Below are positions 1-64,000 of a stretch of DNA of 64,000 nucleotides, one piece after another. Made by a program: the position numbers and the translations under genes. A model generated the notes under the pieces. That model worked only from the letters and a program-made list of their open reading frames with translations. It did not search any database and had not been told where the DNA came from. Within the stretch, counting starts at the first letter, position 1. Each line of letters begins with the position of its first letter. The stretch is from the NCBI GenBank assembly GCA_963749075.1, contig CAVVLJ010000021.1, positions 352,001-416,000 on the forward strand, written 5' to 3'. This stretch comes from an uncultured Pseudomonadota bacterium. GTDB taxonomy: Bacteria > Pseudomonadota > Alphaproteobacteria > JACZXZ01.

Positions 1-999
1 GTAGCCGGGCGCCGAGCCCGTATGGCCGTAGAGCATGACGCCGGCATAGCGGAAGCGCTCGATGCCGAGCCCGTAGCCGCTGCCGGGGACGCTGTCCGCG
101 CCGTCGGTGCCGACGAAGCTCAGCATCTCGCCGAGCCGCGCCTCAGACAGCACGCGTCCGCCGAGGAGCGCCCTCGCCCAGGCCATGAGGTCGGGCGCGT
201 TCGACACCAGCGCCCCGTCGTCGCCGCCGAGCTCCGCGGGCTCGGCCGTGGCATCCTCGAGGCCGCCGCTGTCCGCCAGATCCGAATAGCCGTGCGCGAG
301 GGCGCCCGCCGGCACCGCCTCCTCCTCCGCGAACCAGGTCCGCGTCAGGCCGAGGGGGGCGAGAAAGCGCTGGCGCATCTCCGCGAGCGGCGAATGGCCG
401 AGCACCGCGGCGAGCGCCATGCGCAGGAGGAGGTAGTTGGTGTTGGAGTAGTCGAAGCGCTTGCCGGGCGTGAAGTCGAGCCGCTCGGGATGGGCAAAGG
501 CGAGGAGCTCGCGCGGCGTCCAGCGCTTCTCCGGCTGGGCGCGCGCCGCCGCGATGAAGGCGTCGGTGATATAGTCGTCGTAGCCCGAGGTGTGGTCGAG
601 GAGCTGGCGCAGGCTCACGCGCCCGGCATTGGGCACGTCGGGGAGGAAGCGGGCGAGCTTGTCGTCGAGCGCCAGCTTGCCCTCGTCGGCGAGCGTCAGC
701 GTGAGGGCGGCAAGGAAGCTCTTGGCGATGCTGGCCGCCTTGAAGTCGCTCTCCGGCCGCATTGCTACGTGCGCGGCCATCTCGGCGAGCCCGGCGGCGG
801 CGATCGCCGGCGCCTCGTCCTTATAGCCGACGGCGATCACGATGCCGCTCACGTCGTCCTCGGCCACGGCCTGGCGCGCGAGCTCGGCGAGCCGCGGGGC
901 GAGATCGTCGGCAGCCGCACTCGCCCGGCCTTGGAGCCCAAGGACGAGGAGCAGCCCCGCTGCCAGAGAGCGCGCGAACAGTTGAGCCAAGCGGGGCAC
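1..999 (-). CDS. Serine hydrolase, beta-lactamase/class C-like family; exported; 3' end runs off the window
   Basis: Manual minus-strand translation from GTG at 999 (not in ORF track): MPRLAQLFARSLAAGLLLVLG signal peptide, SxxK motif (AASIAKSF), LLDHTSG, YSNTNYLLL. Confidence 0.85.
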   Translation of the reverse strand, partial: MPRLAQLFARSLAAGLLLVLGLQGRASAAADDLAPRLAELARQAVAEDDVSGIVIAVGYKDEAPAIAAAGLAEMAAHVAMRPESDFKAASIAKSFLAALTLTLADEGKLALDDKLARFLPDVPNAGRVSLRQLLDHTSGYDDYITDAFIAAARAQPEKRWTPRELLAFAHPERLDFTPGKRFDYSNTNYLLLRMALAAVLGHSPLAEMRQRFLAPLGLTRTWFAEEEAVPAGALAHGYSDLADSGGLEDATAEPAELGGDDGALVSNAPDLMAWARALLGGRVLSEARLGEMLSFVGTDGADSVPGSGYGLGIERFRYAGVMLYGHTGSAPGY

Positions 1000-1231
1000 C
1001 TCGAGCGCGCCTGTCTCAAGGAAAGGCGCTGCGATATCATAGGGGAGTGCCGCAGGACTTGCCATGACCGCGCGCGGCCCCGGCGCTCTCCGGCGCTGCG
1101 CGCATTGCATGCGCAGCATGGCAATGTGCACTAAACGTGAACTCCGTCCTGGACCGTCCCTCAGGATTCGGCTAGAGTCGGGGCCGTCTCCCAAGATGCG
1201 CAATGACGCGATTCCGCGCGTCTATTAGCAT

Positions 1232-2402
1232 GTGTTCTGCCACGTGACGGAGATCGAAGGGACCATGCCGGGCGAGCGCGACGCGAAGGCACTCACGCAA
1301 GACTCCGTTCTTGCTCCTGGTGCCGCCGTGCGCCGCCGGGAGCCGAGCTACGCCATGGCCGGCGTGCGCTCGGCCACGCTCGACGACGCCCAGTTCGCGG
1401 AGACGAAGGACGGCTACGAGCGGGCGGAGATGTTCCAGCTGGCCTTGCGCGCGACGCTGCGCGAGACCGAGATTTCGCTCATCGACGGCAGCCGCGGCAA
1501 CGACGCCTTCAGGGTCGGCTACTACCGCCGGATCGCGGGTCTGCTCAGGACGAGAACGGTGAGCGGCACCGTCCTCCTGAGGGACAAGCAGGACCTCGCG
1601 GCGGAACTCTGCCGCGCCTGCTGGGCCTTGTACGACGTCGAGCGCTTCGAGGTGGCCAAGCTCAAGCTGGCGAACTACCGCAAGTCGGACGGCATCTGGG
1701 CCACGCTGATCAGGCGGGCGTCCGGCCGGCCCCTCCTGATGATCGGCGTGCCGGAAAGAACGCGGGAAATCCTCCCTCTCGCGGCCGATTACCAGACCTT
1801 CCTCAAGAAGCTGGGCAAGTTCACGCGGCGCAACGTGCGCAAGGCGCGCGAGCGCGCCCAAGCCTCGGCAATCCGCTTCGCGCCCGTGAGCGGGCATCTG
1901 CCGGGCCGGGTGCTCGAGGAGATCATGGCACTCTGCCGGCACAACGGCCCGCGGGTCGTGCCCGAGAACGAGATCCGCGAGTGGGAGCGCAGAACTCTCT
2001 CGGCAGAACAACCACTTCTACTCCATTCTGACGGCCGCAGACGGGGAGATATTCAGCATTTGCCGCGGCTTTATCTGGGGCAAGAGCGCCATCATCCCCT
2101 ATCAGCTCAACCACCGCGGGCATTACGACAAGAACCCCTCCCTGCTGCATCGCGCCTTTCTTGCCGAGTGGCTGATGGAGCGAGGCGTGCGCGAGATGAT
2201 CTTTCCGCACGGCTGCGCGGGGCTGCTCAAGAACGTCTGCGCTCCCGATCTCGCCTCGTCGGTCGTGGTCTTCCCCTTGACCGTCACGGGTTTCGTCAAG
2301 GCGCTCGTCTCCTTGTTCGCGCGCGGGGGGGCCTTGCTGGGATTTATCGGCACGCTGTTGCCCGGGCGGCTGCGCAAGCGGCTCGGGATGCACGAGTTGT
2401 GA
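1232..2402 (+). CDS. GNAT-family (CelD/BcsL-like, Acetyltransf_6) protein, frameshifted near 1995-2001
   Basis: N-part ...YQTFLKKLGKFTRRNVRKARER... continues in another frame as QNNHFYSILTAADGEIFSICRGFIWG...YQLNHRGHYDKNPSLLHRAFLAEWLMERG to stop at 2402; start may be 1265. Confidence 0.6.
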
Positions 2403-2472
2403 GGGACGCGCACCCGACGCCATGAGCCGCGAGCGGGCGGCGGGAACGCATCACGAGGGAGAGTTGCCGACC

Positions 2473-3642
2473 ATGCAGCCTTGGACCGAGATGGAGCTCG
2501 TTCCTGCAGCGCGCTTTCCGGACCGCCTCGACGCGCTGAGCCGGGAGGGCCGGCCGGCGGTGGTGACCGGGCTCCTCGACGGGCAGCCGTCTTCCGCGCT
2601 GCTCTCGCGCGAGAAGGTGCGCGAGCTTCTCGGCTCGGCGCCCATGACCATGGGGCGCAATTACCTCGATTTCAGGCGCCACGAGATCCTCGATTTCCTC
2701 TCCGGCAGGAAGCGCCCGCTCGAGTCGGAGGAGACCACCCTCGCCGCCTATCTCGATCTCGCCGAGCGGGCGCCCGAGGCGCGCCGGTTCTATGCCGAAG
2801 GGCCGGTGCCGGTGAGCTTCCTCGCCTTGATGGATCTGCGCTCGATCGGTCTCACGCGTCTCATCGGGGGCTACGTCGAGCGCACCGAGCCGCGGCGGCG
2901 CGACACGGCCTATACCCAGATTTTCGCGGGCAACGCCGGCAACGCCGCCGACCTGCACACCGATTGGGACGGCCACGACGTGCTGCTCTACCAGGGCTTC
3001 GGGCACAAGCACGTGACCCTCTTCCCGCCGGCGGCCGCCCCGCACTTCCACTCCATCGGCTGGTTCAGCACCGTACGGCTGTCCGACATGCCGCAGCCGG
3101 CGCGGCGCGACTTCGTGCGCTATGCCGGCGGGGTCGAGCACATGCTCCAGCCGGGCGAGGCCGTCTTCATGCCGGCCTTCTGCTGGCACCATCTCGAGTA
3201 TGTCGATCTCGCCATCTCCATCGCCATCCGCTTCTACGGCATCCAGGACGCGGACGTGCTGTTCCCGATCGACCGCATGCACAAGGACCTCTATCTGCAG
3301 AACCTGATGGCCGCCTCGCTCGACCCGGCCAAGGCGGCGGCGGTGCGCGCCGCGATGCTCGAGATCAGGGCGGCGTTCGAGCGCTCCTACCCAAGCGCGC
3401 GCGTGAAGTACCGGGCCATGCGCGCCTTGGCCCGGGAGAAGTGCCTGGCGCTCGGGCTGTTCGACGGCGCCTTCGCGCGCGAGACCTGGCTCGAGTTCGA
3501 GGATCTGCTCGACGGCATCGAATGCACGCCCTATCAGGAGCTGATCGGCGGCTCCCCCTTGAGGCGCTGGTGGTGGCATACGCGGGAGCGGGCGCGCAGC
3601 CTCGTGCGGCGCTCGGCCAACCGCGTGGCCAATTGGGCCTGA
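2473..3642 (+). CDS. JmjC/cupin-like (Cupin_8) Fe(II)/2-oxoglutarate oxygenase, copy 1
   Basis: HxD...H triad (LHTDWD ... WHHLEY), QGFGHKHVTLFPP, LQPGEAVFMPAFCWH; start could be 2422. Confidence 0.8.
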   Translation: MQPWTEMELVPAARFPDRLDALSREGRPAVVTGLLDGQPSSALLSREKVRELLGSAPMTMGRNYLDFRRHEILDFLSGRKRPLESEETTLAAYLDLAERAPEARRFYAEGPVPVSFLALMDLRSIGLTRLIGGYVERTEPRRRDTAYTQIFAGNAGNAADLHTDWDGHDVLLYQGFGHKHVTLFPPAAAPHFHSIGWFSTVRLSDMPQPARRDFVRYAGGVEHMLQPGEAVFMPAFCWHHLEYVDLAISIAIRFYGIQDADVLFPIDRMHKDLYLQNLMAASLDPAKAAAVRAAMLEIRAAFERSYPSARVKYRAMRALAREKCLALGLFDGAFARETWLEFEDLLDGIECTPYQELIGGSPLRRWWWHTRERARSLVRRSANRVANWA

Positions 3643-3668
3643 GCGTCCTCCGCCCGGCCGCCGCCGTC

Positions 3669-3709
3669 GATAACCAAGTCTTTACGCTTGGATAACCAAA
3701 TTTTTACGC
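3669..3709. promoter_or_regulatory. 19-bp direct repeat pair, probable transcription-factor site
   Basis: GATAACCAAGTCTTTACGC (3669-3687) and GATAACCAAATTTTTACGC (3691-3709), 22-bp period, AT-rich patch upstream of JmjC copy 2. Confidence 0.5.
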
Positions 3710-3840
3710 CTGCCCATTAACATGCGCGGAAGCCGAGGTGCGGCGGTGCCGAGACGGCCCCGGGAGGGACCGGGAGCCGCCATCCATCGAGCGGCCGCCG
3801 CGCGCCGGCAAAACCGGTCTCCTATGGGGTGGGCCTTGTC

Positions 3841-5100
3841 ATGACTGCCGATCAATTGTTCATGGACTACCGGACCGCGCCGCGGTCCGGGGCGAAGCGC
3901 GATGCGCGCCGCGGCGAGAGGTCCGCGTCGCCGCCGGCGGCGATCCCGATACTCTCCGCCAAGCGCTTTGCCGAGATGCGCGAGGAGCTCGTCATGCGCG
4001 GCCAAGCCGCGGTGGTGACCGGGCTCTTCGACGGACAGCCGGTCGCCGCCCTTGCCTCGCTCGACAAGACGCGCGCGCTCATCGGCGCGGCGCCCGTGCT
4101 GATGAGCCGCAACTACGCCGATGCGAAGCTCGACCACATCGTCAAATTCACCCAGGGCCGCAAGCCGAAGGCCGCCATCCCGCGAGAGCCGACCAGCCTT
4201 GGCGCCTATCTCGACCTGGCGCTGCGCGAGCCCGGCACGCGATGGATCGTCGCCGAGCAGCCGGTGCCGGATGCCGTTCTGGCCATGGCCGATCTCCGCT
4301 CGCTCGGCATCGGACGGATCGCCGGCGGCTATGCCGATTGCAGCGCCGCCCACGCGCGGGACCAGGCCCAGGCCCTCCTCTTCGTCGCCAATGCCGGCAA
4401 CGCGTCCGACGTGCACTGCGATTGGGACAGCCGGGACGTGCTGCTCTATCAGGGCTTCGGGCGCAAGCGGGTCACCGTCTTCCCCGCGGCGGCGGCACCC
4501 CTCCTCTACCCCTACGACGTCTACGGCACGCTCAAGCTGAGCGCCATGCCGGAGCCGGTGCGGCGCGCGCTGCTGCTGCGGGCCGGCGGCGTCGAGCATA
4601 TCCTCGAGCCCGGCGAGACGATGTTCATGCCTGCTTTCGTCTGGCATCACATCGAGTACCTGGACCTGGCACTCTCGGTGAGCTTCCGCTTCGCCGGCAT
4701 CGAGGACGAGGACGCACTCTTCCTCGTGCACCATCTTCACCGCGACCACTATGTGCAGAACCTGCTGGCCGCCTCGCGCGATCCGCAGAAGGCCGCTGCC
4801 TGCCGCACCGCGATCCTCGACATCCGCGAGGCCTTCGAAGAGCCCTACGCGAGCGCCCGGGCCAAATACAGGGTGCTCAGGGCGCGCGTCCGGGCGCGCT
4901 GCGAGGCGCTCGGCCTCATCTATCAGCGCTATCCCCGGCAATCCTGGATCGAGTTCGACGAGCTGATCGACGGCATGCAGTGCAGCTCCTACCATACTCT
5001 CCCGGCAGGCTCGCCGCTCAAGCGCTGGTTCTGGCACAGCCGCGAGCGCGTGCGCAGCCTGACCCGCCGCCTCGCCAATCGGGTGGCTTACTGGGCGTGA
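3841..5100 (+). CDS. JmjC/cupin-like (Cupin_8) oxygenase, copy 2
   Basis: VHCDWD ... QGFGRKRVTVFP ... LEPGETMFMPAFVWHHIEY; collinear paralog of 2473-3642. Confidence 0.8.
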   Translation: MTADQLFMDYRTAPRSGAKRDARRGERSASPPAAIPILSAKRFAEMREELVMRGQAAVVTGLFDGQPVAALASLDKTRALIGAAPVLMSRNYADAKLDHIVKFTQGRKPKAAIPREPTSLGAYLDLALREPGTRWIVAEQPVPDAVLAMADLRSLGIGRIAGGYADCSAAHARDQAQALLFVANAGNASDVHCDWDSRDVLLYQGFGRKRVTVFPAAAAPLLYPYDVYGTLKLSAMPEPVRRALLLRAGGVEHILEPGETMFMPAFVWHHIEYLDLALSVSFRFAGIEDEDALFLVHHLHRDHYVQNLLAASRDPQKAAACRTAILDIREAFEEPYASARAKYRVLRARVRARCEALGLIYQRYPRQSWIEFDELIDGMQCSSYHTLPAGSPLKRWFWHSRERVRSLTRRLANRVAYWA

Positions 5101-5216
5101 CGATGCCGCTCGCGCGTCTCGCCCGGCGTCGCGGGTTGACGCCGGCGAATCCGCGCTGCTATGAGTCGATTCCATCGGCGCTGCGGCGGCACCGTGAGGC
5201 GGGCCGAGAGACTAAC

Positions 5217-6041
5217 ATGCGTCAATTCATCATTGCTTCGATAACGCTTGCGGTCTTGATGCTTGCGGCCGGGACGCCGCCGCTCCGGGCGGACGAGGTC
5301 GCGTGCAAGCCGAGCGGCCACCACCCCTCGACGACCGGCGTGGTCCTGCTGCACGGCGCCTTGGATCCGTCGAACCTGATCATGCCGCTGCGCAACAAGA
5401 TGGCAGCTGCCGGCTTCCGCGTGGCGATGCCCGAGATGCCGTGGTCGGAAACCCGCGAATACAATCGCACCTACCAGCAGGCGATGGACGAGATCACCGC
5501 CGCCGCGGCGCCGCTCAGGCAGAAGGGCGCCGCGCGCATCGTGGTGGGCGGCTTCAGCTACGGCTCCAATGCGGCCGTCGGCTACGCGGCGCTGCGCGGC
5601 GGCGTGGCCGGCGTGATGGTGATCTCGCCCGGCCTCTTGCCGGACGACCCGGGCTTTTTCAAGATCATCGAGCCCGGCGTCGCCAAGGCGCGCCAAATGG
5701 TGGAGGCCGGCCTGGGCGACAAGTTCGACATCTTCAAGGACGTGGCCCAATGGCACGGCTCGACCGCGGGCGCCTATACCACGGCGAAGAACTATCTCAG
5801 CTACTTCGATCCCATGGGCGACGCGGTCATCCCCAAGAACATCATGCGCGTGGGGCCTGGCATCCCGCTGCTCTGGATCATCGGCAAGGACGACCCGGAG
5901 TCCATGGCGCTCGGCCGCGCTTACGCCTTCGACAAGGCGAAGCCGAACCCGCTCAGCCGCTATCTCGTGGTGCCCGGCGGCCACATCAATACGCCGGCCA
6001 CGGGCGCCAACGCCGTGGTCGCGTGGCTCAAATGCCTCTGA
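5217..6041 (+). CDS. Exported alpha/beta hydrolase (esterase-like)
   Basis: Signal peptide MRQFIIASITLAVLMLAA, VVLLHG, nucleophile elbow GFSYG, GKDDP, C-terminal GGH. Confidence 0.8.
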   Translation: MRQFIIASITLAVLMLAAGTPPLRADEVACKPSGHHPSTTGVVLLHGALDPSNLIMPLRNKMAAAGFRVAMPEMPWSETREYNRTYQQAMDEITAAAAPLRQKGAARIVVGGFSYGSNAAVGYAALRGGVAGVMVISPGLLPDDPGFFKIIEPGVAKARQMVEAGLGDKFDIFKDVAQWHGSTAGAYTTAKNYLSYFDPMGDAVIPKNIMRVGPGIPLLWIIGKDDPESMALGRAYAFDKAKPNPLSRYLVVPGGHINTPATGANAVVAWLKCL

Positions 6042-6125
6042 CGGCGGCGGGCGCGGCCGTCCTCCGCCCGCGCCGCCACGAAGAGGCCGGCCGCTTGACC
6101 AGCATCGCATCGAGGTGACGGAGCC

Positions 6126-6536
6126 ATGGCTGAGAGCCTTCCAACGGACGGCAAGGTCGACTTCCTGATCTGCAACCAGGTCAGACACGACTCCGACGAG
6201 ACGCTGTCCCTCTCCCAGCTGTCGCTTCTCGGTTACTTTGCCGGAGCGGAGATCAGCGTAGACCGCGCGGCGAAATTTCCCGTCAACTTTCCCCTCGGCG
6301 TGCTGTTCGTCCTGAAGGACGGCGAGGGATCCTACGCCGCCGAATTCAGGGTCGTGAACCCCGGCGGCGTACAGATCGTCACCCACCCGCTCCCCACGAT
6401 CGTCAAGGAGCCGAACAAGCACCACACGATCTTCCTCAACGCGGACAGCTTTGTCGCGGAGCTGCCGGGACGTTACACCGCGGTGCTCACCTTGGGCGGC
6501 CGCACCTACATCAGGCATTTCGCCGTCAGGCAATAG
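6126..6536 (+). CDS. Hypothetical beta-rich protein (DUF6941-like)
   Basis: GGAG RBS; FLICNQVR...LSLLGYF pattern and C-terminal PGRYTAVLTLGG; host-like codon usage. Confidence 0.55.
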   Translation: MAESLPTDGKVDFLICNQVRHDSDETLSLSQLSLLGYFAGAEISVDRAAKFPVNFPLGVLFVLKDGEGSYAAEFRVVNPGGVQIVTHPLPTIVKEPNKHHTIFLNADSFVAELPGRYTAVLTLGGRTYIRHFAVRQ

Positions 6537-6566
6537 AGGCGGACGGCTTGCGCGCTCGGCACCCGC

Positions 6567-7739
6567 TCAGCCGGCGCCGGGCCGCTGGGGAGCCGCCATC
6601 CCGAGAGCCCTCTTGATCTCCCGCCGCCAGGCGGGCGGCACGAGCCCGGTCAGCCGGCGCCGCGCCGCCCTGGCCGCGGCGACGGACTTGCGCCACAGAA
6701 CATAGGCGGCGCCGAGCGGCGAGTTGGCGATCTCGCAGCTCACCGCCTCGCCGTCGCGGTTGGTCCAGGTGCGCTTATAGGGGTGGCTGCCCATGCGGAA
6801 GTCGACGGCGAGGCCCTGCTCGAACGCCCATTTCAGGCAATATTCCAGGAGCACCTGGCCGGGCGAGTATTTGTTGTAGGCAACGTCGAAGGCGCCGACC
6901 TGCCCCTCCATGCGCACCTTGTCGACGCCGCAGATCTGGCTGGCGATGAGGCGGCCGTCGAGCTTCATCGCCATGACGGCGAAGGCGCCCGCGGGCGCTC
7001 CGCGGGAGAGCATGGCGGCGAGGAAATTCTCCATCTCCCGCGAGGCGAGCCATGAGACCCGCTCCTTGAGGCGCACCAGCCAGTCGCGCTTCTGGCTGAC
7101 CGTCCATCTGAGGATTTCCTCACGCGCGGCGCCGTCCGTCACCACCTCGAAGGTGAGCTTGCCGAGCTCGCCCAGGCGCCGGCGCTTGCGCGCGAGCTCG
7201 CTGCGGAAGTCGCGGCTGAGCGAGCGCATGTAGCTCTCCCAATCGCGGTATCCTTCGGGGGAGAGCCAGGGCGAGGGTTCCGAGCGGAGGGTCGAGGGCG
7301 CGCGCGTCGCGGCAAGCGCGCGGTAGAGCCGGGACTCGGTGCGGATGTTGGGGAGGGCGATGACATCCGCGCGCGAGCTCTCGCGGAGCCGGCGCCAGGC
7401 CGCCTCCACGCGGCGCTCGGCGTCCGGGCCGTCCTCGACGAGGACGTCGCTGTATTCCGTCGTCTCCCAGCCGATCTGGGCGGCAAAGGAGCAGAGCGCG
7501 CGCCGCTCGAGCGCGAGCGGCCAGACCAGCACGATGCGGCCCGCTCGGCGCATCACCAGGCAATGGAGCCGCCGCCCGCGAGGTGCCGCCAGGATTTCCC
7601 ACGCGGCGCTGCACCAGGGAAAGCTTTGCGAGAGGCGATAGCCGCTCGCGCGCGTCAGAAGCGCATTCCAATCCTCTTCCAGAGCGGCGAAGGCCCGCGC
7701 GTCGCGCACGATCTCGAAGGACTCGGACTGGGAAGCCAT
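6567..7739 (-). CDS. GNAT family CelD/BcsL-like acetyltransferase
   Basis: LEEDWNALL, QSFPW, TEYSDVLV, YMRSLSRDFRSELARKRRRL, YNKYSPGQVLL, DFRMGSHPYKRTW. Confidence 0.85.
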   Translation of the reverse strand: MASQSESFEIVRDARAFAALEEDWNALLTRASGYRLSQSFPWCSAAWEILAAPRGRRLHCLVMRRAGRIVLVWPLALERRALCSFAAQIGWETTEYSDVLVEDGPDAERRVEAAWRRLRESSRADVIALPNIRTESRLYRALAATRAPSTLRSEPSPWLSPEGYRDWESYMRSLSRDFRSELARKRRRLGELGKLTFEVVTDGAAREEILRWTVSQKRDWLVRLKERVSWLASREMENFLAAMLSRGAPAGAFAVMAMKLDGRLIASQICGVDKVRMEGQVGAFDVAYNKYSPGQVLLEYCLKWAFEQGLAVDFRMGSHPYKRTWTNRDGEAVSCEIANSPLGAAYVLWRKSVAAARAARRRLTGLVPPAWRREIKRALGMAAPQRPGAG

Positions 7740-7761
7740 GTGAGCCTGGTCTTTCCGCCGC

Positions 7762-8154
7762 TCATTTCTCGAGGTGCGCCATGTCGTCGTCGCTCAGGCC
7801 GAAATAATGGCCGATCTCGTGGATGAGCACGTGGCGCACGAGCTCGAAGAGGTCCTCGCCGGTCTCGCACCAATAGTCGAGGATGGGGCGGCGGTAGAGG
7901 AAGATCATGTCGGGGCCGCGCGGCGGGTAGGCGACGCTCTTGTGGGCAAGCGAGATGCCGCGGTAAAGGCCGAGGATGTCGTACGGGCTCTCGAGCTGCA
8001 TCGCCTTCTCGGTCTCCTCGTCCGGGAACTCGTCGACGCGGATGACGACGTTGCGCACGTGGCGCCTGAGCTTCGCCGGCACGCTCTCGAGCGCCTTGCG
8101 CCCGATCGCCTCGAGATCGTCGAGGCTGGGCGGCGTCGTGAAGGCGGCGCTCAT
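7762..8154 (-). CDS. Zincin_1 (DUF1025) minimal metallopeptidase
   Basis: ILGLYRG, PDMIFLYRRPILDYW, HEIGHYFGLSDDDM. Confidence 0.9.
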   Translation of the reverse strand: MSAAFTTPPSLDDLEAIGRKALESVPAKLRRHVRNVVIRVDEFPDEETEKAMQLESPYDILGLYRGISLAHKSVAYPPRGPDMIFLYRRPILDYWCETGEDLFELVRHVLIHEIGHYFGLSDDDMAHLEK

Positions 8155-9365
8155 GGCGACGCCTCGCTGCCTGCCGCCTCTCGTTGGCCGTCGCCCGGCC
8201 GTGCCGCGGCGAGCGCTGCCAGCAATTGCCCTGCCATGCGCGCGGCACCGTCGCGCGTGCGCACCCTCTCGGGCGGCGCCAGGAGCTTCGCCTCGAGCGT
8301 CTCGTCGGCGCGCCACAGATTGGCGCCGAGCGCGCTTGCGATCGGTGCCAGCTCGGGAGCGACCTCGAAGCCCCAGCTCGTGATCGTGGGCAGCCCGTGC
8401 TCGAGCATGGCGGCGATCGAGCCGCTCTTCCCCGCGGTATAGTGGGGGTGGGACGAGAGCCCGAAGTCGAGCTCATTGAAGAGGGCCGAAAGCTCCGCCT
8501 CGGAGCGCCTCCCGAGATTGCCGAACAGGATCTGCGGATGCCCCGCGCGCCAGGCCGCGAGAAGCGCCTCGGTATCGCGGCCCGTGCCGCCCGCCACGAG
8601 GACCGCCGCTTGCCGCCCGTGGGCGCCCGCCAGTGCTGCAAGACGGGCGAAGAGCCCGTCCGGCCGCCATTGCGGCAGGATCGTGCCGAAGATGCCGAAG
8701 AGCCAGTAATGCCGCCGGCCGTCCCTCGCCACGTCGACGCCGGCCGCGCGCAAGGCCTCGTCGAGCCACGGCCCGCCGACCGCATCCCCGACCGCGATGT
8801 TGCCGGCGAGCGGAATGGCGTGCGACCGCACGCCGATCTCCTGCAATTGCCGCACGTAGAAGAGGCAGGAGGTCGTCACCACGGCCGGCTGCAGGCGGCG
8901 CAGCAGGACCCGGATGGAGAATCTCTGAAGGGCGCCGAGGAGCGCGTTGCGCGGCGTGCGGAAAACCCCGTGTCCGACCCAGAGCTCGTGCATCATCACA
9001 TGGAGCGGCCAGCCGCGGAGGACGCGCGGCAGCCAAAAGGGCTCGGCCATGAGGATACCCTTCTCGGCAAAGGAGTAGCAGACGAATTGCAGGCTCAGCC
9101 AGTCGGGGCGAAAGCGCTCGAGCGCCTCGCGCGCGAGGCGGCTCGCGGCGCCATAGCCCATGCGGCGGGGAATGCGCCGGATGGCCGCCCCGCAGTGGGC
9201 GCTCGAGGCGCCATCGTCGACGAGGCGCTCAACGTCGGGGTCGTTCAGGCCGACGAGCAGGCATTCGACGCCCGCGAGCCGGAGCGGCGGAACGAGACGG
9301 CGGACCATGTCGCCGACGCCGTTGACGCCCGGCTCGAGGCCGCCGCAGAGAAACGCGAGCCTCAT
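8151..9365 (-). CDS. Glycosyltransferase family 4-like protein
   Basis: MRLAFLCGGLEPGVNGVGD, LQFVCYSF, MMHELW, GKSGSIAAMLEHGLP. Confidence 0.7.
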   Translation of the reverse strand: MRLAFLCGGLEPGVNGVGDMVRRLVPPLRLAGVECLLVGLNDPDVERLVDDGASSAHCGAAIRRIPRRMGYGAASRLAREALERFRPDWLSLQFVCYSFAEKGILMAEPFWLPRVLRGWPLHVMMHELWVGHGVFRTPRNALLGALQRFSIRVLLRRLQPAVVTTSCLFYVRQLQEIGVRSHAIPLAGNIAVGDAVGGPWLDEALRAAGVDVARDGRRHYWLFGIFGTILPQWRPDGLFARLAALAGAHGRQAAVLVAGGTGRDTEALLAAWRAGHPQILFGNLGRRSEAELSALFNELDFGLSSHPHYTAGKSGSIAAMLEHGLPTITSWGFEVAPELAPIASALGANLWRADETLEAKLLAPPERVRTRDGAARMAGQLLAALAAARPGDGQREAAGSEASP

Positions 9366-9526
9366 CGCGCCTGGCATCCGATGGCAGCGCAGGCGCCGCG
9401 GCCGGACGCCGCGGACGGGTGCCGCCTTAGCGCGGGCGCCATGGCGACGCCCTTGATCGCACGCGGGCGCTGGTCCACTCTCGGAGATGCGAGGAGGCTC
9501 GGGGCACAGCAAGCGGAGGGACGAAG

Positions 9527-9817
9527 ATGGTCGAGAAGCTTGGAGGAGCGGCGCGCCGCGCCGCACTCGCCCGCCTCGCCGCCTGGCGCGAAGCGGCCGG
9601 CCGCGACGCCATCACGCGGGAATTCAAGTTCGCCGATTTCAACGAGGCCTTCGCCTTCATGACCAGGGTGGCCCTCATCGCCGAAAAGATGGACCATCAC
9701 CCGGAATGGTTCAACGTCTATAACAGGGTCGAGATCACGCTCAGCACCCATGATGCGGGCGGCCTCTCCGAGCGCGACATCGAGCTCGCCGAGCGCATCG
9801 ACAGGCTCGCGGCCTGA
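9527..9817 (+). CDS. phhB: Pterin-4-alpha-carbinolamine dehydratase
   Basis: [30 protein letters not shown] signature. Confidence 0.95.
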
Positions 9818-9826
9818 GCGCCGCCC

Positions 9827-10588
9827 TCACTTCGCCTGCATGCGCATGGCGCCGTCGAGGCGGATGCACTCGCCGTTGAGCATCACGTTCTCGATGAGAT
9901 GGAGGCAGAGCCGCGCATACTCGTGGGCATGGCCGAAACGCTGGGGGAAGGGCACCTGGCTTGCGAGGCTCTCCTGCACCGCCTGGGGCATGGTGAGGAG
10001 GAGAGGGGTGGCGATGAGGCCGGGTGCGATCGCCAGCACGCGGATTCCTACGCGGGCGAACTCGCGCGCCGCAGGCAGCGTGAGCGCCACGATGCCGCCC
10101 TTGGAGGCGGCGTAGGCGGCCTGGCCGATCTGACCCTCGAAGGCGGCCACCGAGGCGGTCGAGATGATGACGCCGCGCTCGCCGTCGGCAAGCGCCTCGA
10201 GGTCCATCATGTCGGCGGCGGCGAGGCGCATCATGTTGAAGCTGCCGATCAGGTTCACGCCGATGACCTTGCTGAACTGCTCGAGCGGCATGGGCCCGTC
10301 CTTGCCGACGATGCGCGCTGCCGGTCCGATGCCGGCGCAATTGACGAGGAGGCGCGCCGGCCCCTGCCGCTCGCGCGCCGCGGCGAGTGCTGCCTCGCCG
10401 CTCTTGGCGTCCGACACGTCGCAGCGCACGGCCACCGCACCGATCTCCTCGGCGACGGCCTCGGCAGCGGCCATGTTCACGTCGAGCACGGCGACGCGCG
10501 CCCCCGCCTTCGCGAGATGGCGGGCGGTCTCGGCGCCGAGGCCCGATCCGCCGCCCGTGACGATGGCCGCATGTCCGCGAAGCTCCAT
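9827..10588 (-). CDS. SDR, 3-hydroxyacyl-CoA dehydrogenase type II (HSD10-like)
   Basis: TGGGSGLG, VNCAGI, GQIGQAAYAASKGG, MLNGECIRLDGAMRM. Confidence 0.9.
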   Translation of the reverse strand: MELRGHAAIVTGGGSGLGAETARHLAKAGARVAVLDVNMAAAEAVAEEIGAVAVRCDVSDAKSGEAALAAARERQGPARLLVNCAGIGPAARIVGKDGPMPLEQFSKVIGVNLIGSFNMMRLAAADMMDLEALADGERGVIISTASVAAFEGQIGQAAYAASKGGIVALTLPAAREFARVGIRVLAIAPGLIATPLLLTMPQAVQESLASQVPFPQRFGHAHEYARLCLHLIENVMLNGECIRLDGAMRMQAK

Positions 10589-10700
10589 GGCGTTCCCCTT
10601 CCCGATCGCGATCTGCCGCCGCTCAGGGCGAGGCCGCTTTCCTTAGCAGAAGGGCGGAAGCGAGGCGAGCGCGGCGGCGGTGCAATGGAGGGCCGCCGTC

Positions 10701-11036
10701 TCAGAAGGGATTAAGGCCGCCGAAGAACGAGCTGTTGCGCGACAGCCCCTGGCAGGTGAAGAAGCCCTGGTCCCACCCCTTCTTGAAGTCGAGGTCCGTG
10801 GCGTAGCGCGGATCGCTCTTGGCGTTGGTCCAGCCGGAGCTCGAGGCGTCGGCGCTCTGCGTACCCGCGGGGCAGCCCTGCTCGTAGCCCTCCTTGAAGG
10901 AGGCGCTGCTGTTGGGCGGCGGCTGCCGCGGATCGGGAGCCGGCTTCTTGCTGTCGCCGCCGCCGCCGCAGGCGGCGAGCACCGCGAGGGCCATGGAGAG
11001 GAGGATCACGCCGAGCCAGGCACGCACCACGGTCAT
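10701..11036 (-). CDS. Small lipoprotein of unknown function
   Basis: Lipobox LAAC, then GYEQGC...KGWDQGFFTC two-Cys motif. Confidence 0.7.
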   Translation of the reverse strand: MTVVRAWLGVILLSMALAVLAACGGGGDSKKPAPDPRQPPPNSSASFKEGYEQGCPAGTQSADASSSGWTNAKSDPRYATDLDFKKGWDQGFFTCQGLSRNSSFFGGLNPF

Positions 11037-11179
11037 TCCTTCGCAGTCCTGCCGATTTTTCCGCCCCAGCTTAAGGCGATCGGGCGGCGCTGAGAAGCCT
11101 CGCGTTGGCGAGCCCCTTCCCGCGCCGCTTTCTCCCGTCGTATAGCTATGTCCTCCGAATGGCACAGCGAGTGACGGGA

Positions 11180-13165
<1,986 letters not shown>

Positions 13166-13170
13166 ACGAC

Positions 13171-14358
13171 ATGATGACGACCGTCCTCGGCAGGCCCGTG
13201 CGGCTTGCTGCCCCCTTGCGCGCGGCGATCTCGGCGCTCGAGCCCCAGCTCATCTCCAACGTCTCCAGCCTCGCACTCGGCGATCCGAGCGTGATCCCCT
13301 TATGGTTCGGCGAGTCGGACGTGGCGACGCCCGAATTCATCCGGCGCACCGCCAAGGAGGCGCTCGACAAGGGCGAGACCTTCTACACCCACACGCGCGG
13401 CATCCTGCCCCTGCGCAAGGCCATCGCCGACTACAGCACGGCTCTCTACCGCCGCCCCGTCGGCGTCGAGCGGGTGAGCGTCACCACCGCCGGCATGAAC
13501 GCCATCATGCTGATGATGGAGCTCTCGCTCGAGGCCGGCGACAATGCGGTCATGGTGACGCCGCTGTGGCCCAACGCGGGCGCCGCGGCGCGCATCATGG
13601 GTGCCGAGGTGCTGGAGGTCAGCCTCGCCGAGGAGCAGGGGCGCTGGCGCCTCGACCTCGATCGTCTCTTCGCCGCCTGCGACGCGCGCACGCGCCTCAT
13701 CTTCGTCAATTCGCCGGGCAATCCGACCGGCTGGATGATGAGCCGCGAGGAGCAGCAGGCGGTGCTCGACTTCTGCCGCCGCCGCCGCATCTGGCTCGCC
13801 GCCGACGAGGTCTACGCCCGCATCGTCTACCAGGGCAACGCCGCCCCCTCCTTCCTCGACATCGCCGAGCCTGACGATCCGCTCCTCGTCGCCAACAGCT
13901 TCTCCAAGGCCTGGGCCATGACCGGCTGGCGCATCGGCTGGCTCACCGCACCCGCGGCCTTGGGCGATCTCATCGGCGAGCTCGTGCAGCACAATGTGAG
14001 CGGCGTTGCGACCTTCCTCCAGCCGGCGGCGATCACGGCCCTCAAGGAGGGCGAGCCCTTCGTCAAGGAGATGGTCGAGCGCTGCCGGCGCGGCCGCGAC
14101 ATCGTGGCCGAGCATCTCGCCGAGATCCCGCGCGTGCGCTTCACGCCGCCCGAGGCGGCCTTCTACGCCTTCTTCCAGGTCGAGGGTGCGGACGACACGC
14201 TGGCGCTTGCCAAGCGCCTCGTGCGCGATGCCGGCGTCGGGGTGGCGCCCGGTGCCGCCTTCGGCACGGGCGGCGAGGGTTTCCTCAGGCTCTGCTTCGC
14301 CCAGGCGCCGGAGCTCCTGGCCACCGCCATGGAGCGCCTCAAGCGCGCGCTCGGCTGA
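13171..14358 (+). CDS. PLP-dependent aminotransferase class I/II
   Basis: [34 protein letters not shown]. Confidence 0.9.
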
Positions 14359-14473
14359 GGCGGCGCGCGCCCAGATGCCGCTCTGGTTGTCGCCGCCGAT
14401 CGCCTCGCCGCGCGCATCGCCGTCGCGCTCGAATGATCGCCACTTGATTTCCTATTTTTCGTATATACAATAA

Positions 14474-14752
14474 ATGGCGATCGCTTGGAACGAGGCAAAG
14501 CGGCGCCGAACCTTGGCGGAACGAGGCCTGGATTTCGCCGACGCGGAGCAGGCGTTCGCGGGCGGCCATTACACCAGCCTCGACGACCGGCGGGACTATG
14601 GCGAGCCGCGATACATCACAGCCGGCTACGTGAAGGGGCGGTTTGTCGTCATTGTCCGGACGCAGCGCGACGGCGGACGGCGCGTCATTTCGATGAGGTA
14701 CGGACATGAGCGGGAAGAAGAGTGCTACAAAGCGCGAACGGCTCGATCCTGA
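14474..14752 (+). CDS. brnT: BrnT family toxin
   Basis: WNEAKRRRTLAERGLDF, DYGEPRYIT, RRVISMR. Confidence 0.9.
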   Translation: MAIAWNEAKRRRTLAERGLDFADAEQAFAGGHYTSLDDRRDYGEPRYITAGYVKGRFVVIVRTQRDGGRRVISMRYGHEREEECYKARTARS

Positions 14753-14969
14753 TGACGCGCCCGAGCTGACCGAAGAGTGGTTCGAGCGTGCCGACTACTT
14801 CGAGGGCGGCAAGCTCGTCCGCCGCGGCCGACCCAAGTCGGCCTCGCCAAAGGAGGCAGTGAGCCTGCGCCTCGATCCCGATGTGCTCGCGCATTTCCGC
14901 GCCACGGGCCCCGGCTGGCAATCGCGCATCAACGCGGCTCTGCGCAAGGCCGCCGGGCTTCGTTCCTGA
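14706..14969 (+). CDS. brnA: BrnA family antitoxin
   Basis: DPDDAPELTEEWF, RGRPK, VSLRLDPDVLAHFRATGPGWQSRINAAL; overlaps brnT. Confidence 0.9.
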   Translation: MSGKKSATKRERLDPDDAPELTEEWFERADYFEGGKLVRRGRPKSASPKEAVSLRLDPDVLAHFRATGPGWQSRINAALRKAAGLRS

Positions 14970-15131
14970 GAACCGGGTCGGGACCATGCCCCGGCAATTG
15001 CGCGCCTCGCGAGCCACCGCCGGGCCGGCGGCGGGTGGTCAAGGGCGGCGCAGCCGTCGGGCCGGCGATGCGCGGCCGCCAGGCCGCGCACCCTTGATGG
15101 CGGGGCGCCAGTCCGATCTGGAGGATTAGAG

Positions 15132-15581
15132 ATGGCATTCGGATACCGCTACGCGTTGCAGCGGCAGGAGAATGGCTGGTGGCTTGTCCGCTTTCCCGGC
15201 ATCCCCGAAGCGCTGACCGAGGGCGAGACCCAGGAGGAGGCCCGCACCAATGCCGTCGACTGCGTGATCACGGCGCTGGAAGGGTACATGAAGGCCGGTA
15301 GGCCGCTGCCGCGACAGGGTGCCGGTCATAACGGGTGCGAGCGGGCGGTGCTGCCGTCTCTCGTCACCGCCAAGCTGGCGGTCTACGAGACGATGCGCGC
15401 CCGCGGCTGGTCCAAGCTGAAGCTGGCCAAGGAGCTCGGTGCGCCTGAGAATTCGGTGCGCCGTCTGCTCGACCTGCGCCACAACTCGCATATGTGGATC
15501 ATCGACGAGGCGCTGGGCAAGATGAATGCCGAACTGACAATCGATTTGCCGAAGGCGAGGGAGCGCGGCAAGGCGGCGTAA
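15132..15581 (+). CDS. hicB: HicB family antitoxin with C-terminal HTH; no intact hicA adjacent
   Basis: LVRFPGIPEALTEGETQEEARTNAVD...GRPLP, KLAVYETMR...KLAKELG...VRRLLDL. Confidence 0.85.
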   Translation: MAFGYRYALQRQENGWWLVRFPGIPEALTEGETQEEARTNAVDCVITALEGYMKAGRPLPRQGAGHNGCERAVLPSLVTAKLAVYETMRARGWSKLKLAKELGAPENSVRRLLDLRHNSHMWIIDEALGKMNAELTIDLPKARERGKAA

Positions 15582-15722
15582 GCATGGCGAGCGAAGGCCG
15601 TTCCGGCTTTGCGGTCGCACCACGATCTCCGCCGTGTCATCGGCCGTGCCGCCAAAACCTTCGCAATCGGTGCTTGGCGGGAGCTGCCGACGGCGTGGCA
15701 GTGCCTCCGCCTGATCCCGCGC

Positions 15723-16679
15723 TCAGTCGGCCGCCGCCGCCCGACCGCGCGGCCCCGCCCGGTCCTTCGCCGCCTCTTCATGCAGCCAGTCGCGGAAGGC
15801 GCGCACCTTGGGGCGCTCGACCGCGCGCGGCGGATAGACGATGTAATAGGCGAGCGCCACTTTGAGCTCGAGCGCCAAGGGCTTGACGAGGCGGCCCGCC
15901 GCGAGGTCCTCGGCGATGAGCGCCGTGCGCCCGAGCGCCACCCCCTCGCCGTTGATGGCCGCCTCGAGCACCATGCTCGAATGGCTGAAGATGGGGCCGC
16001 GCCCGGCATCGACGCCTTCCACGCCCGCGGCCTTGAGCCACATGCGCCAGCCGACGGCGCTGGGCTCGCCGGGCATGTCCTGGCGCAGCGAGTCCTCCTC
16101 GTGGAGGAGCGTGTGGTGGCGCAGGTCCTGGGGCTTCAGCAGCGGGTGTGCGCCCTTGAGGAGCGCCGGGCTGCACACCGGCACGTAATCGTCGATGGTG
16201 AGCTGCTCGGCGGCGAGGCCGGCGTAGCGGCCGCGCCCGTAGCGGATCGCGAGGTCCACGTCGTCGCGCGTGAAATCGATGAGCTGGTCGTTGGCCTGGA
16301 GGCGCACGTCGATCTCCGGGTGCCGCTCGCGGAAGCGCGCCAGGCGCGGCATCAGCCATTTGGTCGTGAAGGAATAGGTCGTGCTGACGGTGACGCCGCC
16401 CTTCTCGTCGCGCGCGCGCAGCCGCTCGCTCGCCTCCGCCAGCCGCTCCAGGAGCTCGCGCACGGTCCCGACATAGGCCTGGCCCTCGTCCGTCAGCCTG
16501 AGCGCGCGATTGAGCTGGCGGAAGAGCTTGACCCCGAGCGCCTCCTCGAGCGCCTTCACCTGGCGGCTCACCGCGCCGTGGGTCACGTGCAGCTCCTCTG
16601 CCGCCTTGGTGAAGCTCAAATGGCGGGCGGCGGCCTCGAAGTCGGGGAGGGCCTTGAGCGGGGGCAGTCGGCGGGCCAT
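15723..16679 (-). CDS. gcvA: LysR-type regulator, GcvA subfamily
   Basis: RRLPPLKAL..FEAAARHLSFTKAAEELHVTHGAVSRQVKALE, DVDLAIRYGRG. Confidence 0.85.
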   Translation of the reverse strand: MARRLPPLKALPDFEAAARHLSFTKAAEELHVTHGAVSRQVKALEEALGVKLFRQLNRALRLTDEGQAYVGTVRELLERLAEASERLRARDEKGGVTVSTTYSFTTKWLMPRLARFRERHPEIDVRLQANDQLIDFTRDDVDLAIRYGRGRYAGLAAEQLTIDDYVPVCSPALLKGAHPLLKPQDLRHHTLLHEEDSLRQDMPGEPSAVGWRMWLKAAGVEGVDAGRGPIFSHSSMVLEAAINGEGVALGRTALIAEDLAAGRLVKPLALELKVALAYYIVYPPRAVERPKVRAFRDWLHEEAAKDRAGPRGRAAAAD

Positions 16680-16696
16680 GGAAGCCTCGATTTCGT

Positions 16697-16711
16697 GTGA
16701 AATTCACTCAC
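16697..16711. promoter_or_regulatory. LysR recognition box (T-N11-A dyad)
   Basis: GTGA-AATTCAC-TCAC in the divergent region between gcvA and the DUF1127 gene. Confidence 0.55.
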
Positions 16712-16826
16712 GCATCATAAGACAACTAATCGATTGTCGACAAGCAAAAACATCCTTATTTCCTATGCGTAACATCGAACAGCGCAACCGAGGAAGGACT
16801 GAATCCTTCCGATTTATGTGAGGAAT

Positions 16827-17054
16827 ATGACGATGGCAACGCTCCACCTCGACCGTCTCCCCGAAACCCACGGCGCAGCCGGGCTGCGGGCACTCGCGGC
16901 TCTTGCCTGGGCCGGTGCGCGCTTCGAGGAATGGCGCCGGCGGGCGCGTGGGCGGCGCGAGCTCATGGCGCTCGGCGACGACGTGCTCAAGGACATCGGC
17001 CTCGGCCGCAGCGAGGCCTTCCGCGAGTACAGCAAGCCCTTCTGGGAGCGCTGA
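16827..17054 (+). CDS. DUF1127 small protein
   Basis: WRRRARGRRELMALGDDVLKDIGLGRSEAFREYSKPFW. Confidence 0.9.
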   Translation: MTMATLHLDRLPETHGAAGLRALAALAWAGARFEEWRRRARGRRELMALGDDVLKDIGLGRSEAFREYSKPFWER

Positions 17055-17060
17055 GACCGG

Positions 17061-18050
17061 CTATTTGGCGCTCAGCCCCGTGGTGAGCACGAGCTTCCCG
17101 GTGATCTTGCGCTCCATCATGAGGGTGAGCGCCTCGGCCGCCCGCTCCAAGGGAAAGGTGCGCGAGACGAGCGGCTTGAGCTTCCCCGCCTCGTACATGG
17201 AAAAGAGCTCGGCGAAGCTGGCGTGCGCGAGCGCGGGGTCGCGGCGCACGCTCGCCCCCCAGAGCACGCCGATCACCGCGCAGTTCTTGACCAGCACGTA
17301 ATTGGCCGGCGCCGACGGGATGCGCCCCGAGGCGAAGCCGACGACGAGGAGCCGGCCCTCCCAGGCGATGGCGCGCAGCGAGGCGTCGAAGGCGTCGCCG
17401 CCGACGGGATCGAAGACGACGTCCGCACCGTGGCCTTGGGTGAGCGCCTTGACCCGCTCGCGCAGGTCCTCGGAGGCGTAATTGATGCCGTGATCGGCGC
17501 CGTGGGTGCTGGCCACGGCGAGCTTCTCGGCCGAGCTCGCGCCGGCGATCACGGTGGCGCCCATTGCCTTCCCGACCTCGACCGCGGTCAGGCCCACGCC
17601 GCTGGAGGCGCCGTTGACGAGGAGCGTCTCGCCCGCCTTGAGATTGCCGCGGTGCGTGAGGGCGAGATGGGCGGTGCCGTAGGCGACGGCAAAGCCCGCC
17701 GCCGTGGTGAGGTCCATCTTGTCGGGCACGCGGACGGCCTGGGCCTCGCGTACCACCGCCTCTTCGGCGAAGCCGCCGTGGCCCATATAGGCCATGATGC
17801 GGTCGCCCACCTTGAGGCGCTGGACGTCGGCTGCCACCTCGCTCACGACGCCGGCTGCCTCGAGGCCGGGGACGAAGGGGAAGGCGGGCTTCTCCTGGTA
17901 CTTGCCGGCGATCATCAGCGTGTCGGCGAAATTGATGCCGGCGCCGTGCACGGCAAAGCGCACGTGCCCCGGCGGCAGCTCGGGCGCCGCGGTCTCCTCG
18001 CAGCTGAGCGTCGCCGGCCCGCCCCAGGCCTTGCACAGAATGGCGCGCAT
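17061..18050 (-). CDS. NADPH:quinone oxidoreductase (zeta-crystallin/MDR family)
   Basis: GINFADTLMIAGKYQ, PFVPGLEAAG, GASSGVG, DPVGG, GFASGRIP. Confidence 0.92.
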   Translation of the reverse strand: MRAILCKAWGGPATLSCEETAAPELPPGHVRFAVHGAGINFADTLMIAGKYQEKPAFPFVPGLEAAGVVSEVAADVQRLKVGDRIMAYMGHGGFAEEAVVREAQAVRVPDKMDLTTAAGFAVAYGTAHLALTHRGNLKAGETLLVNGASSGVGLTAVEVGKAMGATVIAGASSAEKLAVASTHGADHGINYASEDLRERVKALTQGHGADVVFDPVGGDAFDASLRAIAWEGRLLVVGFASGRIPSAPANYVLVKNCAVIGVLWGASVRRDPALAHASFAELFSMYEAGKLKPLVSRTFPLERAAEALTLMMERKITGKLVLTTGLSAK

Positions 18051-18076
18051 GGCGCTCTCTCTCCTCCTGCCGCGTC

Positions 18077-19114
18077 TCAGCCGAGGCGGCTCCGTATCTC
18101 GCCGGTCGCGATGCCGTTCCAATTGCGTAAGACCGGCCGGGCCACGGCGCCGAGTGCTGCCCAGCTCGCCTCGTCGATGGCGCCGAGATGGCGCAGGATC
18201 GCCGCCGCCGCCACCTCCGAAGCACGCCCGGCGCCATCGTCGATCTTGAGCGCGAGACCGAGGCCGAGTGCCGGCAGTGCCGCGCAATAGACGCCCTCGG
18301 CGCCGCCCTTGACGAGGATGCGTCCGCCGGTCGCCTCCATGAGCACCGTGGCGAAGCGCCCGGTGCCGGACACCATGTCGGGGCGCGCCGCGACCGCGGC
18401 AAGGACGCGCCGCGCCGCGGCTCCGCGCTCGGGCCCAAGCCCGGTCTGGCTCGCCAGGCGCGCCATGCCGAGCGCCAGCGCGCGGATGGGGATGGCGAGC
18501 GTCGGGATGCTGCAGCCGTCGGTCCCCATCGGCGCTGCCGCGAGGTCGACGCCGCACATCTCGCCGACCGTGCGCATCCAGCGCCGCTGCGCCGGATGCT
18601 CGGGGCGGACGTAGCCCTTGGTCGGCTCGCCCAAGTGGCGGGCACCGGAGAGCATGCCCGCATGCTTGCCCGAGCAATTGTTGTGCGCGGCCGTCGGCGC
18701 CGTGCCGGTCCTGAGGAGCGCCTCGCCCGCCGCCGGCGTGGAGGGGAGGTGGGCGCCGCACTCGAGGTCGGCGATGCCGAGCCCCACGCGCGCGAGCCAG
18801 CGCGTCACCGTCTCGACGTGCTTGGGCTCGCCGCCGTGCGACGCGCAGCACAAGGCGAGCTCGGCGTCGTCGAGCGCATAGGCGTCGGCCGCACCGGTCT
18901 CGATGACGGCGATCGCCTGCAGCGGCTTGATCGCCGAGCGGGGATAGACGGCGCGTTCCACGTCGCCCCAGGCGGCGACGCTGCGGCCGCGCGCGTCGAC
19001 CACGGCGGCGGCACCGCGGTGCCGGCTCTCTACGGCCGGGCCGCGCGTCACCTCGATCAGCACGGGATTGGCCTCGAGCGAGAGCGTCGGGCTTGTTTCT
19101 GGCGCGTTCGGCAT
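18077..19114 (-). CDS. L-asparaginase II (Rhizobium AnsA type)
   Basis: VESRHRG, RSAIKPLQA, NNCSGKHAG, DGCSIP, KGGAEG, KIDDG. Confidence 0.92.
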   Translation of the reverse strand: MPNAPETSPTLSLEANPVLIEVTRGPAVESRHRGAAAVVDARGRSVAAWGDVERAVYPRSAIKPLQAIAVIETGAADAYALDDAELALCCASHGGEPKHVETVTRWLARVGLGIADLECGAHLPSTPAAGEALLRTGTAPTAAHNNCSGKHAGMLSGARHLGEPTKGYVRPEHPAQRRWMRTVGEMCGVDLAAAPMGTDGCSIPTLAIPIRALALGMARLASQTGLGPERGAAARRVLAAVAARPDMVSGTGRFATVLMEATGGRILVKGGAEGVYCAALPALGLGLALKIDDGAGRASEVAAAAILRHLGAIDEASWAALGAVARPVLRNWNGIATGEIRSRLG

Positions 19115-19187
19115 CGCTGGCTCTTGTTCTCCCATCGCGCGGTCAAACACCTTGCCTTGGCGCGCCCCGCGGTGCAAGGTGCGAGCC

Positions 19188-19727
19188 ATGCGCGGCTATT
19201 TCGGCATCGGCGTCGAGGGCATCAGCAAGCCCATGAATCTGGGCAGCCTTTGGCGCACGGCCCACGCCTTCGGTGCGGCCTTCGTGTTCACCATCGGCGC
19301 GCAGTACGAGCGGGCGGCGGGCGAGCTCGCGGACACCTCCAAGACCTCGGACCAGGTGCCGCTCCACGAATTCGCCGGCCTCGGGCAGTTCCGCCTGCCG
19401 CGCGGCTGCCTCCTCGTCGGCATCGAGATACTCGACGGCGCCGTGGAGCTGCCGAGCTTCCCCCATCCGCGCCAGGCGGCCTACGTGCTCGGGCCGGAGC
19501 GCGGCGCGCTCTCGCCGGACCTCCTCGCGCGCTGCGCCCACACCGTCAAAATTCCGACCAAATTCTCCGTGAATCTGGCGCTCGCCGGCGCCATCGTCAT
19601 GTACGACCGGCTCTTGAGCCTCGGCCGCTTCGCCGACCGTCCGCTCGCCGCCGGGCAGCAGGCGGCAGCGCTGCCGGAGCCGCACTTCGGGCCGCCCATC
19701 CTGCGGCGCCGGGCGGTCGAGGCCTAG
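19188..19727 (+). CDS. SpoU/TrmH family RNA methyltransferase
   Basis: MRGYFGIGVEGISKPMNLGSL, YVLGPERG, SVNLALAGAIVMYDR. Confidence 0.9.
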   Translation: MRGYFGIGVEGISKPMNLGSLWRTAHAFGAAFVFTIGAQYERAAGELADTSKTSDQVPLHEFAGLGQFRLPRGCLLVGIEILDGAVELPSFPHPRQAAYVLGPERGALSPDLLARCAHTVKIPTKFSVNLALAGAIVMYDRLLSLGRFADRPLAAGQQAAALPEPHFGPPILRRRAVEA

Positions 19728-19777
19728 GGAAGCTTGCGCGCGCAGTTTTGTCACCATGGCATGATCGGAAGGCGCCC

Positions 19778-20350
19778 ATGAAGAGATTATCCGCATTCGC
19801 CCTCGCCCCCGTCTTCGCCGTTGTCTTCGCCTTGGGCGCCTCGACGCTCGCCGCCCAGACGCAGCTCAAATCGGCGGAGAAACCGCAAGACAAGCAGCCG
19901 GGGCAGAAGGCCACGGTCATCGGCACCTACGGCGAGTGGCAGGCGATCACCTACAAGGAGGGCAGCGCCAACACCTGTTACGTCGCGAGCTATCCCAAGA
20001 AGATGGAGGGCCATCAGAGCAAGCCCGGCGAGGCCAATATCCTGGTCACCCATTGGCCGTCCCAGAAGACCTTCGGCGTGGTGAGCGTCACCGGCGGCTT
20101 CGATTACAAGAAGGACAGCACCGTCGAGCTCGCGATCGGCGACGAGAAGTTCTCGCTCTTCACGCAAGGCTCGCGCGGCTGGGCCAAGGAGGGCGAGGAT
20201 CCCAAGATCGTCAAGGCCTTCAAGTCCGGCAAGGACGCCGTCGCCTCGGGCGTCGCCGCGAGCGGCACCAAGACCAGGGACACCTTCTCGCTCGACGGCT
20301 TCACCAAGGCCTATGAGGAGGCGAGCAAGGCCTGCGGCGTCAAACCATGA
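19778..20350 (+). CDS. Invasion-associated locus B (IalB) family periplasmic protein
   Basis: Signal peptide; GTYGEW, TCYVAS, DTFSLDGFTKAYEEASKAC; usual position upstream of rlmN. Confidence 0.85.
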   Translation: MKRLSAFALAPVFAVVFALGASTLAAQTQLKSAEKPQDKQPGQKATVIGTYGEWQAITYKEGSANTCYVASYPKKMEGHQSKPGEANILVTHWPSQKTFGVVSVTGGFDYKKDSTVELAIGDEKFSLFTQGSRGWAKEGEDPKIVKAFKSGKDAVASGVAASGTKTRDTFSLDGFTKAYEEASKACGVKP

Positions 20351-20428
20351 GTACACCGAGTCGGTCCAGCGGCGTGCCGGTAAGCATGGCAATTGACTGG
20401 CGCAAACAGCATTCGGAGACGAGCTCGA

Positions 20429-20987
20429 TTATTTGCTCGACAGTCGGGTGATCTGGACGCGCCTGTTGATGCCGGCGGTCGGATTGGCCGTGTCGTAGAG
20501 CTTCAATTTCCCGAAGCCGATCGCGACGAGCTTCTGCGGATCGAGACCGGCGTGGGCGAGGAGGTAATCGCGCACCGTGCCGGCCCTTGCTTCCGAAAGA
20601 CGCTGGTTGTACTCGACGGAGCCGACCGCATCGGTGTGGCCGGCGATCTCGAAGCGAGCGCCGCGCAGGGACGAATCGCTCAGCGCCTTGCCGAGGACGT
20701 TCGAGCGAGATGATCCCGTCATTGGTGAGCCGCGCGGAATTGAACTCGAAATTGACCATGAGGCTCACCGTGGCCGGCTGCTGAGCCGGCTCGTCGCCCT
20801 CGACGGCGACTCCCCGGTTCGGCACGAAGGCGCGTGTGGGAGTGGGTGGATTGAGGCAGCCCACGATCTCGGACGCGGAGAGGGAGCCGGAGCACGCCGG
20901 GGTGGAGTCCGCAGCACTTGCGGGCAGGAGCCGCGCCGCCGTTGCGATGAAGACCGCTATCAGGAGGAGAATGCGCAGGTCAGGCAT
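20429..20987 (-). CDS. OmpA-like peptidoglycan-binding protein, frameshift at ~20700
   Basis: Signal peptide; VNFEFNSARLT then (after removing one base) LDVLGKAL, FEIAGHTDAVGSVEYNQRLSEARA, NRRVQI. Confidence 0.85.
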
Positions 20988-20999
20988 GGCCGTCCCCGC

Positions 21000-22589
21000 T
21001 CACGGCTTGGCCGCGTCGTGCGTCGTCAGAACGACCGTTGCGGCATCGACGACCCGGTCCCGCTGTTTCGGGTCGGGCTTGTACAAGAGCGCCTTGCGCA
21101 GCGCGGTGAGATATTCGCGCTCGGTCATGCTCCGGCCGAGCCCGTCGGCGAAGAGCGGGCTCGCCGATGCCACGGCCACGACCATCTCATGCCCGAATGG
21201 CGGGCCGATGCGGTACTTGCGCCGGTCGTCGTCGCCGCCGAGAACCACGGTGCTGTTCGGCGGCAAGGCGGCCGGGACCGTTCCAAGAGGCTGATAAAGC
21301 TGCACGGCGTCGCCGCCTGCCTGAAGGTAGGTGACATAGACATAGGCGGGATAGGTGGGCGTGCGGAGGCGCAGAATCAGGCGGCTGCCGGCCCCATAGT
21401 CGCCGCCATCGTTGCCGACCGCCGCAAGCTCCAGCCCGCGGCGACGCTTGATCACGTCGTCGAGCGTCATCAGGGCCTCGCACTGCGGCCACGGCCGCAG
21501 CAGCACATCGAATTTCACGTCAACCCCTTCCGGCAATTGCGCAACCGCCTCCTTCAACCGGCCGAAGTCCGTCTCCGACCCCACCCACCCGGAGAGCATG
21601 CCATGCTGCTGGTCCGTCGCGCGCAGCTTCACCCGCGCGCATTTCAGCCCGGCCGCGGCTTCGGAGAGGCTCGCCTGCCATGCCACCGGCTCGGGTTGCG
21701 GCGGCGGTGCCGGCTCCGGAGCGGGTGGTGGCGTCGGCGGAGCGATGTCCGTCACGGTGAACGCGTCGTGGACGCTTGCGAGATAGGCGCCATATGACAT
21801 CCAGCCGAACCCGCGGTCGCCCCAATACGGCCCCCATGAGTTGAAGAACTTGAAGGCCTGACGCGTATCGTCGTGGCCGACGATGACGATGGCGTGGCTG
21901 TCATTCGAGCCGGCGGCGTCGACGTTGTAGATGCCGCCCGGCCCGAGGTGCTTCATGACATAGTCGTTCAGCCTCATGCCGATGACGACCGGATCGCCGG
22001 CCGCGAGGCGCCCTTTCACGTCGTCCAGATTTCCGCGGTCGACGACGGCAAAGCCGAAGATCGTATGCTCGCGCGCGTGCTCCCTCACCGCCGGATCGGG
22101 AAGTGCTGAGCAGAAGCGCGGGTCGTAGGGGAACTCGGCAAGGCTCGCGATGCCGTCGCTTTGCAGCAACACGAGGGCGTCGGAGATGCGCGAGCCGCTG
22201 TTGCATTGGCCGGGCGTGTGGACGATCTGATTGTAGACGAAAGCCGGGCTGAAGAGATTATTGTCGTCGGCAAGCGACGTCCCGCGGCGCAGATGATCGT
22301 AGTAGGTCCTGAGCGCGTAGCCGACCGACCAAGCGACGCAGGAGCCTTGCCTGCCCTGGTCGCGCGGATCGGGGAAGCCGCCCGAGAGGTCCGTTTGCAG
22401 CGGCAGGAACGCCCGGTAGGGCGGCAGGTGCGGCAGCTTGGCGAGCACCGCCGGGTCCTCGGGGATGAGGCCTTGCGTGTAGGCGTGTTGGGGCATAAGT
22501 GCCAGAGCCGCGGCCACGTTGGCGGCGAAGACGATGTTAGAGGCGATTTTCCTTAACTGCGTCGTGTTTCGATCAATCGCATTGTCCAT
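21000..22589 (-). CDS. Papain-like C1 cysteine peptidase with C-terminal DUF4384-like domain
   Basis: QGRQGSCVAWS, SHAIVIVG, FFNSWGPYWGDRGFGW; Pro linker; LRPWPQCEAL, YVYVTYLQAGG...PPFGHEMVVAVAS; start uncertain. Confidence 0.85.
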   Translation of the reverse strand: MDNAIDRNTTQLRKIASNIVFAANVAAALALMPQHAYTQGLIPEDPAVLAKLPHLPPYRAFLPLQTDLSGGFPDPRDQGRQGSCVAWSVGYALRTYYDHLRRGTSLADDNNLFSPAFVYNQIVHTPGQCNSGSRISDALVLLQSDGIASLAEFPYDPRFCSALPDPAVREHAREHTIFGFAVVDRGNLDDVKGRLAAGDPVVIGMRLNDYVMKHLGPGGIYNVDAAGSNDSHAIVIVGHDDTRQAFKFFNSWGPYWGDRGFGWMSYGAYLASVHDAFTVTDIAPPTPPPAPEPAPPPQPEPVAWQASLSEAAAGLKCARVKLRATDQQHGMLSGWVGSETDFGRLKEAVAQLPEGVDVKFDVLLRPWPQCEALMTLDDVIKRRRGLELAAVGNDGGDYGAGSRLILRLRTPTYPAYVYVTYLQAGGDAVQLYQPLGTVPAALPPNSTVVLGGDDDRRKYRIGPPFGHEMVVAVASASPLFADGLGRSMTEREYLTALRKALLYKPDPKQRDRVVDAATVVLTTHDAAKP

Positions 22590-22728
22590 GGAATCTGTCC
22601 GGCCAACCGTGATGTCTTTGCGCCACGTTCCGCCCCGATCGGATGCCGGGAACGCGGACCACTGCATGACCGGTTTCGTCGCAGAAATAGCCGGCACTCC
22701 AATTACCCATTTAGCGCTATCGTCAAGC

Positions 22729-24471
22729 TCATTCGTCGGGGAGGCGTCTCAAAGCGTCCTTGGCCGCTTCATTGCCCTGCGCCGCTGCTAGCTTGTACCA
22801 GTAACGTGCTTGGGCATAGTCCGTCGCGACGCCCTCACCCATGTCGTAAAGATGTCCGACTTGGTACTGCGCCCTGTCATGCCCCTGACCGGCGGCCTTG
22901 CGGTACCAACGCATCGCTTCGGCATAGTCCATCGCCACGCCCCAACCGGTGTAGTAAAGACCTCCGACATTGTACTGGGCCCAGGCATGCCCCTGATCGG
23001 CGGCCTTGCGATACCAACGCATCGCTTCGGCAAAGTCCATCGACACGCCCCAACCCATGCTGTAAAGAATTCCGATGTTGTACTGCGCCTCGGCATTCCC
23101 CTGATCGGCGGCCCTGCGGTACCAACGCATCGCTTCAGCATAGTCCTTCGACACACCCCGACCCATTCCGTAAAGAACTCCGATGTTGTACTGCGCCCCG
23201 GCATCCCCCCGATCAGCCGCCTTGCGGTACCAACGCATCGCTTCGGCATAGTCCTTCGACACACCCCAACCGTTCGCGTAAATTACTCCTATGTGGTTCT
23301 GCGCCAACGCATCCCCCTGATCGGCGGCCTTCCGGAACTGAGCAACGGCGTTACGGAACCAGCGCTCGGCTTCGGCATGGTCCTGAGGTACGCCCGAACC
23401 TTTCTCGTATAGGATGCCAATTTCAAGTTGCGCCTCGGCATCCGCCTCATCGGCAGCCTTGCGTAACCAACGCATCGCTTCGGCAGGGTCTCTCGGCACC
23501 CCTTTTCCCATGGCGTAAAGTCTTCCGATGAAAATCGGTGCCTTGGTATTTTCCTGGTCGGCGGCTTTGAGATACCAACGCATAGCTTCGCCGTAATCTT
23601 TCCTATCTTCGGCTTCCCTTCCTCTGTGAAAGGCCTCTTCCGCCGAAATCGCCGGCTCCGGGACGGATGTAACGACCGCTACCTGCGGGGGCTGGCGCTC
23701 TCCAGCGAAATAGAACTCCCCATCGATGGGCGAAATCGCCACCCAGGGCTGCTGGGACCCGTTGGTGTTCCGATCGACGGTCAAGCCGACCTCGTTGAAC
23801 ATGTGGAGGATGTCGAGACCGGGCTTGCGCATCGCCTCGGCGAGCGCCTTGGTGTAGGGGCTGTTGCCGACGAGGCCGCCGTCGCTCGCCACATTGCCCG
23901 GCTGCGTCGCGTAGGAGATCAGCGTTCCCCTGGGCGCCTTCATCTGGGCGAGGCCGCCGCCGGCGTCCCTCAGGCCGCGCCCGCCGAATGGGTTGTTGCG
24001 GCAGGCGTCGAGGATCATCACGTTGAGCCGCGCACCCGAGGCCTCCATCTGGCGCAGCACGACTCCGGCATCCACGAGCTCGAAGTCCGCGTCGGCCGCC
24101 TGCGTCGGATTGGCGTCGACGGGGGCCAGATAATTGACGCCCTGCAACTGGAGCCCGTGGCCGGCGTAGTAGAAGAGTCCCACGCCGCCCCCGGTGAGCT
24201 GCTCGCGGAACGAGCGGATCGCTTTGTCGAAGGCGGCCTTGTCGAGGTTGAGGAGCGCCCGGTCGCCGACCAAGGTAAAGCCTAAGCTCCTCAGCGTGTC
24301 CGCTATGAGGTTCGCATCGTTGGGCGTATTCGCGAGCCGGGCGGCGTGCTGGTAGTCGGCGTTTCCAATGACCAGTGCTACGCGCCGCTCGGGCGTCTCC
24401 GCCATTGTCTCGGACGAGGCCGCAATGGCCCACATCGCCGCGACAATCAAGTGCCGGAAGAGCGGTCTCAT
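22729..24471 (-). CDS. Caspase-family (peptidase C14) protein with C-terminal Sel1-like repeats, signal peptide
   Basis: RVALVIGNADY, FYYAGHG, ILDACRNNP, SYATQPG; 7 full plus 1 partial Sel1 repeats. Confidence 0.93.
   Translation of the reverse strand: MRPLFRHLIVAAMWAIAASSETMAETPERRVALVIGNADYQHAARLANTPNDANLIADTLRSLGFTLVGDRALLNLDKAAFDKAIRSFREQLTGGGVGLFYYAGHGLQLQGVNYLAPVDANPTQAADADFELVDAGVVLRQMEASGARLNVMILDACRNNPFGGRGLRDAGGGLAQMKAPRGTLISYATQPGNVASDGGLVGNSPYTKALAEAMRKPGLDILHMFNEVGLTVDRNTNGSQQPWVAISPIDGEFYFAGERQPPQVAVVTSVPEPAISAEEAFHRGREAEDRKDYGEAMRWYLKAADQENTKAPIFIGRLYAMGKGVPRDPAEAMRWLRKAADEADAEAQLEIGILYEKGSGVPQDHAEAERWFRNAVAQFRKAADQGDALAQNHIGVIYANGWGVSKDYAEAMRWYRKAADRGDAGAQYNIGVLYGMGRGVSKDYAEAMRWYRRAADQGNAEAQYNIGILYSMGWGVSMDFAEAMRWYRKAADQGHAWAQYNVGGLYYTGWGVAMDYAEAMRWYRKAAGQGHDRAQYQVGHLYDMGEGVATDYAQARYWYKLAAAQGNEAAKDALRRLPDE
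22770..23320 (-). repeat. 108-bp tandem repeats encoding Sel1 units
   Basis: Recurring gtaccaacgcatcgcttcggcatagtcc-type units at 108-bp spacing. Confidence 0.85.
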
Positions 24472-24685
24472 GATACCCGCCGCCTTATGCTTCTTCCTAT
24501 GGCACTCTCCTATCCGAACGAAAAAGCAGCGTCAGTGACGCAGCTCACAATCTTGGGCTGAGAATATCAAAACGGGCGCACGTGCTCAATGAGCAACAGC
24601 ACGGGCTCGAGGCACGGTCCGGCGCCTCCTGAACGATCTCCGCACTCCCGTGATCCGGTCCTGTGACCCGCGAGGCGGCGCATGC

Positions 24686-25762
24686 TCATGACGGATCAAA
24701 GAAGTCGCCGCAGTTGTTTTGCCGGCAAAGATAGACCCCAACGTAGCTGCCATAGGGAAACGGAAGCTCGATTCCGATTGGGGTCTTTGTCGTTCTTATC
24801 CCCAGAACTCTTATCGCCAACACGACCTGCTGTCCCGGCATGGTGAACCGTGTGCTCGGCAGATCGATCACCAGGAGGTCGCCGAACGCCCCCTCAGTCT
24901 CCGACAGCATCTGGGAGAAGTCGGCCCTGACGCCGACCACCTTGTCCTTGAATGGGAACGGGTTCGTTTTGAGCATTTGCGCGCTGGCCCAGGCGACGAC
25001 GCCGTTTGCGGCAATGAAGGCGGCGCGGGCAGTCTTGCGCGCTTCCGCCAGCTCCGCCGCCTCCTTGGCCTCGGCCGCGAGTTTCGCCTCACGCGCAAGC
25101 CGCGCCGCCTCCTCCCGACGCTTCTGCTCCTCTTGTTGCCGCACTCGGCTTGCTTCGGCTTCCGCTTGCCGCCGGCGCTCCTCCGCCGCGGCATAAGCGC
25201 GATCTTCAATATTCGGATTGTTCGGCGACCAATCCCACGTGGCGGTGGCCGCTGGGTCGCTTTTCGCGGCCTTGAACCAGGCCTTTGCGACATACTGCTG
25301 GTCGTAGGACTTGCCGTAGCGCTCGGAGTAGGCCGCTATCTCCTGGTTCCTGTAGAGCAGGACATACACCACAAGCTGGTTCGTGTTGAAATCGCTCGGC
25401 GGCCCCGCCATGGAATACATCCTTGCATCCGGGCAGATCTCCTGAAATTTCGCTGCCGCCTTCCGGGCGACCTCTCTTGCATAGCTCAAATTCTCGAAAC
25501 GCTCGCGAAGGTCATACGGCACGCCCACTACAATCTCGTATGTGGTCGGGAAGCCCGCAAAACCGCGGTAGGCGCACGGGTTGACCCACCCGTGAAGGGG
25601 GTCGTGCATGGCAGGGACGACATAAAAAATTCTAACACCGCCCTCTTCGGCCGTCACTTTCTTGTAGACGGGCGGCGTCTTTATGTCGTTTGCGGCGGCG
25701 CCTCGCGCACAGACAAGTCCGGCTATGCCGATGGCAAGCAACAGCATCAGTCGTCCAAGCAT
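24686..25762 (-). CDS. Hypothetical exported protein with central coiled coil and possible C-terminal OB-fold
   Basis: Signal peptide MLGRLMLLLAIGIAGLVCARGAAA; EERRRQAEAE coiled coil; NPFPFKDKVVGV beta domain; Cys pairs. Confidence 0.65.
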   Translation of the reverse strand: MLGRLMLLLAIGIAGLVCARGAAANDIKTPPVYKKVTAEEGGVRIFYVVPAMHDPLHGWVNPCAYRGFAGFPTTYEIVVGVPYDLRERFENLSYAREVARKAAAKFQEICPDARMYSMAGPPSDFNTNQLVVYVLLYRNQEIAAYSERYGKSYDQQYVAKAWFKAAKSDPAATATWDWSPNNPNIEDRAYAAAEERRRQAEAEASRVRQQEEQKRREEAARLAREAKLAAEAKEAAELAEARKTARAAFIAANGVVAWASAQMLKTNPFPFKDKVVGVRADFSQMLSETEGAFGDLLVIDLPSTRFTMPGQQVVLAIRVLGIRTTKTPIGIELPFPYGSYVGVYLCRQNNCGDFFDPS

Positions 25763-25902
25763 CGTCGCTGCGGCGTCTTGCACGGCGGATGATACTCGAT
25801 GCTGGCTCGCTCCCGAGGGGACCCGGCATCGCCACCCGATTGAGCGAGAAGCAAGCGCGGGCGCGGCCCCATGGCGCGATCGGGGGATTCCGCAGAGCAT
25901 AT

Positions 25903-27402
25903 CTAGGGCGTCAGTCCGCAGGCCTTGCTCGCCCTTGTGTAGGCCTCCCTGAACCCCTCGAGCGAGTAAACATCCCTTGTCCTAGCGCCTTCGGCACTCG
26001 TGCCGGTGACGACAGCCTGCCTGCCAATCTTGAGGGCTTCGACGATCTCGGCGTCGCCTCCAGCCATGGCCCATCCGCGGCTGCCGTTGGTGAAAAGCGA
26101 GAACTTCTCACCGTCGACTACGAGCTCGACGGTGCTGTTCTTCTGATAGTCATAGCCGCTGGTGACGCTGACGATGCCAAAGGTCTTCTGCCTCCGCCAG
26201 TGCGTGACGAGGATATTGGCCTCGCCGGGCTTGCTCTGATGGCCCTCCTCCTTCTTGGGATAGCTCGCGACGTAGCAGGTATCGGTCGCGCCTTCCTTGT
26301 AGGTGATCGCATTCCAATTTCCGAACGTGCCCATCATATTTGCGCGCGGTCCTGAAATCGATAGGTCCGCCACAGGTGGGATTGCTGACACTGCCTTCTG
26401 CGGCGGTGCCGCAACAGCAACCTTCTCTGGCGTCGGCCTCGCCGGCGGCAGCGCCTGAATCCGGTTGCGCGCCAGCGAGGCGAAGGCGCCCGTCGGATAT
26501 TGTTTCAGGTATGCCTCGAAATCCGCCGGGTCCTTGCTGCCCTCGATAAACTCCCAGAATACCGTCTCCTTGTCTGCCGATGGCACGGGCGCGGGCGGGG
26601 TCGGAATCGTGCTGCCGGGCGACAGGCCGGCGAAATAGAACTCTCCGTCAATGGGCGAATGCGATACCCACGGCTGTTGCGATCCGTCCGTCTCGCGGTC
26701 GACGGCCACGCCGACCGAGTTGAACATGTGCAAGATGTCGAGGCCGGGCTTGCGCATCGCGTCCGCAAGCGCCTTGGTATATGGGCTGTTGCCGCCCAGG
26801 CCGCCGTCGCTCGCGACGTTGCCCGGCTGCGTCGCGTACGATATCAGCGTCCCTCGCGGCGCCTTCATTTGCGCGAGGCCGCCGCCGGCGTCGCGAAAAC
26901 CCCGCCCGCCGAAGGGGTTGTTGCGGCAGGCGTCGAGGATCATCACGTTGAGCCGCGCTCCGGACGCGTTCATCTGCCGCAGCACCACCCCCGCGTCCAC
27001 GAGCTCGAAGTCCGCGTCGGCCGCCTGGGTCGGGTTGGCGTTCACTGGTGCTAGATAATTGACTCCCTCCAACTGAAGCCCGTGGCCCGCATAGTAGAAG
27101 AGACCCACAGCGCCGCCGGTGAGTTGCTCGCGGAAGTCGCGAATCGCTTTGTCGAAGGCGGCCTTGTCAAGATCGAGGAGCGCCTGGCCGCCGACAAGTG
27201 TGAAGCCTAGGCTCTTCAATGTATCGGCGATGAGCTTCGCATCGTTAGAGGTATTCGCGAGCCGGGCGGTGTGCTGGTAGTCGGCGTTGCCGATGACGAG
27301 CGCGATGCGTTGCTCGCGGGTATCGGCCGTCGCCTCGAGTGATGCCGTGCCGGTGACGGCCAATATCGCCGCAACGGCCATACGCCGGATAAACGGTCTC
27401 AT
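25903..27402 (-). CDS. Caspase-family protein fused to an IalB domain, signal peptide
   Basis: FYYAGHG and LDACRNNP dyad; FWEFIEGSKDPADFEAYLKQYPTG helical linker; C-terminal domain closely matching the 19778-20350 product. Confidence 0.9.
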   Translation of the reverse strand: MRPFIRRMAVAAILAVTGTASLEATADTREQRIALVIGNADYQHTARLANTSNDAKLIADTLKSLGFTLVGGQALLDLDKAAFDKAIRDFREQLTGGAVGLFYYAGHGLQLEGVNYLAPVNANPTQAADADFELVDAGVVLRQMNASGARLNVMILDACRNNPFGGRGFRDAGGGLAQMKAPRGTLISYATQPGNVASDGGLGGNSPYTKALADAMRKPGLDILHMFNSVGVAVDRETDGSQQPWVSHSPIDGEFYFAGLSPGSTIPTPPAPVPSADKETVFWEFIEGSKDPADFEAYLKQYPTGAFASLARNRIQALPPARPTPEKVAVAAPPQKAVSAIPPVADLSISGPRANMMGTFGNWNAITYKEGATDTCYVASYPKKEEGHQSKPGEANILVTHWRRQKTFGIVSVTSGYDYQKNSTVELVVDGEKFSLFTNGSRGWAMAGGDAEIVEALKIGRQAVVTGTSAEGARTRDVYSLEGFREAYTRASKACGLTP

Positions 27403-27814
27403 GACCCCATCTCGAATCTGGTGTATCAGGCGTTAATCACCCCCGCAGTGACACGAACCGCGACGTAGAGACTATCATGACCCTGGGGCACTCTCAATCA
27501 CAAGTAGCGGCGCGCTAGAATCGTGCCCTGCGCCCCTTGGACGACCGAGCCTGGCGCCAAGGCGTGTGAAACGGATCAGGCTAGCGACGGATCGAGGAAG
27601 CTGTCACGACTTCCCCGTTGACAGGAACAACGGCCGTCGCCATGCGGAAATGGGATCCGAGTCAGGTGACCATGGGGATTCGAGCATTCTGCGAGTTTGC
27701 TTTCCCGCCGGTTGTCACCTACATCCAGGGCAGCAATGACACCTGCGCTGAGGAGGCGGGCAAGGCCTGCGGCGCGAAAGACTAGCAGCCGCCGCCCTTG
27801 CCGCATGAAGAGCC

Positions 27815-28943
27815 ATGAGCGTCGCCGTCGAGCGCGCGTCCGAGACGCAAAAGAACCTGATCGGGCTCAGCCGCGCGGAGCTCGAGGAGGAGCTCGCCGT
27901 CCTCGGCCTCGAGCGCTTCCGCGCCCGCCAGCTCTGGCACTGGATCTATCACCGCGGCGCGCCCGACTTCGCCGCGATGTCCTCGCTCTCGCGCCGGCTG
28001 CGCGAGACGCTCGAGCGGCACTTCACGCTCGCCCGTGCCGTGGCCGTGCGCGACCAGCAGTCCTCGGACGGCACGCGCAAGTGGCTCTTGCGGCTCGCCG
28101 ACGGCAATCTCGTCGAGACCGTGCACATTCCGGAGGAGGACCGCGGCGCCTTGTGCGTCTCCTCGCAAGTCGGCTGCACGCTCACCTGCAAGTTCTGCCA
28201 TACCGGCACGCAGAAGCTCGTGCGCAACCTCGAGGCCGGCGAGATCGTCGGCCAGCTCATGCTGGCGCGCGATGCCATCGGCGAGTGGCCGTCGCCGCGT
28301 GACGGCCGCATGATCTCCAACATCGTGCTCATGGGGATGGGCGAGCCGCTCTACAATTACGAGAACGTCGCGCAAGGCATTGCGCATCGTGATGGATGCG
28401 GACGGCATCGCCATCTCGCGCCGGCGCATCACGCTCTCGACCGCGGGCGTGGTGCCGCAGATCAGGCGCGCGGGTGCCGAGCTCCGCGTCAATCTCGCGG
28501 TCTCCCTCCACGCGGTGACCGACGGCTTGCGCGACGTGATCGTGCCGCTCAACCGCAAATACCCGATCGCGGAGCTCATCGCGGCCTGCCGCGACTATGC
28601 GGCACTCAACCCCAACCGGCGCATCACCTTCGAATACGTCATGCTCAAGGGGGTGAACGACGGTGCGGCCGACGCGCGCGAGCTCCTGCGCCTCATCCGC
28701 GGCATCCCGGCCAAGGTGAACCTCATCCCCTTCAACCCCTGGCCGGGCGCGCCCTTCGAATGCTCGGACGAGGGCGCCATCCGCGCTTTCGCCGACATCG
28801 TGATGAACGCCGGCTATCACGCGCCCGTGCGCACGCCGCGCGGCCGCGACATCCTCGCCGCCTGCGGCCAGCTCAAGTCCGAGAGCCTGCGCGAGCGCGC
28901 CGCCGCGCGCGCGGCCAAGCGCGCGGCGGCGGCGGCATCATGA
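27815..28943 (+). CDS. rlmN: 23S rRNA m2A2503/tRNA methyltransferase RlmN, frameshift at ~28372
   Basis: [25 protein letters not shown]; second frame [30 protein letters not shown]. Confidence 0.93.
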
Positions 28944-28945
28944 GA

Positions 28946-29581
28946 TCATGAGGCGGCGAGCGCGAGCCTCTCCTCGGCGAAGCGCCAATTGACCAGCTTG
29001 TCGAGCCAGGCCGCGACGTAGTCGGCGCGCCTGTTCTGATAGTCGAGGTAATAAGCGTGCTCCCACACGTCGATGGTGAGGAGCGGCGTGGCACCGTGAA
29101 CGAGGGGCGTGTCGGCGTTGGCGGTCGCCATGACCTTGAGCGCGCCCTTCGCGTCGGCTGCGAGCCAGGCCCAGCCGCTGCCGAACTGGCCGAGCGCCGC
29201 CTGCGCCATGGCCTCGCGGCACGCCTTGGCGCCGCCGAAATCGCGCTCGAGCGCCGCCTTGAGCTTGCCCGCAGGCTCGCCGCCGCCGTGCGGGGCCATG
29301 CACTGCCAATAGAACGCGTGGTTCCACGCCTGGGCGGCGTTGTTGAAGATCTTGCCCGCCTTGGCATCCTTGGCCGCGCGCCGGATCACCCCTTCGAGCG
29401 CCGCGCCCTCGTAGCCCGTGCCCTTGACGAGCTCGTTGAGCGTCTTGACGTAGCCCGCGTGGTGCTTGCCGTGGTGGAAGGAGAGCGTGCGCGCGGTGAT
29501 CACCGGCTGAAGCGCGTTCTCGTCGTAAGGCAGCTTCGGCAGCTCGAAGGCGGCTTGGCCCTTGGTCAAGGTATCTGGCAT
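28946..29581 (-). CDS. sodB: Fe/Mn superoxide dismutase
   Basis: [48 protein letters not shown]. Confidence 0.93.
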
Positions 29582-29831
29582 GGTACGGTCTCCTTCGTGA
29601 ATTGCATTCGAGGCGGCGGCAGGCGTCCGCCCGCGCCGCTGCATTCGCTCGCTAGCCCTCGTGGCGCCCTCGCGAAGACGCGGGGCCGCATGTTGTGAAC
29701 CAGCATCCAAGGGCTTTCGTTCCATATGGGAAGTGCCGCCGCCCCTGGCGAGGCGCCGCGCGCGCTAAGTGCTGGCGGGCGGTGCGGCCATCTGCCGCAG
29801 CGCGAGAGGCGAAGAGGACCGTCCGTCGCGC

Positions 29832-30263
29832 TCAGCAGGCGATTGCGCGGACGTGGCCTGCGCGCGCATAAGCAAGAATGTGGCGGTCGCGCGTGACGAT
29901 GGGGACGCCGAGCGCGCGTGCCGTGGCGACGAGGAGGCGGTCGCCCGGATCGGCATGGAAGTTTCCCGGAAGTTCGGACGATTCGATGGCGATCTCCGGG
30001 GTGAAGGGGGCGAGCCTGATCCCGGCTTGCGCGAGGAGACGAGCGAACCAGGTCTTCGCGTCGGGGAGGAATTGCACCGGGTGCTTGCGTCGGGCGGCGC
30101 CCAGCAGGCCGATCTCCCAGGCCGACACCACGGACACGAGAACGCCCTCCCCGCGCGCCGCGGCGAGGATCTCATCGTGCCCGCGCGCCTGCATCTCGTC
30201 GCCGTTGGCGACAAAGATCGCGGCACAGGTGTCGAGGAGGAGCGGCCCCGCCGCCGCGCTCAT
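29832..30263 (-). CDS. vapC: VapC/PIN-domain toxin
   Basis: [30 protein letters not shown]. Confidence 0.9.
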
Positions 30264-30532
30264 CCGTGGATGCGCCCCTTGCGCGCGGAGAGCGGCTCGT
30301 CGAGCACGGGGGCGGTAAGATCGACAGCCGGCGGCACGCGCACGCTGCCGCGCATGCAGCCGAAAAGCGCTTCCGCCTCATGGCCGCGGTCGAACGGAGT
30401 CAGCACCGCCATGGGCCGTCCGCGCTTGGTGATGATGAGTCGGTTGAGCTTGCCCTGCTGAAGGCGCTCCAGGAGTGCGAGGCAGGTTGCCTTGAAGGCG
30501 CTCGCGCTGATGGTCTCTCCGGCGTCGCGCAT
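30260..30532 (-). CDS. Phd/YefM antitoxin
   Basis: [27 protein letters not shown]; 4-bp overlap with vapC. Confidence 0.88.
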
Positions 30533-30550
30533 GGTCATCTCCATATGTCT

Positions 30551-30568
30551 GGTCATAAATATATGACC
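30551..30568. promoter_or_regulatory. Operator palindrome of the phd-vapC operon
   Basis: GGTCATA-AATA-TATGACC perfect 7-bp inverted repeat just upstream of the antitoxin. Confidence 0.65.
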
Positions 30569-30700
30569 ATAAGGGACCTCCGGTCAAGAAATGCGGGACG
30601 GTGCCGCTTGGCGCCTGCCCTGGCCGCGCCTTGCCGGCGCGCCCGATTTCCCTATACTGCCGCGCCGTTCGACACTTCCTCCCGCGGAGCGGAGCCGGCC

Positions 30701-31909
<1,209 letters not shown>

Positions 31910-31927
31910 GGGGCGCGCGCGGCCGAG

Positions 31928-32620
31928 CTAACCCCCGAGCGGGTTGACCCCGATGAAGTGGCTGTGGCCGTGGAGGAGGGCCGCGTAGAGCACGACGCCG
32001 CCCGCGATGCGGAGATAGCCGATCTCGCTGAGCGAGAAGCGGGCGCGGCCCTGGGCGATGGCGACGAAGGGGACGAAGGAGGTGGCCGCGGCGAAGCGCT
32101 GCCAGGCCGCCCCTAGTGCTGCCGGCTTGCGCCGCTCCTGCGCCCAGGAGCCGGCGAAGGCGAGAAAGGCGATGGCGACCGTGAGGATGACCGTGCGCGT
32201 CTCGCCGTTCATGACCAGGTGGCCTAAGGCCCAGAGGCCGATGCCCCAGTTCATCGGATGGCGCGTGACGGCGAAGATGCCATGGCCGACCGTGTCGCGC
32301 TGAAGCAGCTCGCCACGCCCCACGAGAGATGGATTGGGCGACGTGAGGCCGCAGACGAGGAGGATGCACGCCGGCAGCATGAGGACGACAAGCGGCCAGC
32401 GCATCCACTCGGCCTTGCCCCAGAGCTCGCTCCAGGGCGCTGCGCCATAGGCGAGCAGCATCCAAACGAAGGCGGCGCCGACGACGAGCGCGTAGACGCC
32501 CGGGAACGCCTTCTCGCCGACCGCCTTCACTAACAGTGCCCGCAGCGGGTGCGAGAGGAGGAAATGCCCGCCGACGAAGGCGAAGGCCGCGATCACGAGC
32601 GCCGCGGTCGATCCGGTCAT
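31928..32620 (-). CDS. NnrU family membrane protein
   Basis: HFLLSHPLRALLV, TRHPMNWGIGLWALGHL, TSFVPFVAI. Confidence 0.85.
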   Translation of the reverse strand: MTGSTAALVIAAFAFVGGHFLLSHPLRALLVKAVGEKAFPGVYALVVGAAFVWMLLAYGAAPWSELWGKAEWMRWPLVVLMLPACILLVCGLTSPNPSLVGRGELLQRDTVGHGIFAVTRHPMNWGIGLWALGHLVMNGETRTVILTVAIAFLAFAGSWAQERRKPAALGAAWQRFAAATSFVPFVAIAQGRARFSLSEIGYLRIAGGVVLYAALLHGHSHFIGVNPLGG

Positions 32621-32693
32621 CGCAGAGTCCTCCCTCCCACCGTCAAACGGCTCCGACGGGCAACCAGTGCTCACCGTCATTGCGACGAACGTC

Positions 32694-32793
32694 ACCCCCT
32701 CCCCACCCTCCCCCTTCAAGGGGGAGGGGGAATTTCATTGTCATGCCAAGCACTCCCCCTCCCCCCTTGAGGGGGAGGGTTGGGGAGGGGGGT
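32694..32793. repeat. Palindromic repeat family B, inverted pair
   Basis: CCCACCCTCCCCCTTCAAGGGGGAGGG ... CCCTCCCCCCTTGAGGGGGAGGGTTGGGGAGGGGG; related copies at 52239 and 55437. Confidence 0.8.
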
Positions 32794-32819
32794 GCACTCC
32801 GCATCAATCAGTCCAAGCA

Positions 32820-33722
32820 CTAAGCAGGGAGTGCCACGCCGGCCTGGCGGCAGGTGGCGCTCAGCGTGTTGCGCAAAAGACAAGCGATGGTCATGGGGCC
32901 GACGCCGCCCGGCACCGGGGTGAGCGCGCCCGCGACCTTGACCGCCTCGGCAAAGGCCACGTCGCCCACGATGTGCTGCTTGCCCGGCTGGCCCTCGAGC
33001 GGCACGCGGTTGATGCCAACGTCGATCACCACAGCCCCCGGCTTGATCCAGTCGCCGCGCACCATCTCGGGTTTGCCCACCGCCGCCACCAGGATATCGG
33101 CGCGGCGGCACTCGGCGGCAAGGTCGCGGGTGCGCGAATGCGCGATCGTCACCGTGCAGCTGCGCGCCACGAGGAGGCCCGCCACGGGCTTCCCCACGAT
33201 GTTGGAGCGGCCGAGGACCAATGCCCTGAGGCCCGCGAGCGACGGGAGGTTGGCCTCGAGCAGCATGACGCAGCCGAGCGGCGTGCAGGGCACCATGCCT
33301 TGGCCGCCCGTCCACAGCTCGCCCACGTTGCGCTTATGGAAGCCGTCCACGTCCTTCGCCGGATCGAGCGCCTCGATCACCGCCGCCTCGCGGATCTGCG
33401 GCGGCAGCGGCAGCTGCACGAGGATGCCGTTGACGGCCACGTCCTCGTTGAGCGCCCGGATCTCGGCGAGGAGTGCCGCCTCGCTCGTCTCCTTGGCGAG
33501 GTTCAGCTCGAGCGAGCGCATGCCCACCTCGAGCGTCATCTTGCGCTTGCTCCCGACATAGACCTGGCTCGCCGCATTGTCGCCCACCAGGATCACGGCG
33601 AGGCCGGGGGTGAGGCCGTGGCGCTCCTTGAGCGCGCGCACCTCGTCCGCCACGCGGGCGCGCAAGCCCGCCGCGAAGGCCTTGCCGTCGATGATCCTGG
33701 CACCTGCCGCCGTCTCAGCCAT
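32820..33722 (-). CDS. folD: Methylenetetrahydrofolate dehydrogenase/cyclohydrolase
   Basis: [49 protein letters not shown]. Confidence 0.97.
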
Positions 33723-34053
33723 GGTTCTCCCTGAGCCAGCTCTCGAGCAGCGCCAGGAGCGGCCGCGGCTCGCCTGTGAGGTGAAGGAGCTTGCGCCGCG
33801 CATGCTTGCCGCGCAGAACCGCGATCGCGCTCCGCGGCAGCTTCCAGCGCTTGGCGAGGAGGCGCACGAGCGCTGCATTCGCCTTGCCGTCCTCGGCCGG
33901 TGCGGTCACGGCGAGGCGGAGCACGGCCGTGCCGTCGGCCTCGAGCGCCGTCCCCTCGATGCGCTCCCGGGCCGCCCGCGGCGTCACGCGCACGGCCAAG
34001 CGCACGCCGCCGGCCACGGCGCTGAAGGGCGAGGGCGGGTCAGAGGAGGCCAT
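33715..34053 (-). CDS. DUF167 (YggU) protein
   Basis: [30 protein letters not shown]. Confidence 0.88.
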
Positions 34054-34348
34054 GCAGCGAGAGCAGGATGTCCCACAAGAGCAGCTTGAGGAAATAGAGG
34101 GCGATGAGCAGGATCACCGGCGTGATGTCGACGCCGCCGAGATTGGGCACGAAGCGCCTGAGCGGGCGCAAGGCGGGCTCGGTGACGCGGAAGAGGAAGT
34201 CGTTGATCGTATAGACGAAGCGGTTGTAGGTATTGACCACGCCGAAGGCGATCAGCCAGCTCATGATCGCCGCGGCGATGACCACGTACCAGTAGAGATC
34301 GATGACGAAGATCAGGACTCGGATGACGGGATCGAGAATGACGAACAT
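34040..34348 (-). CDS. yggT: YggT family membrane protein
   Basis: IMSWLIAFGVVN, TEPALRPLRRFVPNLGGVDITP. Confidence 0.9.
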   Translation of the reverse strand: MFVILDPVIRVLIFVIDLYWYVVIAAAIMSWLIAFGVVNTYNRFVYTINDFLFRVTEPALRPLRRFVPNLGGVDITPVILLIALYFLKLLLWDILLSLHGLL

Positions 34349-34440
34349 CGCCGGGTCCGTGACGGTGGAGGCCGCTCGCACGAGACCCTAGCGGTTGGCA
34401 GGGGGTGAGGCAAGCCCGGCAGCTGCCGGGTAACGGCTCA

Positions 34441-34560
34441 GTTTCACCTCACCCTTCGAGACGCCGCCTACGGCGGCTCCTCAGGATGAGGTGAAACCCT
34501 AGGCACTGGGTCCTCATCCTGAGGAGCGTCGCGCATGCGACGCGTCTCGAAGGATGAGGT
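34441..34560. repeat. Palindromic repeat family A, inverted pair
   Basis: CCTTCGAGACG..CTCCTCAGGATGAGG and CCTCATCCTGAGGAG..CGTCTCGAAGGATG; copies at 42731 and 45472. Confidence 0.8.
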
Positions 34561-34595
34561 TTCAGCCAGACCGACCCACTACCCGCTGCCGAGCC

Positions 34596-34624
34596 TTGAC
34601 AGGGCGGGGAGCCGCCCACATTAT
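34596..34624 (+). promoter_or_regulatory. Sigma70 promoter of tRNA-Ala
   Basis: TTGACA-17 bp-CATTAT followed by a GC-rich discriminator. Confidence 0.7.
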
Positions 34625-34658
34625 CCCGCCGCATCACGCAAGAGAGACCAGCACCCTC

Positions 34659-34734
<76 letters not shown>

Positions 34735-34763
34735 GGTTTCCGGAAATTCCCGAAAGATCCGCG

Positions 34764-35759
34764 TCAGCCCTGCGGCCCGATGTAGAGCGTCGCCAGGATG
34801 AAGACGTGGTTGCCCTGGATGCGCATCGGCACCGGCTGGAACGGCATGGTGTTCTGGATGGCGTCCATGCCGGCGCGGTCGAGTGCCGGATAGCCGGACG
34901 ATCGCACCAGCTCCACCCTGAGCATGAAGCCATTGCGGTTCATCTCGATGCCGTATTTGGCGACCCCCTTCATGCCCTTGGCCGCACCGGGGTAGATGAT
35001 ATTGGCGATGATGGCGTCGCGCAGCGCGTTGAGATAGCTGTCGCCGCCGCCCGCACCGCGCCGCTCGCTCTCGCTCCAGTCGGGCGCCTGCAGCTCGCCG
35101 GTCGCCGCCGCTGCGCTCCCGGGCGTCTTGCCCGTCGCGGCCGGCGGCAGCGAGGCCACCTGAGGTGCCGGCGTCGCCGCTGCGGGCGCCGGCTGGGGCG
35201 GCGTCGGCACCTCCCCTTGGATCCCCGTCTGCGGCAGCGCGCTCGGCGCCGCAGCCGCGGCCTTTACGGGCGCCGGCGCTTTGGGCCGCGGCAGCGCTTG
35301 CGGCGGCGGCTTCGCGGGGAGAGGCGGCTCCACGCTCGGCGGCACCGGCGGCCCCGGGTTCTGCACCTCGGCGGGCTCGGCCGGCTTTGGCGGCTTCACC
35401 TCGGGCGGCCGGCCGGGGGCCATCTCGGGGCTGCCGCCCAACTCGAGGTGCACCGGCTCCGCCTCGGTCTGGGCCCGCTGCACCGGCTTGGGCGGCGGCG
35501 GTTGCGGCTTGGGCGCGATCTCGGCCTTCTTCACCGGCGGCTCCATCACGAGCTCGACGGGAATCATGGCCGGCTCGGCGGGAGCCTTTTCCGCCGCCGG
35601 GCCGCCCAGCAGGAGGGCCAGCAGGCCCGCGTGCAGGAGGAGGGCGGCCAGGCGCGCGAAGGCATTGCGCCAGCGCCCCCAGGCGTCGCGCGAGAGCGTC
35701 ACCTCGGGAGCGGGCGTGCGACTTGCGGCGCCGGCGCTCTCTTCGTGCGATTGGCTCAA
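34764..35759 (-). CDS. TonB C-terminal domain protein (TM anchor, Pro-rich linker)
   Basis: LAALLLHAGLL, Pro-rich linker, YPGAAKGMKG, RSSGYPALDRAG, PFQPVP. Confidence 0.8.
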   Translation of the reverse strand: MSQSHEESAGAASRTPAPEVTLSRDAWGRWRNAFARLAALLLHAGLLALLLGGPAAEKAPAEPAMIPVELVMEPPVKKAEIAPKPQPPPPKPVQRAQTEAEPVHLELGGSPEMAPGRPPEVKPPKPAEPAEVQNPGPPVPPSVEPPLPAKPPPQALPRPKAPAPVKAAAAAPSALPQTGIQGEVPTPPQPAPAAATPAPQVASLPPAATGKTPGSAAAATGELQAPDWSESERRGAGGGDSYLNALRDAIIANIIYPGAAKGMKGVAKYGIEMNRNGFMLRVELVRSSGYPALDRAGMDAIQNTMPFQPVPMRIQGNHVFILATLYIGPQG

Positions 35760-35919
35760 TCCAAGGGCCCGCCTCTATGTCCCGGTCGCCGATTATATAA
35801 CGTCGCGACACGGGATTTCCTCCATGCCCCGCTCTCCTCCCCGGAGCGCCGGGGTGCCGTCTCTGGCACAGCACCGCATCGCCGCGACGCTGCCCGAGGG
35901 CAAGCCTTGCCGTCTCTCT

Positions 35920-36708
35920 CTATCGGGGGGGCGGCGCGCCGCGGCCGATGGCGACCACCAGACCCTCGCGGAAGAGCCCGGCCAAGGCCGCCGCGAGATC
36001 GAAGCCGGCGTCCTCGGCGAGTGCCGCATCCGTTGCGGCGGCGAGCTCTTGGCCTGCCTGGAGTGCTGCGCGGAAGGCGAGCGCGGCTGCCGGCAGCGCG
36101 CGCATCACGACGTCGCCGCCGCTCCGCCGCACCGCGAGCCGGGCGCCGCCGGCGGCGAGGTCGACGGCGGCGCTCTCCCCGCTCGCCGAGCGGTTGGCGC
36201 GCCAGATGCGGTCGATGGGAAAGCGCGAGGCGATGAGCCCGAGCGAGGGATGCAGGCCGAGGACGAGACGCGGGGTGTCCGCTGCCGCCACGCCCTCGAG
36301 TGCCTCGGGCGCCAGCGCCGCCGCATCGGGGGCATGGGCTGCGCGATGCATGAGCCATTCGAGGCGCGCCACGTCGGCGAGATAGACGTGCTCGCGGCAC
36401 GGCGGGAACGCCGCGAGGAATTGCGGGAAACCGCCGCCGTACTCGAGGAGGCAGGGCTGCGCCGGCGGCTCGAGCGCGATGAAGGCCTGCGCCGCATGGG
36501 CGAAGAAGGGCTCGCCCACGAGGCGGCGCACCGCGGGAAAGGCGTCTTCGAGGAGGCCCGCGAGGGAGGAGCGGACATTGTCGCGGTAGACCGCGAGGCG
36601 CTCCGCCACGGCGAGCCCGTCGGGCCGCACGAAAGCGGCGAGCCCCGCGGCGTCGTCCTCGAGGAGGGCGCGGCGGAAGGCGATCTGCAGCTCAGCGAGC
36701 GTCGGCAT
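35920..36708 (-). CDS. DUF2063 (HvfC/BufC-like) MNIO partner protein
   Basis: LAELQIAFRRALL, RLAVYRDNV, FPAVRRLVGEPFF, YGGGFPQFL, YLADVARLEW. Confidence 0.88.
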   Translation of the reverse strand: MPTLAELQIAFRRALLEDDAAGLAAFVRPDGLAVAERLAVYRDNVRSSLAGLLEDAFPAVRRLVGEPFFAHAAQAFIALEPPAQPCLLEYGGGFPQFLAAFPPCREHVYLADVARLEWLMHRAAHAPDAAALAPEALEGVAAADTPRLVLGLHPSLGLIASRFPIDRIWRANRSASGESAAVDLAAGGARLAVRRSGGDVVMRALPAAALAFRAALQAGQELAAATDAALAEDAGFDLAAALAGLFREGLVVAIGRGAPPPR

Positions 36709-37561
36709 CGGCGGCGAGCGTCCTTGCGGCAACGGCTGCAGCACACCTTGCCTCGGCGAGGAGCGTCGCCCAGGGCGGCAGGTTGCGATCCCATTCGATG
36801 AGGCTCGGCACCATGCCGAAGCGCTCGAGTGCCTGGCGGTAGAGCGCCCAGACCTCGCCCGTCACCCGCGAGCCGTGATCGTCGATGAGGAGCGGGCGGC
36901 CATGGCGCTCGCCGCGGAAATGGCCGGCGAGGTGGATCTCGCCCACCGCTTCGGCCGGAAGTGCTTCGAGATAGGCCGCAGGGTCCTCGGCGAAATTGCT
37001 GCAGCTCACGAAGATGTTGTTCACGTCGCAGAGGATGCCGCAGCCGGTCGCGCGCGCGAGCTCGGCCAGGAACTCGGGCTCCGGAATCGGCGAGTGGCGG
37101 AAGCGCAGATAGCTAGCGGGGTTCTCGACGAGGATGCGCCGCTTGAGCGCCTCCTGCACGGCCGCGATGTTGCGGCCGACCGCGGCGAGCGCCTCCTCGC
37201 TATAAGGGAGCGGCAGGAGATCGTTGAGATAGCTCCCGCCCGCGACGCTCCAGGCGAGATGCTCGGAGACGAGGAAGGGCTCGCTCGCCGCCGCGAGATC
37301 CTTGAGCCGCGCCAAGTGCAGCGGATCGACGCCCTCCGCCGTGCCGAGCGAGAGGCCGACGGCGTGGAGTGACAGCCGGTAGTCGCGGCGCACCGCGAGG
37401 AGCCGGGCCAAGGCCGGGCCGCTCGCCATGTAGTTCTCGGGGTGGACCTCGAACCAGCCCATGGCGGGACGGCCCGCCAGCACCTCGGCGACGTGCGGCG
37501 CGCGCAAGCCAACCCCGACTTGCGCGGCAATCGCCAGAGCGCTCTCCGCCGCCCGCTTCAT
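36692..37561 (-). CDS. DUF692 multinuclear non-heme iron oxidative enzyme (MNIO, BufB-like)
   Basis: GVGLRAPH, EVHPENY, SEHLAW, LVENPASY, DVNNIFV, EIHLAGH, IDDHGS, IEWD. Confidence 0.92.
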   Translation of the reverse strand: MKRAAESALAIAAQVGVGLRAPHVAEVLAGRPAMGWFEVHPENYMASGPALARLLAVRRDYRLSLHAVGLSLGTAEGVDPLHLARLKDLAAASEPFLVSEHLAWSVAGGSYLNDLLPLPYSEEALAAVGRNIAAVQEALKRRILVENPASYLRFRHSPIPEPEFLAELARATGCGILCDVNNIFVSCSNFAEDPAAYLEALPAEAVGEIHLAGHFRGERHGRPLLIDDHGSRVTGEVWALYRQALERFGMVPSLIEWDRNLPPWATLLAEARCAAAVAARTLAADADAR

Positions 37562-37660
37562 CGTTCGCAAGTCTCCGCAATCGTCATGGCCTGGCCGGCC
37601 GCTGGCCCGAGTCCCGGCCATGACGCTCAGGAAGGCTGTATCAGGCGTTCGCGGAAGCGT

Positions 37661-38092
37661 CTAGGCGCCGGCGATGTAGTTGCGCAGCATGTCGCTCTCG
37701 GCCGAGAGCTCCTCGAGCCGGTTCTTCACCACGTCGCCGATCGAGATGATGCCGGCGAGGCGGCCGCCGTCGAGGACGGGGAGATGGCGGATGCGCCGGT
37801 TGGTCATCTCGCGCATGATCTCCTCGACCGTGTTCTCGGGCGTGCAGGTCACGACCGAGCGCGTCATGATATCGGCAACGCCCATCTCGAGCAGGCGCTC
37901 ACCGTGCTCGGCGAGACCGTAGATCACGTCGCGCTCCGAAAGGATGCCCGCGAGCTTGCCGTCGGCACCCACCGCCAGCACGGCGCCGATGCGCCGGCGC
38001 GACAGCGTGCGCACCGCCTCCGCGATCCTCATGTCCGGGGATACGGTTGTGACCGCCGTTCCCTTGCTCTTCAAGATTTGGGCGACATGCAT
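37661..38092 (-). CDS. CBS-pair protein
   Basis: GILSERDV, MTNRRIRHLPV, GIISIGDVVK. Confidence 0.9.
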   Translation of the reverse strand: MHVAQILKSKGTAVTTVSPDMRIAEAVRTLSRRRIGAVLAVGADGKLAGILSERDVIYGLAEHGERLLEMGVADIMTRSVVTCTPENTVEEIMREMTNRRIRHLPVLDGGRLAGIISIGDVVKNRLEELSAESDMLRNYIAGA

Positions 38093-38270
38093 GTTTCAAC
38101 CCCCTATATCTCGTTACCGCGCGGCGCGGGCGATAGGGACGGCCCTCACCGAGGGCGCGGTTGCTACAAATCAATTATCGCACCAGGCGCCGCAGCTTCA
38201 TAGATAAATCCGCCGCCGGGGCGTTTCGGTGCGGGACAATTTTGCGCTGACGGAGGCGGGGATGCGGCGC

Positions 38271-38705
38271 TCAGTGCTGCCGCCCGCGCGCGTCGCGCAG
38301 CACGTCTCGCTCGATTGCGGCCTCGTCGAGGCGATGCTTCACCAGGTCGCCGATCGAGATCACGCCGCAGAGGCGGCCGTGCTCGACCACGGGCAGGTAG
38401 CGCATGCGCTCGCGCGTCATGCGCGCCATCGCCTGCTCGATGCTCTCCTCGGGCACGCAGGTCGGGATGCCGAGGCTCATCAGCTCCTCGACCCGCATGT
38501 CGAGGAGCTCCGCGCCGTGCTCGGCGAGGCCGACGATGATGTCGCGCTCGGAGATGATGCCGAGCACCGTCTTGTCGTCGGCGCTGACGACGAGCGAGCC
38601 CACGTTCTCCATCTTGAGCCGGTGCGCCACGGTGCCGATGGTGAGCTCGGGCCGCGTGGTGGCGACGCGCGAGCCCTTGGCCTTGAGGATGTCGGCGACC
38701 TTCAT
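38271..38705 (-). CDS. CBS-pair protein (paralog)
   Basis: GIISERDI, MTRERMRYLPV, GVISIGDLVK. Confidence 0.9.
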   Translation of the reverse strand: MKVADILKAKGSRVATTRPELTIGTVAHRLKMENVGSLVVSADDKTVLGIISERDIIVGLAEHGAELLDMRVEELMSLGIPTCVPEESIEQAMARMTRERMRYLPVVEHGRLCGVISIGDLVKHRLDEAAIERDVLRDARGRQH

Positions 38706-38711
38706 TGCCGG

Positions 38712-39314
38712 CTAGCCGTTGCTGCCGGCATCGGGCACGGAGGCGGGGCCGCTGCGCAGCATGCGCCGGCGCTTCGCGCGGTGCCAGAACCAGAGTGCGG
38801 CGAGGCCGAGCACGGCTACGCCGAGTGCGATGGCCTCGAGCTGCTCTGCCTGGCCGAGGAAGTGCTTGAGCGTCTTGCCGAAGAAGTAGCCGCCGAGGCC
38901 GAAGCTCAGCGCCCACACCAGGGCGGCGATGGCGTTCAGCATGGCGAAGCGCCGGAACGACACGCCGGCGAAGCCGATGGCGAAGGAGGCCACGTTGCGC
39001 ACCATGTAGATGAAGCGGAAGGAGAGGATGAAGAGGTTCTGGTAGCGCACGAGCAAGCGCAGCGCCCTGTCCGCGGCGCCGTGCCAGGCGGGGCGCCATT
39101 CGAGAATCTGGCTGCCGAAGGCGCGCCCGATCCAGAAGTAGAGCTGGTCGCCCGACATGCTGCCGACGAAGGCGGCAAGGATGCACCATTCGAGCGAGAG
39201 ATAGCCGCGCTGGGCGAGAAAGCCCGCGACCAGCAGCACCGTCTCGCCCTCGAAGAAGGTCCAGACGAAAATGACGAGCGGGCCGTAGTGCAGCAGGAGC
39301 TCTTTCACGTGCAT
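38712..39314 (-). CDS. DedA family membrane protein
   Basis: FFEGETVLLVAGFLA, GDQLYFWIGR, FRFIYMVR. Confidence 0.88.
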   Translation of the reverse strand: MHVKELLLHYGPLVIFVWTFFEGETVLLVAGFLAQRGYLSLEWCILAAFVGSMSGDQLYFWIGRAFGSQILEWRPAWHGAADRALRLLVRYQNLFILSFRFIYMVRNVASFAIGFAGVSFRRFAMLNAIAALVWALSFGLGGYFFGKTLKHFLGQAEQLEAIALGVAVLGLAALWFWHRAKRRRMLRSGPASVPDAGSNG

Positions 39315-39602
39315 CGCAGCTGAAGCCCCCGTATCCCGCGGCGGCCGGCTGCCCCGGTGCTGCAAGCGCGCCGGGCGTCGAGGCTGCGGCAGCCGCCCTC
39401 GGGACCTCGGTATGCGGCCATTCCTCCCTGTCCCCGCCGGCCTCGATGCCGCCTTTCCGGCCGCCGGGCCATTGTCATCGTTCGCCGTCCGCGCGCCCCT
39501 CGGGGCTTGCGCGGGCGGTGCTATAGCACGGTTTCGCGATTTTCGCGCTCTGTCGCGCGCGCCGCGCGCCAAGCCCGCGGCAGCAGCCCGCCGCCACCCT
39601 CG

Positions 39603-40061
39603 TCACTTCTGCTCGCCCTCCTGCCAGCGGCCCGATTTCTTGAGCGCCGCCGCCACCTCGGGGGGCATGTATTTCTCGTCGTGCTTGGCGAGCACCGAGC
39701 TCGCGAGGAAGCTGCCGTCGGCCTGCAGCTTGCCTTCGGCGATGACGCCCTGCCCCTCGCGGAAGAGGTCGGGGAGAATACCCGTGTAGTTCACCCGGAT
39801 GTCGCGCCTGAGATCGGTCACCCTGAAGCGCACCGCAGCGCCCGGTCCGCGCTCGACGCTGCCCTTCTCGACGAGGCCGCCCAGACGCATGGTGCGGCCC
39901 GGCATGGCGTGATCCTCGGCGATCTCGGTCGGGCTGAAGAAGAACACGATGCTGTCCTCGAAGGCGTTGAGCACGAGGAAGGCGGCGGCGGCGAGCGCTA
40001 CCAGACCGGCGAGCAGGATGACGAGCCGCTTGTGCTTCGCCTTCATGCGCGCGCGCTTCAT
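39603..40061 (-). CDS. ccmE: Heme chaperone CcmE
   Basis: FFFSPTE, RLGGLVEKGS, GILPDLFREGQG, LAKHDEKYMP. Confidence 0.95.
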   Translation of the reverse strand: MKRARMKAKHKRLVILLAGLVALAAAAFLVLNAFEDSIVFFFSPTEIAEDHAMPGRTMRLGGLVEKGSVERGPGAAVRFRVTDLRRDIRVNYTGILPDLFREGQGVIAEGKLQADGSFLASSVLAKHDEKYMPPEVAAALKKSGRWQEGEQK

Positions 40062-40243
40062 CGCCCGCGCCCCTTTCTCGGCCGCCGTCCGCCGCTAAGC
40101 TCGTCGAGGGCGCGCAGGCTCGCACGCCGCGCGCGCAGCGAGACGACGAGGAGGAGGATCAGCACGAGCGCCGTGAGGCCGTAGGCCGGCCAGACGAACT
40201 GCGCACGTCCGCCCATGTCGAGGAATGCCGCAACCCTGTCCAT
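40058..40243 (-). CDS. ccmD: Heme exporter CcmD
   Basis: FLDMGGRAQFVWPAYG then TM helix and basic tail; between ccmC and ccmE. Confidence 0.88.
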   Translation of the reverse strand: MDRVAAFLDMGGRAQFVWPAYGLTALVLILLLVVSLRARRASLRALDELSGGRRPRKGRGR

Positions 40244-40260
40244 GGCGCGCTCCGGGCGGC

Positions 40261-41025
40261 TCAGCTGCCGGCGGCGAGGCCGCGCGCCGGCAGCCGTTCG
40301 CCCGGCTCGCTCAAGCGCAGCATCCTGAGCTTGCGCTCGGCGATCTCGCCCTCGACGCGGAGCAGCAGCACTGTCACGAAATAGCAGGCGAAGCCGAGCG
40401 CCATGACGAGGAGCGGCCACAGCATCTCGGGCGCTATCGTCGGCCCGCCCATGCGGAACACGCTCGCCGGCTGATGCAGCGTGTTCCACCACACGACCGA
40501 GAAATGGATGATCGGGATATTGACGAAGCCGACCACCGCCAGCACCGCCGCGGCGCGGCCCGCGCGCACCGGATCGTCGAAGGCGCGGCAGAGCGCCATG
40601 TAGCCGAGATAGAGGAAGAACAGCACGAGCACCGAGGTGAGCCGCGCGTCCCACACCCACCACGCACCCCACATGGGCTTGCCCCACAGCGAGCCGGTGA
40701 CGAGCGCCAGGAAAGTGAACGAAGCGCCGATGGGGGCCGCGGCCTGGGCTATGAGATCGGCTAAGGGATGCCGCCAGATGAGGGCCGCCGCACTCGCCGC
40801 CGCCATCGCCGTATAGACCATGAGCGCCATCCAGGCCGCCGGCACGTGCACGTACATGATGCGCACGGCCTCGCCCTGCTGGTAGTCGGGCGGCGAGGCG
40901 AAGAGTGCCAGATAGAGCCCGGCCGCGATGAAAATCGCCGCGGCGGCACCGCTCCACGGCCGCACTGCTGCGGCAAGCCGCAGGAAGCGGTTCGGGTTGG
41001 CAAAGCGATGCATCTTCGTCGCCAT
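40261..41025 (-). CDS. ccmC: Heme exporter CcmC
   Basis: RIMYVHVP, WGKPMWGAWWVWDARLTS, WWNTLHQ. Confidence 0.95.
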   Translation of the reverse strand: MATKMHRFANPNRFLRLAAAVRPWSGAAAAIFIAAGLYLALFASPPDYQQGEAVRIMYVHVPAAWMALMVYTAMAAASAAALIWRHPLADLIAQAAAPIGASFTFLALVTGSLWGKPMWGAWWVWDARLTSVLVLFFLYLGYMALCRAFDDPVRAGRAAAVLAVVGFVNIPIIHFSVVWWNTLHQPASVFRMGGPTIAPEMLWPLLVMALGFACYFVTVLLLRVEGEIAERKLRMLRLSEPGERLPARGLAAGS

Positions 41026-41096
41026 GGCGATGAGCCGGTTCTACCCCTTCGCGCCGGACTTGACCAGCGGCCTTCTGGGGCCTGGCTTGACGATGC

Positions 41097-41762
41097 TCAT
41101 TCGGCGGCCTGGCGCAGCGCCGCGGCACTCGCCCATGGTGCCAGCACCAGCGCCGCCATGAGGAAGCCGCCGAGGACCATGAGCGGCGGCCTGAGCGCCA
41201 GGCCGAAGACGGCCGCGTCCACCGCGGCCACGCCGAAGATCAGCACCGGCACATAGAGCGGCAGCACGAGGAGCGAGATGAGCACGCCGCCGCGCCTGGC
41301 ACCCAGCACCAGCGCCGCCCCGATGGCGCCCACCAGCGTGAGCGTCGGCGTGCCGAGCAGCATGGCGAGAAGGAGGCCGGCCAAGCCCTCTCCGGGGAGG
41401 TTGAGGAGGAGGGCCAAGAGCGGTGCTGCCGCGATCAGCGGCACGCCGGTCGTGAGCCAGTGGGCCAAGCACTTGGCGAGCACGGCGCCCTCGAGCGGGA
41501 GGGGTGCCAGGATGAGCAGGTCGAGGCCGCCGTCCTCGTAGTCCGTCTGGAAGAGGCGCTCGAGGGAGAGCAGCGAGGCGAGGAGCGCCGTCACCCAGAT
41601 GACGCCCGACGCGATGCGCGCGAGCACCTCCGGCTCCGGGCCCACGCCGAAAGGGAAGAGGCTCACGGTGAGCACGAAGAAGAGCACCACCACGAGGGTG
41701 TCGACGCCCTGGCGCAGCGCCAGGCGCAGGTCGCGGCGCAGGATGGCGAGGAGCGCCGTCAC
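41097..41762 (-). CDS. ccmB: Heme exporter CcmB
   Basis: GTG start; LFPFGVGP, DYEDGGLD, LVLPLYVPVLIFG. Confidence 0.93.
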   Translation of the reverse strand: MTALLAILRRDLRLALRQGVDTLVVVLFFVLTVSLFPFGVGPEPEVLARIASGVIWVTALLASLLSLERLFQTDYEDGGLDLLILAPLPLEGAVLAKCLAHWLTTGVPLIAAAPLLALLLNLPGEGLAGLLLAMLLGTPTLTLVGAIGAALVLGARRGGVLISLLVLPLYVPVLIFGVAAVDAAVFGLALRPPLMVLGGFLMAALVLAPWASAAALRQAAE

Positions 41763-42394
41763 GCGCCGTTCCCCCGTGCCGCGAAATCCTGCAGGCGGAG
41801 CTCCCGCACCTCGCCGAGGCCGAGCGGCAGATGGCTCGCCACCAGGAGCAGCCCGCCCTTGGTGCGGTGGGCCGTAAGCGCCCTCTCGAGTGCGGCCAAC
41901 GCCTCCTCGTCGAGGCCGACGCTGGGCTCGTCGAGGAGCCAGAGCTCGGCGTCGGCAGTCAGCAGGCGGGCGAGGTTGAGGCGGCGGCGCTGCCCCGACG
42001 AGAGCATGCGCCCGGGCACCTCGGCGAGCGCTGCCAGGCCGAAATGCGCGAGCGCGCCGTCGACGGCGTCGCCCGAGCCATCCCGGAGCTCTGCCCAGAA
42101 GACGAGGTTCTCGCGCGCGCTCAAGACCGGCTTCACCGGGTCCTGGTGCCCGACGTAGACGAGCCGCGCGCGGTGCGCCTCGCGGTCCTCCGCGATCGCG
42201 GCACCGTCCCAGAGGAGGCGGCCCTCGGCCGGCGGCAAGAGGCCGGCGGCAATGCGCAGCAGGCTCGATTTGCCGCTGCCGTTGGGGCCGGAGAGCAGCA
42301 GCGCCTCGCCGGAGCGGAGCGAGAGTGCGAGCCCGGCGAACACCAGGCGCTCGCCGCGCACGCAAGCGACATCCTCGGCCTCGAACAGCGCCAT
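41759..42394 (-). CDS. ccmA: Heme ABC exporter ATPase CcmA
   Basis: CVRGERLVF, GPNGSGKS, LSSGQRRR, WLLDEP. Confidence 0.93.
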   Translation of the reverse strand: MALFEAEDVACVRGERLVFAGLALSLRSGEALLLSGPNGSGKSSLLRIAAGLLPPAEGRLLWDGAAIAEDREAHRARLVYVGHQDPVKPVLSARENLVFWAELRDGSGDAVDGALAHFGLAALAEVPGRMLSSGQRRRLNLARLLTADAELWLLDEPSVGLDEEALAALERALTAHRTKGGLLLVASHLPLGLGEVRELRLQDFAARGNGA

Positions 42395-42463
42395 GGGCTC
42401 CTTGAATAGCGGCAAGTGCCCTCTCTCGTCACAGGAATTCGTCGCTTGCCGGAAGCCGGGCGC

Positions 42464-42499
42464 AAAAGAAAGCAGCCGGCGGTGTGAGCCGCCGGCTGC
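42464..42499 (-). terminator. Rho-independent terminator
   Basis: Minus strand GCAGCCGGCGG-CTCACA-CCGCCGGCTGC followed by TTTCTTTT. Confidence 0.8.
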
Positions 42500-42600
42500 A
42501 AGGGGGTGCCGGGCCTAGGCGGTCCGGCTCCGGAGGCTGAGGGGGCAGCCTCTGGCAAAGAGGGGAGGTCTTTACCGGGGGTGATCCTGGCGTCGGAATG
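42464..42600 (-). ncRNA. Candidate multi-hairpin small RNA with C-rich loops
   Basis: GGTAAAGA-CCTCCCC-TCTTTGCC and GAGGCTG-CCCCCT-CAGCCTC, a third stem, then the terminator; AT-rich promoter-like region upstream; 5' end approximate. Confidence 0.6.
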
Positions 42601-42730
42601 TGACCCGCCTGCGCCTGAAATAGGGCATTTATGTGATTTTTAGGCGCCGGATTCGGGCGCGGGCGCGTAGATTAACAGATTGTAATGAAACGGTTTTTCC
42701 AAGATGGTGCAATTTTGCGCCGATCCCCGG

Positions 42731-42841
42731 TCCTTCGAGACGCGCCCCTTCGGGGCGCTCCCCAGGACGAGGTCGAATTGCGTGTGGCAAAAAGGCTCGA
42801 ACTCATCCTGAGGGGCGAGCGAAAGCGAGCGTCTCGAAGGA
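42731..42841. repeat. Palindromic repeat family A, inverted pair
   Basis: TCCTTCGAGACG..CCCCAGGACGAGG / CTCATCCTGAGG..CGTCTCGAAGGA. Confidence 0.75.
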
Positions 42842-42910
42842 CCCGCCGCCCTCAGTCCGGTACACCGCACTTATTTTGCAACGCCCTCCTGCGGCCTGCT
42901 AGGCTTGGGC

Positions 42911-43369
42911 ATGGCGGCGGCACCGACCATCGCGATCGAGGATCCCGATCAGCCCGAGCTGCACGCGCTGCTCGAAGAGGCGGACGATTTCTATGCCGGG
43001 CTCTATCCGCCAAAGCGCAACCACCTCCTCGACGTGGCCGAGCTCAAGGAGCCGGGCGTGGCGCTCTACGTGGTGCGCGCGGAGGGCCGGGCGGTCGGCT
43101 GCGGCGCCTTCGTGAGCCACGGCGGCTGGGGCGAGATCAAGCGCATGTATGTGGCGCACGCGGCGCGCGGGCAGCGCCTCGGCCGCCTGGTGCTTGCGGC
43201 CCTCGAGGCCCACGCGAAGGAGGCGGGCATCGCTGTCATCCGCCTCGAGACCGGCACCAAGCAGCTCCCCGCCCTCTCGCTCTACCGCTCGGCCGGCTAC
43301 CGCCCGCGCGGCCCCTTCGGCGGCTACCCCGCCGACCGCACCAACGTCTTCATGGAAAAGCCGCTCTGA
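42911..43369 (+). CDS. GNAT family N-acetyltransferase
   Basis: VGCGA, GEIKRMYV, ARGQRLG, RLETGTKQLPALSLYRSAGY. Confidence 0.9.
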   Translation: MAAAPTIAIEDPDQPELHALLEEADDFYAGLYPPKRNHLLDVAELKEPGVALYVVRAEGRAVGCGAFVSHGGWGEIKRMYVAHAARGQRLGRLVLAALEAHAKEAGIAVIRLETGTKQLPALSLYRSAGYRPRGPFGGYPADRTNVFMEKPL

Positions 43370-43381
43370 GGGACGCCGGCG

Positions 43382-44639
43382 CTAGTCGTTCTTGCGCACG
43401 TCGTCGATGACCTTGCCGTCGTTGGGCAGCGTGCCGGGCGCCGCCAGGGCGACGTCGGCGCGCAGCTTGGCGATCTCGTGGAAGCTCTTGGCCACTGCCT
43501 CGACGAGCGCCGCCGCAGGCGCGCCGCGCACCTCGCAGGCGAGGGTGGCGGTATCGAGGAGATCGCGGCGGTCGATGGTGAGGCGGGCCCTGAGGATCTC
43601 GGGATGGCGCTTCGCCACCTCGGCGATCTGGCCCGGGCGCACGAACATGCCGCGCAGCTTGGCCGTCTGGTCGGCGCGGCCCATCCAACCCTTGATGCGG
43701 AGAGCTGTGCGGCCGCAGGGGCTGGCGCCCGGGAGGAGTGCCGAGAGATCGCCGGTCGCGAAGCGGATGAGCGGATAGACGCGGTTGAGCACGCTCGCCA
43801 CCACCTCGCCGACCTCGCCGGGAGCCACCGGATCGCCGGTGCCCGGGCGCACGAGCTCGAGGATGACGCCCTCGTCCGCGATCATGCCCTCCTTGGCCTC
43901 GGATTCGTAGGCGACGAGGCCGAGGTCGGCGGTGGCGTAGCACTGCAGCACGCGCATCCCGTGGCTCTCGATGGCGGCGCGCAAGGAAGGCGGCAGCGCC
44001 TCGCCGCTGACGAGGGCCTTCTTGAGCGAGCTTGCGTCGAGGCCGAGCTCGCCCGCCTTGTCGAGGAGTATCTTGAGGAAGGAGGGCGTGCCGCTATAGC
44101 CGACCGGGCGCAGCTCCGCGATGACGCGGGCCTGGAGCTCGCTCTGGCCCTGTGCCGCCCGGGATCACCGCGCAGCCGAGGGCCGCGGCACCGTCCTCGA
44201 GCATCGCCCCCGCCGGGGTCAGATGGTAGGAGAAACCGTTGTGCACGAGATCGCCCGGGCGGAAGCCGGCGGCGAAGAGGGCGCGCGCCAGGCGCCAGTA
44301 GTCCTTCTCGCCGCCCTCGGGGTCGTAAATGGGGCCGGGCGAGGCGAAGATGCGGCGGAGACCGGAGGGCGGCCGGGTGACGAGGCCGCCGAAGGGGGGT
44401 ATCGCGCGCTGCAGCTCCATGAGCTCGGACTTGCGCGTGAGCGGCAGTCGCGCGAGGGCCGCGCGGTCGGCGAGTGCTGCCGCATCCACGCCCTCGAGGA
44501 TGCGCGCCCAGCCGGGCGCCTTCGCCTTCGCCTCGGCGACGAGCACGCGCAATGCTGCGAACTGCGCCTTCTCGCGCGCCTCGGGCTCGCGCCTCTCGAG
44601 CTCGTCGAAATAAGCGCTCGACGCTGCCACGGCGCTCAC
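43382..44639 (-). CDS. Phenylacetate-CoA ligase (PaaK-like) family protein, frameshift at ~44149
   Basis: IFASPGPIYDP, FSYHLTPAG, GGTG|QSELQ junction, YATADLG, YPLIRFATGD, LPNDGKVIDD. Confidence 0.85.
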
Positions 44640-45448
44640 GCGAGCCAGCGCTTGCGCCGCTTATAGTGCTTGACCTCGCGGTAGCTGCGCCGCCGCTCGC
44701 CGGCGAGGCCCAAGTAGAACTCCTTCACGTCCTCGTTCTGGCGCAGCTTCTCGGCAGGTCCATCGAGCACGATGCGGCCGTTCTCGAGGATGTAGCCGTA
44801 GTCGGCGTAGCGCAGGGCGAGGTTGGTGTTCTGCTCGGCGAGCAGCAGGCTCACCCCCTCCTTGACGTTGAGCTCCTTGACGATGGCGAAGATCTCCTCG
44901 ACGAGCTGGGGGGCCAGGCCCATCGAGGGCTCGTCGAGCAGCATCATGGTCGGCCGCGACATGAGCGCGCGGCCGATCGCCACCATCTGCTGCTCGCCGC
45001 CCGAGGTATAGCCGGCTTGCGAGGCGCGGCGCTCCTTGAGGCGGGGGAAGTAGCCGTAGACGAGCTCGAGATCGCGCGCGATGGCGCCCCGCCCGTCGCG
45101 CCTGGTGAAGGCGCCGGCGAGGAGGTTTTCCTCCACGGTCAGGTGCTCGAAGCAGTGGCGCCCCTCCATCACCTGGATGACGCCGCGGCGCACCAGCTCG
45201 TTGGGCGAGAGGCGGTCGACGCGCTCGCCCTTGAACTCGATGGCGCCCTTGGTGACCTCGCCGCGCTCGGCGCGCAGCAGGTTGGAGATGGCCTTGAGCG
45301 TCGTGGTCTTGCCCGCGCCATTGGCCCCGAGGAGGGCGGTGACGCCCCCCTCGGGAACCTGGAGCGAGACGCCCTTCAAGACCAGGATCACGTGGTCGTA
45401 GATGACCTCGACGTTGTTGACGGCGAGGAGAGGAGGCGCCTCTGCCAC
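44636..45448 (-). CDS. Branched-chain-type ABC transporter ATPase (LivF-like)
   Basis: GANGAGKTT, SGGEQQM, LLDEPSMGLAP. Confidence 0.92.
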   Translation of the reverse strand: MAEAPPLLAVNNVEVIYDHVILVLKGVSLQVPEGGVTALLGANGAGKTTTLKAISNLLRAERGEVTKGAIEFKGERVDRLSPNELVRRGVIQVMEGRHCFEHLTVEENLLAGAFTRRDGRGAIARDLELVYGYFPRLKERRASQAGYTSGGEQQMVAIGRALMSRPTMMLLDEPSMGLAPQLVEEIFAIVKELNVKEGVSLLLAEQNTNLALRYADYGYILENGRIVLDGPAEKLRQNEDVKEFYLGLAGERRRSYREVKHYKRRKRWLA

Positions 45449-45471
45449 GTTAGAGCGTCTTTGGCCGCCTC

Positions 45472-45578
45472 GCCCTTCGAGACGCGCGCTTTGCGCGCTC
45501 CTCAGGGTGAGGCGGCCCCCACGTTTGGCGGATTTCCTCATCCTGAGGAGGGCCGCAGGCCCGTCTCGAAGGATGAGG
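45472..45578. repeat. Palindromic repeat family A, inverted pair
   Basis: CCCTTCGAGACG..CTCCTCAGGGTGAGG / TCCTCATCCTGAGGAG..CGTCTCGAAGGATGAGG. Confidence 0.8.
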
Positions 45579-45610
45579 AAATCGCTTCGCTGACATGTGC
45601 GATCAGGCGT

Positions 45611-46948
45611 TCACTGGGACGCCAGCTCCTTCGAGCAGTCGCGCGGCTTGAAGCCCTTCTCCTTGGCGTAGGCGAGGGCCGACTCCTTGTACATCTCGCG
45701 CAGCATGCCGCGCTCCGGCACGATCCAGTCGGTGATGGTCTTCCAGTGCTGGCCGTCCCACTGCTGCATCTTGGCGTTGCCGGCGCCCTCGTGGTCCTCG
45801 CAGGAGAGCTTGATGCCGGTCAAGAGGCCGTCCGCGCCGAGCGCCTTGATGCGCGCCTCGGTGATGTTGAGGTTCTCGAGACCCCAGCGCACCTGCTCGC
45901 CGGTCAAGGGCTTCTTGCCGAACTTGCCCTGCGCCGTGCGGATCGCCTCGGTGTCGTAGATGGCGTTGACCACGCCGCGGTCGTAGAGCACCTCGCCGAC
46001 CTTGGCCTTGGTGGTGTGGCCGCCGCCCTTGGCGTAGACGTACTTGAGGATGTCCTGGACGACCGGGAAACTGTCGCCGACGCCGGTGAAGTTGGCGGCG
46101 AGATAGCCCTTAGCCGCCGCCCCCGCCGGCTCCACGTCGGGCTCCGCACCCGACCACCAGATGCCGATGAAGTGGTCCATGGGGTAGCCCACGTTGGCGG
46201 CCGCCTTGATGGCCGTCGAGTTCATGACGCCCCAGCCCCACATCAAGACCCAGTCGGGCTTCTGCTGGCGGATCTGCAGCCAGGTCGCCGTCTGCTCGAT
46301 GCCGGGAGGCGAGACGGGGAACTTGGAGAAGGTGAAGCCGAGCTTCGCGGAGAGCTTCTCGAGCGTGGCGATGGGCTCCTTGCCGTAGGCGCTGTCGTGG
46401 TAGACGAGGGCGATCTTCTTGCCCTTGAGGCTGGCCATGCCGCCTTCCTTGCCGCCGATGTACTGCACGATGGCGTCCGCCCCCGCCCAGTAGGTGATCG
46501 GGTAGGTGAAGACGTAGGGGAAGACCGGCCCGTAGCTCGCGTCCGCCCGGCCGTAGCCCATGGAGACCACCGGTATCTTGTCGGCGGTGGCGCGCTCGAT
46601 GAGGGCGTAGGTGATGCCGGTCGAGAGCGGGTCGACCAGCGAGGCGCCGGTCGGGGCATGGCCCTTGAGGCGCTCGTAGCACTCGACGCCCTTGTCGTTG
46701 TTGTAGGCGGTCTCGCACTCCTCGTAGGTGATCTTGACGCCGCCCACCCCGCCGTCGCGGGCGTCGATCATGTCGAGATAATCGTCGTAGCCGTCGGCGA
46801 AGGGAATGCCGTTCGGCGCATAGGGACCCGTGCGGTAGACGAGGCGCGGGATGAACTGCTCGTTCTGCGCCATGGCCTCGGTAGCACCGAGCGTCCAGGC
46901 GACGGCCCCGATGGCGGCGAGGCCAACCAGGAGTTTGCGAAAGTGCAT
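45611..46948 (-). CDS. ABC transporter substrate-binding protein (LivJ/PBP1 family)
   Basis: Signal peptide; YRTGPYAPNG, ECETAYNNDKGVECYERLK, YHDSAYGKEP. Confidence 0.92.
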   Translation of the reverse strand: MHFRKLLVGLAAIGAVAWTLGATEAMAQNEQFIPRLVYRTGPYAPNGIPFADGYDDYLDMIDARDGGVGGVKITYEECETAYNNDKGVECYERLKGHAPTGASLVDPLSTGITYALIERATADKIPVVSMGYGRADASYGPVFPYVFTYPITYWAGADAIVQYIGGKEGGMASLKGKKIALVYHDSAYGKEPIATLEKLSAKLGFTFSKFPVSPPGIEQTATWLQIRQQKPDWVLMWGWGVMNSTAIKAAANVGYPMDHFIGIWWSGAEPDVEPAGAAAKGYLAANFTGVGDSFPVVQDILKYVYAKGGGHTTKAKVGEVLYDRGVVNAIYDTEAIRTAQGKFGKKPLTGEQVRWGLENLNITEARIKALGADGLLTGIKLSCEDHEGAGNAKMQQWDGQHWKTITDWIVPERGMLREMYKESALAYAKEKGFKPRDCSKELASQ

Positions 46949-47185
46949 GAAACCCTCCCTTGCATTGCGTAAAGCCACTGCCGGGTCGTGCGCTGAGGCA
47001 GGCCTTGGACGGCTCGTTACCGGCAACTGCGGGGAGGGTAACATTGGCGAGGTTAGGGGCGCAAACGGTCTATCAGTGGGGAGGTCGGGTGGAGCTGGCG
47101 AAAGGTCGGCTGACCCGGAGCGGGCACCTGGCCGGACGGGATCGGGCCGCGGCTCGTAACCTGAACTGGTTGCCGGCCTCTATAG

Positions 47186-47696
47186 TTACGCCGCCGGATC
47201 GTCAATGATCTCCGAGCCTATCACTTCTGGTTCTGTTTCCAGGTTAATGACGAAGACAACCAAGTTCAAACCCGCTGCTCGTGCGGAGGGAACAATCAAT
47301 CCGTCATGTTCGAGCCACGCTGCGGCCTGTCCCACCTTTCGACATGCGCTATGGTCGGGATCGGCGAGCGCTGCGTGGTCGATCCCGAGTTCCCGTAGCA
47401 TTGCTTCGTCACTCAATCGAATCACGGAGCGGAGAGTGACGCGAATTCGGTGCAGCACGCGCTTGACGCGGAGAGGCACGGATTGTGCGGCGATCAGGTA
47501 ATTGCCCTCAGCGAGCGCCGTCGCTCGTTCGAGAACTCGAGTAAAGGGCGTCAACGCCGGGTGGATTCCATCGGGCACCGCGCGTATTGGGCAGGAGCGG
47601 ATCACGATCACCGAGAATGTGACGATAGACCGTGCCGCTCCAAGGTCCAGGTTCCAGCCGTTGAAGCTTGTCGACGAGGGCTTTTTCGAGAGCCAC
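47186..47696 (-). CDS. RES-domain toxin, frameshift at ~47534
   Basis: VYRH...GARWNPPG..ALYSS then LERATALAE...DGLIVPSAR..GLNLVVF. Confidence 0.8.
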
Positions 47697-47710
47697 GTCT
47701 TGGTCCGCTG

Positions 47711-48049
47711 TTACACGTACGCTCCCGTCTTAAGTTGCTCGATCACGCCGAGAACATCGTCCAGTTTGCCATCGTGAATCCGCTTCTCAGGAGTCTCTCC
47801 CCCAAGAAGCCGATGCGGCGAAAATAGCCACAGCTTGGCCTCTTCCGGCGAATAAAATTCCGACAACTCGGTTACCAACCATTCGAGCGTGAGCAACCGC
47901 TGCAGCCGGTTGGGTTGAGGTTCGGCGCGGCCCTGCCGCCATCGCGACACCGTCTCAGGCGTCGTGTCCAGCATTCGCGCGACGTCGCGGGATTTTATGC
48001 CGGCCCGCTTCTTGATCGAATCGAGTCGATTTGCGAGCGCACTCGCCAT
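47711..48049 (-). CDS. Xre/MbcA-ParS-like antitoxin
   Basis: HTH DVARMLDTTPETVSRW; WLFSPHRLLGGETP; directly upstream of RES. Confidence 0.85.
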   Translation of the reverse strand: MASALANRLDSIKKRAGIKSRDVARMLDTTPETVSRWRQGRAEPQPNRLQRLLTLEWLVTELSEFYSPEEAKLWLFSPHRLLGGETPEKRIHDGKLDDVLGVIEQLKTGAYV

Positions 48050-48215
48050 AACCAAGATCTCCCTTTGTGCGCGAGCTGGTGCGGCCCTGAGGCCGGCTAT
48101 GCCTTGTCGCAACTTAAATGTGCCGATGCGACGACGGTACAGGCGCAACCCCACGAGCCCTCGCATTGATGAATCTATTGACGCTATGGATGACGTTACC
48201 ATTGACGTATAAAGT

Positions 48216-48449
48216 TCACAAGGTCCTAGAGGACCCTTTGGCCCTTCGGAGCGCGTTCAGAGCAATCCCAAAGGAGGTATCCTCGAATTTCTCGTTTGCG
48301 CTGTGCCAAGGTCCAGCGAAGCCGTCGACGTACACGACATGTGAGTATGCACTGGCTGTCTTGTGGACGAGAGCCTCGAGATAGCTCTGAAGAAATACGT
48401 GCTTAACGTAGGTTTGCTCACGACCGGCATAATCGTGAAGCGAGACCAT
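48216..48449 (-). pseudogene. Truncated three-Cys-motif partner protein (TcmP) N-terminus
   Basis: EQTYVKHVFLQSYL...YVDGFAGPW methyltransferase-like start, stops after 77 aa; directly follows DUF5131. Confidence 0.7.
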
Positions 48450-48450
48450 C

Positions 48451-49200
48451 TCACTCGGCCGCGATTGCGCACGAGGCTGGAGGACGCGGGAATTGGCTCC
48501 ATTCCCGCCCGTCGAGCTCACGTCCGCCCGATTTCGGACGCAGCCCTCCCCATTGCTTGAAGAAAAAGGCGACGCCCCTCTCGAGGCACTGGTCGCGTAC
48601 CTCGCGCACCCATTCGGGATCCATGGGGCGGGCGCCCGGGCCGCTTTCGCCGCCGACGATCACCCAATCGATCCCGGCAAGGTCGAGTTTGCCAACGGGC
48701 CCGATCAGCGGCTCGATCGAGAGAAAGCGCACACCGGCCGGGGTTTCCTGAAGGTGCCGGATGCGGGATTTTTTGCTGCCGTCCTCTACGGAGACGCCGA
48801 ACCACATGTGGAGCGGGCCGCGCGCGCGGGCGTAGCGTCGGCGCAGGAAGTCGCGCATAAGGGACGAGCGCTTTGTGAGGACCTGAAAGGCGTGCCAGGG
48901 CGCGCGCTCCATCGTGTCGCACACGCGGGCGATGAAGTCCTCAGGCACCTCCTTATGAAAGAGGTCGCTCATGGAGTTGACGAAGATCATTCGAGGCGCA
49001 CGCCAGCAGAGAGGCTGTTCGAGACGCTCGGGACGGAGCGTCAGATCGAAGCCCATTTCGAACGGATGGCCGGAGGTCCCGCGGAAGCGCTCGGAGAAGC
49101 GCTCGGCATAGCAGTGGTCGCAGCCGGCGCTGATCTTGGTGCAGCCGGTCACCGGGTTCCAGGTCGCATCCGTCCATTCGATTGACGTGGCGATGCTCAT
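48451..49200 (-). CDS. DUF5131 (phage Gp37/Gp68) three-Cys-motif protein
   Basis: IEWTDATWNPVTGCTKISAGCDHCYAE, IFVNSMSDLFH, FQVLTKR, WVIVGGESG, FFFKQWGG. Confidence 0.92.
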   Translation of the reverse strand: MSIATSIEWTDATWNPVTGCTKISAGCDHCYAERFSERFRGTSGHPFEMGFDLTLRPERLEQPLCWRAPRMIFVNSMSDLFHKEVPEDFIARVCDTMERAPWHAFQVLTKRSSLMRDFLRRRYARARGPLHMWFGVSVEDGSKKSRIRHLQETPAGVRFLSIEPLIGPVGKLDLAGIDWVIVGGESGPGARPMDPEWVREVRDQCLERGVAFFFKQWGGLRPKSGGRELDGREWSQFPRPPASCAIAAE

Positions 49201-49209
49201 GGCGCTCTC

Positions 49210-49224
49210 GAACAAAACAGGAAC
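49210..49224 (-). promoter_or_regulatory. Alphaproteobacterial LexA (SOS) box
   Basis: GAAC-AAAACAG-GAAC (GTTC-N7-GTTC on the coding strand), 9 bp before the DUF5131 ATG. Confidence 0.75.
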
Positions 49225-49369
49225 ATACCACAATCAGGAGCGCAGATTAAGCAATTTGTCTCCGCGAGGCACGCACCGTTCGGCCCGACAATGTGTCCCC
49301 GCGCCAGATGCGCCTTACGAGAACCTCCGCTTCCGACCCGACCGGCTGCCCGGACGGCCCAGCTGCAAT

Positions 49370-50104
49370 TCAGCCCTGCGCCCCTGCCCCGCTCGCCGAT
49401 ACCTTACCCCCCCACGTCTCGATGATCTCGGCGTGCGTCTTCACGATCGCGTAGTCGGTGATGTAGCGCATGGCGTCGTCCGTTCGCTCGAGGCGGCTCG
49501 CCCGGAGGCAGTCCCGGACGGCGACGCGGAGGTAGCCGAGATGAGCGGCGGTGATGAGCGTCGGCACGATGCCGACCTCGGCACCCAGGCCCAGGATGAT
49601 GATCGTGCGGAAGCCGTTCCAGCGGAGGAAGGCGTCGAGCGTGGTGGCGAAGAAGGCGTCGGGCCGGTATTTCCGGATCACCCAGTCGTCCGCCTCCGGC
49701 TTCACCGGCTCGAACACCTGGTTGCCCCAGGTGCCCTCGACGGTCGAGATGTCGCGGTATTCGTCCTGCTCGGGCGGCGCTCCCCAGCCGGCGTCGCGGT
49801 AGGCGGTGGACGGCAGGCTCGGAGGATCGTCGGGCCCGCTCGCGTGCGGCCGGCCCCAGATGTTCTGGCTTCTGCCGTCGGCGAAGCTCGTCCAGGTGAG
49901 ATAGGCGACCCGCACGCGGGCCTTCCGCGCGGCAGCGATGAGCGTCGCCGTCGCGGGCACGATCGCGGAGACATCCATTCGCATGCCGATCCGGTCGAAC
50001 TTGCCGCCCGGTGCCACGAAGGCGTTGAGGAGCTCGTGCACGAGAAGGATGGTGTGCTTCGGGTCGATGATCTCCGCAAAGGTCCTCAGCTTGTAGCCGG
50101 TCAT
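49370..50104 (-). CDS. Isochorismatase/cysteine hydrolase family protein, atypical active site
   Basis: IDPKHTILLVHELLNAF, EGTWG, KYRPDAFFATTLDAFLR, LGLGAEVGIVPT. Confidence 0.8.
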   Translation of the reverse strand: MTGYKLRTFAEIIDPKHTILLVHELLNAFVAPGGKFDRIGMRMDVSAIVPATATLIAAARKARVRVAYLTWTSFADGRSQNIWGRPHASGPDDPPSLPSTAYRDAGWGAPPEQDEYRDISTVEGTWGNQVFEPVKPEADDWVIRKYRPDAFFATTLDAFLRWNGFRTIIILGLGAEVGIVPTLITAAHLGYLRVAVRDCLRASRLERTDDAMRYITDYAIVKTHAEIIETWGGKVSASGAGAQG

Positions 50105-50185
50105 GGCGTGATTGCTCCGCGCGCGTCGGTGGGGATCGGGTGGACGAGAGGTGGCCCCAAATCTGATTTGCGCCCCGCCCGCCCC

Positions 50186-51265
50186 TCAATAAGGAAACGG
50201 CCACGTCCTCAGCTTCTCCTTCCCGGTCTGCCAGAGCCGCGCCAGGCCGTTCGGCTCGACGATGAGGAAGAAGATGATGAGCGCGCCGAAGATCATGAAT
50301 TGCAGGTTGGTGACGGTGGTGACCTTGATGTCGATGCCGAGAAGCGGCGGCACGTTGATGAGGAGGATGGGCAAGAGCACGATGAAGCCGGCACCGAGGA
50401 ACGAGCCGAGCACGCTGCCGAGGCCGCCGATGATGATCATGAAGAGGATCTGGAAGGAGCGGTCGATGTCGAAGGCGAGCGGCTCGACGCTGCCGGTATA
50501 GACGAAGGCCCAGAGCGCGCCCGCGATGCCGATGTAGAAGGAGCTCACGGCAAAGGCGAGGAGCTTGGTGCGCAAGGGCCGGATGCCGACGATCTCGGCC
50601 GCGATGTCCATGTCGCGGATGGCCATCCAGGCGCGGCCCGTGGCCGAGCGCGCCATGTTCTTGGCAGCGAGCGCCAGCACCACCACGATGGTGAGGGCGA
50701 AGAGGTACTTGCCGAGCGGCTGCGCCTCGGGCCCGGTCACGAAGGCGTGGCCGAAGACCGCGCGCGGCGGTGCCGAGATGACGCCCGAGCTCGAATAATT
50801 GTTGAACCAGGGTATGCGGTTGAAGAGCCAGATGAGGAAGAACTGCGCCGCGAGGGTGGCGACCGCGAGATAGAGGCCCTTGATGCGCAAGCTCGGGATG
50901 CCGAAGAGGATGCCGACGCCGGCCGAGGTGAGGCCGGCCAAGAGCAGGACGACCACGATGTGGAGCCCGGGAAAGCCGGTCGAGAGCTTGAAGGCCGCAA
51001 ACGCCCCGACCGCCATGAAGCCGCCGGTGCCGAGCGACACCTGACCCGCATAGCCGGTCAGGATGTTGAGTCCCAGGGCGGCGAGCGAATAGACGAGGAA
51101 GGGTACGAGGATGGTGCTGAGCCAATATTCGTTGGCGACGAGCGGCACGGCGACATAGGCGGCGGCGAGGAGCAGCGCCAACGCGATGCGGTCCTGCAGG
51201 ATGGGGAAGATCGCCTGGTCGGCTGAGTAGCTCGTCTTGAACTGTCCGGCCTCGCGATAGAGCAT
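50186..51265 (-). CDS. Branched-chain ABC permease (LivM-like)
   Basis: LGLNILTGYAGQVSLG, LRIKGLYLAVATLA, IIGGLGS. Confidence 0.92.
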   Translation of the reverse strand: MLYREAGQFKTSYSADQAIFPILQDRIALALLLAAAYVAVPLVANEYWLSTILVPFLVYSLAALGLNILTGYAGQVSLGTGGFMAVGAFAAFKLSTGFPGLHIVVVLLLAGLTSAGVGILFGIPSLRIKGLYLAVATLAAQFFLIWLFNRIPWFNNYSSSGVISAPPRAVFGHAFVTGPEAQPLGKYLFALTIVVVLALAAKNMARSATGRAWMAIRDMDIAAEIVGIRPLRTKLLAFAVSSFYIGIAGALWAFVYTGSVEPLAFDIDRSFQILFMIIIGGLGSVLGSFLGAGFIVLLPILLINVPPLLGIDIKVTTVTNLQFMIFGALIIFFLIVEPNGLARLWQTGKEKLRTWPFPY

Positions 51266-51268
51266 CGC

Positions 51269-52204
51269 CTATACCCTCTCGATGATGCGCTCGCCGAAGA
51301 GCCCTTGCGGCCGGAAGAGGAGGAAGACGAGGGCCAGCATATAGGCGATCCAGTCCTCGATGGCGCCGCCGAGCGGCGGGCCCCAGAAGACCTCGCCCAC
51401 CTTCTCGGCAGCCCCGACGATGAGCCCGCCGACGATGGCGCCCGGCACCGAGGTGAAGCCGCCCAGGATGAGCACCGGCAGCGCCTTGAGCGCCACCAGC
51501 GTCAAGGAGAACTGCACGCCGAGATTGGTGCCCCAGAGGATGCCGGCGACGAGCGCCACGAGGCCGGCAACCGTCCACACGATGACCCAGATCTGCTTCA
51601 AGGAGATGCCGACCGAGAGGGCCGCCTGATGGTCGTTGGCCACGGCGCGGAGTGCCCTGCCGATGCGCGTCTTCTGGAAGAAGACGGCGAGCACGGCCAC
51701 GAGCAGGCCGGCACTCGCCGCCGCCACCAGGTCGAACTTGTTGACGTTGATGACGCCGAGGTTGATCGGCCCGCTCGGCAGCCCGATGTCGAGCACGTGC
51801 ACGTCGCCGCCCCACAGCATCTGGCCGAAGCCCTCGAGGAAGAAGCTGATGCCGATGGTCGCCATGAAGAGGATGATCTCCGGCTGGTTGATGAGCGGGC
51901 GCAGCACCAGGCGCTCGACGACGAAGGCGAGCGCCGTCATCACCGCCATGGTGAGCACGGCAGCACACCAGATCGGCAGCTTGAGCTCGAGGAGGCCGAC
52001 GAAGGTGAGGGCGGCGAAGAGCACCATGGTGCCCTGCGCGAAGTTGAAGACGCCCGAGGCCTTGTAGATGAGCACGAAGCCCAGTGCGACGAGGGAATAC
52101 ATGACGCCGGTCAAGAGGCCGCCGACCAGCACCTCGAGGAAGAAGTCGGGGGCAGCTACGATCTGCGCGAAGGGGCCGATGGTGATGGCGTAGAGGAATT
52201 GCAT
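51269..52204 (-). CDS. Branched-chain ABC permease (LivH-like)
   Basis: YSLVALGFVLIYKASGVFNFAQG, GRALRAVA, RPQGLFG. Confidence 0.92.
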   Translation of the reverse strand: MQFLYAITIGPFAQIVAAPDFFLEVLVGGLLTGVMYSLVALGFVLIYKASGVFNFAQGTMVLFAALTFVGLLELKLPIWCAAVLTMAVMTALAFVVERLVLRPLINQPEIILFMATIGISFFLEGFGQMLWGGDVHVLDIGLPSGPINLGVINVNKFDLVAAASAGLLVAVLAVFFQKTRIGRALRAVANDHQAALSVGISLKQIWVIVWTVAGLVALVAGILWGTNLGVQFSLTLVALKALPVLILGGFTSVPGAIVGGLIVGAAEKVGEVFWGPPLGGAIEDWIAYMLALVFLLFRPQGLFGERIIERV

Positions 52205-52238
52205 CGGTGCTATCCCTCACCCGGCTCGTTGCGCGCGC

Positions 52239-52343
52239 TACCCCCCACCCCAACCCTCCCCCTCAAGGGGGGAGGGGGACGGCTTATCGACACGCGATGC
52301 ATCTTCCCTCCCCCCGTGAGGGGGAGGGTTGGGGAGGGGGGTA
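52239..52343. repeat. Palindromic repeat family B, inverted pair
   Basis: CCCCCCACCCCAACCCTCCCCCTCAAGGGGGGAGGG ... CCCTCCCCCCGTGAGGGGGAGGGTTGGGGAGGGGG. Confidence 0.8.
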
Positions 52344-52366
52344 CGCCCTGCATCGCCGCCTCCCCT

Positions 52367-53167
52367 TCACTCATGGCTTACCCCGAGATAGGCCTCGATG
52401 ACGGCCTGGTCGGCGCGCACCTCGTCGGGGGTGCCGTCGGCGATCTTGCGGCCGTAGTCGAGCACCACGATGCGGTCGGAGATGTCCATCACCACGCCCA
52501 TGTCGTGCTCGATGAGGGCGATGGTGGTGCCGAACTCCTCGTTCACGTCGAGGATGAAGCGGCTCATGTCCTCCTTCTCCTCGACGTTCATGCCGGCCAT
52601 GGGCTCGTCGAGGAGGAGGAGCTCGGGCTCGGCGGCGAGTGCCCTGCCGAGCTCGACGCGCTTCTGCAGGCCGTAGGGGAGCCGCCCGACCGGCACCTTG
52701 CGGATGGCCTGGATCTCGAGGAAGTCGATGATCTCCTCGGCGAAGCGGCGGTGGCGCACCTCCTCGCGCGCCGAGGGACCTATGTGCAGCGCGTCGAGGA
52801 GGACGTTGCTGCGCATCTTGAGGAGGCGCCCGGTCATGATGTTGTCGAGCGTCGACATGCCGCGGAAGAGGGCGATGTTCTGGAAGGTGCGCGCGATGCC
52901 GCTCTTGGCGGCGTCGTGCGGGCGCATGTGGTGCACGGCCTTCCCCTTATAGGCGATGGTGCCGCGCTGCGGCTTGTAGAAGCCGTTGATGCAGTTGAGC
53001 ATGGAGCTCTTGCCGGCGCCGTTCGGGCCGATGATGGCGCGGATCTCGCCCTTGCGGATGTCGAAGCTCACGTCCGAGAGGGCGGCGACGCCGCCGAAGG
53101 AGAGGCTCAAATCCTCGACCCTCAGGAGCACGTCCCCGATGCTGCGCCCGGCGCTCGCGGCTGCCAT
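52367..53167 (-). CDS. ABC transporter ATPase (LivG-like)
   Basis: GPNGAGKS, ARTFQN, LPYGLQKRVE, LLDEPMAGMN, EHDM. Confidence 0.92.
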   Translation of the reverse strand: MAAASAGRSIGDVLLRVEDLSLSFGGVAALSDVSFDIRKGEIRAIIGPNGAGKSSMLNCINGFYKPQRGTIAYKGKAVHHMRPHDAAKSGIARTFQNIALFRGMSTLDNIMTGRLLKMRSNVLLDALHIGPSAREEVRHRRFAEEIIDFLEIQAIRKVPVGRLPYGLQKRVELGRALAAEPELLLLDEPMAGMNVEEKEDMSRFILDVNEEFGTTIALIEHDMGVVMDISDRIVVLDYGRKIADGTPDEVRADQAVIEAYLGVSHE

Positions 53168-53181
53168 CAGGGCGCTATCCC

Positions 53182-55221
53182 TCAGCTCGCCTTCCTGAGG
53201 GGGGCCGGCTCCACGGCCGCGGCACCCGCCGGCGGGAAGCCCGCGGCGTCGGCCAGCCTGAGCGTCGCGCGCACCGTGCCCGTGCGGCCGTCCTCGAAGC
53301 GCATCTGGGTCTCGACGTCGCATTCCGTGCGCCCGGAATAGAGCGCCTCGACGAGGGTCTCGTACTTCTCGGCGATGAAGCGGCGGCGCACCTTGCGCGT
53401 GCGGGTGAGCTCGCCGTCGTCGGCGTCGAGCTCCTTGCGCAAGAGGAGATAGCGCCGGATCTGCGAGCCGGCCAACGCCGGATCCGCCGCGAGGTCGCGG
53501 TTGACCGCCTCGACGTTCTCCTTGATGAGGGCATAGACCTCGGGCTTGCCAGCGAGCTCGCCGAAGCTCGTATAGGCGAGGCCGCGCCGCTCGGCCCAGT
53601 TGCCCACGGCCCCGAGATCGATGCTGATGAAGGCGGCGGCGAAGTCGCGGCCGTCGCCGAAGGCCACCGCCTCGCGGATGTAGGGGAAGAACTTGAGCTT
53701 GTTCTCGAGGTACTTGGGCGCGAAGATCGTGCCGTCGTTGAGGCGGCCCACGTCCTTGGCGCGGTCGATGATCTTGAGCTGGCCGTGCTGGTCGATGTAG
53801 CCGGCGTCGCCCGTGCGCACCCAGCCGTCGGGCGTCTTGGCGGCGGCCGTGGCCTCGGGGTTCTTGTAGTACTCGACGAAGACGCCGGGGCTCCGGAACA
53901 TCACCTCGCCGCTCTCGGCGATCTTGAGCTCGACGCCGTTCACCGGGCGGCCCACGGTCTCGGGCCAGATCTCGCGGTTGGGCTGGATGGTGACGAAGAC
54001 CGAGGCCTCGGTCGAGCCGTAGAGCTGCTTGATGTTGATGCCGAGCGAGCGATAGAAGATGAAGATGTCGGGCCCGATCGCCTCGCCCGCGGTATAGGCG
54101 AGCCTCAAGCGGCTCATGCCGAGCGTGTTCTTGAGCGGGCCGTATACGAGAAGCGCGCCCAGCCAATAGAGCAAGCGGTCCTTGAGCGGGACCGCCTTGC
54201 CGTCGAGGATGGCGGGGCCCACGCGCCGCGCCAGCGCCATGAAGGACTTGAAGAGGCGGCGCTTGAGCGCGCCCGCGTCCTCCATGCGGATCATCACGCC
54301 GGTCAGGATGTTCTCCCAGATGCGCGGCGGGGCGAAGAAATAGGTCGGGCCGATCTCGCGCAGGTCCTGCATGACGGTGGCGCCCGATTCCGGGCAGGCG
54401 ATGCAGAAGCCGGTGCAATAGGCCTGCGCCACCGAGAAGACGTTGTCGCCGACCCAGGCCATGGGGAGATAGGCAAGCGCCACGTCGCGCTCGCCCAAGC
54501 CCTCGAGCTCGGCGGCGCTGTCCGCGGTCAGGATGAGATTGTCGAAGGAGAGGATGACGCCCTTGGGCTGACCGGTGGTGCCGGAGGTGTAGTAGAAGCT
54601 CGCGATGTCGCTGCCCTTGCCCTTGGCGACCTCCCTCAAGAAGAATTCGGGGTTGGCCGCGTCGAACTTTTGGCCCTCCTCCTCGAGTGCCGCGAGGCTC
54701 GAGAGGGCCGGCTGGCGGTAGTTCCGCAAGCCCCGCGGGTCGTCGTAGACGATGCGCTCGACGCCCTTGCAGCGCTCCATCACCTCGAGGAGCTTGTCGA
54801 CCTGCTCCTGGTCCTCGGCGACGGCGAAGCGCACCTCGGCGTGCGCGAGGACGAACTCCATCTCGCCGGCGTTGGCGTCCTGGTAGATCGGCACCGGCAC
54901 GGCGCCGAGCGCCTGGGCCGCCACCATCGACCAGTAGAGATGGGGGCGGTTGTCGCCGACCACGGCGAGCTTGTCGCCGCGCTCGAGACCCGCCGCGGCG
55001 AGGCCGCAGGCGATGCGGCGCACCTCAAGAAGCGTCTCGGCCCAGCTCCAGCTCTGCCAGATGCCGAAATCCTTCTCCCGCATGGCCGGGCGCTCGGGGC
55101 GCAGCTTGGCGTGGCGCAGCAGGAGCTTGGGGAAAGTGTCGAGCCCGGGAGACCCGGGCCTCGTCCCCTCGGGCGCCGCGGGCTTGGCGCCCTCGGGCGA
55201 TGCGTAGAGCTCGGCAGCCAT
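53182..55221 (-). CDS. Long-chain acyl-CoA synthetase (AMP-binding)
   Basis: YTSGTTGQPKG, YGSTE, TGDAG, IIDRAKD, ELTRTRKVRR. Confidence 0.92.
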   Translation of the reverse strand: MAAELYASPEGAKPAAPEGTRPGSPGLDTFPKLLLRHAKLRPERPAMREKDFGIWQSWSWAETLLEVRRIACGLAAAGLERGDKLAVVGDNRPHLYWSMVAAQALGAVPVPIYQDANAGEMEFVLAHAEVRFAVAEDQEQVDKLLEVMERCKGVERIVYDDPRGLRNYRQPALSSLAALEEEGQKFDAANPEFFLREVAKGKGSDIASFYYTSGTTGQPKGVILSFDNLILTADSAAELEGLGERDVALAYLPMAWVGDNVFSVAQAYCTGFCIACPESGATVMQDLREIGPTYFFAPPRIWENILTGVMIRMEDAGALKRRLFKSFMALARRVGPAILDGKAVPLKDRLLYWLGALLVYGPLKNTLGMSRLRLAYTAGEAIGPDIFIFYRSLGINIKQLYGSTEASVFVTIQPNREIWPETVGRPVNGVELKIAESGEVMFRSPGVFVEYYKNPEATAAAKTPDGWVRTGDAGYIDQHGQLKIIDRAKDVGRLNDGTIFAPKYLENKLKFFPYIREAVAFGDGRDFAAAFISIDLGAVGNWAERRGLAYTSFGELAGKPEVYALIKENVEAVNRDLAADPALAGSQIRRYLLLRKELDADDGELTRTRKVRRRFIAEKYETLVEALYSGRTECDVETQMRFEDGRTGTVRATLRLADAAGFPPAGAAAVEPAPLRKAS

Positions 55222-55436
55222 GGCGCCTCCTTGCGCGACGGCGCCGGGGATGGCCGGTGAGGGGCCCCTCGGAGGTGCCGGCGCGCCGAGGCGCATGGGC
55301 CGCACCCGACCGAGGCGTCCTTCGCCCCAAGACCCGCCCGCCCGGCGCCTCCCTGGCCTGTTCGCTACGTGGTTCTTCGTGGCCGGCGATCACGAGTAGG
55401 CCCACTGGTACGCGGCAATCCTGCCGGGGTCAAGTC

Positions 55437-55588
55437 TCCCTCTCCTCCTTCAGGAGGAGAGGGTCGGGGTGAGGAGGCGGTTTTGCAAGGCACATCGTCG
55501 GTCGCAAAGGCCCATAAACGCCGCGCCTCCTCACCCTCCCATTCCTTCGGGATGGGACCCGCCCTCTCCTCCTGAAGGAGGAGTGGGA
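55437..55588. repeat. Palindromic repeat family B variant, inverted pair
   Basis: CCCTCTCCTCCTTCAGGAGGAGAGGGTCGGGGTGAGG ... CCTCACCC...CCCTCTCCTCCTGAAGGAGGAG. Confidence 0.7.
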
Positions 55589-55602
55589 CAAACCTCGTCT
55601 CG

Positions 55603-55998
55603 CTAGGCGTGCGGCACCACCGCGGTGGCCTCGATCTCGACCTTGGCGCGCTCCTCGACGAGGGCCGAGACCTCGACCAGCGTCATGGCGGGGAAATGGT
55701 TGCCCATCACCGCGCGGTAGGCCCGGCCGACCTCGGCGAGGTTGGCTAGATACTCCTGTCCGTCGGTCACGTACCAGCTCATGCGGCAGACGTGCTGGGG
55801 TCCGGCACCCGCCTCGGCCAGCACGGCCAGCACGTTGACGAGCGCCTGGCGCACCTGGCCGGCGAGGCTGTCGGTCTCGATGCGGCCGGCGGGGGTCCAG
55901 CCGATCATGCCGGCCGCGAAGACGAGGCGGCCTTCAGCCGCGATGCCGTTGCTGTAGCCCTTCGGGCGCGGCCAGCCCGGCGGTTGCAGGACCTGCAT
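55603..55998 (-). CDS. RidA/YjgF family protein
   Basis: PPGWPRPKGYSNG, FPAMTLVEVSALVE, KVEIEATA. Confidence 0.9.
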   Translation of the reverse strand: MQVLQPPGWPRPKGYSNGIAAEGRLVFAAGMIGWTPAGRIETDSLAGQVRQALVNVLAVLAEAGAGPQHVCRMSWYVTDGQEYLANLAEVGRAYRAVMGNHFPAMTLVEVSALVEERAKVEIEATAVVPHA

Positions 55999-56073
55999 GG
56001 ATCGTCACCCCCGTTTGTGTTCGTCCGGCCTGGCGCGCCGCCAGCGCGCCGACTCCAACGGCCCACCTCTCCT

Positions 56074-56155
56074 CGTCATGCCCGCGAAGGCGGGCATCCA
56101 CGTCTTCTTTCGCTGGCTGCGAGAGGTGGATGGCCGGCCTTCGCCGGCCATGACG
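56074..56155. repeat. Palindromic repeat family C, inverted pair
   Basis: CGTCATGCCCGCGAAGGCGGGCATCCAC ... GTGGATGGCCGGCCTTCGCCGGCCATGACG. Confidence 0.75.
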
Positions 56156-56237
56156 CCCCACGATGAAGACGCGGGGTCAACTGCGATCGGCCGCCCCAAC
56201 GTCGCGCCCTCAAAAGCTCTTGAACCGCGCCGCCCAT

Positions 56238-56257
56238 TTATTTTAGACTTAAAATAA
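56238..56257. promoter_or_regulatory. Operator palindrome, probably for the cluster MarR
   Basis: TTATTTTA-GACT-TAAAATAA perfect 8-bp inverted repeat in the ridA/SDR divergent region. Confidence 0.7.
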
Positions 56258-56305
56258 CTGGCCGGCAAGCCACCCAAGGGAAATGGCCGGAGGGGGATCG
56301 TGGTC

Positions 56306-57142
56306 ATGGCAGGCGAAGCGGTGTCGGGGGCGGTCGAGCTCGAGGGCCGAGCACCCGCGCCGGAGGCAGCACTCGCCGGGCGCCATGCGCTGGTCACCGG
56401 CGGCGGGCGCGGCATCGGCGAGGCGATCGCCGGTCGGCTCGCGGCACTCGGCGCCGAGCTCACCCTGGTCGGCCGCTCCGCTCGGACGCTCGAGCTTGCC
56501 GCGGCGCGCCTCGAGGCGGCCCATGGCCGCAAGGTGGCGACCGCGGCGGCCGAGGTGACGGACGCGCCCGCGGTAGCGGCGGCCTTCGAGCGCGCGGGCG
56601 CCGTCCACGGCGCGCCGCTCATCCTCGTGAACAACGCCGGTGCCGCGAAGAGCGCGGCCTTCCTCAAGACTAGCCGAGCCCTGTGGGACGAGATGCTGGC
56701 GGTCAACCTCACGGGCGCCTATCTCGCGAGCTCGGCAGCGCTCCCCGGCATGCTCGCGGCGGGCTGGGGCCGCATCGTCAATATTGCCTCCACGGCGGGC
56801 CTAGTCGGCTACCGCTACGTCGCCGCCTATTGTGCCGCCAAGCACGGGCTCATCGGCCTGACGAGGGCCCTCGCCCTCGAGCTCGCGGCGAAGGGCATCA
56901 CGGTGAACGCGGTCTGCCCCGGCTTCACCGATACGGACCTCCTCGCAGCGGCCGTCGGCGACATCGCGAGGGCGACGGGCCGCAGCACCGCCGCGGCGCG
57001 CGCCGAGCTCGCGGCACGCAATCCCCAGGGGCGCCTGGTGACGCCGGCCGAGGTCGCCGATGCGGTCGCCTGGCTCTGTCTCCCCGCCTCGGGCGCCGTC
57101 ACCGGCCAGAGCATCGCGGTCGCCGGCGGCGAGGTGACGTGA
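56306..57142 (+). CDS. SDR oxidoreductase
   Basis: [30 protein letters not shown]. Confidence 0.9.
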
Positions 57143-57669
57143 TGGCGGCGCTCACGCACGTGCCCGCGCGGCGGCCCGACTGCGAGAGTGCCGTGCGCCG
57201 CGACGACCGCCTGGAGCTGCGCGTCTGGCTGCGCCTCCTCACCTGCGCCAACCTGATCGAGAACCGCGTGCGCCAGCGCCTGCGCAAGACCTTCGAGATG
57301 ACCCTCCCGCGCTTCGACCTGCTCGCCCAGCTCGAGCGCGCGCCGGACGGCCTCACCATGGGCGAGCTCTCCCGCCGGCTCATGGTGACGAACGGCAACG
57401 TCACCGGCCTCATCGACCGCATGGCGGGAGAAGAGCTCGTCGAGCGCACGGCGGCGCCGGGCGACCGGCGCGTCCAGCTCGTGCGCCTCACCGCCGCCGG
57501 ACGCCGCGCTTTCGATGCCATGACCCTCGAGCACGGCAGTTGGATAGTCGCCATGATGGGCGATCTCGGCCGCAAGGAGATGGCCCAGCTCTATTCCCTC
57601 CTCGCCAAGCTCAAGGGGTCGGTCGAGGACGCCGGGCGGCGCGATGCTGCGCCGGCGGAGAGGCCGTGA
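57142..57669 (+). CDS. MarR family regulator
   Basis: LRVWLRLL, TLPRFDLLAQL, MVTNGNVTGLIDR, DRR. Confidence 0.9.
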   Translation: MAALTHVPARRPDCESAVRRDDRLELRVWLRLLTCANLIENRVRQRLRKTFEMTLPRFDLLAQLERAPDGLTMGELSRRLMVTNGNVTGLIDRMAGEELVERTAAPGDRRVQLVRLTAAGRRAFDAMTLEHGSWIVAMMGDLGRKEMAQLYSLLAKLKGSVEDAGRRDAAPAERP

Positions 57670-57685
57670 GCGGCGGGCACCGGCG

Positions 57686-59389
57686 GTGAGCGGGACACCC
57701 TTCCTCCCCGAAGCGCCGAGCGCGCAGCGGGACGGCTTTGCGCGCGCGAGCCTGCCGCCGCGCGAGCTATGGCCGCGCATGGATTACGGCACGCTGCCGG
57801 AGCTCAACGCCTACGAGAGCCGCATCAATGCCGCGGCAAGCCTCCTCGGCCGCCAGCTCGCGGCCGGGCGCGGCAGCCGGCCGGCGATCTATTTCGAGGA
57901 TGCGGTGTGGAGCTATGCAGCACTCAACGAGCGCTCGGACCGCATCGCGCGCGTGCTGGTGGAGGAGCTCGGACTGGTTTCCGGCAACCGCGTCCTCCTT
58001 CGCGCGCCCAACAACCCGATGATGGCGGCGGCCTGGCTCGCGGTGCTCAAGGCGGGCGGCATCGCGGTCGCCACCATGCCGCTCCTGCGTGCCCGCGAGC
58101 TCGCCTTCATCGTGGAGAAGGCCGGCGTCGCCCTGGCGCTCTGCGACGTGGCCCTCGCCGTGGAGATGGAGGCGACGCGCAAGCGCTCCTCAGCACTCGC
58201 GCGCGTGAGCTACTTCAGCAAGTTGGGCCAAGGCCCTTCGGCCGAGGCCAACCTCGACCGCCGCGTGGAGAAGACAGGCACCGGCTTCGCTCCGGTTGCG
58301 ACCGCGGCCAACGACGTGGCGCTCATCGCCTTCACCTCGGGCACCACGGGTGAGCCCAAGGGCACCATGCATTTCCACCGCGACGTGATGGCGATGTGCG
58401 ACTGCTTCCCGCGCTACCTCCTCAAGGAGAGTGCCGCCGACATCTCGACGGGCTCGCCGCCGCTCGCCTTCACCTTCGGACTCGGCGCCATGCTGTGCTT
58501 CCCGCTGCACACGGGCGGCGCCACGGTGCTGCTCGAGAGGTTCACGCCCGATGCGCTGCTCGAGGCCGTGACGCGCTACCGGGCGACGACGCTCTACAGC
58601 GCTCCGACCGGCTACCGCGCCATGACCGAGCTCGCCCGGCGCCACGATCTCGCGAGCCTCACGAAATGCATCTCGGCCGGCGAGACGCTGCCGCTCCCCA
58701 CCTTCGAGGGCTGGCGCCAGGCGACCGGCCTCAAGATCGTCGACGGCCTGGGCTCGACCGAGATGCTGCACATGTTCGTCTCGGCCGCGGGCGACGGCAT
58801 CAAGCCGGGCACCACGGGGAAGGCCGTGCCGGGCTACGAGGCCCGCGTGGTGGACGGCGACGGCAACCCGCTGCCGCCGGGAGAGCCCGGCAATCTCGCG
58901 GTGCGCGGCCCGACGGGCTGCCGCTACCTCGCCAATCCCGAGCGCCAGCGGAGCTACGTGCGCGGCGGCTGGAATTACCCCGGCGATCTCTACGTGGCAG
59001 GGGAGGACGGCTACTTGCGCTACCAGGCGCGCGCCGACGACATGATCATCTCGGCCGGCTACAACATCTCGGGCCCCGAGGTCGAGGCGGTGCTGCTCGA
59101 CCATCCGCTCGTGCGCGAATGCGCCGTCGTCGCCTCGCCCGACGCGGAGCGCGGCTTCATCGCCAAGGCCTTCGTCGTGCTGCGCGATGCGGGCGAGGCG
59201 GCACCCGCCGCCGCGAAGGCGCTGCAGGACTTCGTCAAGGGCGAGATAGCGCCCTACAAATATCCGCGCGCCGTCGAGTTCGTCGACGCCCTGCCGCGCA
59301 CCGAGACCGGCAAGGTGCAGCGCTTCAAGCTGCGCCAGGCCGAGCTTGAAAAAGCTCACCGGGTAGGGCACGGAGAAGGAAAGCGATGA
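57686..59389 (+). CDS. Aromatic acid-CoA ligase (2-aminobenzoate-CoA ligase-like)
   Basis: FTSGTTGEPKGTMHFHRD, PPLAFTFGLG, GSTEMLHMF, RGPTGCRYL, PRTETGK. Confidence 0.88.
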   Translation: MSGTPFLPEAPSAQRDGFARASLPPRELWPRMDYGTLPELNAYESRINAAASLLGRQLAAGRGSRPAIYFEDAVWSYAALNERSDRIARVLVEELGLVSGNRVLLRAPNNPMMAAAWLAVLKAGGIAVATMPLLRARELAFIVEKAGVALALCDVALAVEMEATRKRSSALARVSYFSKLGQGPSAEANLDRRVEKTGTGFAPVATAANDVALIAFTSGTTGEPKGTMHFHRDVMAMCDCFPRYLLKESAADISTGSPPLAFTFGLGAMLCFPLHTGGATVLLERFTPDALLEAVTRYRATTLYSAPTGYRAMTELARRHDLASLTKCISAGETLPLPTFEGWRQATGLKIVDGLGSTEMLHMFVSAAGDGIKPGTTGKAVPGYEARVVDGDGNPLPPGEPGNLAVRGPTGCRYLANPERQRSYVRGGWNYPGDLYVAGEDGYLRYQARADDMIISAGYNISGPEVEAVLLDHPLVRECAVVASPDAERGFIAKAFVVLRDAGEAAPAAAKALQDFVKGEIAPYKYPRAVEFVDALPRTETGKVQRFKLRQAELEKAHRVGHGEGKR

Positions 59390-59394
59390 AGAGA

Positions 59395-59477
59395 ACCACA
59401 AAGGCACAAAGGCACAAAGAAGAACGCGAATGCGCTTCGCGCAAGAATGTGCCTTCGTGCCTTAGTGTCTTTGTGGT
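59395..59477. repeat. Palindromic repeat family D
   Basis: ACCACAAAGGCACAAAGGCACAAAG ... CTTCGTGCCTTAGTGTCTTTGTGGT, 9-bp internal tandem in an inverted arrangement. Confidence 0.7.
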
Positions 59478-59498
59478 CTTTCCTCCCTACAGTGCGGC

Positions 59499-61757
59499 AT
59501 GAAGATCGCGTGCCTGGGCGGCGGGCCGGGCGGGCTCTACGCCGCCATCCTCATGAAGAAGGCCGAGCCGCACGCCGACATCGCGGTCTACGAGCGCAAC
59601 CGAACCGGCGACACCTTCGGCTTCGGCGTCGTCTTCTCGGACGCCACGCTCGCCAATCTCGGCGAGGCCGACGGCGAGAGCTATGCGGAGATCCGCCGGC
59701 ACTTCGCCCACTGGGACGACATCGACATCCATGTGAAGGGCGAGGTCCTGAGCTCGACCGGCCACGGCTTCTGCGGCTGCCCGAGGAAGGTGCTGCTCAA
59801 CATCCTCCAGGCGCGCGCCGCCGCCCTCGGCGTCCGCCTCTTATTCGAGCACCCGTTCGACGATATCGCACCCTTCGCCGATTGCGATCTCGTGGTGGCG
59901 GCGGACGGCGTCAACTCAAGCCTGCGCCGGAAATACGCCGAGGCCTTCGAGCCGCACGCCGAGAGCGGCGCCAACCGCTTCATCTGGCTCGGCACGCGGG
60001 CGCGTTTTCCCGCCTTCACCTTCATCTTCAAGGAGAACGAGCACGGCCTCTGGCGCGTGCACGCCTATCAATACGCGGCGGGGGAGGCCACCTTCATCGT
60101 CGAGTGCACGGCTGAAACCTTCGCCAAAAGCGGCCTCGCCGACGACGACGAGGCAGGGGCGCTCGCCTATTGCGAGCGGCTCTTCGCGCGCGAGCTCGGC
60201 GGCGCGGCGCTGCTGCCCAACCGCTCCATCTGGCGCAATTTCCCCGAGGTGCGCACCGGGCGCTGGCATTTCGGCAAGGTGGTCCTCCTCGGAGATGCCG
60301 CGCATACGGCGCATTTCTCCATCGGCTCGGGCACCAAGCTCGCCATGGAGGATGCCATCGCCCTCTCGGCAGCACTCGCGCGCCATGCCGGCGACGTGCC
60401 CGCAGCGCTTCTGGCTTACGAGGCGGCGCAGCGGCCCGAGGTCGAGGCGGTGCAGCGCGCCGCGCGCGTGAGCCAGCGCTGGTTCGAGGAGAGCGAGCGC
60501 TATCACGCCCACCTCGAGCCGCTCGAGTTCGCCTTCAGCCTATTGACCCGCTCGCTGCGCATCAGCCACGAGAGCCTCAAGCTGCGCGATGCCGCCTTCG
60601 TGGCCGCGGTCGACCGCTGGTACGCGGCGAAGGCGGCCAACCAGTCGGGCGTCAACATCCCGACGGCGCCCCCGCCGCCGCCCATGTTCACGCCCTTCCG
60701 CCTGCGCGAGATGGTGCTGCAGAACCGCGTCGTGGTGTCGCCCATGTGCCAGTATTCGGCCGCGGACGGCACCGTCGGCGACTGGCACCTCGTGCATCTC
60801 GGAAGCCGCGCTCTCGGCGGCGCCGGCCTCGTGATGTCGGAGATGACGGACGTGAGCCCCGAGGCGCGCATCACGCCCGGCTGCGCCGGCATGTGGAAGC
60901 CCGAGCACGCGGCGGCCTGGCGCCGCATCGTCGAGTTCGTCCACCGCGGGAGCTTCGCCAAGATCGGCCTGCAGCTCGCGCATGCCGGGCGGAAGGGTGC
61001 TACGCGGCTCTCCTGGGAGGGTGCGGACGAGCCGCTCGCGGCCGCCGCCTGGCCCCTGCTGGCACCCTCGCCCATCCCCTATCTCGCCGAGAGCCAGGTG
61101 CCGCGCGCCATGACGAGCACCGACATGGAGAAGGTGTGCCGCGACTTCGTAGCATCGGCACTGCTCGCCGAGGAGGCCGGCTTCGATCTTCTCGAGCTCC
61201 ACTTCGCCCACGGCTATCTCCTCTCCTCCTTCCTCTCGCCGCTCACCAACCGGCGCGAGGACGCCTACGGCGGCAGCCTCGAGAACCGCATGCGCTTTCC
61301 CCTCGAGGTGTTCGCCGCGGTGCGCGCGGCATGGCCGGCAGCGAAGCCGATCTCGGTGCGCATCTCGGCGACCGACTGGGTGCCGGGCGGCTTCGCGGGC
61401 GGCGATGCGGTGCGTCTCGCCGCAGCGCTCAAGGCGCTCGGCTGCGACATCGTCAACGTCTCGGCGGGCCAGGTGGTGCCCGAGCAGGCGCCCGCTTACG
61501 GCCGCCTCTTCCAGACGCCGTTCTCCGAGCGCGTGCGCCTCGAGGCCGGCATCCCCACCATGACCGTCGGCAACATCTCGACCTTCGAGGACGTGAACGG
61601 CGTGCTCGCCGCCGGTCGCGCCGATCTCTGCGTCTTGGCGCGCGCGCACCTCTACGATCCCTATTGGACGCGCCACATGGCGGCGAAGCAGGGCTACGCG
61701 ATCGCCTGGCCCAAGCCCTACCACACCATCGACGGCTACGAGCCGCGCTTCATGTGA
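59499..61757 (+). CDS. Bifunctional salicylyl-CoA 5-hydroxylase / anthraniloyl-CoA monooxygenase-reductase
   Basis: GGGPGG FAD site, [36 protein letters not shown]; OYE-type C-domain [17 protein letters not shown]. Confidence 0.93.
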
Positions 61758-61934
61758 GCGGCGGCGAGCGGCCCCGCATCTTGCATGTGGGCCGCCGCCA
61801 ACCACATGAAGGGGGGGAGCCCCGCGCAGCGGTACCGCGGCGGGATTGCCTAAAATCCGAGCCTTGCGACGTGCTGGGCTCGGCAAGCGCGTAGTGTGCT
61901 ATACTTCCTTCGGGTTCGGGCTGGGAGGCGGATC

Positions 61935-62453
61935 ATGGTCAGAGCGGCACGGAAGGGCGGCGGCAGGCCGGCCGGCAAAGCGAGAGCAGCGCGACCTACG
62001 CCCACGCGGGGCGTGCGCCGGAGCACGCTCGCGGCTCTTGTCACGCTCACGAGCCGCCTCTTCGCGAGAGCCCTCCACGACCGCCTGGTGCCGCACGGCG
62101 TCGCCCCCGGCCAGCTCCCGGTTCTCCAGCGCCTGTGGGGCGGCGACGGCCTCACCCAGGCCGAGCTCGCGCGCGCGGTGCGCGTCGAGCAGCCGACCAT
62201 GGCGCGCACGCTCGACCGCATGGCGCGCGACGGCCTCATCGAGCGGGTGCCGAGCAAGAAGGACCGCCGCGCCTTCAACGTGCGCCTGACCGCGCGCGGC
62301 CGCGCCTTGCGCCGGGCGGTCGAGGGCGAGGCCGCGGCCGTCGAGCGCCTCGCCGTGGCCCCGCTCAAGCGGGACGCGCGGGACGGCCTCGCCCGGGCGC
62401 TCGCCCAGGTGGCCGAGCGCCTCGGCGCCACGGCCGGCGGCGAGGACGGCTGA
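61935..62453 (+). CDS. MarR family regulator
   Basis: LTQAELARAVRVEQPTMARTLDRMARDGLI, DRR. Confidence 0.88.
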   Translation: MVRAARKGGGRPAGKARAARPTPTRGVRRSTLAALVTLTSRLFARALHDRLVPHGVAPGQLPVLQRLWGGDGLTQAELARAVRVEQPTMARTLDRMARDGLIERVPSKKDRRAFNVRLTARGRALRRAVEGEAAAVERLAVAPLKRDARDGLARALAQVAERLGATAGGEDG

Positions 62454-62471
62454 CGCCGGGCCCGCGCGGGC

Positions 62472-63761
62472 TCAGAGCCCGAGCAGCCGCGGCAGCCACA
62501 GCGAGATGGTCGGCACGTAGGTCACCAGCATCAGCACGAGGAACATGACCCCGTAGAAGGGCCAGATCTTCAGCATCACCTCCTCCATCTTCACCTTGCC
62601 GACGGCGCAGCCGACGAAGAGGATGGCGCCCACGGGCGGATGGCAGAGGCCGATGCCCAGGTTCAGCATCATGATCATGCCGAAATGCACCGGGTCGACG
62701 CCGAAGCTGGTGACCATGGGCAGCAGGATCGGCGTGCAGATGAGGATGGAGGGCGCCATGTCCATGACGCAGCCGAGCACGAGCAGCATGACGTTGATCA
62801 TCATGAGAATGACGTTCTTGTCGTGCGACAGCGTGAGGAAGAAGGCGGTGATGTGCGCCGGCATCTGCATGAGGGCCATGACGTAGCCGACGCTCGCGGC
62901 AAAGGCGATGAGCGTCATCACCATGGCGACCGTGCGCATGGTGCGGTGGACGAGGGCCGGCAGGTCGCGCCAGCGGTAGTCGCGGTAGATGAACATCGTC
63001 ACGAAGAAGGCCCAGACGCAGGCGACGGCACCCGCCTCGATCGCGGTGAAGATGCCGCCCAGGATGCCGCCCAGGATGATGGCGAGCGTAATCAGGCCCC
63101 AGAGCGCCTCGACCGAGAGCCTGAGCCCCTCGCGGAACGGCACGCGCTCGCCGCGCGGATGGCCGTGGCGGTAGGCGAGCGCCAGGCAAAGGATAAGAAG
63201 TGCGGTGCCGAGCAGGAGGCCGGGGACGACGCCGGCCATGAAGAGGGCGATGACCGAGATGGTGCCGCCGGTCGCCAGCGAATAGATGACCGCATTGTGG
63301 CTCGGTGGTACTAAGAGCGCCTGGACCGAGGCGGTGATCGTGACGTTGGTGGCGAAGACGCGCGGATAGCCGCTCTTCTCCATCTGGGGGATCATCACCG
63401 AGCCGATCGCCGAGGTGTCGGCCACCGCCGAGCCGGAGATGCCGGAGAGGAAGGTGGTGGCGATGATGTTGACCGCCGAGAGCCCGCCGCGCACGCGCGT
63501 CAGCCCGACGAGCACGTTGGCGAAGGCCACCAGGCGCCGCGCCATGCCGCCCTCCGCCATGATGGCGCCGGCCAGCACGAAGAAGGGAATGGTGAGCATG
63601 GCGAACTTCGAGACGCCGCTCGAGATCTGCAGCATCACCGCCTCGGGCGGGATGCCGAGGCGCCAGGCGCCGACGAGGGCGGCTAAGCCCAGCGAATAGG
63701 CGATCGGCACGCCGAGCGCGAAGAAGACGAAGAGGCTGCCCAGCACGAAGAGGATGTCCAC
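62472..63761 (-). CDS. TRAP transporter large permease (DctM)
   Basis: IPFFVLAG, GISGSAVAD, PPSHN, DPVHFG, HPPVG. Confidence 0.93.
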   Translation of the reverse strand: MDILFVLGSLFVFFALGVPIAYSLGLAALVGAWRLGIPPEAVMLQISSGVSKFAMLTIPFFVLAGAIMAEGGMARRLVAFANVLVGLTRVRGGLSAVNIIATTFLSGISGSAVADTSAIGSVMIPQMEKSGYPRVFATNVTITASVQALLVPPSHNAVIYSLATGGTISVIALFMAGVVPGLLLGTALLILCLALAYRHGHPRGERVPFREGLRLSVEALWGLITLAIILGGILGGIFTAIEAGAVACVWAFFVTMFIYRDYRWRDLPALVHRTMRTVAMVMTLIAFAASVGYVMALMQMPAHITAFFLTLSHDKNVILMMINVMLLVLGCVMDMAPSILICTPILLPMVTSFGVDPVHFGMIMMLNLGIGLCHPPVGAILFVGCAVGKVKMEEVMLKIWPFYGVMFLVLMLVTYVPTISLWLPRLLGL

Positions 63762-63780
63762 GCCCGTCCCCTCCCGGCGA

Positions 63781-64000
63781 CTACTCGAAGGCGGCGGCGC
63801 CGTTGCCGGCGGCCGCGTCCTCAGGCGGCGGCCCGATGAGGAGACGCTCGACGACGAAGAGAAGGGTGATGGCGCCGCCCGCCGGGATCGGCAGGTAGGT
63901 GACGCCGACCGAGAGGAAGGGGAACTCGTCGATCACCTGGTGCCAGGTGGTCTCGACCAGCCCCAGGCCCCAGATCAGCATGAAGATGCTGATGAGCGCC
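63781..64000 (-). CDS. TRAP transporter small permease (DctQ); 5' end off the window
   Basis: C-terminal TM segment YLPIPAGGAITLLFVVE directly upstream of dctM. Confidence 0.8.
   Translation of the reverse strand, partial: ALISIFMLIWGLGLVETTWHQVIDEFPFLSVGVTYLPIPAGGAITLLFVVERLLIGPPPEDAAAGNGAAAFE

Follow-up and report, generated by a model that had tools for sequence, protein, structure and literature searches.

The island described here lies in a 64,000-nucleotide stretch of alphaproteobacterial DNA (the window) and would carry one variant of a mobile protease module of the periplasm, with three core components: a small OmpA-C wall anchor, an exported C14 protease (caspase) and a C1A-DUF4384 zymogen. 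Across genomes, the three core genes travel together, and their catalytic and predicted wall-binding residues and an arginine motif are kept. We propose that a cascade runs in the periplasm, with the caspase cutting the wall anchor and maturing the papain, and give this reading a probability of roughly 45%.

The initial annotation placed five co-oriented genes between ialB and rlmN, and this was confirmed, with all five on the minus strand. The island and its borders comprise the following features.

19778-20350, plus strand: resident ialB at the left flank, from whose family the fused IalB domain derives
20429-20987, minus strand: OmpA-C protein (peptidoglycan-binding type) from the subfamily linked to DUF4384; reading frame apparently shifted near 20700
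20799-20837, minus strand: motif with two arginines in the OmpA linker (T-R-A-F ... R-G-V-x-V-E, residues 51-63), where the caspase is predicted to cut
21000-22589, minus strand: C1A (xylellain-like) peptidase, 529 aa, with export signal, short propeptide, proline linker and a module of about 220 residues ending in DUF4384
22413-22415, minus strand: invariant Arg59 of the C1A peptidase, where its propeptide ends (Y-R-A-F-L-P); the caspase is predicted to cut here
22729-24471, minus strand: exported C14 protease with eight Sel1 repeats, 580 aa (H105, C157; D52, D155, D197)
24686-25762, minus strand: exported accessory protein, 358 aa, with N-terminal alpha/beta domain, coiled coil and C-terminal OB fold
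25903-27402, minus strand: exported C14 (MALT1-like) protease, 499 aa, with signal-peptide-like start, caspase domain, short helical hairpin and C-terminal IalB domain
27714-27785, plus strand: remnant of ialB at the right border, collapsed to an N-part piece that runs straight into the last codons
27815-28943, plus strand: rlmN-like gene (name from the initial annotation), right flank, with an apparent frameshift near 28372

Insertion is supported by the adjacency of ialB and rlmN in 5/5 same-genus genomes, by a contig of a relative in which 20344 is joined to 27851, and by the lower GC3 of the island genes (0.73-0.83, compared with 0.90-0.93 in five flanking genes). Within the ialB remnant, 31 bp repeat 20314-20344 in direct orientation with 90% identity. 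Starting from the upstream gene, the intergenic gaps within the island are 140, 214, 139 and 12 bp, and promoter and terminator scans gave results at chance level. All five island proteins look exported, in line with the signal peptides noted earlier, as each has an uncharged hydrophobic stretch near its N-terminus in a crude in-house test; this test is permissive, since it also flags 227/672 other neighbouring proteins.

The grouping of caspase, C1-DUF4384 and OmpA genes was borne out by a neighbourhood survey, in which it recurs far beyond chance. An OmpA gene lies within 1.5 kb in 30 of 45 C1A-DUF4384 loci, a C14 or CHAT gene within 10 kb in 29, and both in 24, compared with either partner in 0/35 loci of C1A relatives without the module; these control loci are not taxon-matched, three were ended by contig edges, and related genomes are not independent. 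In a sample picked independently of C1A (DUF4384 regions of 401 alphaproteobacterial genomes, 40 in all), OmpA lies within about 7 kb in 23 and C14 or CHAT in 17, and arithmetic on this genome's own densities gives a chance expectation of about 0.04 per such ~7 kb region. Also, C14 is found in 27/29 other genomes carrying the OmpA subfamily versus 32/151 across the class. The genome search with the OmpA alignment scored eight candidates per genome using a profile that includes the arginine motif, so that motif counts from this search are partly circular. What recurs is a core of three proteins, namely a C14 protease predicted to be exported, a C1A-DUF4384 peptidase and an OmpA-C protein. This core is present in the cultured strains Methylobacterium aerolatum DSM 19013 (L033) and Flavimaribacter sediminis WL0058 (L024). 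Ruegeria sp. TM1040 would be a further cultured carrier, as a table in the supplement of a 2012 survey places, without comment, its OmpA-containing caspase YP_612838.1 beside the C1A peptidase YP_612837.1 (PMC3501461).

The five-gene system put forward in the initial annotation stands only in part. Its exported C14, C1A-DUF4384 and OmpA-C proteins recur, whereas the OB-fold protein and the IalB domain occur beside 0/80 other C1A loci, which rules out the five-gene set as a conserved unit and, by this gene-neighbourhood measure, makes both local additions to the module, with the accessory protein outside the recurring core. The OB fold of the accessory protein (residues 248-358, pLDDT above 90 in the predicted structure) represents a large family with variable N-termini. 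Its best structural match is Ten1 (Z 9.5, rmsd 2.9, 87 aligned), YgiW has Z 7.2 and the top matches are OB-type; because these Z scores are middling, no family was given to the domain. Foldseek gave an E value of 1.7e-3 at best, and an atlas search with the domain returned leads under 0.9 only. A lipoprotein signal was considered for this protein and rejected, as no canonical lipobox was seen by eye.

The IalB domain of the first caspase (about residues 354-499, 25903-26343) is 66% identical to the neighbouring IalB. The fused domain falls inside the genus group in the tree (93/93, unstarred), and its dS to the neighbouring ialB is 0.63, compared with 0.28 between orthologues. This placement and the higher dS make it possible that the domain was captured in a congener and then transferred; the tree does not single out this very neighbour as the donor. 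Among 41 genomes searched, a second IalB-type match was found in this genome only. Long IalB-domain proteins numbered 0 among 385 candidates, a set that missed the island's own fusion as well, its cluster representative being 195 aa.

Both caspases match Peptidase_C14 (Pfam E 1.7e-36 and 1.2e-35) and keep the His-Cys dyad reported in the initial annotation (YAGHG and LDAC). In the C14-IalB protein, the catalytic residues are H107 and C159, and the acidic pocket is formed by D54, D157 and D199. The two caspase domains are 89.5% identical, and the pair is under purifying selection (dN/dS 0.10). Among solved structures, those related by sequence are chains of the paracaspase MALT1 (MEROPS C14B) only (10/10 matches, best E 1.6e-12). 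The acidic pocket residues of both island caspases stand at MALT1-matching places, and the three places hold an acidic residue in 31/40, 40/40 and 34/40 neighbouring caspases; MALT1 numbering was mapped by us, and the third place was extrapolated, as it lies two positions beyond the end of the printed MALT1 alignment. MALT1 requires Arg at P1, uses Asp365, Asp462 and Glu500, and is activated by dimerization (PMC4357240, PMC3304489). We infer that the island caspases are arginine-specific like MALT1. They differ from this cytoplasmic protein, which has Ig and death domains and works in a scaffold complex, in being predicted to be exported and in carrying Sel1 or IalB domains.

The C1 peptidase keeps the Gln-Cys-His-Asn set recorded earlier (Q78, C84, H232 and N250), and its model has a papain fold of xylellain type. 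It aligns with xylellain (PDB 3OIS) from residue 37, propeptide included (37-283; Z 31.4, 1.9 A, 235 aligned), and with several pro-forms from about residue 30. Fold, short N-terminal extension and catalytic residues are shared with this short bacterial C1A enzyme, whereas the export signal, the invariant propeptide arginine, the C-terminal DUF4384 module and the fixed partners set the island peptidase apart. An atlas search with the module returned DUF4384 clusters. Lipoprotein domains fused to DUF4384 at other loci were considered as CsgG- or FlgO-like; Pfam did not confirm this at 1e-4, and these domains are left unnamed.

The frameshift in the OmpA gene is most likely an assembly error: near 20700, near-identical DNA in two short-read contigs (673 bp at depth 4.1 and 388 bp at depth 3.4; from two runs of a single study, which may be of the source sample) is one base shorter, and the halves of the gene align to successive stretches of the family profile. 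A degenerate pseudogene was rejected on the same contigs. The OmpA domain contains the G-H-T-D ... R residues, which we take to be wall-binding. For three proteins of the subfamily, every match to a named NCBIfam OmpA family scored below its curated cut-off. A complex prediction for the DUF4384 module and the OmpA protein, using an intact pair from another locus (L026), scored 0.45 against 0.36 for the control and gives no answer either way. Since the genes co-occur far beyond chance, have export-like starts and keep their catalytic and presumed wall-binding residues, the envelope-tethered proteolytic system suggested by the initial annotation is a fair reading.

An Arg-(Gly/Ser/Ala)-hydrophobic motif is found in the caspase's own loop, in the OmpA linker and at the end of the C1A propeptide. 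It is present in 34/38 caspase loops and in 29/30 OmpA linkers, 20 of which have two copies (random sequence windows, 11% and 0.6%, respectively), and Arg59 is kept in 86/86 C1A-DUF4384 proteins versus 8/25 C1A proteins without the module. In the proposed cascade, the variable C-terminal domains (Sel1, IalB) would bind a trigger and gather the protease domains of the arginine-specific, MALT1-like caspases. Active caspase would then cut after the motif arginines. This would free the wall anchor of its N-terminal piece and strip the C1A peptidase of its propeptide, so that the papain would be the downstream effector. The IalB fusion and the OB-fold protein would be local add-ons that widen recognition. 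The setting, which is the weakest step, is probably a damaged envelope or an encounter with a competitor or a predator.

Alternatively, and somewhat unlikely in our view, the genes may cooperate with the arginine motif acting as a docking site or pseudo-substrate: the OmpA linker would bind the caspase pocket, holding the caspase off and at the wall, or would add a strand to DUF4384, and the C1A peptidase would activate itself. The Arg-Gly-hydrophobic-x-Val sequence resembles a short strand and persists in OmpA proteins of kinase-DUF4384/T6SS loci without a neighbouring caspase, and OmpA is the gene most tightly linked to the DUF4384 module, in C1A fusions and in kinase fusions alike. Further, the gingipain prodomain places an arginine into its own pocket as an inhibitor (PMC4357240). 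Against the proposed cascade itself stands that the motif could be structural, since the same pattern is kept inside the C1A catalytic helix (R94, 81/86) and the equivalent loop of MALT1 need not be cut (PMC4357240). Also counting against the cascade, Arg59 persists without a nearby caspase (Devosia) and in seven Henriciella/Hyphomonas C1A proteins without the module, and Arg-Gly occurs in 15/30 of a wider OmpA set, about half being without it. Docking, for its part, is harder to reconcile with the same motif in three unrelated module proteins, and with the small P1' residue in C1A, which tracks the neighbouring caspase (Ala, Gly or Ser after Arg59 in 22/28 caspase-near versus 5/14 caspase-free loci). 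Also, both genomes with the OmpA motif in which no C14 was found (G005 and G376) encode a CHAT protease.

It is improbable that the island is a loose cluster, in which exported proteins share regulation and mobility and act separately (e.g. in general periplasmic or extracellular proteolysis), the caspases being part of a genome-wide expansion and here by chance. Such a cluster would fit the 13 C14 matches in this genome, mostly far from any C1A (up to 19 in other genomes), the variable position and orientation of the caspase between loci, its absence nearby in 16/45 of them, and the gaps of 139-214 bp between the upstream genes. Yet neither partner occurs at the control loci, one protein fuses OmpA, C14 and DUF4384 (L158:5721-7754), and C14-DUF4384 fusions also exist. 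In addition, the island caspases fall in a clade (FastTree support 0.999) with the caspases flanking C1A-DUF4384 in loci L021, L041 and L043; the first of these loci matches the island in its order of caspase-Sel1, C1A and OmpA.

The periplasm is not typically reducing and cysteine proteases are favoured by reducing conditions, which counts for inactive or nearly inactive caspase domains that act as arginine-peptide-binding scaffolds, with C1A as the sole working protease. Also for it, a pocket cysteine that a review names important for metacaspase activity (TbMCA2 C92) is replaced by Thr in the island caspases (alignment by eye), and the review cautions against taking an intact dyad as proof of activity (PMC5756287). 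This is the least probable reading: MALT1, the nearest solved relative, is active without a cysteine at that place (printed alignment), and His is kept in 37/40 and Cys in 40/40 neighbouring caspases, these having been chosen by their Cys motif.

That exported bacterial caspases had gone unnoticed proved too strong a premise, as the 2012 survey describes N-terminal helices or signal peptides in many prokaryotic caspases; it also lists OmpA in 14/217 caspase operons (PMC3501461). Bacterial C14 homologues (orthocaspases or metacaspase-like proteins) resemble the island caspases in the His-Cys dyad, the acidic pocket and variable C-terminal domains (Sel1, WD40, FGE, PG-binding), and the passages of the survey and reviews compared here put forward no C1A-DUF4384/OmpA/caspase unit, shared motif or substrate (PMC3501461, PMC5756287, PMC6426788). 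A 2017 review names cyanobacterial MaOC1 as the only biochemically characterized bacterial homologue at that time (PMC5756287), and a 2023 survey of the C1A family set multidomain prokaryotic members aside, unanalysed (PMC10380794). Gingipain R and clostripain, secreted clan CD maturases, are arginine-specific, extracytoplasmic and caspase-fold, undergo processing at Arg and in turn act on surface proteins as processing enzymes (PMC4357240, PMC3482391), but belong to other families (C25 and C11) and are without DUF4384 or OmpA partners. In type III-E CRISPR systems, the caspase-fold CHAT protease Csx29 cuts Csx30, which has a C-terminal DUF4384 in some groups (10.1101/2022.08.17.504292); that system is cytoplasmic, RNA-triggered and sigma-factor-linked, whereas the island has no CRISPR or sigma gene. 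The C-termini found here (Sel1, IalB, DUF4384 and OB fold) do not match the polymorphic toxin layout, in which a C-terminal toxin domain has an immunity gene next to it (comparison with PMC3482391).

An EACC1-type caspase model scored 57.6 and 59 bits for the island caspases, against a cut-off of 140, and PADLOC returned its generic caspase model only (E 3e-10) plus a weak ZorB/MotB match for the OmpA protein. None of the partner genes of the EACC1-caspase, gasdermin-caspase, Craspase or PADLOC systems was found among the window genes scanned, and neither a kinase nor a T6SS gene among the island genes and 49 other window genes. A PpkA-type kinase and its periplasmic partners make up the T6SS threonine-phosphorylation input modules. 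Directly before tssA/B/C, both in this genome and elsewhere, stand the same DUF4384 module, there fused to a Ser/Thr kinase, and the same OmpA subfamily; the second DUF4384 locus of this genome has the kinase and T6SS core genes. The predicted output of the island differs, being a periplasmic papain and not a cytoplasmic kinase. Kinase-DUF4384 is a known architecture (10.1101/2025.01.12.632604). A literature search, with most subscription journals outside its coverage, found no description of the three-gene unit, the arginine motif or a motif-based substrate prediction.

What exported bacterial caspases cut has been a standing question since the 2012 survey. Candidate substrates can now be named down to the residue, namely OmpA (R52/R58) and C1A (R59), along with a predicted arginine specificity, and the question is therefore reducible to a few point mutants and a gel. 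A wider generalization is possible but doubtful: exported MALT1-like caspases may run a general bacterial periplasmic cascade, with the Arg-(Gly/Ser/Ala)-hydrophobic motif as address tag, one trigger cutting both the OmpA protein and a DUF4384-wired zymogen, swappable outputs (papain here, trypsin or a T6SS-linked kinase elsewhere) and, in this island, a sensor end rewired by capture of the housekeeping periplasmic IalB at the insertion site. Should the cascade proposed for the island be true, it would lead from caspase to cathepsin in an extracytoplasmic setting in bacteria, and DUF4384 and this OmpA subfamily would gain a role.

The initial annotation placed five co-oriented genes between ialB and rlmN, and all five were confirmed, with the following Pfam content:

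25903-27402, minus strand: first caspase, 499 aa; C14 and IalB
24686-25762, minus strand: accessory protein, 358 aa; no Pfam family
22729-24471, minus strand: second caspase, 580 aa; C14 and eight Sel1 repeats
21000-22589, minus strand: papain-like protein (C1A-DUF4384), 529 aa from the database start; Peptidase_C1 and DUF4384
20429-20987, minus strand: wall-binding protein; OmpA

The catalytic residues described as kept in the island proteases are intact by sequence. Signal peptides had also been claimed, and a crude hydrophobicity test flagged all five N-termini, together with 69/86 C1A homologues, 26/30 OmpA proteins and 29/39 caspases; the test is permissive, and because it also flags 227/672 other neighbouring proteins, export is likely but not proven. 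The OmpA gene is broken in two near 20700, its halves aligning to profile positions 1-58 and 62-148. Near-identical DNA in two low-depth short-read contigs (two runs, one study) has one base fewer there, and the split is read as a probable assembly error. Further apparent frameshifts, in rlmN (28372) and in a kinase-DUF4384 gene elsewhere in the source genome (L001:9280-9841), suggest indel errors in the assembly.

Among the 120 matches listed for the C1A-DUF4384 protein, more than 100 are full-length homologues. GTDB genomes were scanned, 449 C1A relatives were confirmed and the best 80 of 449 were kept; the C-terminal DUF4384 module is present at 45 of these 80 loci. With neighbours called by local profiles made from those very neighbours, an OmpA gene occurs at 32 of the 45 (within 1.5 kb at 30), C14 at 26 and CHAT at three, and both partners at 24, as against no OmpA, C14 or CHAT partner at the 35 loci lacking the module, which are mostly from other taxa and include three truncated ones. 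A Pfam check of 44 clustered neighbours, omitting two short fragments, found C14 in 41 and CHAT in three. Carriers belong to the Alpha-, Beta- and Gammaproteobacteria and to Binatia, and at five Devosia loci neither partner is present. Recurrence of caspase, C1-DUF4384 and OmpA together, which the annotation had proposed to survey, is borne out, while the five-gene composition as one system fails: neither the accessory OB-fold domain nor IalB occurs at any of the 80 C1A loci. The unit is a recurring mobile three-gene core with local add-ons.

DUF4384 has 54 matches in 38 of 401 alphaproteobacterial genomes. In the 40 regions examined (47 matches; the source genome, two congeners and three weak matches left out), OmpA occurs in 23 and C14/CHAT in 17. 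Fusion partners are kinases, C1A (two proteins), trypsin-C14, C14, PG-binding lipoproteins and, once, OmpA-C14; the latter protein (L158:5721-7754) has as neighbours another caspase and three DUF4384 genes that stand alone. Of the same 401 genomes, 30 contain the OmpA subfamily, and 23 of those 30 also have DUF4384; C14 occurs in 27/29 other subfamily genomes versus 32/151 in the class. The second DUF4384 of the source genome is kinase-linked and lies with the same OmpA type ahead of T6SS genes (L001:8177-18001; G000:C20, about 500200-510000). There, Ser/Thr kinase and DUF4384 lie in two frames, the OmpA protein carries Arg-Gly, and a STY0301-family gene, tssA, tssB, two tssC, impE and tssE follow. 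Same-genus genomes also carry kinase-DUF4384, with OmpA adjoining in two (L124, L125), where the 20 kb examined holds no T6SS gene. In a recurring variant (L159, L160, L162, L164, L167, L168), DUF4384 forms the C-terminus of a lipoprotein, often with a PG-binding domain, whose N-terminal domain matches no Pfam family; alongside it lie an OmpA-subfamily gene and genes for small exported proteins built of low-complexity repeats, frequently joined by a caspase or CHASE2 cyclase. At L228:6031-7306, tandem OmpA-subfamily genes adjoin a kinase and a phosphatase-like gene, and one linker repeats Thr-Arg-(Gly/Ala) three times.

ialB and rlmN are neighbours in 5/5 same-genus genomes and 3/5 other family members (of the remainder, one contig stops at the gene and one shows none); among 40 relatives, no full C1A-DUF4384 match turned up. 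Island GC3 is lower. Three ialB-derived pieces lie around or inside the island: the intact gene, the first caspase's IalB tail (66% identical to the intact product; dN/dS 0.38, orthologues 0.42) and a collapsed remnant (27714-27785) containing 31 bp of the ialB end as a direct repeat. The fused domain clusters with the genus (93/93, long branch). Neighbourhoods, GC3, ialB pieces and tree together indicate that the cassette came in at ialB and that the caspase apparently gained its IalB tail in the present lineage or in a congener. Toxin-antitoxin genes lie nearby (BrnA antitoxin, PIN with Phd-type antitoxin; 14706-15578 and 29835-30544). The window also holds an MbnB/TglH/ChrH-family (RiPP modification) gene and its DUF2063 partner (35923-37561).

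The two island caspase domains are 89.5% identical (dN/dS 0.10), and MALT1 accounts for 10/10 solved relatives by sequence. As described in the accessible text, MALT1 cleaves only after Arg and relies on Asp365, Asp462 and Glu500; dimerisation activates it with no cut in the loop (PMC4357240, PMC3304489). By our own mapping, the island caspases have Asp at all three places. The C1A model (pLDDT 92, pTM 0.87) is nearest to xylellain, including a short extension ahead of the mature start. Genome-wide, the source genome has 13 C14 matches (L002-L011); nine close paralogues bear Sel1, TonB_C, FGE, YfiO or SH3-type tails, some are broken by apparent frameshifts, and a 45-residue helical hairpin after the caspase domain is shared with TIR-SH3 proteins. 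A cytoplasmic-looking C1A peptidase there adjoins a chagasin-family (I42) inhibitor (L012:6689-7957), with similar pairs in two same-genus genomes (L095, L096).

Arg-(Gly/Ser/Ala)-hydrophobic recurs in the caspase loop after the catalytic cysteine (34/38) and in the OmpA linker that joins a short helix to the wall-binding domain (29/30, two copies in 20; random windows, 11% once and 0.6% twice). The C1A propeptide ends with Arg in 86/86 C1A-DUF4384 proteins, and at surveyed loci in 30/31 with the module versus 8/25 without. A small residue follows at 22/28 loci with a caspase nearby versus 5/14 without; four unparsed rows count as misses, three loci lack the segment and the five Devosia loci are not independent. 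Sequence establishes the linkage, the intact sites and the conservation of the motif. Beyond these we favour, at a probability of about 0.45, a mechanism in which a ligand would activate an Arg-specific caspase in the periplasm; the active caspase would cut the OmpA linker and the C1A propeptide, and the papain would act as effector near the wall. Against cut sites, the pattern is also kept in the C1A catalytic helix (81/86), the OmpA motif persists at T6SS loci that have no caspase next door and in two genomes where CHAT but no C14 was found, Arg-Gly is missing from roughly half of the OmpA proteins in the wider set, and the metacaspase pocket cysteine (PMC5756287, accessible part) is absent from the island caspases. 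Docking at the conserved motif without cleavage is a possible but weaker alternative. A loose cluster is unlikely given the core-gene linkage, and inactive scaffolds are more doubtful still with the sites intact.

For the favoured caspase-to-papain mechanism, envelope damage or conflict is suggested as the trigger, its weakest step, because a sister module is T6SS-linked, binding tails vary and 8/111 members of the accessory OB-domain family are lysozyme-inhibitor fusions (seven LprI, one Ivy). This unnamed family (24686-25762 C-terminus; P0129-P0278) is large, with 461 clusters at E 0.001; other fusions among the 111 involve Sel1, TPR, PG-binding, SPOR or M23.

In its accessible portion, a prokaryotic caspase survey reports likely signal peptides, OmpA in 14/217 caspase operons, a Rhizobium OmpA-caspase-trypsin-serpin operon and, listed without comment there, a Ruegeria operon with an OmpA-containing caspase and a C1A peptidase (PMC3501461). 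Literature available in part ties DUF4384 to proteases, kinases and Csx30. The accessible portions of PMC3482391, PMC7159879 and PMC10380794 hold no description of the three-gene unit; most subscription journals fall outside the search and may describe it. The core is a new variant inside the class of exported bacterial caspase operons, which is known yet uncharacterised. Its chief interest lies in the shared arginine motif, which makes the question of what these caspases cut specifically testable.

Follow-up and report, generated by a model that had tools for sequence, protein, structure and literature searches.

A caspase-like protease gene carrying a probable diverged copy of the neighbouring ialB in an uncultured alphaproteobacterium

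The stretch of alphaproteobacterial DNA analysed here (the window, 64,000 nucleotides) contains a gene in which a caspase domain is followed by a domain resembling the product of ialB, and a standalone ialB is found nearby. The question raised by this locus is where the C-terminal domain came from and what it could bring to a protease. The positions of the fusion gene, its parts and the standalone ialB in the window are presented below.

25903-27402, minus strand: caspase-IalB fusion gene (P0002), an intact open reading frame of 499 amino acids with Pfam C14 and IalB domains
26635-27309, minus strand: caspase (C14) domain, residues 32-256, assigned by Pfam, with pLDDT mostly above 85
26452-26571, minus strand: three-helix module, residues 278-317, with AF2 helices at 278-286, 292-301 and 308-317
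26347-26436, minus strand: Pro/Ala-rich flexible tether, residues 323-352, with AF2 pLDDT of 26-42
25903-26352, minus strand: putatively IalB-derived C-terminal domain, residues 351-499 and stop codon, 66% identical to the genome's own IalB
19778-20350, plus strand: standalone ialB, 190 amino acids with a signal-peptide-like N-terminus; Pfam IalB 46.7 bits at residues 54-181

The fusion protein belongs to the C14 family. The Pfam domain Peptidase_C14 (PF00656) is found at residues 32-256 with 126.5 bits, well above the curated cut-off of 21.4, and spans profile positions 2-233 of 233, that is, the whole domain. His107 lies in the sequence fragment YYAGHG and Cys159 in LDACRNNP, and we take these motifs to be those of the C14 catalytic dyad. 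Fragments of the YYAGHG/LDACRN type are common to a neighbouring caspase-Sel1 paralogue and the other C14-IalB fusions. A catalytic His-Cys dyad is stated in PMC6426788. In C14 peptidases it lies in the p20 part. Residues 275-352 match at least eight further places in the same genome, and a stretch akin to the three-helix module is seen in P0022, P0040 and the other fusions; by these sequence matches the module is common to many caspase paralogues. The AF2 model of the whole protein has a mean pLDDT of 81 and consists of two well-folded domains with a disordered tether between them. Because the N-terminus resembles a signal peptide by eye, the protein is probably exported and located outside the cytoplasm.

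It is important to compare the C-terminal part with the standalone IalB, which is the only other IalB match in this genome (two in all). Residues 351-499 of the fusion and 42-190 of IalB are aligned by BLASTP without gaps, with 99 of 149 residues identical (66%) and 120 of 149 positive (E 6e-74). The original prediction had described an ungapped match of about 145 residues, roughly two-thirds identical, and the similarity is indeed far beyond chance; the span given for it, 25903-26350, is the IalB-like part of the reading frame, residues 351-499 with the stop codon. The peptide TCYVASYPKKxEGHQSKPGEANILVTHW is present in both proteins, as had been noted, and the reported long identity in the DNA is found as a 39-nt identical run between the two copies. 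They were also correctly placed on opposite strands about 6 kb apart, ialB on the plus and the fusion on the minus strand. The copies form an inverted repeat with arms at 19919-20251 and 26002-26334, which are 333 nt long, 78% complementary and separated by 5750 nt. A second pair of arms occurs at 20264-20337 and 25916-25989, and blastn merges the arms into 424 nt at 76% (E 2e-84).

The fused domain belongs to the IalB family by profile, fold and conserved core. The Pfam IalB profile (PF06776) is matched at residues 363-490 with 45 bits (cut-off 22.1) over positions 1-129 of 131. In a 35-row alignment the fused copy retains all five invariant columns (W, C, P, W, L) and the 11 near-invariant family columns, with both Cys of the conserved core. 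The AF2 model of the domain alone has a pLDDT of 93.2 and superimposes on Bartonella henselae IalB (3dtd_A) with a VIA Z of 13.1 and an rmsd of 3.0 over 129 aligned residues; Foldseek gives TM values of 0.61-0.68 for the 3dtd chains. The sequence identity with 3dtd is just 15-17%. A sequence search of the PDB with IalB returned chance-level antibody matches only (best E 0.017), and 3dtd was found by the fold search. The next fold match is 8z5n_A with Z 10.4, the remainder being below 6, and in the Foldseek list the 8z5n chain ranks beside MotY (2zf8).

The origin of the domain was assessed with a tree of IalB domains. The fused domain branches among the ialB sequences of its own genus, with support of 99/96 in a 47-row maximum-likelihood tree with which a 43-row tree agrees, and this placement persists when the identical tract and the last three residues are masked (SH-aLRT 97). 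A grouping with distant IalBs, which would have spoken against a local source, is thus not observed. Within the clade the fused domain is sister to the ialB of its own genome, with support of 90-91/88 in the two trees, which is below the starred level. Eight matches were obtained from 5.8 billion proteins in the "shorter" search. The first is a fragment of the same gene at 99%; the IalB of this genome follows at 66%, and further ones are at 61-64%. Apart from the fragment, no protein closer to the fused domain than this IalB was found among the 5.8 billion. A search of genome contigs with the fused domain gave nothing, and a search of metagenome contigs gave three weak or partial matches only. 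A "near"-length protein search with just the IalB part scored none of 385 candidates, an effect of the word index, since fusions were recovered with the full-length protein. Both the fused and the standalone copy end with a Pro codon and stop (CCATGA), while the congeners have Gly-stop. The derivation of the fused domain from the lineage's own ialB is supported by these comparisons.

The fusion gene is located in an accessory island. The features of the island and its surroundings are as follows.

20351-27748: accessory island of about 7.4 kb with five genes, all on the minus strand, between ialB and a remnant of an ialB end
20314-20350, plus strand: left direct-repeat copy, the 3' end of ialB with its stop codon, from the repeat search
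27749-27785, plus strand: right direct-repeat copy, a remnant of an ialB 3' end (AEEAGKACGAKD-stop), from the repeat search and blastn
20429-20987, minus strand: OmpA-like peptidoglycan-binding gene; Pfam OmpA 55.2 bits on the frame 20429-20722, frameshift near 20700
21000-22697, minus strand: C1 (papain-type) peptidase with DUF4384, 565 amino acids; Pfam Peptidase_C1 43.7 and DUF4384 37.3 bits
22729-24471, minus strand: caspase-Sel1 paralogue (P0003), 580 amino acids; Pfam C14 123.7 bits and seven Sel1 repeats
24686-25900, minus strand: protein without family match, a 404-residue frame just downstream of the fusion gene
27815-28951, plus strand: rlmN, a core gene, frameshifted near 28380 into two overlapping frames

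Some genomic islands are integrated at a gene's 3' end, which then recurs as a direct repeat on the other side of the island. The present island is similar in its direct repeat of the target's 3' end, its deviant composition and its absence from relatives, all traits of an integrative island. The direct repeat that brackets it is 31 nt long at 90% in the repeat search, and blastn aligns 20314-20339 with 27749-27774 at 25 of 26 positions (E 8e-7). The right-hand remnant is 89-91% identical to the ends of ialB in four congeners, and 30 nt separate it from the start of rlmN downstream. The standalone ialB occupies the same position after spoU in 4/4 relatives examined, and rlmN, which is read in one frame in relatives, follows ialB directly in 4/4 (G002, G003, G004, G007). 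The island is missing in all four of these and, searched as a unit by DNA, was found in none of ten other family genomes. The GC3 values of the island genes are 0.73-0.83 and their GC fractions 0.59-0.66, while those of the flanking core genes are 0.89-0.94 and 0.68-0.75. However, the target differs from that of 3'-end islands in general, being a protein gene and not a tRNA gene, the island is small at 7.4 kb, and no integrase was found: Pfam detects no integrase, transposase or recombinase in the five island frames, and the leftover non-coding stretches are at most about 350 nt.

It had been suggested that the homology between the copies explains the insertion site. This holds in so far as the 3' end of ialB recurs in direct orientation on both sides of the island, but the inverted fused copy offers no simple crossover site. 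The sequence TYIQGSNDTC (27715-27745), just before the remnant, was considered as a further fragment of ialB (IalB residues 58-67) and rejected, with a blastn E of 0.22 and no significance with the family HMM. A promoter and terminator scan of 19600-28000 gave counts not above those of shuffled sequence.

The neighbours of the fusion in the island appear to be exported envelope proteins. The upstream frame of the OmpA gene (20340-20987) has a signal-peptide-like start, and the likely start of the 404-residue frame is an internal Met at 25762 with a signal-peptide-like stretch. The 404-residue frame has no match in Pfam, NCBIfam or PADLOC and no paralogue in its own genome, and a protein atlas search gave no usable match; partial C-terminal matches occur in 2 of 400 other genomes of the class, with no caspase in about 3 kb around either. 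The caspase domains of the fusion and the caspase-Sel1 neighbour are 88.9% identical (next best match 70%), with dS 0.71 and dN/dS 0.10. The genome contains 13 C14 genes, seven of them with a detected partner domain, and the partner modules include Sel1, TonB_C, FGE-sulfatase and WD40. Since GC3 is low (0.56-0.85) in 11 of the 13 caspase genes genome-wide, low GC3 is a trait of the caspase family and not of the island alone.

The values of dS bear on the timing of the duplication. This value is 0.705 between the fused copy and its own ialB. For that ialB and five congeners it is 0.30-0.35, and for the fused copy and the same congeners 0.69-0.77, which suggests that the split is older or the rate higher. 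Under a clock the fused copy would predate the radiation of the genus, because 0.705 is about twice the within-genus value; however, no sampled relative carries it. The excess could be due to rate acceleration together with a shift in composition. The branch of the fused domain is about five times longer than that of its own ialB. Counted on the assumption of the sister topology, 64 sites are specific to the fused copy and 10 to the standalone one, and 19 of 28 third-position changes are from GC to AT. The dN/dS, which had been proposed as a check, is 0.35 and lies within the range of orthologues in the genus (0.22-0.47), so that by this measure the fused domain is under purifying selection. 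Of the proposed local capture, derivation from the lineage's own ialB stands, but a recent date is doubtful, given a dS twice that between the own ialB and the congeners.

The explanation that we favour, and regard as probable without being secure, is that an exported modular protease acquired its targeting module by copying the ialB of its own lineage. The chassis would consist of a signal peptide, a caspase domain with its His-Cys dyad, the three-helix module and the Pro/Ala tether, and the enzyme would be a caspase-like C14 cysteine protease of the orthocaspase type. Its C-terminal module would be a diverged duplicate of the mature part of the cell's single-copy periplasmic IalB, which may have arisen within the genus or at its base and then evolved four to five times faster than ialB, with purifying selection maintained. 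The 7.4-kb island of predicted exported envelope proteins would have been inserted at the very 3' end of ialB. The IalB-derived domain could then serve for targeting or recognition, bringing the protease to the envelope binding target of IalB, and the Sel1, TonB_C, FGE-sulfatase and WD40 modules presumably play a similar role in the 12 other caspases.

The island and the fusion might instead have been imported from an unsampled relative in the genus or family that had captured its own ialB, with ialB-like sequence guiding the integration. This is possible, if rather unlikely. The nearly equal distance of the fused copy from its own ialB and from the congeners, at twice the within-genus dS, is consistent with import, as are the lower GC3 of the island compared with the core and the finding of the island in none of ten relatives; integration typically leaves a scar such as the repeated ialB end. 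The AU test does not reject placing the fused copy outside the group of six standalone IalBs of the genus (p=0.277). However, the maximum-likelihood tree pairs the fused domain with its own ialB (91/88), and the terminal Pro codon with its stop context is common to these two copies. The low GC3 is a family trait, and the synonymous excess is mostly from GC to AT. None of the five island frames has an integrase or transposase domain, and the searches of genomes, metagenomes and proteins gave nothing resembling a donor.

A different role is conceivable for a locally captured domain. The fused domain could pair with free IalB or an IalB assembly, and the protease would be recruited to, or would cleave, IalB or its partners at the growth zone; the original prediction had already mentioned that an IalB partner could be targeted. 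The cell's only IalB is a paralogue of the fused domain, and the IalB-domain protein RgsG of Sinorhizobium meliloti, in the available text of PMC7327166, is an essential periplasmic protein found at the pole where the cell grows. The resemblance of the fold to the LPHT ring chain 8z5n (Z 10.4) hints at a protein-binding fold. However, a shared fold shows no function, there is no sign here of self-association of IalB, and many surface positions are altered in the fused copy at 66% identity, so this role is doubtful. Bartonella IalB (3dtd) and RgsG belong to the same Pfam family, have the same fold, are exported and come from Alphaproteobacteria; they differ from the present domain in being standalone. 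Their molecular function is given as not known in the available text of PMC7327166, hence they supply no ligand for the fused domain.

The combination of C14 and IalB also occurs elsewhere. Twelve other full-length fusions were found in Bradyrhizobium and metagenomes. Their IalB domains cluster with standalone IalBs of Hyphomicrobiales (100/99 in the 47-row tree), in a clade separate from that of the present domain (99/96), and a standalone IalB of Bradyrhizobium is sister to ten of the twelve (97/94). A single clade for all 13 fusions is rejected, at a cost of 53 lnL units (AU p=0.0013). The tree needs three label changes for the Hyphomicrobiales fusions, and the AU test for more than one origin within them is borderline (p=0.047). 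On these trees it can be stated firmly that IalB domains were joined to the caspase chassis at least twice, and the joining probably occurred three or more times. The combination is therefore likely to be useful rather than accidental, having been made repeatedly in different lineages. The possibility that such fusions are old and widespread, raised against a local capture, is correct in that older ones exist, but the present one has a separate origin.

The fusion P0065 (L089), annotated as a "caspase family protein" of Bradyrhizobium sp. JYMT SZCCT0180, has the same order of signal peptide, caspase, helical module, tether and IalB. The Hyphomicrobiales and metagenomic fusions are 470-496 residues long, compared with 499 here. 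Their caspase domains are 61-66% identical to the present one, no closer than caspases without IalB. In Bradyrhizobium the fused and standalone IalB are 50% identical and 87 kb apart, while here they are 66% identical and 5.6 kb apart. Another protein, P0155, combines C14 with two IalB domains of another subtype (176 bits). No C14-IalB fusion was found in an even sample of 400 genomes of the class, and long open frames at IalB matches in three genomes (G069, G074, G175) proved to be plain standalone IalBs.

The fusion is a variation within the known modular caspase family. Caspase homologues of bacteria are modular proteins that occur in large numbers, and a substrate or role is known for very few of them. 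The prokaryotic caspase homologues, or orthocaspases, described in the available text of PMC3501461 likewise have the C14 His-Cys dyad, a signal-peptide-like helix and a variable C-terminal partner. The Sel1 and FGE-sulfatase partners named there are present in this genome. However, IalB, a partner here, has no occurrence in the main text of that paper, and in this case, unlike the caspases surveyed in that text, the source of the partner domain is traceable to an adjacent gene of the same lineage. No discussion of a caspase-IalB fusion was found in the available text of papers naming IalB and caspase, and IalB does not occur among the top literature matches for its pairing with the terms metacaspase, orthocaspase or Peptidase_C14. 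The source of the variable module is directly legible here, as a duplicate of the neighbouring ialB at 66% identity in an island with its insertion scar in ialB, and the locus is a clear example of accessory modular proteins gaining modules from nearby core genes. The repeated joining and the traceable origin tie together two poorly understood families. They suggest the testable idea that the protease and IalB share their sites of action in the envelope of Alphaproteobacteria, so that each could be used to probe the other.

A broader proposal, which we consider improbable, would explain why copies of the host IalB have been taken up again and again by caspase-like proteases of the envelope: IalB would mark the site of action or itself be a bait, with the IalB-derived domain acting as a sensor. 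IalB would in this view be conserved, usually single-copy and periplasmic, and tied to the envelope growth zone. Pairing of the domain with IalB assemblies, or its binding by an IalB-targeting phage or toxin protein, would then trigger periplasmic proteolysis. If true, bacteria would have an equivalent of the integrated decoy that works outside the cytoplasm.

In plant NLR integrated decoys, an effector-type protein carries a duplicated host protein as a fused domain. The likeness to the present fusion is only formal, since the fusion is probably exported and has no NLR-like switch, and nothing points to IalB as a target of pathogens. The decoy or guard arrangement put forward in the original prediction, in which a caspase-like executioner would be wired to the copy of some host protein that a phage or a competitor's toxin attacks, is very unlikely. 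The domain is a fast-evolving paralogue of a conserved host protein, a population variant (E394H) differs by two bases in a single codon, and caspase-like proteases are present in some defence systems. However, PADLOC gives the fusion only a generic "caspase" match (37.8 bits, 126 of 453 profile positions). The remaining island proteins that were tested have weak matches or none, with no fit to a defence set, and no partner defence genes were found in the island. The signal-peptide-like N-terminus, the envelope proteins predicted from the neighbouring genes and a dN/dS of 0.35, with no overall positive selection, also argue against defence.

That the single frame is a chimera or indel artefact, or its IalB part a dying pseudogene remnant, is hardly credible: the genome assembly comprises 23 contigs and its contamination is estimated at 5.15%, the window contains probable indel errors, and another assembly carries the fusion gene in frameshifted pieces (P0126, P0249), but a gapless contig crosses the joint, the repeat arms are only 76-78% alike and too diverged to mislead an assembler, and 499 open codons, the dN/dS of 0.35 and the retention of all conserved residues do not agree with a relic. 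The contig, from the soil run X1 (Logan), bridges 26224-26844 from IalB through tether to caspase over 621 nt with one substitution, which answers the concern about misassembly, although X1 may be the source sample and is then not fully independent. One base at 20700 is missing in the Logan contigs of both X1 and X2, and the window assembly has a probable indel error, at least one, outside the fusion gene. The left island junction (about 20350-20430) has depth in X1, with no bridging piece among the contigs listed. X1 contigs bridge 27074-27890 without gaps, and both ends of the fusion gene are spanned by contigs.

The fusion protein consists of 499 amino acid residues and is encoded by an intact ORF at 25903-27402 on the minus strand. 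Pfam finds a complete Peptidase_C14 domain in residues 32-256 (126.5 bits) and an IalB domain in residues 363-490 (45 bits); the standalone IalB (19778-20350, plus strand, 190 residues) scores 46.7 bits. Residues 42-190 of IalB align without gaps to residues 351-499 of the fusion, with 99 of 149 positions identical (66%, BLASTP E 6e-74). In DNA the copies form inverted-repeat arms of 333 nt (19919-20251 and 26002-26334), 78% identical and separated by 5750 nt, and the alignment of ialB with the fused copy includes a run of 39 nt without mismatch. The original prediction, a caspase carrying an inverted copy of the neighbouring ialB domain, thus holds as described, with correct coordinates and a similarity far beyond chance. 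The copied part starts directly after the signal peptide and low-complexity linker of IalB itself, and precisely the mature globular domain was copied.

The AF2 model of the fusion (44-row alignment, mean pLDDT 81) has the following parts.

Parts of the caspase-IalB fusion protein in the AF2 model
Residues 32-256, minus strand: caspase domain, well folded
Residues 278-317 (window 26452-26571), minus strand: three-helix module
Residues 323-352, minus strand: Pro/Ala tether, disordered (pLDDT 26-42)
Residues 354-499, minus strand: C-terminal all-beta domain with two helices, well folded

Both residues of the catalytic dyad are found, His107 (in AGHG) and Cys159 (in DACRN), and the N-terminus, MRPFIRRMAVAAILAVTGTASLEATA, looks by eye like a Sec signal peptide. 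The C-terminal domain modelled alone (m2ef096d6d366, window 25906-26355) reaches a pLDDT of 93.2. Its best structural match is Bartonella henselae IalB (3dtd_A, Z 13.1, rmsd 3.0, 129 residues aligned), with which Foldseek concurs; the second is a chain of the LPHT ring entry 8z5n (Z 10.4, 126 aligned), and the remainder fall below Z 6. In the Foldseek results for the IalB fold this flagellar ring chain stands next to MotY (2zf8), suggesting a link at the level of predicted fold between IalB and a periplasmic flagellar ring protein. The three-helix module, WEFIEGSKDPADFEAYLKQYPTGAFASLARNRIQAL, has no Pfam match; it is found in at least eight further sites of this genome (C5, C14, C16, C17, C20) and in many database caspases, and may be an undescribed linker domain of the caspase-like protease family.

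The fused copy arose inside the genus or at its base. Besides the standalone gene and the fused copy, the genome (5.49 Mb, 23 contigs) has no IalB-family match, and each of the other ten family genomes (order and family together comprise 11) has exactly one match to the fused domain. Identity of this domain is 61-63% to the matches of five congeners as against 66% to the IalB of its own genome. In a maximum-likelihood tree of 43 IalB domains the fused copy lies within the genus clade (99/96) as the sister of its own ialB (90/88), in agreement with the predicted capture of the local gene; a 47-row tree concurs (99/96 and 91/88). The end branches in the 43-domain tree are 0.39 for the fused copy and 0.084 for the own ialB. 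With the identical tract of 14 residues and the three C-terminal residues masked, the fused copy stayed in the genus set (SH-aLRT 97), which rules out a small gene-conversion patch as the cause of the placement. A search among 5.8 billion proteins for shorter proteins matching the fused domain gave eight hits in total: P0249, a fragment of the same gene (99%), the own IalB (66%), five more at 61-64%, and a 96-residue partial protein at 75% over 60 aligned residues, a stretch where the own IalB is also 75% identical. Apart from the fragment, none was closer than the own IalB. A topology grouping the six standalone genes of the genus to the exclusion of the fused copy is not rejected (AU p=0.277). 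Origin at the genus level is therefore firm, while origin after the split from the sampled congeners is the best estimate of its timing.

By the Nei-Gojobori method, the fused copy and the own ialB differ by dN 0.249 and dS 0.705. Their ratio of 0.35, the outcome of the dN/dS check proposed with the original prediction, has a purifying signature, and within-genus orthologue pairs have ratios of 0.22-0.47. All five invariant and all 11 near-invariant columns of the subfamily are kept by the fused copy, both cysteines included. By these values it is a working domain under purifying selection and no relic. The dS to five congeners is 0.30-0.35 for the own ialB and 0.69-0.77 for the fused copy; this doubling has two possible readings, an older origin or a rate that was raised by the shift in composition. 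From three-taxon arithmetic the fused branch would have a dS near 0.57 and a dN near 0.18, and the own branch values near 0.13 and 0.065. Where the five congeners agree, 64 changes are specific to the fused copy against 10 to the own gene (chi-square 39.4). Third-position changes number 28 and 7, respectively, 19 of the 28 being GC to AT, and GC3 is 0.79 in the fused domain against 0.93 in the same 450-nt stretch of ialB. On these counts, the evolution of the fused copy is several times faster, and its composition has shifted to that of the island.

Similar fusions occur elsewhere. The whole-fusion search scored 8000 proteins, 7323 of them with E up to 0.001; among the best 120 of the 7323, 12 span 93-99% of the fusion at 40-46% identity with the same order of parts, including a protein from Bradyrhizobium sp. 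JYMT SZCCT0180. In the 47-row tree their IalB-type domains and the standalone IalBs of Hyphomicrobiales form one clade (100/99), in which the Bradyrhizobium standalone IalB is sister to ten fusions (97/94) and two others, P0007 and P0009, branch outside. A single clade of all 13 fusions is rejected (lnL difference 53, AU p=0.0013), and a single clade of the other 12 is borderline (AU p=0.047). The fused and standalone copies of Bradyrhizobium lie 87 kb apart in its genome and share 50% identity. Across 400 other genomes sampled evenly from the class (401 with the present one), IalB of the own-ialB type occurs in 243 of 401 (242 of 400 without genome G050, which is flagged as unpublished), nearly always as a single copy; a Hyphomicrobiales-type fused domain was found in none of the 400 (best identity 39%). 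Of the reservation attached to the original prediction, that C14-IalB fusions might be old and widespread, the first half stood: such proteins elsewhere are older, yet they are uncommon, and the fusion described here has a separate, younger origin. The combination arose in at least two separate events, probably in three or more; wherever it can be traced, the IalB module came from the lineage's own ialB. P0007 bears both Pfam labels, so that the architecture is already in sequence databases. It is not discussed in the literature searched for IalB with caspase terms. Three points are new: the module can be traced to the adjacent gene of its own lineage, ialB bears the scar of the insertion, and the combination has arisen repeatedly.

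Another protein, P0155, combines C14 with two IalB domains of a subtype scoring high in Pfam (176 bits). Four Hyphomicrobiales genomes (G408-G411, loci L093-L107) have 3-5 genes of the IalB family, which fall into at least two subtypes. That of the window ialB matches PF06776 weakly (30-47 bits), another scores 87-140 bits, and the high-scoring subtype is unmatched by an HMM built from the former.

The caspase half also has a close neighbour. Over the caspase domain the fusion shares 88.9% identity with the adjacent caspase-Sel1 protein, the next best of 120 database proteins compared being 70%; the tree joins these two as a pair (SH-aLRT 98), and they differ by dS 0.71 with dN/dS 0.10. Immediately past this domain the proteins are wholly unlike. 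The genome has 13 caspase-domain genes, with Pfam partners Sel1 (four, two of them also with YfiO-like or TonB_C parts), FGE-sulfatase, WD40 and IalB (one each), and none detected in six. This fits the modular pattern in the published survey of prokaryotic caspase homologues, which describes 671 sequences in 112 architectures with Sel1 and FGE-sulfatase among the common partners (PMC3501461); the main text of that survey does not contain IalB. The fusion belongs to this known modular family. The Sel1 region of the neighbour (22700-23584, minus strand) is a tandem array with a 108-nt period (36-residue repeats), of which six registered copies are 63-85% alike in DNA; this suggests recent repeat expansion.

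The order qor, asparaginase-like, spoU, ialB, rlmN, (sodB), argG is found in three of the five congeners (G002, G003, G004) and in G007, from another genus of the family. In all four relatives checked for gene order, out of ten, rlmN directly follows ialB, while in the window 7.4 kb separate them.

Genes of the island between ialB and rlmN
20429-20987, minus strand: OmpA-like
Between OmpA-like and caspase-Sel1, minus strand: C1 peptidase with DUF4384
22729-24471, minus strand: caspase-Sel1
24686-25900, minus strand: 404-residue protein of unknown type
25903-27402, minus strand: caspase-IalB

As a unit the island is absent by DNA search from all ten other family genomes, which were matched only through paralogous caspase, Sel1 and ialB pieces. 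GC3 is 0.73-0.83 in its genes against 0.89-0.94 in seven flanking core reading frames. It is also 0.56-0.85 in 11 of the 13 caspase genes, scattered across the genome; low GC3 is therefore a trait of the caspase gene family and no proof of recent import. The 404-residue protein has no family match and no paralogue, and only its C-terminal ~145 residues were matched, in two of 400 other class genomes (33-39%). An internal Met is followed by a signal-peptide-like stretch, and the middle of the protein is charged and resembles a coiled coil. The OmpA-like gene is in two frames with a break near 20700; Logan contigs of two soil-metagenome runs, X1 and X2, both lack one base there, which makes a one-base insertion error in the window probable; in the population the gene would be intact.

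Directly upstream of rlmN, 27749-27785 (plus strand) reads AEEAGKACGAKD-stop, a copy of the 3' end of ialB. It is identical to 20314-20339 at 25 of 26 positions (blastn E 8e-7), shares 89-91% identity with the 3' ends of ialB in four congeners, and occupies the place of the ialB end in relatives. The island is therefore flanked on both sides by the ialB terminus in direct repeat, so that the insertion point lay in the final ~36 nt of that gene. Both the present ialB and the fused copy end in Pro-stop (CCATGA), and the congeners and the remnant in Gly/Asp-stop, which hints at a common history of the present ialB 3' end and the fused copy. No integrase was found by Pfam on the island ORFs. Template switching or fold-back, or integration followed by rearrangement, are possible routes to the inverted copy and the remnant. 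Adjoining the remnant upstream in the same frame, 27715-27745 (plus strand) reads TYIQGSNDTC, resembling IalB residues 58-67 (TYKEGSANTC). The match is not significant (blastn E 0.22, nothing with the family HMM); it would be in keeping with a second copy of ialB that has an internal deletion.

The read-support check found the stretch in both runs, which are from one study (X1 0.74 and X2 0.18 of sampled words). An X1 Logan contig covering 26224-26844 crosses the fusion joint from the IalB domain through the tether to the caspase end, without gaps and with one substitution. Others cover the fusion stop and next gene (25474-26035) and the caspase start, remnant and rlmN start (27074-27890). At 20350-20430 depth is present, without a bridging piece among the X1 pieces listed. 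X1 may be the source sample, making the support incompletely independent, although its contigs were built separately. The diverged repeat arms (76-78%) are too unlike for a false join. Another assembly has the gene in pieces, P0126 (195 residues, frameshifted ends, 98%) and P0249 (144 residues, starting at an internal Met, 99%); X1 has no indel at the P0126 frameshift site, and the pieces are therefore read as indel errors or a strain variant. At codon 394 (window 26221-26223), in the conserved GEANILVTHW, X1 contains a minor E394H variant with two bases changed (depth 2.2 of about 15-18, depth here being inflated by the 39-nt tract common to ialB); P0249 has the same His.

The island neighbours are all envelope-type proteins with signal-peptide-like starts. 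The fusion protein would likewise be exported, its IalB-derived domain docking the protease at an envelope site or ligand recognised by IalB, where the protease would then act. Published work describes the IalB-domain protein RgsG of S. meliloti as an essential periplasmic protein of the growing pole (PMC7327166), and Bartonella IalB is reported at the inner membrane. The fused domain could instead bind free IalB. It could also be a decoy or guard, against which stands the PADLOC result that no defence-system model fits past a generic caspase hit; an NCBIfam search added nothing. Docking at an IalB-recognised site is the function we propose.

Beyond the island, rlmN (27815-28951, plus strand) is in two overlapping ORFs of different frames (27815-28951 and 28380-28943) and in a single frame in four relatives; the break near 28380 stems from an assembly indel or from a genuine frameshift of a core gene. 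A vapBC-like toxin-antitoxin pair (29832-30556, minus strand) lies between sodB and argG, with no match in the loci of four relatives, where argG follows rlmN or sodB. In G002 and G003 sodB is missing from this place, and the rlmN-argG stretch has the look of a hotspot where small accessory pieces insert.
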